In this document: piece by piece, positions 1-64,000 of the stretch
Numbering within the stretch: position 1 is the first letter of the stretch
How the letters are laid out: every line of letters begins with the position of its first letter
Assembly: GCF_963921235.1 (NCBI RefSeq)
Contig: NC_086107.1
Span: forward strand, 99,822,001-99,886,000
Source: Mobula hypostoma
Lineage: Eukaryota
Direction: 5' to 3'
Length of the DNA stretch: 64,000 bases
Translations under genes and position numbers: made by a program
The notes under the pieces: model-generated
Seen by the model: the letters and a program-made list of their open reading frames with translations, nothing else
Databases searched by the model: none
Told to the model about the DNA's origin: nothing

Positions 1-289
1 CAGTACCAGGCTGTCCTCACACTTGCAAAGAGTATCTGGCTCTCTCTCCCCACAGATCTTGCTTTCAGACGTCAAGCACAGGCTGCCTCGAGAAAAAGCG
101 TGCTAGGACTGCAGTTCCACTGTATTACAATTCTGCAAGAATATGTCACTGGATGCAAGATGATCTGAGACATTGTAAAACTCTGAAAACTGCAACAGAA
201 ACCCCAATTAACATCAGCCAAAGCTCGGCAGGCAGCATTGCCAACCATCTTCGTACCGTTAAGTTTAGGATCTATCCCAGGGACTGAGG

Positions 290-1150
290 CACACAATTCA
301 AAGTTCAAGGTAAATTTATTATTCAAGTACATATGTCACCATATGCAACCCTGAGATTCATTTTCTTGCAGGCATACTCAATAAATCCATAAAATGATAC
401 CCATAATAGAATCAATGAAAGACCACACCAACTTTGGCATTCTACCAGACTGCAAAAGACAACAAACTGTGCCAATGCGAAAGTAATAATAATAATAAGA
501 AGAAGAAGAAGAAGAAGCAATAAATATCAAGAACATGAGATAAAGAGTTCTTGAAAGTGAGTCTATAGGTTGTGAGAACAGTTCAGTGATGAGGCAAGTG
601 AAGTTGAGTGCTTATCCTCTTTAAGAGACTGACGGTTGAGAGGTCATAACAGTTCCTGAACCTGGTGGTGAGTCCTGAGGCTCCTGTACCTTCTTCCTGA
701 TGGCAGCAAAGAGAGAGCATAGCCTGGGTAGTGGAGTCCCTGTTGATGGATGCTGCTTTCCTGCGACAACACTCCATGTAGATGTCCACAATGGTGGAGA
801 GGGTTTTTACCTGTGATGGACTGGGCCGTATCCACTACTTTTTGTAGGATTTTCCTTTTAAGAGCATTAGCTGTGATGAAAACAGTCAATATACTCTCCA
901 CCATACATCTACAGAAGTTTATCAAAGTTTTAGGTGTCATGCCAAATCTTTGCAAATTCCAAACATAGTAGAGGCGCAGCATGCTTTCTTCATAATTGCA
1001 CTTACATGCTGGACGCAGGACAGGTCCTGTAAAATAATGACAGAGGAATTATAGGACACCGACCCCCTCCACCTCTGATACTCCAATGAGGACCGGTTCA
1101 TGGACCTCCAGTTCCCTCCTCCTGAAGTCCATAATCATCTCCTTGGTCTT
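290..1150 (-). mobile_element. Rex/Babar-type LINE, 3' part (RT C-terminus plus 3' UTR), degenerate
   Basis: ORF 644-982 reads RFGMTPKTLINFCRCMVESILT...LQKVVDTAQSITG...LLPSGRRYRSLRT, typical of the Rex1/Babar ORF C-terminus. The same family recurs many times in the window. Confidence 0.7.
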
Positions 1151-1989
1151 GGTCAAACTGACCCATCAGTAAATTAATGAGGAAGTGAGAGAGCCACATG
1201 TTAAACCAACAATCACCTTCCTTTCCAAGTGAATTCAAGATACACCGGGTCGAAGAACAAATGAGTTCAGACAAAGTCCTGGTTCCTCAGGCAACACCTT
1301 GCGCCAGATTATTTGGTGATTATATAATTGCTGTTTGAGATCTTGCTGTGCAAAAACTGGCCTCTACATTTTCTTCGTTAAGATGCAATACAAATGGAAA
1401 TGTGTAAGTGTGATATGAGAAGCAGGGGGAAGAAGAAGATTTCATGAAAATGTAATCTATCTGTGTGCCTGCAGCCCAAGAAAGGAAACCTCTGGATCTA
1501 ATCCTGGGCAACAAAGCAGGAAACTTAATGGAAACAACGATATTATCTGACATAAAGTGGAAAAGGAAATGGAAGCACAAATACACTCGACTGGGAGGGG
1601 GATCTGGCCAGACACTGGAATCAAAATATATTGTGCTTCAAGTATTAAACAGTGGAAGCTCAGCTGTTCTGAGGGGCAGAATAACCTCCTGCAGGGGGCT
1701 GAGGTAGATAAGATAAAATTAGTTTTATATGTCCCAGGTACATTAAAACATACAGTGAAATGCGTTGTTTGTGTCAAATCGAATCAGTAAGGATTGTCCT
1801 GGGCAGCCGCTTTGGGCGCCAAATAGCGTGCCAAGTACGTAGCATAGGGAGCTGCATCGATGTTTCCAGCGCTTTAGCTCTGGAATGACTGAAGATAGAG
1901 AATAAAATGATAAGAAAAAGGTTGATGGTAATTTGTTCCACGATAGTGCAGAAAGCCCCGAGGTTATCAGGCAGGGAAGTCAGATAGAT

Positions 1990-2770
1990 CAGGGGTCCCC
2001 AACCTTTTTTGCACTGTGGACCGGTTTAATATTGACAATATTCTTGTGGACCGGCCAACCGGGGGGGGGGTTGTTCAAGTAGGGTTAAACTCACCTCAAC
2101 ATGTCTTTCACAGTTCGGGTTGCCAATTTTCTCACTCCCAAATAAGGGACAAAAGTAGCCGTCAAATCCCGGGACACTTTACCCCCGGAAAGACTACCAT
2201 GACCATGAAGCCTTGTGCGGGCACCCGTGTGCGCATGTGTGGCATGTGCTTTTGATGTGCACATGCGCGTACGTGCTGACTTTTCCCCCCACAAATCGAT
2301 TTTGCCTTCATCTTCCCGACTATACTGTACATACATTATTTCTACTTCATATAGGCTGTGTATTTATCATATCATTCCTGCTTTTACTATGTTAGTGTTA
2401 TTTATTTTCAGTTTTATGTGTTATTTGATATGATTTCTTAGGTTATTTTTTCGGTCTGGGAACGCTCAAAAAATTTTCCCATATAAATTAATGGTAATTG
2501 CTTCTTCGCTTCACGCCATTCTGGCTTACCAACGGTTTCATAGGAACGCTCTACCTCAGTGGGGGAAAATACAGGACAAGGGCGGTCCCGTATTGGACAA
2601 ACCAATTTAGCCCAATATACAGGATGTCCCGGCTAATACGGGACAGTTGGCAACCCTATGTTCAAGTTCAACAGTGCGTGACAGGGAAAGAGGAAAGGTG
2701 CAGCTGACTCATATCATTTCCTCACGGCCCAGTAGCACACGCTTTGTGGCCCGGTGGTTGGGGACCATTG
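1990..2770. mobile_element. hAT-type non-autonomous DNA transposon (MITE) containing a nested element
   Basis: TIRs CAGGGGTCCCCAACC and GGTTGGGGACCATTG. Perfect 8-bp TSD AGATAGAT at 1982-1989 and 2771-2778. Confidence 0.85.
2080..2658. mobile_element. Nested hAT-like element (TAGGGTT...AACCCTA termini)
   Basis: 8-bp TSD TGTTCAAG at 2072-2079 and 2659-2666. Termini TAGGGTT and GGCAACCCTA. Confidence 0.75.
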
Positions 2771-4901
2771 AGATAGATCATGATTCAGTTGAATGGCAGA
2801 GTAGGCTGGATGGGTTGTACAATTAGCTACTGCAGCTAGATGTTAAGTATTTAAAAATGTGTATGTGTGCACCCAAGAATGAGATCAATGCTGTAAATGG
2901 TCGGTCTAACAATTTATGTCCTGAGGGGAAGGTGCATTTCGACGGCACCGCTGTCGCACAGAGGGGGAGATGCGTTTTGGACAGTACTTTGTGGTGGTAT
3001 TCTGAGTGGCAGAGCTCTAGCAAATCCCCACCGTCTGTCTGTGCTCTTGCAGCAATGAACCACGCACACAGCTCTGAGAAGAGGCTGCCCGTGAGGGTGG
3101 AGGTCAGGGGTGCACGTGGACAATCAGTGCAGGCCGTTGCAGGGGACCAACAGCACTTGCTCCACAGGTGGATAGGTTACCCGGAGCCTACAGCCTTTCC
3201 GTCAGACACGGCGGAAGCCAGGTGCTCCCTGCTCTGTTTGGCCGCACACCTCTCCTCACCCCAAACGGGCAGCACAGCAACTGCCTCACCGCTCCAGCCG
3301 CTTGGATTCAGTCCCAACCTCCGGTTCTGTCTGTGGTGAGTTCGCATGCTTCTCCAGCTTCCAGCTTCCCAGCTCCCCAGCTCCAGGGATGGGGTTCCTC
3401 TTGTCTGAGGAGTAGATTGAAGAGGTGGTGGGAGGGGAGAGAGAACCACAAGGTGGTAGGTGAAACCTGAACAGGGAGGGATGAAGTAAAGAGCCAGGAA
3501 GTTGACTGGTGGAAGAGATACAAGGATGGAGAAGGGGGAAGTCTGGTAGAAGTGGACAGAAGACCATGGAAGAAAGAAAAGGAGGAGGAGCACCAGAGGG
3601 AGGTGATGGGCAGGCAAGCATTATACTGTTCACTTTATAACTTGCATAGTACATACACATCACCTGTTACTTTATTTGAGGCATTATTACTTTATGTGTG
3701 AATGATATGCACTGTGTTGTACACCTCGGCCTGAAGGAACGTTGTTTCATTTGGTGGTATACGTGTAAATGGTTGAATGACAATAAACTGATCTTGAACT
3801 TGAGTCTGAAGAGGATTTAACACAGTAGAGATACCTTGCTCCAACTTTATGGGGTACTCCAGCGATCACATCTGGAACATCCTGACCCAGCTTACAAACA
3901 CCCATCTATTGTACAGCTTATACTGATAAACAATCAGACAGCAGCTGCTACAGGAAACCACGTGGGAACTCTCCACTCATGGCAGCACTTCCGATTTGTG
4001 AACCGGTTAGGTTATGAGCAGTTCAAATGAACAAAATCCTGCAGAAACCTGGAGAGGGCCTGTATACTCCTATACTGCACAGGAGTACAATAACCCTCAG
4101 GATCAATTCTTACAATGACCATAAGACACAGGAGTAACAGGTTTGTTATACAATGAGAATGAACCTACAGATACTAAACCCTTAAGGCCTGACAGGGGAT
4201 AGAGTTTCTGCCAGCTGAGCTGTCTAGAACCAGACTCTAAACCAGAGGTTAGCCTTTCAGGACTGGGATGAGAGGAAATTTCTTCCCCAGCATCTAGCAA
4301 TCTTCTGAAATCTCTGCCCAAGAAAACTCAGTGATCGTACATTCAATTCAGACTTTGTTTTACAAAGAGATTATTGGAATTAGGATATCACCAACACCCT
4401 ATATAACAGTAGCATAACCTCCTGATTGACAAACAGTTTGCTGGAAGAAGTCAGTGAGTCCAGCAGTATCTGAGGGAGGAAAGGAATTGTCAATGATTTG
4501 GGTCTAAATCCTGCAGAAGGAATTAAATTCCTTTCTGCCCATTCAATGCCCCCAACAGATTGTTCATTGCTCCAAATTCCAGTATCCACAGTCTCCTGTG
4601 TCTGCATAACCTCTCTGGTTTTGCACTGAATCACACCATAAGATATGGGAGCAGTTTTGGGTTTCCTATCTATTGAGTCTGTTCCACCATTTGGTCATGT
4701 TTGCTTATTTTAAAAGTCCATTCTCTCACCTTAACCCCCTTACCAATCATAAACCTATCCAATTTCTACCTTAAGTGCACCCAACAATTTTGCCTACAAA
4801 GCTTCTCCACCCTCTGGCTAAAGAAATTCATCCTCATTCAGTTTTATCCAGTTGCCTCTCTCCAAGTCCATTCTACTTAACCAGTATTCAATTAAATCCC
4901 C

Positions 4902-6016
4902 ATAATACACATAAAAGTTGCTGGTGAACGCAGCAGGCCAGACAGCATCTGTAGGAAGAGGTACAGTCGACGTTTCAGGCCGAAACCCTTCGTCACTGAA
5001 GGAAGAGTTAGTAAGAGATTTGAAAGTGGGAGGGGGAGGGGGAGATCCAAAATGATAGGAGAAGACAGGAGGGGGAGGGATGGAGCCAAGAGCTGGACAG
5101 GTGATAGACAAAGGGGATATGAGAGGATCATGGGACAGGAGGTCCAGGAAGAAAGACAAGGGGGGGGGGGAACCAGAGGATGGGCAAGGGGTATAGTGAG
5201 AGGGACAGAGGAAGGAAAAGGAGAGAGAGAAAAAGAATGTGTGTATATATATATAAATAAATAAATAACGGACGGGGTACAAGGGGGAGGTGGGGCATTA
5301 ACGGAAGTTAGAGAAGTCAACATTCATGCCATCAGGTTGGCGGCTACCTAGACGGAATATAAGGTGTTGTTCCTCCAACCTGAGTGTGGCTTCATCTTTA
5401 CAGCAGAGGAGGCCGTGGATAGATATCAGAATGGGAATGGGATATGGAATTAAAATGTGTGGCCACTGGGAGATCCTGCTTTCTCTGGCGGACAGAGCGT
5501 CAGTGTTCAGCGAAACGATCTCCCAGTCTGCGTCAGGTCGCGCCAATATATAGAAGGCCGCATCGGGAGCACTGGATGCAGTATATCACCCCAGCTGACT
5601 CACAGGTGAAGTGTCGCCTCACCTGGAAGGACTGTCTGGGGCCCTGAATGGTGGTGAGGGAGGAAGTGTAAGGGCATGTGTAGCACTTGTTCCGCTTACA
5701 AGGGTAAGTGCCAGGAGGGAGGTGGATGGGGAGGGATGGGGGGGAGGGATGGGGGGGAGGGATGGGGGGGAGGGATGGGGGGGAGGGATGGGGGGGAGGG
5801 ATGGGGGGGGATGGGGGGGGAGGGATGGGGGGGGATGGGGGGGAGGGATGGGGGGGGATGGGGGGGGAGGGATGGGGGGGGATGGGGGGGAGGGATGGGG
5901 GGGATGGGGGGGGAGGGATGGGGGGGATGGGGGGGGAGGGATGGGGGGGATGACCAATGCAACTTTTATGTGTGTTGCTTGAAATTCCAGCATCTGCAAA
6001 TTTCCTCGTGTTTGCG
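4902..6016 (-). mobile_element. Penelope-like retroelement fragment (GIY-YIG endonuclease end plus terminal region) with internal inversion
   Basis: Translations 5533-5720 (GTYPCKRNKCYTC...FTCESAGVIYCIQCSRCGLLYIGAT) and 5298-5400 (LEEQHLIFRLGSRQPDGMNVDF) match PLE GIY-YIG. 15-bp TSD TTCAATTAAATCCCC at 4887-4901 and 6017-6031. Confidence 0.85.
5715..5951 (+). repeat. G-rich imperfect tandem repeat (GGGAGGGATGGGG...)n, G-quadruplex-prone
   Basis: About 240 bp of G-runs separated by A or AT. It explains the Pro-rich and Gly-rich spurious ORFs. Confidence 0.9.
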
Positions 6017-6400
6017 TTCAATTAAATCCCCTTCATTTTTCTGAACTTCGTCGAGTACAGGCCCAGAGACTAAAAGCTAAAAGAAGTGTTAATACTCCGT
6101 TAATTTTCTTTCCCTCGTTACTCGCTGTGCCATAGACTTGCTTCCAGCTTATATTTTTATGCTTAGATCCCAGGACATCGCTAGCCAGTGTTAACCTGCC
6201 CCGGGGCATCTCCTACCAAAAGACCGGGTGGTCAGTGACCACACTGGGGCTCGGAATCTCATTCTCGCCCACAATCTCTCCCAGATCCCGGCGATGGAGC
6301 CAGGCAGTCTAGGCCGAGGTTCCCTGGACTCGCAGCCAGGCAACCGGCCGCTCGCCGACCTTGACCCGACCCCCGTGCAAACTGCACCGCCGCTCCTTAC

Positions 6401-6533
6401 CGGTGTTGGGCACCTCTCGGTACCATGCCCGGTACAACTCCCGCACCCGCCGCTTGGCTTCGCTCTGGTCCCGGGACAGGAACGGCTTCACCACCTTCCC
6501 CGAAGCCGCAACGGCGCGCCCGGCCGCCGCCAT
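6401..6533 (-). CDS. NDUFA6: NADH dehydrogenase 1 alpha subcomplex subunit 6 (LYR family), first coding exon
   Basis: [44 protein letters not shown] matches the NDUFA6 N-terminus ([29 protein letters not shown]). ATG at 6533-6531, phase-1 donor G|GTAAGG at 6401/6400. Downstream exons not found in the window. Confidence 0.95.
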
Positions 6534-6780
6534 TATTTCCACTCAATCGCAACGCCCGCCTCCGGAGGGAGGCCACTGGAAGGTTATTGGTGCGTACCTT
6601 ATGACAATGAGGGGATAACTCCGTGACGTTTTCCCATCTTTGTACTGATTGGTGAACATTAACATCAATCAGTCATCATCTGCACCCTTCTTTGCACTAA
6701 TTGGTGAATATTTGACCTCCGCTGCAGAAATTGTCATTTCCCCTTCATTTATTGGTTAATATTTACATCAATCACAAGCG
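6534..6780 (-). promoter_or_regulatory. NDUFA6 promoter with four CCAAT boxes, a GC box and a CRE half-site
   Basis: ATTGG at 6586-6590, 6648-6652, 6700-6704 and 6751-6755. CGCCCGCC near 6553-6560, TGACG at 6624-6628. CpG-rich around exon 1. Confidence 0.6.
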
Positions 6781-6829
6781 CCGGAGTTAACTGGGTCATT
6801 ATTCAGAGGTGCAGTGCAGGCGGGTGAAG

Positions 6830-7345
6830 CAATAAAAATAGACTAAACTACATGGATGAATAAATATGTACATATAATTTATTGAAGAAAAGATATATTT
6901 AAGAATACAGAAAATATAGTAATGACGTTAGCCGTAGAGCATATGAAAATATGGGAACTGTAATCAAGAGGAAAATTCACATTGCGAGAAGGCAGGTTGA
7001 GAAGGATATTGCTGATAATGCTAAGATTGACCCCAAGAGAGTCTTTTCAATACTTTAGTAGTAAAAGAAAAGTCAGGAAGGAGGTTAAGTGCATTAAGAA
7101 TAATAGTGGCATGTTACATTATGCAGAGAAGGACATAATGGACACTCCTAGCTCATATTTTGCTGAAGTATTCACCTGTGAATATGTTAGCAATATGCTA
7201 GGAAGTGTAGAGAAAAATTAGGTTGCTTTAAGTGACTTAGAGATCTTAGAAAGTGAGGTCCTGCTTCAGGTGAAAAGGCTGAAAGTTAATAAGTCTCCAG
7301 GGCCAGACAACATATATCTAAGGGTACTTAAAGATGCCCGTGATT
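6830..7345 (+). mobile_element. CR1 LINE ORF2 fragment, degenerate
   Basis: FQYFSSKRKVRKEV...YFAEVFT...LKVNKSPGPDNIYLRVLKD is the CR1 pre-RT region. Confidence 0.75.
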
Positions 7346-7346
7346 A

Positions 7347-7935
7347 CAGTGCCTATAAAGAGTATTCACCCCCTCCCGCGCCCCCCTCGGAAGTTTTCAT
7401 GTTTTATTGTTTGACAATTTTGAACCACAGTGGATTTAATTTGGTATTTTTGACACTGATCAATGGAAAAAGACTCTTTTGTGTCAACGTGAAAACAGAT
7501 CTCTACAAAGTGATCTGAATTCATCACAAATATAAAACACAAAATAATTGATTACATAAGTATTCACCCTCTTCAAGTCACTACTTGGTAGATGTACCTT
7601 TGGCAGCAATTACAGCCTTAAGTCTGTGTGGATAGGTCTCTATCAGCTTTGCACATCTGGACACTGCAATTTTTCCCCATTCTTCTTTACAAAGCTGCTC
7701 AAACTCTGTGAAATTGCATGGGGACCATGAGTGATCTGCTCTTTTCAAGTCCAGCCACAAATTCTCAATTAGCTTCAGGTCTGGACTCTGACTTGGCCTC
7801 TCCAGGACATTAACTTAGTTGTTTTTAAGCCATTCCTGTGTAGCTTTGGCTTTATGCTTGGGGTCATTGTCTTGCTGGAAAACAAATCTTCCAAGTTGCA
7901 GTCCTCTTGCAGAATGCATCGGGTTTTCCTCCAGG
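7347..7935 (-). mobile_element. Tc1/mariner DNA transposon, one end plus transposase C-terminal remnant
   Basis: TA|CAGTGCC terminus at 7345-7353. The minus strand encodes [20 protein letters not shown]...PSQSPDL..IENLW. Confidence 0.85.
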
Positions 7936-9854
7936 GCTCAAATCTCAGAGACTCCTCCTACAAGTCTCTTCAACTGTTTAAAATGATCTTGAAAAGATTT
8001 CTTTTTGATAAAGAAATGCTGACTTTGAGTCAGTTGAAATGTTCTGTCTGTTGCCTTGATTGCCACATGCCTTGGGACAGTCAGGATTACCAGCAACACA
8101 GCCGACTCTGTACAAAGGTCTGTGGGTGCTGTGATCAGAGAGGAACTCCCAGTCTGATCACCCACTTCCCACTCCAGCTTCTCCCCCCCCACACACACAC
8201 ACAACATATCCAGAACATGAGAGAGCAGAGCAGGTATGGAACCCATATCCCACCTGCCCAGAGATCAGGCTCACTCACCTCCCCCTCCCACAGGACTGGG
8301 CCTCACCCACACTGACATTAATTTGCAGATGATGTGCTGCCTGTCCTGGACACTCACAATTGGTTCCTCAACACTAATTCTCCCCAAGTTACAAAGTTAT
8401 TGAAACTGCACCCCAATCTGGACCATCAAAGTAATTGGCGACAAACTGAAGTACTCTCCAAACCTTCCGCCAGCCCAAATATCCAGGCGGTACAGTGGCG
8501 TAGGGGCTAGCGTAACACTTTACAGTGCTAGCTTTGGGACGTCTGTGACGTCTCTCCGTGACCATATGGGTTTCCTCTGGGTGCTCCGCTCTCCTTCCAT
8601 ATTCCAAAGAAGCACGGGTTGGGAAGTTGAGGGCATGCTGTGTTGGCAAGATGAGACTTGTGGACTGCCCCCAGCTCATCCTCTTACTGTGTTGGTCACT
8701 GACATCAACAACATATGTGGTTGGTATGTCTGTCTCGAAGGACAATGGGTGCTGACCATCATCGACACAAGCCTGGGCGGAAGGTATGGAGATCCTGAGA
8801 TGCCCAGTCGTCAAGATCCCCCTCTCGGCCTCACCACTGTAGTCCAAAGGAAAGCTTATGAAGCAATTCATTTGGCACCAGCTTGGCGCAGGAGCTGCTG
8901 GACGGGTGTTCGGGGCTCCACTCCGGTTTATGCCCGTAGCCTTCATCTCTCCGAGGCTGCCTTCAAGGCGGAGGGGCCAATTACCCATAGCTGGGGATCT
9001 GGTTCATGAGCACCAGGGCGTGTCCACACACCGGTGGACCTGCATGCTACATGTGCAGGGCCAGATCTCCTCCCCGTCCTCTGTAGTTCAGCCTGAGTCT
9101 GAAAGGAGTTCAGTTTCCGTGTGTCACTATTTGTACATGTGACAAGTAAAGCTATCTTTTCTCTTCTAAGAGATCTTAAAGCCAGGCTCCTGATTTCTGA
9201 TCTGCACCCAGTGAGCTGGTCAACTGGACACATCCCGTGCCCCAGTGCCCTCGTGCCCTCAGAGTCAAAGTCAAAGTCAAGTTTACCGTCATCTGCATAA
9301 ATCCTTGTGTGCACAGGTGCAATGGAAAGCTGACTTGCAGCAGCATCACAGACACATGGCATCAGAGACACCACATTCGCAAGAAAAGCTTAAATTAAAT
9401 ACAAACCTACCCTACATAAAGTGATCCTGATCGAAGACAGGAGCACAAAGACATTACGGAGCCAGATTTCCTCTGGCTTTTTAGAGGATGCAAGACTGCA
9501 GATTTGTATAGAAAAATATGACACAGTACAGGCCCTTCAGCCCAGATATTGTGCCTTCCTTTTAACTTATTCAAGATCAATGTAAGCATTCTCTCCCACA
9601 TTGCCCTTGGAATTGGAAATTCATTCCACATCCCTCCCCCGGTACTTAAAATATTCATAAGCAGCTAGCCAGCAACTTTACAAATATGGTTGTTCAGTAT
9701 TAAAAATATCAAGGCCATCATCTGCTGTCAAATTTATTGGATAAACTAATGGCGACATCTTGCAGACAGCTTACAAAACTACTAGATACTCTCCTCTAAA
9801 TATACTTGTTCTGAAATGCGATTGAATGCAGTCTATAATTTCCCTTTTAAGAAT

Positions 9855-10325
9855 ATTCACGAGGATGATTCCAGGAATGAAGGGGTTAACATATGAGGAG
9901 TGTTTGGCAGCTTTGGGCCTGTACTCACTGGAATTTAGAAGAATGCGGTTGTGGGGGGGGATCTCATTGAAACCTACCGAACATTGGAAGGACTAGATAG
10001 GGTGGATGTGGAGAGGACGTTTCCTGTGGTGGGGTTATCCAGAACCAGAGGGCTCAGCCTCAGAATTGTGGGGTGACCCTTTAGAACAGAGGTGAGGAAA
10101 TTTTTTAGCCAGAGAAATAGTAAACCTGTGGAATGCTCTGCCGCAGATTGCGGGTATATTGAGGGTAGAAGTTGATCATTTCCTGATCAGTCAGGGCATC
10201 AAAGGGTATGGCGAGAAGGCAGGTGTATGAGGTTGAGTCGGATCCAGGGTCATCCATGATGGAATGGTGGAGCAGATTCAATGGGCTGAATGGCCTAATT
10301 CTGCTCCTATGCCTTACGGTCTTAA
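9855..10325 (+). mobile_element. CR1 LINE 3' fragment
   Basis: FTRMIPGMKGLTYEE..LGLYSLEFRR-like translation and a CR1-type 3' UTR ending CTGCTCCTATGCCTTA. Confidence 0.8.
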
Positions 10326-11434
10326 AATATTTTTGGGCCGATTGAACAATCTGGCACTGCTGCGATCTCCCGGGGGATGAGGCATGGTCGAGATTCTCTA
10401 TCGATCCCTAACGGCGGAACATGAACCTACGGTCGGCTGCATTGCTCCGAGCCAATTAAAGTATCAGGCAAGATTGAAATTGTTGAGGACGAGCGGTAAA
10501 CAAACACCGTTCAGCACCGTCTGCCTGGGTTTGACCGGTCTCTCTTGCTTCTACCGGCAGGCAGAAGATGCAGAAATCTTGGGTCCCAAGCCGTCAAGTT
10601 CAGAAACAGCTGATGCCTGTGGAATTCTCTGCCCAATGAAGCAATGGAGGCTGCCTCAGTAAATATATTTAAGACAAGGTTGGATAGATTTTTGCATAGT
10701 AGGGGAATTAAGGGTTATGGGGAAGAGGCAGGTAGATGGTCAGATCAGCCATGATCTTATTGAAGGAGGCTCAACGGGCCAGATGGCCGACTCCTGCTCC
10801 TATTTCTCATGTTCTTATGCAACCATTGGGCTTCAGGACTGGCTCACCTCAGCACAGAACGCACTCCGCGATTGTGGACTCACTCTGGGGTCTCTGCAGT
10901 TCATGTTCCTTGTGCTTTTTGTTAACTATTTCTTCCTTCACCATTTGCGTGAGTTGGTCTGAACTGACCGTGCAGTTGTGGCCTGTGGCCATCGGCACAG
11001 TGCTGAGGACTCACTTTTGGAAACTCTACGGTCAATGCCACTTGTTGACTTGTTATTGCTCGCGCGATGTGTTCAGTTTTTTCCCCACACGCACTGGCTA
11101 TTTGATGCTCTTGTTGTGTGGGGTTTTTTTCTGAATGGGCTCTATCGTGCTTCTTTGTTTCGTGACTGCCTGCAAGAAGACAAATCTCAAGGTTGTACAC
11201 TGTAAGCATACTTTGAACTTCTGTGCAGAGCAGTGCAAAAGCAGTCTAAAAACATGGCCTATAAAAGACAACCAAGTACACTGTACCTGTTACCTCTGGG
11301 CCAGGGATTATGGAGCAGCTTAACTGCGGAACAGCACTTGCCGTTTCAAAGCCCCTTTCACCTCAACAGAACTCTGTCGGAAAAGTGACAATCACTCCAG
11401 GCACAGGAAGATCCCACCCACTGCAACACAGTAG

Positions 11435-11810
11435 ATACTTTATTGTCGCCAAACAATTGATACTAGAACGTACAATCATCGCAGCGATATTTGATTCTGC
11501 GCTTCCCACTCCCTGGATTACAAATACTAAATATTAAAAATAGTAAAAATTAGTAAATATTAAACATTTAAATTATAAATCATAAATAGAAAATAGAAAA
11601 ATGGAAAGTAAGGTAGTACAAAAAAAAAACCGAAAGGCAGGTCTGGATATTTGGAGGGTACGGCCCAGATCCGGGTCAGGATCTGTTCAGCAGTCTTATC
11701 ACAGTTGGAAGGAAGCTGTTCCCAAATCTGCCCGTGCGAATCTTCAAGCTCCTGAGCCTTCTCCCAGAGGGAAGAGGGACGAAAAGTGTGTTGGCTGGGT
11801 GGGTCGTGAC
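11435..11810 (-). mobile_element. Young Rex/Babar LINE 3' end
   Basis: Near-identical to 53965-54310. Encodes the PLPSGRRLRSL...FGNSF terminus. Confidence 0.8.
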
Positions 11811-12170
11811 CAGATAACCTGTTGTTACTGGTGCCAGTTGAGAGTTGAGTTGTCAGATTGAGAAGCAGTGAGAGCACAAATCCCCAAACACATACACACA
11901 CACACACACCCCCTACCCTCCCACCCAACTTACAAACTCTGTCGCTGGACTGTCAACTCTGTCTGAGAAAGCAGATGATGTGCCCCTTTGTATGAACATA
12001 CCAGCCCCTTGGTATGAACATTGAATTCTCCAACTTCTGGTAATTCCCTCCCCCTCCCTTGCCCTATCTCTATTTCACTCTGCCCCCTCCCCCAGCTGCC
12101 TATCACCTCCCTCATGGTTCCACCTCCTTCTGCTACCCATTGTGTTTTCCCCTATTCCTTCTTCACCTTT

Positions 12171-14291
12171 CATAGAAACATAGAAAATAGGTGCAGGAAT
12201 AGGCCATTCGGCCCTTCGAGCCTGCACCGCCATTTATTATGATCATGGCTGATCATCCAACTCAGAACCCCGCCCCAGCCTTCCCTCCATAACCCCTGAC
12301 CCCCGTAGCCACAAGGGCCACATCTAACTCCCTCTTAAATATAGCCAATGAACTGGCCTCAACTGTTTCCTGTGGCAGAGAATTCCACAGATTCACCACT
12401 CTGTGTGTGAAGAAGTTTTTCCTAATCTCGGTCCTAAAAGGCTTCCCCTCTATCCTCAAACTGTGGCCCCTCGTTCTGGACTTCCCCAACATCAGGAACA
12501 ATCTTTCTGCATCTAGCCTGTCCAATCCCTTTAGGATTTTATATGTTTCAATCAGATCCCCCCTCAATCTTCTAAATTCCAACGAGTACAAGCCCAGTTC
12601 ATCCAGTCTTTCTTCATATGAAAGTCCTGCCATCCCAGGAATCAATCTGGTGAACCTTCTTTGTACTCCCTCTATGGCAAGGATGTCTTTCCTCAGATTA
12701 GGGGACCAAAACTGCACACAATACTCCAGGTGTGGTCTCACCAAGGCCTTGTATAACTGCAGTAGTACCTCCCTGCTCCTGTACTCGAATCCTCTCGCTA
12801 TAAATGCCAGCATACCATTTGCCTTTTTCACCACCTGCTGTACCTGCATGCCCACTTTCAATGACTGGTGTATAATGACACCCAGGTCTCGTTGCACCTC
12901 CCCTTCTCCTAATCAGCCACCATTCAGATAATAATCTGTTTTCCTATTTTTGCCACCAAAGTGGATAACTTCACATTTATCCACATTAAATTGCATCTGC
13001 CATGAATTTGCCCACTCACCCAACCTATCCAAGTCACCCTGCATCCTCTTAGCATCCTCCTCACAGCTAACACTGCCACCCAGCTTCGTGTCATCCGCAA
13101 ACTTGGAGATGCTGCATTTAATTCCCTCATCCAAGTCATTAATATATATTGTAAACAACTGGGGTCCCAGCACTGAGCCTTGCGGTACCCCACTAGTCAC
13201 CGCCTGCCATTCTGAAAAGGTCCTGTTTATTCCCACTCTTTGCTTCCTGTCTGCTAACCAATTCTCCATCCACACCAATACCTTACCCCCAATACCGTGT
13301 GCTTTAAGTTTGCACACTAATCTCCTGTGTGGGACCTTGTCAAAAGCCTTTTGAAAATCCAAATATACCACATCCACCGGTTCTCCCCTATCCACTCTAC
13401 TAGTTACATCCTCAAAAAATTCTATGAGATTCGTCAGACATGATTTTCCTTTCACAAATCCATGCTGACTTTGCCCGATGATTTCACCGCTTTCCAAATG
13501 TGCTGTTATCACATCCTTGATAACTGACTCCAGCAGTTTCCCCACCACCGACGTTAGGCTAACCGGTCTATAATTCCCCGGTTTCTCTCTCCCTCCTTTT
13601 TTAAAAAGTGGAGTTACATTAGCCACCCTCCAATCCTCAGGAACTAGTCCAGAATCTAACGAGTTTTGAAAAATTATCACTAATGCATCCACTATTTCTT
13701 GGGCTACTTCCTTAAGCACTCTAGGATGCAGACCATCTGGCCCTGGGGATTTATCTGCCTTCAATCCCTTCAATTTACCTAACACCACTTCCCTACTAAC
13801 ACGTATTTCGCTCAGTTCCTCCATCTCACTGGACCCTCTGTCCCCTACTATTTCTGGAAGATTATTTATGTCCTCCTTAGTGAAGACAGAACCAAAGTAA
13901 TTATTCAATTGGTCTGCCATGTCCTTGCTCCCCATAATCAATTCACCTGTTTCTGTCTGCAGGGGACCTACATTTGTCTTTACCAGTCTTTTCCTTTTTA
14001 CATATCTATAAAAGCTTTTACAGTCTGTTTTTATGTTCCCTGCCGGTTTTCTCTCATAATCTTTTTTCCCCTTCCTAATTAAGCCCTTTGTTCTCCTCTG
14101 CTGAACTCTGAATTTCTCCCAGTCCTCAGGCGAGCCACTTTCTCTGGCTAATTTGTATGCTTCTTCTTTGGAATTGATACTATCCCTAATTTCTCATGTC
14201 AGCCACGGGTGCACTACCTTCCTTGATTTATTCTTTTGCCAAACTGGGATGAACAATTGTTGTAGTTCATCCATGCAACCTTTAAATGCTT
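12171..14291 (-). mobile_element. Young 5'-truncated CR1 LINE (ORF2 RT domain) nested in a Penelope-like terminus
   Basis: One reading frame with KSPGPDGLHP, YRPVSLTS, YLDFQKAFDKVPH, GVPQGSVLGP, FADD and LVRPHLEYCVQFW. Only two in-frame TGA stops (12913-12915, 14194-14196). (TTTCTATG)-like 3' tail at 12171-12186. Confidence 0.95.
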
Positions 14292-14520
14292 GCCCATCAC
14301 CTCCCTGCTTCCCCTCCCCCACCCCTTTATCTTTCCCCTTACTGGTTTTCCACCTGGAACCTACCAGCCTTCTCCTTCCCACCCTCCCCCCACCTTCTTT
14401 ATAGGGCCTCTGCTCCTTCCCTCTACAGTCCTGACGAAAGGTTCCGGCCCAAAACGTTGACTGATCGTTTCCACGGATGCTGCCCGACCTGCTGAGTTCC
14501 TCCAGCATGTTGTGAGTGTT
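14292..14520 (+). mobile_element. Penelope-like element terminus (continues the fragment at about 12000-12170), with hammerhead-like motif
   Basis: Pyrimidine-rich PLE UTR on both sides of the CR1. CAGTC-CTGACGA...AAAACGTT-GACTG at 14426-14463. Terminal GATGCTGCCCGACCTGCTGAGTTCCTCCAGC. Confidence 0.75.
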
Positions 14521-14756
14521 GCAGATAATGTGAACATCTCTTCCCAGGGCAGTGCATCCATTTGGTGCCACATCTGAACGTTATATGAAACCTCCATTCC
14601 ACAAACATAACTTTTAACAATTGTCGCCGTTTTGACTGAAATACCATTTTCAACAAGGCCTGCACAGGGATAACTCCCCAAAACCCATTTTGTCTGCAGC
14701 CTAAGAAACCACTGGGCTATTAAAACAAATTGTCAACTTATCTTTCTCTGAATGCT

Positions 14757-14766
14757 TTTATTTATT
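14757..14766 (-). terminator. Overlapping AATAAA poly(A) signals of the unrecognised three-exon gene
   Basis: TTTATT on the + strand at 14757-14762 and 14761-14766, about 35 nt past the TAG stop at 14801-14799. Confidence 0.65.
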
Positions 14767-14798
14767 ATTTATAAGAATCTTGGAGGTGTGACAAAAGG

Positions 14799-14970
14799 CT
14801 AATCGAGCAGAGAGCCTGGGCTGGAGGTTTCCTGTGTAAAACTCTGCATCGGGTTATTCTTCAGCTCCTCATTCAGTCGCTTCTCTTCCTCAATGAGGAG
14901 TCTCCAGATCTTCTTCAGATCGTCCAGTGCTTGGAGGTTTTTGGCCAGCTCTCCCTCCTGAATTATGATC
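14799..14970 (-). CDS. Unrecognised gene, last coding exon (coiled-coil-like)
   Basis: Acceptor TTTATTGCAG|G, phase 2. Reads (R)IIIQEGELAKNLQALDDLKKIWRLLIEEEKRLNEELKNNPMQSFTQETSSPGSLLD*. Confidence 0.75.
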
Positions 14971-15204
14971 CTGCAATAAACAGCAGTCCCTGATAGTCTT
15001 GGCTGTAAAAGCAGCCACTCTCCTCTCCCCAATCACACCAGTAAAGCCCCCAAAACACTCCCCAATGTCCCTCCATGGAAATGCAGCATTAGGACCAGTG
15101 GGGATTGATTGACCAGGTCAAGTTTACATCAGCAGAGGGATATTCAGCCAAACCCAATTTACTCCTACTCTCAGCCATCCATATACATCCTAGTCTGGGA
15201 CATA

Positions 15205-15510
15205 AAGTAAAGGCATCCGTTAGTCTTGCAAGACCATGAATCTGCGCCCAGAAAGTCTTCGCTCTCCAGGGCACAGGCCTGGGCAAGGTTGTTTGGAAAA
15301 CCAGCAGTTGCAAGTCTCCCCTCTCCACAACACCAATGTTGTCCAAGGGAAGGGCATCAGGACCCATACAGCTTGGCACCAGTGTCGTCGCAGAGCAATG
15401 TGTGATTAAGTGTCTTGCTCAAGGACACAACACATTCCCCCGGCTGGGGTTTGAACTCACGACCTTCAGGTAGCTAGTCCAATGCCTTAACCACTTGGCC
15501 ACGTGCCCAC
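15205..15510 (-). mobile_element. tRNA-derived SINE
   Basis: Minus strand has an A box TGGCCAAGTGG and a B box GTTCAAACC, then GTGTTGTGTCCTTGAGCAAG. Same family as 55563-55842. Confidence 0.75.
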
Positions 15511-15599
15511 TCACACTCAGAGGTCAACATACACAGCTATTAACAGCATATGGGTAGGAATCAGAATAGTGTTTAATCTGATTGTGTCTCTATTATCAC

Positions 15600-16105
15600 A
15601 ATGAGTCCACACTCAGGTTGGAGGAACACCACCTTATATTCTGTCTGGGTAGCCTCAAACCCGATGGCATGAACATCGATTTCTCAAATTTCTGGTAAAT
15701 CCCCCCTCCCCCACTTTACCATTCCCATTCCCCTTTCCCTCTCTCACCTTATCTCCTTGCCTGTCCATTGTCTCCCTCTGGTGCTCCTCCTCCACTTTTC
15801 CTTCTGCCATGGCCTTCAGTTCTCTCCTAACAGATTCCCCCTTCTCCAGCCCTGTATCTCTCTCACCAATCAACTTCCCAGCTCTTTACTTCACCCTTCC
15901 TCCTCCCATGGTTTCACCTGTCACCTACCACCTTGTGCTTCTTCCTCCCCTCCCCCCACCTTCTTGCTCTGACCTCTCATCTTTTTCTCCCCCAGTCCTG
16001 ATGAAGGGTCTCGGCCCGAAATGCCAACCATTTTACCCTTTTCCATCAACGCTGCCCGGCCTGCTGAGTTCCTCCAGCATTGTGTGTGTGTGTGTGTGTG
16101 TGTGT
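15600..16105 (+). mobile_element. Penelope-like element 3' fragment ending in (TG)n
   Basis: Encodes the LEEHHLIFCLGSLKPDGMNIDF end. Hammerhead core CTGATGA...GAAA at 15998-16021. Confidence 0.8.
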
Positions 16106-16396
16106 TGCTTAGGTATAACATGAGCCTGGGTCAAGGGTTAAGGACAAGAGCCTTGGGTCATTGCGAGAGGACTCAGACAGCCCCAGCTCATCCTGGGTTT
16201 CACTGACCCCCACACACAGCTGGGAGTGCTTTGTCTTTGCCCACCAGCTGGATGTGAGGGTCTCCGCTCCTGTATCCTGCTGTGGCAGTAGGTGACAGGG
16301 GGTGGAGTGGGGTGGTGGTTTGTGATGAATGCCTCACCACAACAGCAAGGATGATCGCTTTATAACTGCCCCAGCAGCGAGCCAGACACTGTGTAC

Positions 16397-16564
16397 CTCT
16401 GTTTGTCTGCAGATTGGTTGGCCCACTCCAGCACGTCGAGGAGATGATTGCGGTACTTCCTGAGGGTCATGGCGGCCGCTAGATCCTGCCTCAGGCGGGT
16501 GCTTGGGTCCCAGTTAAGTGGCAGCATCTGATTCTGCAGGCTCTGATAGTAGCTATACCTTTTC
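16397..16564 (-). CDS. Unrecognised gene, middle coding exon
   Basis: Acceptor TGTGTTTAG|G, donor AG|GTACAC, 168 nt, phase 2-2. Reads (R)KRYSYYQSLQNQMLPLNWDPSTRLRQDLAAAMTLRKYRNHLLDVLEWANQSADKQ. Confidence 0.75.
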
Positions 16565-17412
16565 CTAAACACAGAGCGGAGGGCTGAGCGGTGGGTGGCA
16601 CAGAGGACAGTGAGGAAGGAGGGGGTTGGATTGGGGAGGAGAGGAGCTACAGAGGAGTGGGGACAGCAGGAGGGGCGAAGGGCTTGGGGAAGAGGGGGTG
16701 GTAGATATCCTCATAACATTTTGGCTCTAATCCAAGCACCTCCAGCATCCCACCCACTCTCCCTAATACAACACTGGCCTTATAGCATCACCTGGCCCTT
16801 CTCCAACGTCACCCCACTATCTTACCAACAGCCCATCAACATCCCCCTGCTCTTAGGAGCAGAATTAGGCCATTCAGTCCATCGAGTATGCATGACCATT
16901 CAATCATGGCTGATTTATTTTTCCTTATCTTTCCATTCACCCTGTGACTCTTTGATACCCTTTTCCATTTCTCTGTAACCGGCTCAGTCAACAATCCTCC
17001 CCAGTAACTCTTCTCTATTTCTCGCCTCACTGAGCTATCCCTCGACCCTTATAAGGCCCCAGTTCCACCTTGTGATTAATCTCCCTCCCTCTTCCCCCGA
17101 CCAAGCTTATAGTAATCTCCCAATATCTCTTTGTGTTGCTGCCATTTTTCAGTTGGCATTTTTGACTACGTTAAAAAATGACTTTTTTTAAAGTTCCTCT
17201 CAGTTAGAGGGAAAGAGAGCAAACTTCCTACCAACAGTGGGGTTATAAAAAGAAGCCAGCTTGTTTTGGTGCTACGGGTTGAGGGTCTGGGACTCCCGGC
17301 CTTCTCACAAGTAGCATTGCAGGACCTTTGCGTGAAAGAAGGCACCTCTGCCTTGGTCTGGGCAATCGGCTCTTTGACCCATAAAACCTCGCCCTGCCCT
17401 TTTGTCCGTTAC

Positions 17413-17699
17413 CTGTTCATCTCCAGGACTCCCAGCGGCATTTTCAGATCCAGTTGTGCTATGGCTTCAAACTCTGCCATCCATTCGTTGAGCCAGTTGG
17501 TTGCCCAGCCCCAGTAAGCCACCAGTGTCCTGAAGCACAGCACCCTCCCCAGGAAGGCCGACAAGCTGCAGCCACACTTCAACAGCAGCCGGACAGAGGG
17601 AATGGCCCTCAGCCTCTCACAGCTCCTGACAGTCCACGAATAAAACGCCTCCTCCACTGCCAGGCCTAGCTGGTCGATCTTCTGAAGCTGCTCCAGCAT
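17413..17699 (-). CDS. Unrecognised gene, first identifiable coding exon
   Basis: ATG at 17699 (AAGATGC), donor AG|GTAACG, phase 2. Reads MLEQLQKIDQLGLAVEEAF...LDLKMPLGVLEMN. The frame stays open upstream to about 17865, so the start is uncertain. Confidence 0.7.
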
Positions 17700-18904
17700 C
17701 TTGCCCCATCCCACCACGCCGGGGGCAGCCTCTGCTCTGGTTCCACCGAGTCCCGCCTGCCCCCTTCCCCTTGTGCCCACACTCAGCCGCTGTACACACC
17801 ACCCAAAGGTGCCAACAGGAGCCAGCTGGCACTTACAGCTGCCTTCATCCAAGTCAGTACACACTGTTTGCTTTCAAAACAGAAGATTCTAGAATGGAAT
17901 GGTACAAATATAGAAAGCAGAGGTTCTAGAGAAGCAGAGTGGTACTCCAGAACTGAAAGGGGCAGGCTGTGCATGGGCACCTGGCAATTCTTCCAAGGGC
18001 TGCAACAACAGCAGGAGATAGAGGGTTCAATACCAGAATGGCCATCACCTGCTTAGTACACATCATAGAAACCTTCATGGACTCTGTCTATGTTTCTTTC
18101 TGCCTCAGTAAAGCAGCCAGCATAATTGAGAAACCAACCAACCTGGACATTCTCTCTTCTCCCATCCAGCAGAAGATACAAACGCCTGAAAGCACGTAAC
18201 ACCAGGATCAAGGACAGATTCTATGCTGCCGTTATCAGACTCTCAATTGAATGGATCTCTTGTACAATAAGATGGGCTCTCGACCTCACAATCAACCTCG
18301 TTATAATCTTGCGCTTGCTTTACTGCACTGCACTTTCACTGTGGCCTGTACACTTGATTGTTATTGTTTTACCTTCTTCTACCCCACTGCATCGTGATCT
18401 GTATGAACAGTCCACAAGATAAGCTTTTCACTATCTCAGTACATGTAACAATAATAAACCAATGCCAATGTGGAGCAGGAAGGGTTAATGGGAACAGCAC
18501 GTGGGCAAAGAAATATATTTCAGTAGCAGCACAGTACCTCACAAAAGGTACAATTTAATGTCAGAGTAATGTATACAATATACATCTCGAAATGTTTTTT
18601 CTTCCCAACCATCCACGAAAACAGAGTGCCCCAAGAATAGGCAACAGTTAAATGTTAGAACCCCAAGGTCCCCCTCCCGCGCGTAAGCGGCAGTGAGCGA
18701 CAATCCCCCCTCCCCCCACTGGCAAAAAAAAGCTTCTGTACCGCCATCGAGCATTCAGGCGCCAGCAAGGGAACAGCAAAGACACAGACTTGCAGTCACC
18801 CCAAAGACTACAGTGTTCACCCGGCATTCGACATAACACAGGCTCTCTCTCTCTCCCTAATAAGGGAGAGCGAAGTATCTCCATTTTCACGTAGACTAAT
18901 TAAC

Positions 18905-21900
18905 CCTTTCCAGAATACAAAACACAGGAGAATTAGGCGATTGGGTCTGCTCTGCCATTCCATCATTCCTCTCAACTCCATTCTCCTGTCTTCTCCCATA
19001 ACCTTTGACGTCCTGACTAATCAAGAACCTATCAACCTCCACTTGAAATATACTCAATGACTTGGCCCCTACAACAGTCTGTGGCAATGAATTCCTGATT
19101 CATTGCTCTCTGGCTAAAGATATTTCTCATCTCTGTTCTAAATAGACATCACTCTATTCTGAGGCTGTGTCCCTCTGGTCCATGGACTCACCCACTAAAG
19201 GAAACATTCTCTGCAGATCCACTCTATCTTGGCCTTTCAATATTTAACGGGTTTCAATAAGAATCCCTAACACGCCATTCTTCTTAAATTACAGCAAGTA
19301 CAGGCCCAGAGCCATCAAATGCTCTGCATACATTTACCCTATCATTCCCAGAATCTGCTCTGGACCCTCTCCAATGCCAGCAGTTTTCTCAGGTAAACAG
19401 CTCACAATACTCCAAGTGTGGTCTGACCAATGCCTTATCAAGCCTCAGCACTACACCCTTGGTCTTGTATTCTAGCCCTTCGAATTGAATGCTAACATTG
19501 CATTTGCCTCCTTTACCACCGACTCAACCTACAAGTTAACCTTTTAAAGAATCCCGCACGAAGACTCCCAAGTCCTTTTGTACCTTTGATTTTTGAAATT
19601 ACTCCCGATTTAAAAAAATAGTCTACATTTTTATCCCTTCTACCGAAGAACATGACCATTCACTTCCCTACACTATATTCCATCTGCCACATTTTTGCTT
19701 ATTCTCCCAGTCTATCCAAAACCTTCAGCAGACTCCTTACTGCCTGCCCCTCCATCTTTGTGTCATCCACAAAGTCATAAATTCCATCATCCTAATCATT
19801 AAATTTTTTAAATTTATAATTGACATATAACATGAAAAGAAGCGATCCCAATACCAAGCCAGAACACTACTTGTTACCCGCAGTCAACCAGAAAAGACCT
19901 CTTTTACTTCCACGTTGGCTGACTGGCAGGAGACAATCTTCGATTCATGCTAGTATCTTTCCTGTAATACCATGGGCTCTGATCTTTTTAAGCATCCTCA
20001 TGTGCGGCACCTTGTCAAAGGTCTTCTGGAAATCCAAATAAATGACATCCACTGACTCTTCTTTCTCTATCCTGCCTAATATTTCCTCAAAGAATTTCAA
20101 CAGCTTTTCCCCAAGGAAACCATGCTGTAAAAAGCCTCAGCCCAAAATGCCAACTGTTTACTCTTTTCCATCGATGCTGCCTGACCTCCTGAGTTCCTCC
20201 AGCATTTTATGTGTTGCTTAGATTTCCAGCATCTGCAGATTTTCTCATGTTTGTCATGCTAACTTTGACCTATTTTAACATGAGCCTCAAAGTACCCCAA
20301 AACCCCCTCCTTAATAATGGTCCCCAACATCTTCCCAACCACTGAAGTCAGGCTAATTGATATATTATTTCCTTTCTTCTTAAAGATTGGAGTGACAGTT
20401 TCAATTTTCCAATTCTCCAGAATCTAGATTCTTGGAAAATTATTACTAATGCCTCCACAATATTATCAGCTACCTCTTTTAGAACCTTGAGTTGCAGTCC
20501 ATCTGACCTATCTGTCTTCAGACCTTTCAGCTTCCAAGCACCTTCTCCCTAGTAATAGCAACTACTCAGTGTAAACCAGCTCAAAATACTTATAAAGTTT
20601 GTCTGCCATTTCTTTGTGCCCCATTACTACCTCTCCAGTGTCATAATATCCACTTACCTCTCTTTTATACTATGTATCTGGAAAAAATTATGTATCTTTT
20701 AATATTATTGGCAAGCTTACCTTCATATTTCACCTTTTCTCACATGGCTAGTTGCATTCTGTTGATTTTTAAGAAGCTTCCCAATCATCCATCTTCCCAC
20801 TAATTTTTCTATATTATATGCTCTCTTTTGCTTTTATGCTTTGACTTCCCTTGTCAAGCCACTGTTATCTCATCCTCCCTTTAGAATACTTCACGTTTGA
20901 GGTGTATCTATCCTGCGCCTTCTGAATTGACCCCAGAAACTTCAGCCATTGATGTTCTGCCATCATCCCTAATAGTGTCCCCTTCAAATCAACTTTGGCC
21001 AGCTTCTCTTTCATGCCTCTGTAATTCCTTTACATCACTTTAATACATTAGCTTCCCTCTCTCAAACTGCACAGTAAATCCTATCTATTGCATCCTTAAG
21101 GGTTCCTTTACCTTAAGCTCCCTAATCAAATATAGTTCATTACACTACATCAAATCCAGAATTGCCTTTCCCCTAGTGGGCTCAACCACAAACTGCTCTA
21201 AAAAGTTGTATAATAGGCCTTCTACAAGTTCTCTTTTGAGATCCAGCACCAATCTAATTTGCCAGATCTACCTGCATATTGGAATCTCTCGTGACTCATA
21301 ATATTACCTCTTCAATCTCCTGTTGTAATTTATAGCCTACATCCTGGTTAATGTTCAGAATATACAACTTCCATCGGTTTTCTTACCCTTGCAGTTTCTT
21401 AACTCTTACCCACAGGAATTCTACACCTTCCGTTCTTATGTCACCACTTCCTAAGGATTTGATGTTAAGCTATCAGTTATGATCTTTCAGCCACAACTCA
21501 GAGATGCCCACATCGTACCTGCCGGTCTCTAACTACGCTACAAGACCATCTACTTTATTCCAGATACTGCACGCGTTCAAATACAGCACCTCCAGTCCTG
21601 TATTCATCACCGTTTTCTATTTTGCCCCAATGCCCATCCTTCCTTACAGTCTCACTACACAATGCATTGATTTGTATATAAACTGCCCTCTCTCTGGTTC
21701 CCGCCCCACTGCACAAGTTAGTTTAAGCCTTCCCCAACATCGTGAGCAAAACTGCCCACAAAGATATGGGTCCTCCTCCGGTTCAGGTGTAACCCGTCCT
21801 TTTTTGTACAGGTCACATCTCCCCCAGAGGAGATCCCAATGATCCAGAAATCTGAAACCTTGCCCCCCTGCACCAGTTCCTCAGCTACTCCTTCACCTGT

Positions 21901-22300
21901 GCTATCATTCTGTTCCTGCCCTGACTAGCACACAGTACTGAGAGTAACCCAGGACTACTACCTTCACATTCCTGTACTTCAACCTCTTCTCTATCCCCTT
22001 GTACTCACTGCACAGAACCTTTTCCCCCTTTCCGTCCACGTCACCGGTGTCAATGTGCACCACAAACTCTGGCTACTCACCCTCCCTCTTGAGAACATTC
22101 TGCAGCCATTCTTGATCCTATCATCTAGGAGGGAACACATCATCCCGGTCTCTTTCCCAGCCACAGAACCTCCTTTCCCTAGCGTTCTACCTGACCTTAC
22201 CCTTCCCTGTTGAGCCTCACAGCCCTGACAGGTCACCCCTCTCCCCAGCAGTATCCACTGATGGGAAGCCTACACCAACTGATTACTCCCCTCACTACTC
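18905..22300 (-). mobile_element. Old, long degenerate CR1 LINE (RT back to an ORF1 esterase-like remnant)
   Basis: Continuous similarity to the 12.2-14.3 kb CR1 (for example CACCTTGTCAAAGGTCTTCTGGAAATCCAAATA), with many indels. 21990-22150 resembles the CR1 ORF1 SGNH region. A small PLE fragment lies at about 20130-20255. Confidence 0.7.
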
Positions 22301-22699
22301 CTGGTGGTCACTCATCTACTATCTGAAGCTTGCACCCTTCCCACACACCAGCAGACACTCACAATCACGAGCTGCGATGCCTCGGAAGAAAATGGAAGTC
22401 AGTGTGACGAATCTGAAGGGATCTGGGTGCAGCGACAGTCCAGGGGAAGGGAGGGCATCAATGGGAGCGGGGAATATATACCCATGATGGGTCGTCGATT
22501 TGCTACTGCTTATGCGTGGGAGGGGGGCTTTGGGGTTCTAACATTTAACTGTCATTTATTCATTCGGGCACTCAGTTTTCGTGGATGTTTGCGAAGAAAA
22601 AGAATTTCAGGATGTATATTGTATACATTTGTCTGACATGAAATGTACCCATTGAAACCTATTGAGAACATAGGAACACAATTCATTCTGACAAGCAAC

Positions 22700-22818
22700 T
22701 TTATTGGGGAATAACAAAAGCAGTTGTGTTGTGTAACAAACTTCTTTCTTTATCAAAATCAAGGTAGGTAAAAATACAGCCCGGATGAAGTGTGTTCAGA
22801 GCTGGGACATGGTTTATT
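22700..22818 (-). terminator. MCM5 candidate poly(A) signals
   Basis: AATAAA on the minus strand at 22813-22818 and 22700-22705, downstream of the stop at 22954. Confidence 0.6.
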
Positions 22819-22953
22819 GTCCGGTTTGACTCCCAGTGACCTGGCTGGGATGGGAGACCGGAAAGACAAGGGGTGAGCACCATCAGACAGGGGCACCCAT
22901 ATCTGCCACTCATGCAGGAGTCACCTCCTCTTTCTTGGGCCGGGCAGCAGCCA

Positions 22954-47439
<24,486 letters not shown>

Positions 47440-47499
47440 GGCGGAGCCGGCACCGGAGACAAGCCTGAGGACTGGTAACGGGGAGGGGGAGAGGACACA

Positions 47500-47790
47500 A
47501 CAACCCGACGGCTCTCTCCCGCTTCCGGCTACTCGCTCCGCGCGAACCGGTGCTTCGCGCCAAAACGGAGCAACCGGCTCCACCCACTCGGCTCGGATTG
47601 GCCGCCGGCCTGAGACCGATGAGTTATTGGTCAGTGTCAGCCATGGGCCCGCCCCCTCAGTGAAACCATGGCGCGAAACAGGAGCGGACGTGACGTAGAG
47701 GGAGGTGGGGTTCTGTGGAACAGCGTTTCCCTGGGCGACCAATCGAGACGTTGCTTTGGGTTCCGTCGGCATCCCGGAAGTGGGATTATA
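47500..47790 (-). promoter_or_regulatory. MCM5 CpG-island promoter with E2F, CCAAT, GC-box, CRE-like and ETS motifs
   Basis: TTCGCGCCAAAA at 47554-47565 and GGCGCGAAA at 47670-47678 (E2F). ATTGG at 47597 and 47626, CCAAT at 47739. GCCCGCCCC at 47647-47655, TGACGT at 47691-47696, CCGGAAGT at 47774-47781. Confidence 0.75.
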
Positions 47791-48164
47791 AAGTGAAGTT
47801 CGGTAATTTCCACCGTACTAAGGTTCGGCCCAGCCTGCACAGAGCTTTATTGGAGGGCGACTGCGGGCCATGGTCATCCTGTCACTGGACACCGAGGAGC
47901 TGGGCCCCGTGGACAGGTCTGTCAAATGCCACATGGGGAAATCTGCAGATGCTGGAATTTCAAACAACGCGCATAAAAGTTGCTGGTCGCACATGGGTCG
48001 CAGTTGGTGCTGCCTACACAGAATACTAACACTGCTAATGTGTTGAACCTGTAACTGAACGCAGCAACATTGCAGATGTTGAAATTTAGCCAGGCAGACA
48101 CAAAGAAAAACCCTGCAGATAACTGGTATTTTAGTGTTCCTTATATTTATGAATAAGAAAAGGT

Positions 48165-48540
48165 ACATTGCATCCGGAGTTTCTCCGGTTTGCAGATGAT
48201 TCCCCTCCACGCCTGTCTGACGAGGCAAGTTACAGCAGTGGTTTGCCATTGCCTTCTGCCAGGTGAGTTTCCAAGGAGAACACCAGCTCGACACTCAACT
48301 CAGCACAGATGGAAAGTGTGCAGGGGAGCCGGCTGGATTCGAACTCAGGACCTTTCATAGACATAGACATTGACATACTTTATTGATCCTGAGGGAAATT
48401 GAGTTTTGTTACAGCTGCACCAACCAAGAATAGAGCATAAATATAGAAATACAAAAATGACAAACAATCAAACAGCAAGATGCAAACTACGCATGTTCGT
48501 CCCGAAGTCCGGCACTGATGCCACTACGCCACCAGCCGGG
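48165..48540 (-). mobile_element. tRNA-derived SINE whose head is split by a LINE 3'-tail insertion (about 48356-48495)
   Basis: A box TGGCGTAGTGG near 48520-48532 and B box GTTCGAATCC near 48335-48344 are separated by a fragment ending AATAAAGTATGTC. Confidence 0.6.
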
Positions 48541-49529
48541 TCACCTTTATGAATAAACTTTTATTTTGAAATAAACAAACAAATCTTCCATGTAGTGAAT
48601 TCCAGCTCAAAGCATTTCAAAGTTCGATTATGTACATGCCACCACATACCACCAAGGTGCTTTTTTCCTGTGGGCATACTGTGACTGTAAACAGGATCAA
48701 TGAACAACAAATGGTGCAAGTGCAAAAATCAGTAATCCTCAATGAATAACCATATAACAATTACAGCACGGAAACAGGCCATCTCGCCTCTTCTAGTCCA
48801 TGCCGAACTCTTACTCTCACCTAGTCCCACCGACCTGCACTCAGCCCATAACCCTCTATTCTTTTCCGGTTCACATACGAGAGCTTGAAATCTCTTCGCC
48901 ACAGTGGAAGAGTATTTCACTCAACCTGCCGCCCTCTCCCCAGCACCCCACCCTTTTCGAACAGAATTAGGTCATTTGGAAGATCACATTTGCTTTATTC
49001 ATGGTTGATCTTGTTAAGCCCCATTCTTGTTTCTCCCCTTGCCCCCTTAATTTTCAAAGATCTATCACTCTTTTAACTTAAAAGCACCCAACATCTTGGC
49101 CCTCTGTGACAATAGAGAAAATAGTCTGCATCTTTATACTTACTACCAAAGTGTATGACCATACACTTCCCTAAGTTTCCATCTGCCACTTCTTTACCCA
49201 CTCTTAAAACCCGTACACGGCCTGCAGATTCATGCCACTGTGACACTGTCTCTCCATCTATCTTTCTATCATCTGCAAACTTGGCCACAATGCCATTCTA
49301 GTAGGAAGTGATAAGTTGCAGTCCCAACACTGACCACTGCAGAAAACCACTAGTTGCTGGCATCATCCTGAAAAGGAAGCCTTTATCTCCCCTCTGTAAC
49401 AGTCAACCGATCTTCTTTCCATGATAGTAGCTTGGCTCTCGTTATCTTGTTTAGCAGTCTTGTGTGCCCCACCTTGTCAAAGCTACTCTAAAAATCCAGG
49501 TAATCAGAAGTAGGTTTGCTAACATCAGC

Positions 49530-50365
49530 TATCATCATTGGATGCATCAGCACGGGAGATGAGGCTGAGTACAGGGCTACAGTAGGACACTTTGTCACAA
49601 GGTGTGAGCAGAATTATCTGCAGCTTAATGTGAAAAAGACTAAGGAGTTGGTGGTAGACCTGAGGAGAGCTAAGGTACCGGTGACCCCTGTTTCCATCCA
49701 GGGGGTCAGTGTGGACAAATACCTGGGGATATGAATTGACAATAAACTGGACTGGTCAAAGAACACTGAGGCTGTCTACAAGAAGGGTCAGAGCTGTCTC
49801 TATTTCCTGAGGAGACTGAGGTCCTTCAACATCTGCCGGACGATGCTGAGGATGTTCTACGAGTCTGTGGTGGCCAGTGCTATCATGTTTGCTGTTGTGT
49901 GCTGGGGCAGCAGGCTAAGGGTAGCAGACACCAACAGAATCAACAGACTCATTCGTAAGGCCAGTGATGTTGTGGGGATGGAACTGGACTCTCTGACGGT
50001 GGTGTCTGAAAAGAGGATGCTGTCCAAGTTGCATGCCATCTTGGGCAATGTCTCCCATCCATTACATAATGTACTGGTTGGGCACAGGAGTACATTCAGC
50101 CAGAGACTCATTCCACCGAGACGCAACACAGAGCGTCATAGGAAGTCATTCCTGCCTGTGGCCATCAAACTTTACAACTCCTCCACTGGAGGGTCAGACA
50201 CCCTGAGGCAATAGGCTGGTCCTGGACTTATTTCATAATTTACCGGTGTAATTTACATATTACTATTTAACTATTTATGGTTCTATTACTATTTATTATT
50301 TATGGTGCAACTGTAACGAAAAACAATTTCTCCCGGGATCAATAAAGTATGACTAACTAACTAAC
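49530..50365 (+). mobile_element. Rex/Babar LINE 3' part
   Basis: LQLNVKKTKELVVD..YLG, MFYESVVASAIMFAVVCWG...SHPLH...KSFLPVAIKLYN. AATAAA and a (ACTA)n tail. Confidence 0.85.
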
Positions 50366-51410
50366 ACTGACACATGTCATGAAATCTGTTGTTTTGCCGC
50401 ATCAGTGCAATCTATAGAAGTTACAAAAAATAAATAAAGAGTGTGAAAGAGGAATAATGAGGTGGTGTTCATGGTTTCACGGAGCATTCAGAAAGAAACA
50501 CTGAAGAAACTTCTCCTAAAACGTTGAGTGTGGTTTTTTTGGACCCCTGTACCTCCTCCGCAAAGTAACACAAAAAAGGGCATGTCTGTGATGGCGATGG
50601 TCCTTAATGATGGATGCTGAATTTTGAGTCTTGTCCTGGATGGTGTGGAGGGAGGTCTGTGTCCATAATAGAACTGGCTGAGTCTACAACATCCTGCAGC
50701 TTCTTCCTGATCCTGTGCATTGGAGGCTCCTTACCAGGTGGTGATGCAGCCAGTCAGAATGCTCTCTATCGTGCATCTGTAGAAAATTACAAGAGTCTTT
50801 GGTGACATACCAAATCTCCTAAACACAGTAGGGCCATTGGTGTGTCTTCTTCCCGACTGCATTGATATGTTGGGGTCCCAAATAGATCCTTTAAGATGTT
50901 GATACCCAGGAGCTTGAACCTGTTCACTCCTTCCCCAGCTGACCCCTGAACGAGGACTATTGTGTATTCTCCAGACATGCCCTTCTCGAAGTCCACCACC
51001 ACCAGTTCCTAGGTCTTGCTGACGTTCAGTGCGGGATCGTTGTTGCGACACTACTGAACCTTGAGGTGCACCTGCGTTTATAGCCAGCAAGGAGGAGACG
51101 TTATGCATACAGACTCGTTTCTCAATGAGGAAGTCAAGGATCCCGTAGCAGAGGGAGGTCTGGAGGCCCAGGTTTTAAAGCTTGTGGAATCGTACTACTG
51201 GGCTGATGGTGCTGAATGCCGAGCTGTAATTGATAAACAGCAGCCTGACCTTTGTGTTGCTGTTGTCTAGGTGCTCCAAGGTCAAGCAGAGGTGGTGAGG
51301 TTGTGTCTGCTGTAGACCTGTTGCAAATTGTAGCGATCCAAGTCCTTGCTCTTGACCAAACTCTCAAAGCACTTCATCACAGCAGTGTTGACCGTTCTTC
51401 AACAGAACGA

Positions 51411-51937
51411 GGTTAGGAAATTCACTACTCAACTCGTAATTAATCGAAGCTCGCAGTTTATTGTCTCTGTACAAACAACAACATATTATGCTGACCCTGG
51501 GCCAACAACTTGGAACATAAATTCTTCTGTGCCCTCTGTACCAATACGCACTCAGACCATTTGTCCGATTTATAACAGGTGATCGATCCTTTCTTCGCCC
51601 AGCCACTGGCATCGGGGTTCTTCCTTGTGATGGTGGGTCTCTTGAGAGAGTTATCGCTGAAAACACCTGCGAAGTGTCCACTTTTATACTTGTTCCTTAC
51701 CAAGTCAAACATTGCATTCCAGTGTCATTGCCTGTCGGTCATCTGATTGACCTGAAACAAGTTTTATTGGCTGTGTTCCAGGCCAGCATCCATTTATTCC
51801 GCTCTTCCCAGCATGTGACAGTCGGTGATTTATGGCTCTTTGTTCTCTTCAGTAACCAGCTTGAATCACTTCAGGCAGGTACCAACCCCAACATTCACAA
51901 ACGTGCACGTTATGTTAAATCAAAAAAACACCTCACA
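51411..51937 (-). mobile_element. Candidate solo LTR
   Basis: The minus strand begins TGTGAGG (51937), then CCAAT (51770-51766), TATAAAA (51688-51682) and AATAAA (51462-51457), and ends CCTAACC. No clear TSD. Confidence 0.45.
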
Positions 51938-53959
51938 AGTAACTTCTTAATTGGAAGTGAACTCCAGCACAGCAGATTACCTGAAACCTGTGTCTGCTTT
52001 AAAACACAGAAAGCAAAGCAACTCCATCTCACAAAATGGAGGATGTAAAACAGTTCCACAAGATGGTAGCCTCCACCTCCAAGCACATGGCAGGAACAAA
52101 GACAATTGATCCGTCTGCTTCCACCATCCTTGACCCATTCAAGTTCAATGTTTCCTTCCATATTTTAAATCCACCATGGCCAACAGTAGACGTATGTGCT
52201 GTCAGGTTGGTAATTGTGAGGCACACCATCCTGCTCTTGGGCACTGGTATGATTGATGTCTCTGATCTTATGAAAGGTTGACACCCAGCAACTTGAAGCT
52301 GCTCTGAAGCCCCAGCTCCTTCTAAGTTTCCCAAAATTAGACACGATGTGGAAGTCTGGTTGGCAGTGAAGGTGTACTACACCTCCTGTGCATTAGTTGC
52401 TGTTGGTAAGGAATCACAGGCATCTTTATGACAGCCTCTTTAACCCATCCTGACGATATTAAATTAACATGCAGACTACAGGGAACTGAAATAGAAACAG
52501 AAAATGCTGACGTATTTGGTAAGTCAGACTTCAGTTCAAAGAACTTTCATCAGAACTAGGAAGACGAACAATCAAACATTTTAAATTGAGAGGGATTTTT
52601 ATACTGAAAATCTCTTGACTCTGGGAACTGCAGCGCTTTTTGTTAAATGTAATCTTGTATTTGGCCATTTAACCAGCTTACCAACTTATATTTACTATTA
52701 TTTTTCATATTGAGTACAAATTTTGAAATTACTACCATTGCATTGCAGAAAATGTGCAATGAAAAAAACATTAATTCAGCCCAGTTGATCCATGCTGCCA
52801 TGTCACACAGGAGCCTCCACCTTTTATATAGTTCTGGCAGATTATTAATCCCTCACAGCCCTCAGTTAAAAAAAATGAATGTTTAATACAGACCTTATTG
52901 CCTGACTTTGCTCCTGCATTAAATTATTATTCTGATCCTTTAAGCTTGACTAGCCTTTCAACTATTTACAGTGAAACTATGATAACACCATTCAATTACT
53001 TGGAAACCCTGACAGCCTGTCATTTGGGTCACTTATTAATCCAGATGTGAGTCAGGGTCCAAAGTGCAAGTAGGGTGTATAGCCTGGGCTGGGCTCTTTC
53101 TTGATTGGGGACCAGCCGTACGTCCAGGACGATGGGTGAGTCCTGTAGCCGGTGCTACAGAAGAAGCAGCACCCTGGGCCTTTGCTACACCACCATCAAG
53201 AGCACTGACCGTGTGATTCCACACCCACGCTTTGGAAAGTCTGATCACCTGGCTGAACCTCAACTCCCTAAGGCAGAGACTAAAGCCTGCAGCACCAGTA
53301 GTGAGGACCAAGGGTGCAGATGCTTGTATAGTTCCTGCTCCCTTTAAACTCACCGTGCTCATACTACTGTGTGACATGTTGGGGAGGGGAATAAATGAAG
53401 GAGGTCAGCTTCCTTTGTCACGCATACGTGGAAACGTTCTGTCTTTTGCATGGAAAATATGATGAGGGCAGTTCGCTAGTGTCACCAACATAGCATGCCC
53501 ACATCTTTGCATGCTGTCCTAACCCGTGCATCTTTGGAATGTGAGAGGAAGCTGGAGCACCCAGAGGAAATCAACGGGAGCCACAGGGAGAACCTATGAA
53601 CTTACAGGCGGCGGTGGGAATCGAACTCCTCTCGCTGCTGACGCTGTAAAGCGATGTGCTAACCACTGCGCTACCGCGCCGTCCTAGTGAAAGTGAAATA
53701 AGAGTGCGTTTGGGTATTAAGTATGTTTGGCCGAGGGTTGATCTTGAAAGAAGCTGGGCAACCTTGGCGACTGAAAAATCCCGATCGGCTTGTCCCATTA
53801 ACAGATCGAGCAACAGCATCTCTCTCAATAGCCGCGCTCATTTGTGAAGGGCATGAAACATAGCAAACTATTCCAGGGCATTTCACACTGACGCTCTCAA
53901 AAACATTTTGATATCGAGTCACATCAGCTGGCACTTGGGCTGCTAGCTAGTGAGTTTCA

Positions 53960-54617
53960 TATACTTCATACTTTATTGTCGCCAAACAATTGATACTAGA
54001 ACGTACAATCATCACAGCAATATTTGATTCTGCGCTTCCCGCTCCCTGGAGTACAAATCAATAGTAAATATTAAAAATTTAAATTATAAATCATAAATAG
54101 AAAAATGGAAAGTAAGGTAGTGCAAAAAAACCGAGAGGCAGGTCCAGTTATTTGGAGGGTACGGCCCAGATCCGGGTCAGGATCTGTTCAGCAGTCTTAT
54201 CACAGTTGGAAAGAAGCTGTTCCCAAATCTGGCCGTACGAGTCTTCAAGCTCCTGAGCCTTCTCCCGGAGGGAAGAGGGACAAAAAGTGTGTTGGCTGGG
54301 TGGGTCGTGTCCTTGATTATCCTGGCAGCACTGCTCCGACAGCATGCGGTGTAAAGTGAGTCCAAGGACGGAAGATTGGTTTGTGTGATGTGCTGCGCCG
54401 TGTTCACGATCTTCTGCAGCTTCTTCCGGTCTTGGACAGGACGACTTCCATACCAGGTTGTGATGCACCCTAGAAGAATGCTTTCTACGGTGCATCTATA
54501 AAAATTAGTGAGGGTTTTAGGGGACAGGCCAAAGTTCTTTAGTTTCCTCAGGAAGTAAAGGCGCTGGTGGGCCTTCTTGGCAGTGAACTCTGCTTGGTTG
54601 GACCAAGTCAGGTCATT
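53960..54617 (-). mobile_element. Young Rex/Babar LINE 3' end
   Basis: NTAQHITQTNLPSLDSLYT...HPANTLFVPLPSGRRLRSLKTRTARFGNSFFPTVIRLLN, with a GAAGTAT-repeat tail. Confidence 0.85.
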
Positions 54618-55562
54618 AGATTAGAGAGCTTTGGAGTGGAAATACTGCAGCTCGGTTTAAATCATAAGCTGAGCCACAATTGCCAGTGGTGAAAGAAGAA
54701 ATTTGGTTTGTGGTAAGTGTCAGTAATTGGAGAGGTGCAGCAATCTCATTGGGTGGTAAGGATACAGAAATTGCTATATCTTGCCACTCATCTTTTTGCT
54801 AAAGGTAGTGGTTTTAAGCATGCCACCTACTATCGATGATTATGAATCGCATGGCAATTAAACCTGAGTGATTTGGGGAAATTTAAAATCAGGCCAGCAG
54901 CTGAGCAGAACGTTGCAAGAGTCCTCCTGACGTATCGGGTGTTCCCGGACGGGCTGCAACCAAGATCAAAAATCGCAACAAAATGCTGCAAAATCTCAGC
55001 AGGTCAGGCTGGGGTTTTCAAGCACTTTCTGTTTTTATTTCAGTTTTTTCCCTCATCTGCAGTCTTTCTTTTGACGTATTTTCTAACCATGTCCAATGCT
55101 TCCTGGCTAGAGTCTGTCTCTATGATGGAATGGTTAAGTCACAGAGCATGGAAATAAGGCCATCAGCCCAACTCATCCATGCCAACTATGTGGCCCAGCA
55201 AGCTGGTCCAATCTGGCTCACAGCCCACAATCTCTCCTATCCACGTACTGCTCCAGATAGCTTCTAATATGGCTATCTCAACCACTATTTCTGGCAGTTC
55301 AGTTCAAATACTCACCACTCTTTGCATGAAGAAATCTATGCCCCTTTGTTTTTAGTGCCCTCTCCCTGGCGAAAAAAGACTCTGCTTTTTAACCAGTCCA
55401 TGTACCACATGATCTTATGTACCTCTGTCAGGTCACCCCTCAATCTTCTGTGTTCCAGGGAACAAAGACCTTAAGATATAGGAGCAGAATTAAGTCAATC
55501 GTCCCATCAAGTCTGCTCCGCCATTTCTTCATGGTTGATCCACTTCCCTCTTCTTGTACTAG

Positions 55563-55842
55563 TGTTGGCGCATGGCCAAGCGGTTAAGGCATCGGTCTAG
55601 TGATCTGAAGGTCACTAGTTCGAGCCTCAGCTGAGGCAGCGTGTTGTGTCCTTGAGTAAGGCACTTAACCACACTTTGCTCTGCGATGACACCGGTGCCA
55701 AGCTCTATGGGTCCTAATGCCCTTGGAGAACATCAGTGGCGTGGAGAGGGGAGACTTGCAGCATGGGCAACTGCCTGTCTTCCATACAGCCCTGCCCAGG
55801 CCAACAGTCAACATCGAAATCAATGGACAACCGAAGAAGAAG
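55563..55842 (+). mobile_element. tRNA-derived SINE with (GAA)n tail
   Basis: A box TGGCCAAGCGG and B box GTTCGAGCC. Body shared with 15205-15510. Confidence 0.8.
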
Positions 55843-56477
55843 TAGACTAGTCTACAATACCTCTCAGGCCCCCAATGCCAGGCAACATCCAGGTAAATCT
55901 TCGTTTAACTTCTGGGTCACTTTCAGGGTGGACTCGATACGGCACAGCTCGATAGATACAATTAAATATTCCCATTTCAGCCTGCTACAGCGGAGAGTCA
56001 CAATTGCATCCAAGGTCTATACAGTTAATAAAGATGTTTTAATGCGATCAGACAATGTATCGCTGCTAAAACTGACGGAAATAATACCAACTGTAGCTGT
56101 AATATCCTTACTTCTCATCGGAAGTGTGGTTGCCGCACTGGGCTACAAGTGTGTTTTTAAAAAAAGAGGTTATCGACTCCCAGTACTGACTATATTGTTG
56201 CTGGCAAATATATGTATCCTGGTAAATAAAACTGACAATCTCAGAGGTAGTTACCCAACTGGACCAAATTAAAGGCCATCCACCTGCAGGAAGGCAATGA
56301 AGGCACTCCATTATCTGCACCAGGTGTCGCCACTGATATTGTTCACTTACTGTCAATCAAAAGAACACGGCAGTGTATACTCAATGAATTCCTCCATTGA
56401 TAACTATTATGATGGTAATAATCAATAAGTATTGGTAGTGTTCAATTTAGTATTTTATTTAAATACATACGTAAGCA

Positions 56478-57120
56478 GGAGAAGATGGCGGTGCACGGCC
56501 ACTTCGGTGATGATATCTGTTATCTGTCAAGTAGGGGACCGTGCACAATTCTGATTTGATGGAGACGGACGTGAGAGCATGGAGGAACATCTGGAAAACT
56601 TCTGAAATGCCTGCTTCGCTGTCGCTGCTACTGTGTGGTAACCGGAATCTCCGGAGCTGAAGGCCCCAAAATCCTTGGCTTTGCGTGTTTCAGCGGCCGG
56701 GGCGAGGTTGAAGGCGCTCGGCAGAGGATGACGCTCAGGAGGCTGTATTGGAGGAGGCTGGTCGGAAGCTCGAAGTTTTCGGATGGATGGATTCAGTGTT
56801 GGCTGTGGTCGGCTGCTTCCAAGGCATCGGCAAGTTGATGGTGCCTGGAGGTTTATGGCAGGTTTATGGGATCGACTCGCGGACTTTGAGACTTTTGTTT
56901 ACTGTGCCCATGGTCTGTTCTTCATCAAATTATGGTATTGCTTTGCACTGCTGTTAACTATATGTTATAATTATGTGGTTCTGTCAGTGTTAGTCTTTGG
57001 TTTGTCCTGTTTTCTGTGATATCACTCCAGAGAAACATTGTATCATTTCTTAAGGCATGTATGCTTTTCTAAATGACAATAAAAAGAGGACTGAGTGTTC
57101 TCATAATCTAATCTAATCTA
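56478..57120 (+). mobile_element. Short non-autonomous retroelement (second copy), (ATCTA)n tail
   Basis: Collinear with 34005-34580. Confidence 0.7.
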
Positions 57121-57899
57121 ATTTGTTACTCAGTTAATTGGTAGTTTGTCTTCTTATTTGGATGAAACTTCAGCTAATTGGGGCAGCTGCTTAACTGGGC
57201 CAAAATGTTCTGGTCCCGATGTGTCCCATTTAACCAGAAGCCACCGTATGTGTAACACATTATTGTTTCATCAAACAACTGGGTCAAAGCAGTTGAGCAC
57301 AGGTTGTTTTTGACAATTTTTTCAGGGTTTCATAGACTGTATTTTTCCATGTAGAAATTATTTTTACATTTTTGCATATTGTATTGAGGGGTTTTTCCAC
57401 AACTGATGGTAAACCCATCAAACCAGCTTTAACAAGCAGTGTTGTGGCACGAGTCACAATGCTTTACTGTACCAGCGACCTGGGTTCAATTCTTCCCGCT
57501 GCCTTTAAGGAGTTGGTACGTTCTCCCCTTAATCACGTGGGTTTCCTCCGGGTGCTCCAGATTCGTCCCAAAATCTGGTGGTAGGTTAATTGGTTGTTGT
57601 AAATTGTCCCGTGATCAGGCTAGGATTAAATCAGGGGTTGCTGAGCTGTATCTCAATAAATAGGTAAACAAGTCATAGAGTGACTGAGTGATAGTGTATA
57701 GAAATCAGGCCCTTCAGCCCATCATCCTCTGCTAGTCCCATTTTTCATTCTCCCACATCCTTATGAATTCCCTCAGATTCTATTAATATAAAAATTGAAT
57801 TTGAAATAAAATCATGAAAAGTCTTGAATTTTTTTTTTGGGGGGGAGCTTAAGTCCAGAGCTGTACTATTTCCACTACCACCGCTGCTGGCACTTCCTA

Positions 57900-58950
57900 T
57901 CGAGTCATTCTGACTGATGACTCCCTGCAGTTCCAACAGCAGACCGGATTATCATCTCCAGAGTCCTTGTGAGACGGAAAGACAGCAAGCTTTGCAATGT
58001 CTTCAGCAACCCTGCAGGTGGAGCACAACAACAGTTTTCCTGGTCGAGACCAAAACGGTTCAGATAGACTTCCTCCTTGTCTTTCAAGCACTTGCTGTCT
58101 GATGCGCCAGTGGCTCTGACCACTGCTTCCTTCTGGCTGACTGTTGCCTACAGAAGTACCTCAGGGCTGACCGGAGAACATTGAAGTCGGATATCAAGTT
58201 GCTGACCCAGATATTATTGAGAAACCTAAGAGGTATTAAATGGTGGAGAGACCATGAAGCCACTCTTTGGCTCCCTGAATGTCTAGTAGGGAGAATTGAA
58301 GGACATCAATGGGAATTCATCAGTGCATTCAGAAAGCAAGACTGCCACAGGGAAATTGGACAAACTCTAAAAGACATGTCGAATCTGCTCCTGCTGCAAA
58401 CAATGGGATGGATGTAGAGGAGGAACTCTGAGCGGAAAGTGCCAGCGGGCCTTGATGTTTGCCTTGGTGTCCACTAAGATCGTCTTCCGATCCGGAGACT
58501 TCTTAGTGGAGTATGTGGAGAAGGTGTGGCCCGTATCTCACTGCTGTCTGTAGCAGCCAACCAACCCATCTTTAGACTCAGCTGGAGGTTTTGAATGGGG
58601 TCCAGAGAAAGGGGTCCCAACGTTGCCCCGTTCTCAACGGCCACCTTTTTATGTGCCTGCATCAAGCTTTGTGTACACAAACATCTAGTGCGGCTAACTC
58701 TCTCCCCCACCCACCCTTTTGCAAAGGAGGATCCTGACCTTGGTGCCATTCAATATTACACTCTGTTGGACCTAACTGCATTAAAGGTCCTTCATGGAAA
58801 AGTTTCAGCAGTTAAAAAAACATTTTTGACAGCATCCATCAGGCAGGTGTCAGCACAGAATGAACTGGAAGCTCTGCAGAAGAAGATGGTGGATCTAGTG
58901 GGGTGGTTTCCAATGCAAACTGTTCAAGTAATTCGGCAGAGTCCTCATCG
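57900..58950 (+). mobile_element. Heavily deleted Tx1/L1-like LINE remnant
   Basis: Patchy motifs DIKLLTQIL and SIRQVSAQNELEALQKKMVDLVGWFPMQTVQVI resemble a non-LTR ORF2. No intact frame. Confidence 0.4.
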
Positions 58951-61600
58951 CCAAACCCCTCCCAACTGTCGTGAGAGGGACCCTCCCCATCGGATTCTTC
59001 CCACACAGCCGGAAAATCACTCTGGCTGCATACTGCCCTTGAGGGGGCTGAGGTGCGGGTAAGAAAATCATCTTCCACCTCATGGACTGCGTGTTTGACA
59101 AGAAGATCTGGAAACGGATGGGAAGAACCTTGTCGAGATCTCACAAAAACAATTTTTATTAGAACCAGCAGCATTATAATGGAGACAACATGGTGTTACA
59201 TAAGGAAACCCAATAATGCTGTTCAGATGCCTCTCGATCTCAATCTATTTCATCACGGCTCTTTCACCTTATTGATTATCTGCACGGCACTTTCTCACTA
59301 ATTTTGCATATTGTTATTGCCTTTCCCTTTGTACTATCTTGGAAATATCAGTATGGGTGATGTGCAAAACAAATGTCTCACTGTATCTCGGTACATGTGA
59401 CAAAAATAAACCAATTACCGACTGAAAATCATAATTTTATGGGTTTCACGTCATGGCTTTTGTTTTGGACAGCTCAATACTCCTTCAACATAACACCTAT
59501 TTTAACATTAAATCCCATGGCTCACAGGCCTCTCCTAGTCTACATCCTCGGTTTCTGGTTCTTTCGTTGAAGGCCATTTCTCATGTGTCCCCAATGTCCC
59601 ATTGAAGGTGTTTTGTTGAAGATGCATCATTGAAATGTTCCCACAGCCAATAGACTCACTTTCAGAGACTCTTCATCTCATGTTCTTGATATTTATTGTT
59701 TGTTTATTTATTATTTCTTCTTTTTGTATTTACATTGTTTGTTGTCTTCTGCACTCTGGTTGAATGCCCTAGTTGGGTAAAATTTTATTGATTCTGTAAT
59801 GGTTGTTATTCTATGCCCACAAGAAAATGATAATAACATTTACTTTGAAAACCCTTGCTGTCCCAGAGTTGTAACCCTCTCCCTCCAGTCCAGTTTTGTG
59901 AAAACACTCCCCTTACTTTATGTTGCAACCCAGAGACCATCTGCACATTCTCCACAGGATATTTTTAAAGCTGCAGTTTCGCAGTGAGTGTGCCCACTGG
60001 TTTCTGTGTATTTTAAAAACATTCGTGCCTCTAAGGTATTTCACCCAATTATCCAATGCTCTTTAAATACAAGTGGCATTACATCCAAAGCTATTTCTGG
60101 TGTACAGCTGCTTGCATTGGTTATCATGGCAGGAGCAAGAATGTGAGTGAATTTCTCCCCACATTACCCGTTCCCCTTACTGACAAAGTTCCTCTATTAG
60201 TGGTTCTGTGATCAGTTATCTTGTGACTGTACTAATTGAGATCAGTACAGATCCAGAGTCCAAAAGGGGCTTTGTGTATCTCACCATTGAGTTAACCCAT
60301 CAAATTCTCAGACTGTTATTTCATCTATTTCCACAATCACTGAGCGACATAATGCAATATATAATTGATGCAAATTTTATTTCAAAAGCAGTAGTTTAGA
60401 TTAACATGATTGCAAAATAATTTGTACAAATATTTATATACAGAACATCAAAAAATAGAAAAAGGTCTATAACTTTAAAAAACTTCACATACCAAGGGAC
60501 AATCAGACAAAATTTAATGCCAGGTTAATAGGACCGCTGACCAAAGACTTGGTCTGAGGAGGGAGATCTGGGGTAGGGAAATTAGAAGGTGGGGAGTACA
60601 CAGTTCATGGGCTGGGCAGCTAAAAGGTACATTGCTGATTGCAACACAAAGGTGGATCCAACTGTTAATTGTACTCTTAGCATTTACAACAGTTCATGTT
60701 TGAAAGCAAACCAAAAGGAATTTTATTTTAAGAAAATATGCAAACATTTCGTATTTCTCATTGTCTGATGCAGTTTGTTGAAAGGCAGGACACAGACCTG
60801 GATTTTCCCCAGGAGCTGTAGATAGTGGAGATCAATTATTATCTTTAAATACTGAGACCGATAGACTTCTGTTTGGCAAGAATATAGATAGATTTTGAGT
60901 AAAGCTGGCGAATGGTGCAGTTCAGCTTTGATTTAATTGAATCATGGATCCAATTCAAGGATCTAAGTGCTTCCTGTTCCTGTGCTCCTTCCTGATCCTG
61001 TATTTTCTTCCCTGAGCTCTTTCTTCCAGTACCTGATACAGTGCAGGACCAAGATCAGGCAAGGACCTGAGTAACTGGACACTGGCCCCAGTCTTCCAGT
61101 GCATGGGTCTGGAGCACCATTTCTGCATGGGCAGAGCACCACAGGGCTTCAGAGAAGATTGACAAAACTTCTTTTTCCAAGAGCACCCAAAATACTTAAA
61201 AACCCTGAGAATCTCACTAACCATGGTGCAGTACTGTCCAAATGATCCATTTTAATGTGAGTTGCCTCAGAGCCAAATATTGCTGGCACTACAAGAATTT
61301 AGAACTCTGCTCTAACTTTGCTCTTGAATTCTCAAATAGGCTGCTGGGATCTTAATTTAACATTTTGTCCAAAGCATAGCATCTCTGTCAGTAGGGCACT
61401 GCACAGGGATAATCAGCCTAGATCAAGTGTTCTAGTCACTGGAGCAGGACTTGGACCCACACCCCTCAGACTACAAGGTGAGAGTACAACCCACTTAGCC
61501 ACCGCTGACATATGATACAATTCAGTTAGTGCTGCAGATACAGACATGTCAGAGAAGAGGTCCATTTGGGTTGAAATCCTGTGCTTCGTGTCCAACGGGC

Positions 61601-61740
61601 TCACAGCAGATACCATCCAAAGCCAAGTGACACTACCACTAAGCCAAAAAAGAGAGCGAATCGCAGGCTGGAACTGTCCGTCAGTAAGTCGCGTGGTTGT
61701 GAAGGCTGATACAGAGTGTCTCTTTTGTGCGCTGCCCGTT
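61601..61740 (-). CDS. HMOX1: Heme oxygenase 1, last coding exon (C-terminal membrane anchor)
   Basis: Acceptor TTCTTCACAG, phase 1. Reads (E)RAAHKRDTLYQPSQPRDLLTDSSSLRFALFFGLVVVSLGFGWYLL*. This frame is not in the ORF track. Confidence 0.88.
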
Positions 61741-62275
61741 CTGTGAAGAAAGCAGATTACTGTCATTGGCCAATTATAACCAGCCAGTGGTTGTAAGTAA
61801 CACACAAATATGCTGGAGGAACTTGGCAAGTCAGGCAGCATCTAGGGAGGGAAATAAGCAGTTGATGTTTCAGGCCGACTGTTCATTCCCCTCCATAGAT
61901 ACTGCCCAACTTGGAGTTCCTGCAGTATTTTGTGTGCATTGTCTAAGATTTCCAAAATTTGCAGAATTCCCTATGTCAGTGGTTGCAAGAATTATTGTGT
62001 TTACATTAAAACGGAATATTCTTTTATCCTCGTGCAAGCCTTTGTGTTCTATTTGTTTCTACCTCCTCCTTTTGCAGGAGGCTACAGATGTTATTTGACT
62101 CCTAGGCAAGGCTAGGGTTACCCAACACCAGCTTAGTAACCCATCCCATTTCCACCCACTAACCCGCTCTTTTAGAGTTCTCCTTTCTGGGCATCCACTA
62201 GAATCAACACCCCCCCCCCCACCTCCCGGAGTCTTCCATACGCAGTTATGCCCCTCTCACATTTATTTCCCTTAC

Positions 62276-62366
62276 CCTGAACAACCGTACGTTTTCGGAT
62301 CTCACTGTCATGTACAGGGCCGTTTCTCTCTGACCCAGAGCTCAGTCTCTGGAGTTCACTGAAAAC
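62276..62366 (-). CDS. HMOX1: Heme oxygenase 1, penultimate exon
   Basis: TTTGCAG|VFSELQRLSSGSERNGPVHDSEIRKRTVVQ, then G|GTAAGG. 91 nt, phase 0-1. Confidence 0.88.
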
Positions 62367-63410
62367 CTGCAAAGAGAAATGAAGAGATGTTTTTATTCCA
62401 AAGGATGCACAGCAGCTGCCACTTGGGGGGGGGGGGTGGTTAAAGGAAAGGTGGGAAGGAACTCAATCGATGTGAGATAGTCCGAAAAGGCTGGGCTCCA
62501 ATCCCCAAAGAGGTTTGGAGCAGCTGATCTTTAAAATAAGTAAAAGGAATACAATTGACCATTATTCTTCAAATTGGCAGGAAATATTCCATCACCTGAC
62601 TGCCGGGAAGCTATGGTTAAATATCTTGATGGCTGGGCTCATGCAAGCCTGGTCACTGGAGTGAACCTTTAGCTGGGTGGCAGCTTTCCTACCTCTGAAT
62701 CCAAGTTGCAGTGGTGGAACTCCCTTCTGGAAGGTCTTAGTGAGAGGAGTACTGAGCTGGATGTCTTGGTGAATGGAGGAATGAGTTGGAGTTCTGGACT
62801 AGCTAATTGGACACTTTGGCTTGATAAGTTGACTTGAGCTGGGTAGCAGCATACACACCTCTGAATGAAAGGAGCAGTGGTGGAACTCCCTTCTGGAAGG
62901 TCTTAGCAAGTGGAGGATGGGTAGGACTTCTGGACCAGCTAAATGGATACAATGGTTTGATAAATTCACTGCATCCTCTCTGCACTGTATGTGAGAGACC
63001 ACACAACATCTTCCCATACCATCAAAAAAAAAGTTTAAATAATAACAAAAACTGAAAAAGAAACTCAGTAGGTCAGTCAAATCTTCATGTCTGTGACTCT
63101 TTCCCAGAAATGTTGATATTTCAGATTTCCACCATCTGTAGTTTTTTTTTGCATCTGTAATTATTTTCAGAATAACTTAGTTGTCGGTTAGAATGGAGGT
63201 GGTGCAGAGAGGATTTGTGACATGTTCCATCACTGTATTAGTCAGATTGAGGTTACATCCTCTGCAGGGTTTGAAAAAAAGTAGAACATACGGATATGAA
63301 CAGAACCACCACTGCACACTGCCAGTCTTAAATGATTTGCTGACCCACAAAGCGTACAAATTTAACCAGAAACTGTGGTTACTGGTTTTGTAGCATTCAG
63401 CATGTCTTAC

Positions 63411-63902
63411 CTCCACGTTCAGCTGAAAGGCCCGATTTGCCTCTTCCAGGATCCTTTGCTGCGTCTCTCCGACGGCTTCCAGCGTGTTCATGCGCGAGCG
63501 GTACAGCTGCTTGAACTTGTTTGCGCTGGTGATGCGGTCAAAGGTGAAGAAGGCGCTCCCCTCGCCCGTGCTCGGCAGCTGCAAAGCTTTCTGGGCCACC
63601 TTCTTCAGCACCTGCCCCCCCGACAGGTCACCCAGGTACCTGATGTAGGCGTGAGCGACCAGCAGCTCGGGCTCCTCGCGCCCCACGTGCTGGATCCGCC
63701 TCACGTATTTCTCAGTGGCCTTCGGACACTTAATGTGGCTCCTCCACTCCGGCCCATGGAAGCATTCCAGGTCCTTCTCCAAGGCTTCCTTCCGATTCAG
63801 TTCAGAGGGAAAGTAGACGGGGGCGAAGGCCGGGTGGTCCTTGTTCCGCTCGCTCTCCTCTTCCAGGGCAGTGTAGATGAAGTACAGAGAGTCCAGTAAC
63901 AG
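63411..63902 (-). CDS. HMOX1: Heme oxygenase 1, large catalytic exon (492 nt)
   Basis: [22 protein letters not shown] signature and [17 protein letters not shown] acceptor, GTAAGA donor. Lies upstream of MCM5 on the same strand, as human HMOX1 does. Confidence 0.92.
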
Positions 63903-64000
63903 CTGGAGTGGGGAGGGAAGCAAATGGCTGGTGAGCAAGGTTTATCTCATGACTGGAGCATCAACACAGGAGGGGACGGAGGGAGAGGGTAGAGCAGACA

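Follow-up and report, generated by a model that had tools for sequence, protein, structure and literature searches.

A three-exon gene between MCM5 and NDUFA6 in Mobula hypostoma, a putative member of an uncharacterised jawed-vertebrate family

In the genome of Mobula hypostoma, three coding-like segments lie between MCM5 and NDUFA6. They raise the question of whether they form one genuine gene and, if so, what kind of protein it encodes and how old it is. The locus was analysed within a stretch of 64,000 nucleotides (hereafter the window; contig NC_086107.1, positions 99,822,001 to 99,886,000), for which an earlier note had proposed an unrecognised gene for a lineage-restricted or fast-evolving, membrane-associated coiled-coil protein. 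We are highly confident that the three segments constitute a genuine, conserved, spliced protein-coding gene. In our overall reading, which we consider probable, it is an intact, single-copy minus-strand gene with three coding exons, which belongs to a fast-evolving, uncharacterised family that is ancient in jawed vertebrates and encodes a helical interaction protein.

Gene structure and genomic neighbourhood

Both flanking genes were identified by domain or chain matches, and this confirmed the location; all three genes are on the minus strand. The MCM5 exons (MCM_OB, MCM, MCM_lid, and MCM5_C) run from about 40.9 kb down to 22957–23403. The stop-to-stop ORF at the latter position contains the last coding exon of this upstream neighbour, with the end of MCM5_C (PF21933, E 1.5e-12, profile positions 25–59 of 59). 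NDUFA6, the downstream neighbour, has its exon 1 in the stop-to-stop ORF at 6312–6542, which carries the LYR motif and matches solved NDUFA6 chains at E 8.6e-16.

The gene structure proposed earlier was confirmed from the sequence. Coding exon 1 (17413–17699, 287 nt) starts at position 17699 with the first in-frame ATG and comprises 95 codons plus 2 nt, coding exon 2 (16397–16564) has 168 nt, and coding exon 3 (14799–14970, 172 nt) ends with the TAG stop at 14801–14799. Together they give 627 nt, that is, 208 codons plus TAG and a protein of 208 aa, the translation of which contains the C-terminal peptide quoted earlier. Intron 1 (16565–17412) and intron 2 (14971–16396) are both of the GT–AG type and both in phase 2, each splitting an Arg codon (AG/G, the slash marking the junction); the donor sites are CAG/GTAACG and GAG/GTACAC, and the acceptor sites are ...TGTGTTTAG/G and ...TTTATTGCAG/G. 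Two overlapping AATAAA polyadenylation signals (14757–14766, minus strand; one at 14766–14761, the other at 14762–14757) were found 33–42 nt 3′ of the stop, where a signal had been described previously at about 35 nt; the next minus-strand AATAAA occurs only at 14227, outside the gene.

The used frame alone is open in the three exons (the unused frames carry 2–6, 2–3, and 3–4 stops, respectively), and the chance of a fixed frame of 208 codons staying open is about 9e-6. The GC content by codon position is 0.55/0.36/0.72 in the ORF versus 0.51 in the introns. In a DNA run from a close relative (X5) all three exons were present at single-copy depth (34–75), so that their description as repeat-free holds. 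Repeats are confined to the introns, with depths of 10^5–10^6 at 16766–16993 in intron 1 and at 15170–16081 in intron 2, which also contains a (CA)n run near 16100.

Homologues, family assignment, and age

An HMMER search with exon 1 as the query against 1.84 billion representative proteins returned eight proteins at E≤0.001. Two of them are homologues: an elasmobranch protein (P0001; 74% identity, E 5.6e-37) and a coelacanth protein (P0002; 37% identity, E 4.1e-10). Two others (P0005 and P0008) were rejected as internally repetitive sequences that match the hydrophobic stretch, and the remaining four (P0003, P0004, P0006, and P0007; 26–34% identity, 4–13 matched stretches) were treated, by assumption, as being of the same repetitive kind. 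Word-based searches for homologues gave none for exon 1 with longer lengths, and only P0002 itself when this protein was used with near lengths. A search with the family profile recovered P0001, P0002, and the whale shark model P0009.

The coelacanth protein is LOC106706862 of Latimeria chalumnae (XP_014353861.1, 186 aa). It is collinear with the window protein over its full length, residues 8–189 of the latter aligning with coelacanth residues 1–182 at 38% identity (187 columns, E 2.5e-41), and neither exon junction is gapped. This gap-free alignment across both junctions, next to the ORF, the splice sites, and the GC content at third codon positions, is why the gene is regarded as real. In the reverse direction (tblastn of P0002 against the 64 kb window), only the three exons matched at E<1, in order, with E-values of 8e-16, 1.4e-7, and 1e-5 for exons 1, 2, and 3. 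The two proteins have in common the 14-residue block LRKYRNHLLDVLEW, the block NE..AEF.AIA.LDL..PLG, and a last helix rich in EEEK, and neither has a Pfam family. The coelacanth protein is shorter by 22 residues; it starts at shark residue 8 and does not possess the shark's 19-residue C-terminal tail.

Two shark gene models agree with the window gene in the start Met and in the exon 1–2 join. The Rhincodon typus model g38298.t1 (P0009, 151 aa) is 67% identical over 151 aa and ends where exon 2 ends, without exon 3. Chiloscyllium punctatum chiPu_0017140 (GCC38625.1, P0010, 175 aa) also lacks exon 3 and carries 24 unrelated residues instead, probably from read-through into intron 2. Homologue support for the exon 2–3 join therefore comes from the coelacanth model alone; since both shark models lack exon 3, the window gene model is the more complete one. 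Membership of the window gene in the family of LOC106706862 and chiPu_0017140 is reflected in full-length similarity, collinear over all three exons. Judged by sequence, the window gene is the counterpart of LOC106706862, chiPu_0017140, and g38298.t1.

At least five lineages, coelacanth among them, retain the reading frame, and the family alignment represents only about four independent lineages. Fast evolution, as previously suggested, is evident from the identities of the window protein to its relatives: 67% to whale shark (151 aa), 74% to the other elasmobranch (96 aa), and 35–38% to coelacanth. By contrast, “lineage-restricted” is too narrow: the full-length homologue in coelacanth makes the gene older than the divergence of cartilaginous from bony vertebrates. 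So far, the family has been detected by sequence in elasmobranchs and coelacanth only.

The protein has no known domain, and the earlier failure to assign it to a family was borne out among Pfam families, solved-structure sequences, and folds. Pfam searches with all exons, with P0001 and P0002, and with seven rows of the family alignment gave no family at the curated cut-offs; the weak rows at E≤10 included INO80E (0.19) and Megourin (0.11). A PDB sequence search with P0002 yielded no matches, and one with the family profile yielded two COMMD4 rows, which are not significant (E 0.39–0.49). The ESM Atlas provided no usable feature match, its structure rows (TM≤0.46) belonging to unrelated bacterial clusters.

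Several specific candidates were considered and rejected. RASD2, which lies downstream of MCM5 in human, had been discounted already, and rightly so: the exons and the seven family rows contain no Ras or P-loop GTPase domain and no Pfam family at the curated cut-off. The Apolipoprotein L family, helical proteins also encoded downstream of MCM5 in human, was discarded because the ApoL domain of Pfam gave no match at E≤10 in any member. Myoglobin, presumably a three-exon human neighbour, is unrelated in exon sizes and sequence, and no globin match was obtained in Pfam. A secreted helical cytokine does not fit the N-terminus, which, judged by eye, has no hydrophobic leader suggestive of secretion. 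For a BH3-only protein, the L..LDD pattern deviates from the common BH3 spacing, and the pattern is not conserved in coelacanth.

The description of the gene as unrecognised stands in part. Its relatives are already present in public databases, where they are known only as unnamed hypothetical proteins, and the three-exon gene thus adds a member to a catalogued but uncharacterised vertebrate family. The identifiers LOC106706862 and chiPu_0017140, on the other hand, were not mentioned in the literature searched, and among the matches listed for genes common to coelacanth and cartilaginous fish none dealt with this gene.

Predicted fold and possible role

AlphaFold models of two family members are all-helical and agree in their helix breaks, with low confidence (mean pLDDT 60 and 59, pTM 0.35 and 0.27); neither gave a match in the PDB with Foldseek at E≤0.001. 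From these models the protein would consist of about five α-helices, broken at conserved Pro and Gly positions. Exon 1 encodes predicted helices 1–3 and the conserved block NE..AEF.A.A.LDL..PLG; the most conserved blocks appear to lie towards the end of helix 3 and within both of the long C-terminal helices. As modelled, helix 4 contains LRKYRNHLLDVLEW, which is encoded by the 3′ end of exon 2 and is identical in coelacanth and in all three sharks that cover the block, and helix 5 contains L+..W..L.EEEK. The last helix, encoded by exon 3, is charged and amphipathic, with a hydrophobic moment of 0.48–0.61.

Model confidence is highest in a C-terminal helical hairpin (pLDDT 71–81 in the coelacanth protein, helices 85–149 and 153–185). 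Generic antiparallel hairpins and coiled coils of solved structure, such as PcfF (6qeq_A), designed helical bundles, and DHp domains, superpose on the C-terminal 60–100 residues of the coelacanth model with Z 7.3–9.0 and rmsd 1.4–5 Å, at sequence identities of 2–19%. The best Z in the wide VIA-align search (9.0) is below about 13, the tool's stated level for helical folds. Function and ancestry are not shared, so the likeness is one of shape and not of family.

In the model, helices 4 and 5 pair as an antiparallel hairpin, which could bind partners or another copy of the protein; the protein would then be an interaction or scaffold protein that is soluble or, at the most, peripherally attached to membranes. 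Both the hairpin and the role assigned to it are deduced from low-confidence models and few lineages, and we rate such a helical interaction module at slightly less than even chances as the mechanism. In more general terms, a soluble helical interaction protein is the most likely description, and we read the protein neither as an enzyme nor as a secreted factor nor as an integral membrane protein.

More tentatively still, the family might persist in cartilaginous fishes and coelacanth alone, as slowly evolving lineages, and be lost or unrecognisable in teleosts and tetrapods, its helical architecture might have no relation to that of any characterised family, and the invariant 14-residue motif might serve to dock a conserved partner. 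If the restricted distribution is true, this would be another ancestral vertebrate gene that is absent from the usual model organisms and can be studied only in sharks, rays, and coelacanth. Uncharacterised genes of patchy distribution are numerous, and the present one has no bearing on a long-standing open question. What is added is a complete three-exon model for a family known from automatic, partly truncated predictions, a date for this family before the cartilaginous/bony split, and an invariant block, in a protein that is otherwise 35% identical, as a tangible starting point in the search for a binding partner.

Alternative readings and comparison with a close relative

The membrane association proposed earlier is doubtful. 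It would have the hydrophobic stretch (residues about 36–70) enter the ER, a lipid droplet, or the membrane of an organelle in the form of a helical hairpin, with the C-terminal coiled coil in the cytosol. The 19-residue Kyte–Doolittle maximum reaches the usual threshold of about 1.6 for a membrane segment of ~19 residues in elasmobranchs only (1.64 in the window protein, 1.48–1.94 in the three other elasmobranch sequences), and a conserved LG(R/K) coincides with a predicted helix break halfway along the stretch, as in a hairpin. However, the stretch includes K, R, and R, its Cys and Trp residues are mostly not conserved, and the buried helices of a soluble bundle would look alike. In coelacanth, moreover, the equivalent region is more polar and the maximum of the whole protein is just 1.11, located elsewhere; as the hydrophobic stretch is not conserved there, we consider membrane insertion unlikely and retain the soluble helical protein.

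The three exons might also be part of a larger gene with extra coding exons upstream (possible acceptor near 17865) or downstream, the frame being open 5′ of the ATG back to 17873 and the transcript ends being predictions from sequence. This is even less probable than any other reading weighed here: the open 5′ stretch contains no Met, the two shark models use the start Met of the window gene, and the alignment with the coelacanth protein begins at shark residue 8, close to that start, and terminates inside the shark C-terminus. In addition, MCM5 has its stop about 5 kb upstream, where its own C-terminal domain finishes, and the stop of the present gene is followed by AATAAA. Only a little less remote is a relic in Mobula hypostoma, that is, a frame that is still open but unexpressed or free of selection. 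It would suit the 5′ end, which has no CpG island (CpG observed/expected at most 0.43 over 17001–18250), as well as three small runs (X19, X20, and X21; guessed to be RNA, possibly DNA) that cover the repeats at 15170–16081 and 16766–16993 and leave the exons uncovered, bar a single X19 contig of low word depth (2.76) in the bin 14714–14827. No joint at the predicted junctions was found in these runs, which are uninformative on expression. It would also suit the divergence from the close relative (run X5), which in exons 2 and 3, the range of the substitution counts, is about equal to that of the adjacent non-coding DNA (10/340 nt, 2.9%, versus 22/1007, 2.2%); non-synonymous changes, at 5 per about 265 sites, are nearly as frequent as changes in the introns, and recent constraint on these exons therefore looks weak. 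Against a relic stand the intact 208-codon frame, splice-site pairs, and polyadenylation signal, the strong third-position GC signature, and the frame conservation as far as coelacanth. The comparison with X5 likewise points to an intact gene: the ten listed substitutions in exons 2 and 3 are five synonymous and five non-synonymous, none creating a stop, and the synonymous share exceeds the expected 22% of sites (binomial P 0.049). None of the seven listed indels is exonic, and these intronic or flanking indels fully account for the gaps counted in the three contigs that cover the exons; a 12-nt deletion in the relative at 17120 lies inside intron 1.

Gene structure and coding character

The three-exon gene was read from the minus strand of 14700-17900 and spliced by script. 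Its exons (17413-17699, 16397-16564 and 14799-14970; 287 + 168 + 172 nt) joined to an ORF of 627 nt, comprising 208 codons and a TAG stop, with the ATG at 17699. The donors (CAG|GTAACG and GAG|GTACAC) were paired with the acceptors …TGTGTTTAG|G and …TTTATTGCAG|G, each behind a pyrimidine-rich tract, and both introns are of phase 2, because an AG|G arginine codon is split after its second base by each of them. The GT-AG, phase 2 structure of three segments and 208 aa that an earlier note had drawn up from the sequence was thus reproduced, and the AATAAA that it had placed about 35 nt after the stop was found in two minus-strand copies, 33-42 nt past the stop; the next one (14227) lies outside the gene. 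The frame used is the sole open frame in each exon (2-6 stops in the others) and extends open 5′ of the ATG to 17873, with no Met within. GC content by codon position (0.55/0.36/0.72, versus 0.51 in the introns) is a typical coding signature, and the computed chance of a fixed 208-codon frame remaining open was about 9e-6. The gene's 5′ end was examined for a CpG island, and none was found.

Both introns carry very high-copy repeats (15170-16081 and 16766-16993), with a summed contig depth of 10^5-10^6 in the DNA run of a relative; the repeats also occur in small runs guessed to be RNA. By eye, the stretch at ~15300-15510 resembles a tRNA-derived SINE.

Homologues and distribution

Exon 1 (95 aa) was used as an exhaustive HMMER query against 1.84 billion cluster representatives, and eight proteins were returned at E≤0.001, two of them homologues (P0001 and P0002). 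The other six matches were not taken as homologues; the two of these that were examined were both repetitive sequences. P0001 (107 aa, 74% identical, from a 905-bp Logan contig) is probably genomic sequence, since its end coincides exactly with the stop that read-through into intron 1 would give. P0002 (186 aa, 37% identical to the exon 1 query) is XP_014353861.1, annotated in the coelacanth as "uncharacterized protein LOC106706862". Residues 8-189 of the window protein aligned with coelacanth residues 1-182 at 38% identity (187 columns, E 2.5e-41), gapless at both splice junctions, which bears out the earlier claim of a real protein-coding gene. In the reverse direction, a tblastn search with the coelacanth protein matched all three exons collinearly (E 8e-16, 1.4e-7 and 1e-5), with no match beyond them in 64 kb at E<1. 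That they are a fragment of a larger gene is highly improbable.

The profile built from the first alignment led to P0009, a whale-shark gene model (151 aa), and to its cluster mate P0010, the bamboo-shark "hypothetical protein chiPu_0017140" (175 aa). Both share the start Met and the exon 1-2 join with the window protein but lack exon 3, and P0010 ends in 24 unrelated residues that would represent intron read-through. Identity to the window protein was 67% for P0009 (151 aa), 74% for P0001 (96 aa) and 35.5% for P0002 (186 aligned positions). Of the proposal "lineage-restricted or fast-evolving", the second half therefore holds, whereas the coelacanth homologue rules out a shark-specific gene. 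As judged from the single-sequence exon 1 search and word-limited profile searches, the distribution is apparently limited to elasmobranchs and coelacanth; divergent tetrapod or teleost relatives may exist.

The closest entries are the coelacanth, bamboo-shark and whale-shark records, none of them characterised, and no paper was found by the identifiers LOC106706862 or chiPu_0017140. Because relatives are already catalogued, unnamed and partly truncated, the gene is of a known but uncharacterised kind: "unrecognised" was correct as to a characterised family, but not as to the databases.

Variation in a close relative

Run X5, from another organism and containing 0.42 of the sampled words, was compared over 14600-18000. 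Its contigs over all three exons are single-copy (depth 34-75), and the introns contain highly repeated DNA. None of the seven indels listed falls in an exon, and these intronic or flanking indels account in full for the gaps counted in the three contigs over the exons (21, 5 and 12); the reading frame is therefore intact in the relative. Among the differences listed for exons 2 and 3, to which the substitution counts apply (exon 1 lies outside the listing, and the contig over 16116-16835 holds two further differences), there were ten substitutions, five synonymous and five non-synonymous, none creating a stop. As synonymous sites make up only 22% of the total, synonymous changes are mildly in excess (binomial P 0.049). 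The two exons differ at 10/340 nt, versus 22/1007 in the non-coding DNA next to them on these contigs, and non-synonymous sites have changed at nearly the rate of the introns, which speaks against strong constraint. That the gene is a silent relic is very unlikely.

Among the runs recorded as RNA, none contained the stretch. The small runs X19, X20 and X21, presumed to be RNA but possibly DNA, covered only the intronic repeats, apart from one low-depth X19 contig in bin 14714-14827; they contained no joints at the predicted junctions and have no bearing on expression either way.

Protein fold and proposed mechanism

The product is a real, conserved, domain-less protein, predicted to be all-helical. 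No Pfam family reached threshold in any exon or family member, and no solved structure matched by sequence; identities as RASD2, already rejected in the earlier note, and as an ApoL-type or other Pfam family were accordingly dropped. AlphaFold2 modelled both the coelacanth protein (pLDDT 60, pTM 0.35) and the whale-shark fragment (pLDDT 59, pTM 0.27) as entirely helical, with helix breaks agreeing at conserved Pro/Gly positions; pLDDT reached 71-81 only in the C-terminal helix pair of the coelacanth model (85-149, 153-185). Foldseek, which the note had also proposed, found nothing at E≤0.001 with either of the two models. In line with the note, the protein fell into no characterised family. 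The highest Z in an exhaustive VIA-align search was 9.0, for generic helical hairpins and below the level that the tool gives as ordinary for helical models, and the ESM Atlas gave no lead.

Three blocks are conserved in the family alignment: NE..AEF.A.A.LDL..PLG, where helix 3 ends; LRKYRNHLLDVLEW, a helix-4 block that coelacanth and the three sharks covering it share without a change; and L+..W..L.EEEK in the amphipathic last helix (hydrophobic moment 0.48-0.61). The helix-4 and helix-5 blocks would oppose each other in an antiparallel hairpin forming the functional core, through whose surface the protein would bind a partner or itself, being soluble or at most peripherally membrane-bound. 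This mechanism is put forward tentatively, at slightly less than even chances. A membrane hairpin appears unlikely: the 19-residue Kyte-Doolittle score of the hydrophobic stretch is 1.64 for the window protein and 1.48-1.94 for the other elasmobranchs, but the stretch includes Lys and Arg, its Cys and Trp are mostly unconserved, and the maximum across the whole coelacanth protein is just 1.11 and located elsewhere. The membrane association suggested earlier was thus not convincing. By eye, the N-terminus is without a hydrophobic leader.

Neighbouring genes and elements

There were 221 stop-to-stop ORFs of ≥80 aa, and the Pfam scan took in the 150 that lie up to 42 kb. MCM5 was recognised on the minus strand by MCM_OB (40550-40918), the MCM P-loop (29045-29311), MCM_lid (26782-27269) and MCM5_C (23682-24068 and 22957-23403, the domain model in the latter ending two residues ahead of the stop). 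A short LYR-motif scan placed NDUFA6 exon 1 at ~6400-6540 on the minus strand. Its ORF (6312-6542) matched solved NDUFA6 chains (E 8.6e-16), although it had given no Pfam match at E≤0.01 when 122 shorter ORFs were scanned. The minus-strand order is MCM5, the three-exon gene ~5 kb downstream, a LINE reverse-transcriptase ORF (12916-14193, minus, 426 aa; RVT_1, E 8.4e-34) and NDUFA6, in agreement with the placement first proposed; the 12916-14193 frame is a LINE-type retroelement remnant.

A 52-aa ORF at 10187-10342 (+) gave a sub-threshold Pfam match to the serine palmitoyltransferase small subunit (E 0.008; 16.2 bits versus a cut-off of 29.8), probably by chance. An MCM5 intron holds a Tc1/mariner-type transposase fragment (24694-25083, +; Sleeping Beauty HTH, E 6.1e-08, below the Pfam cut-off).
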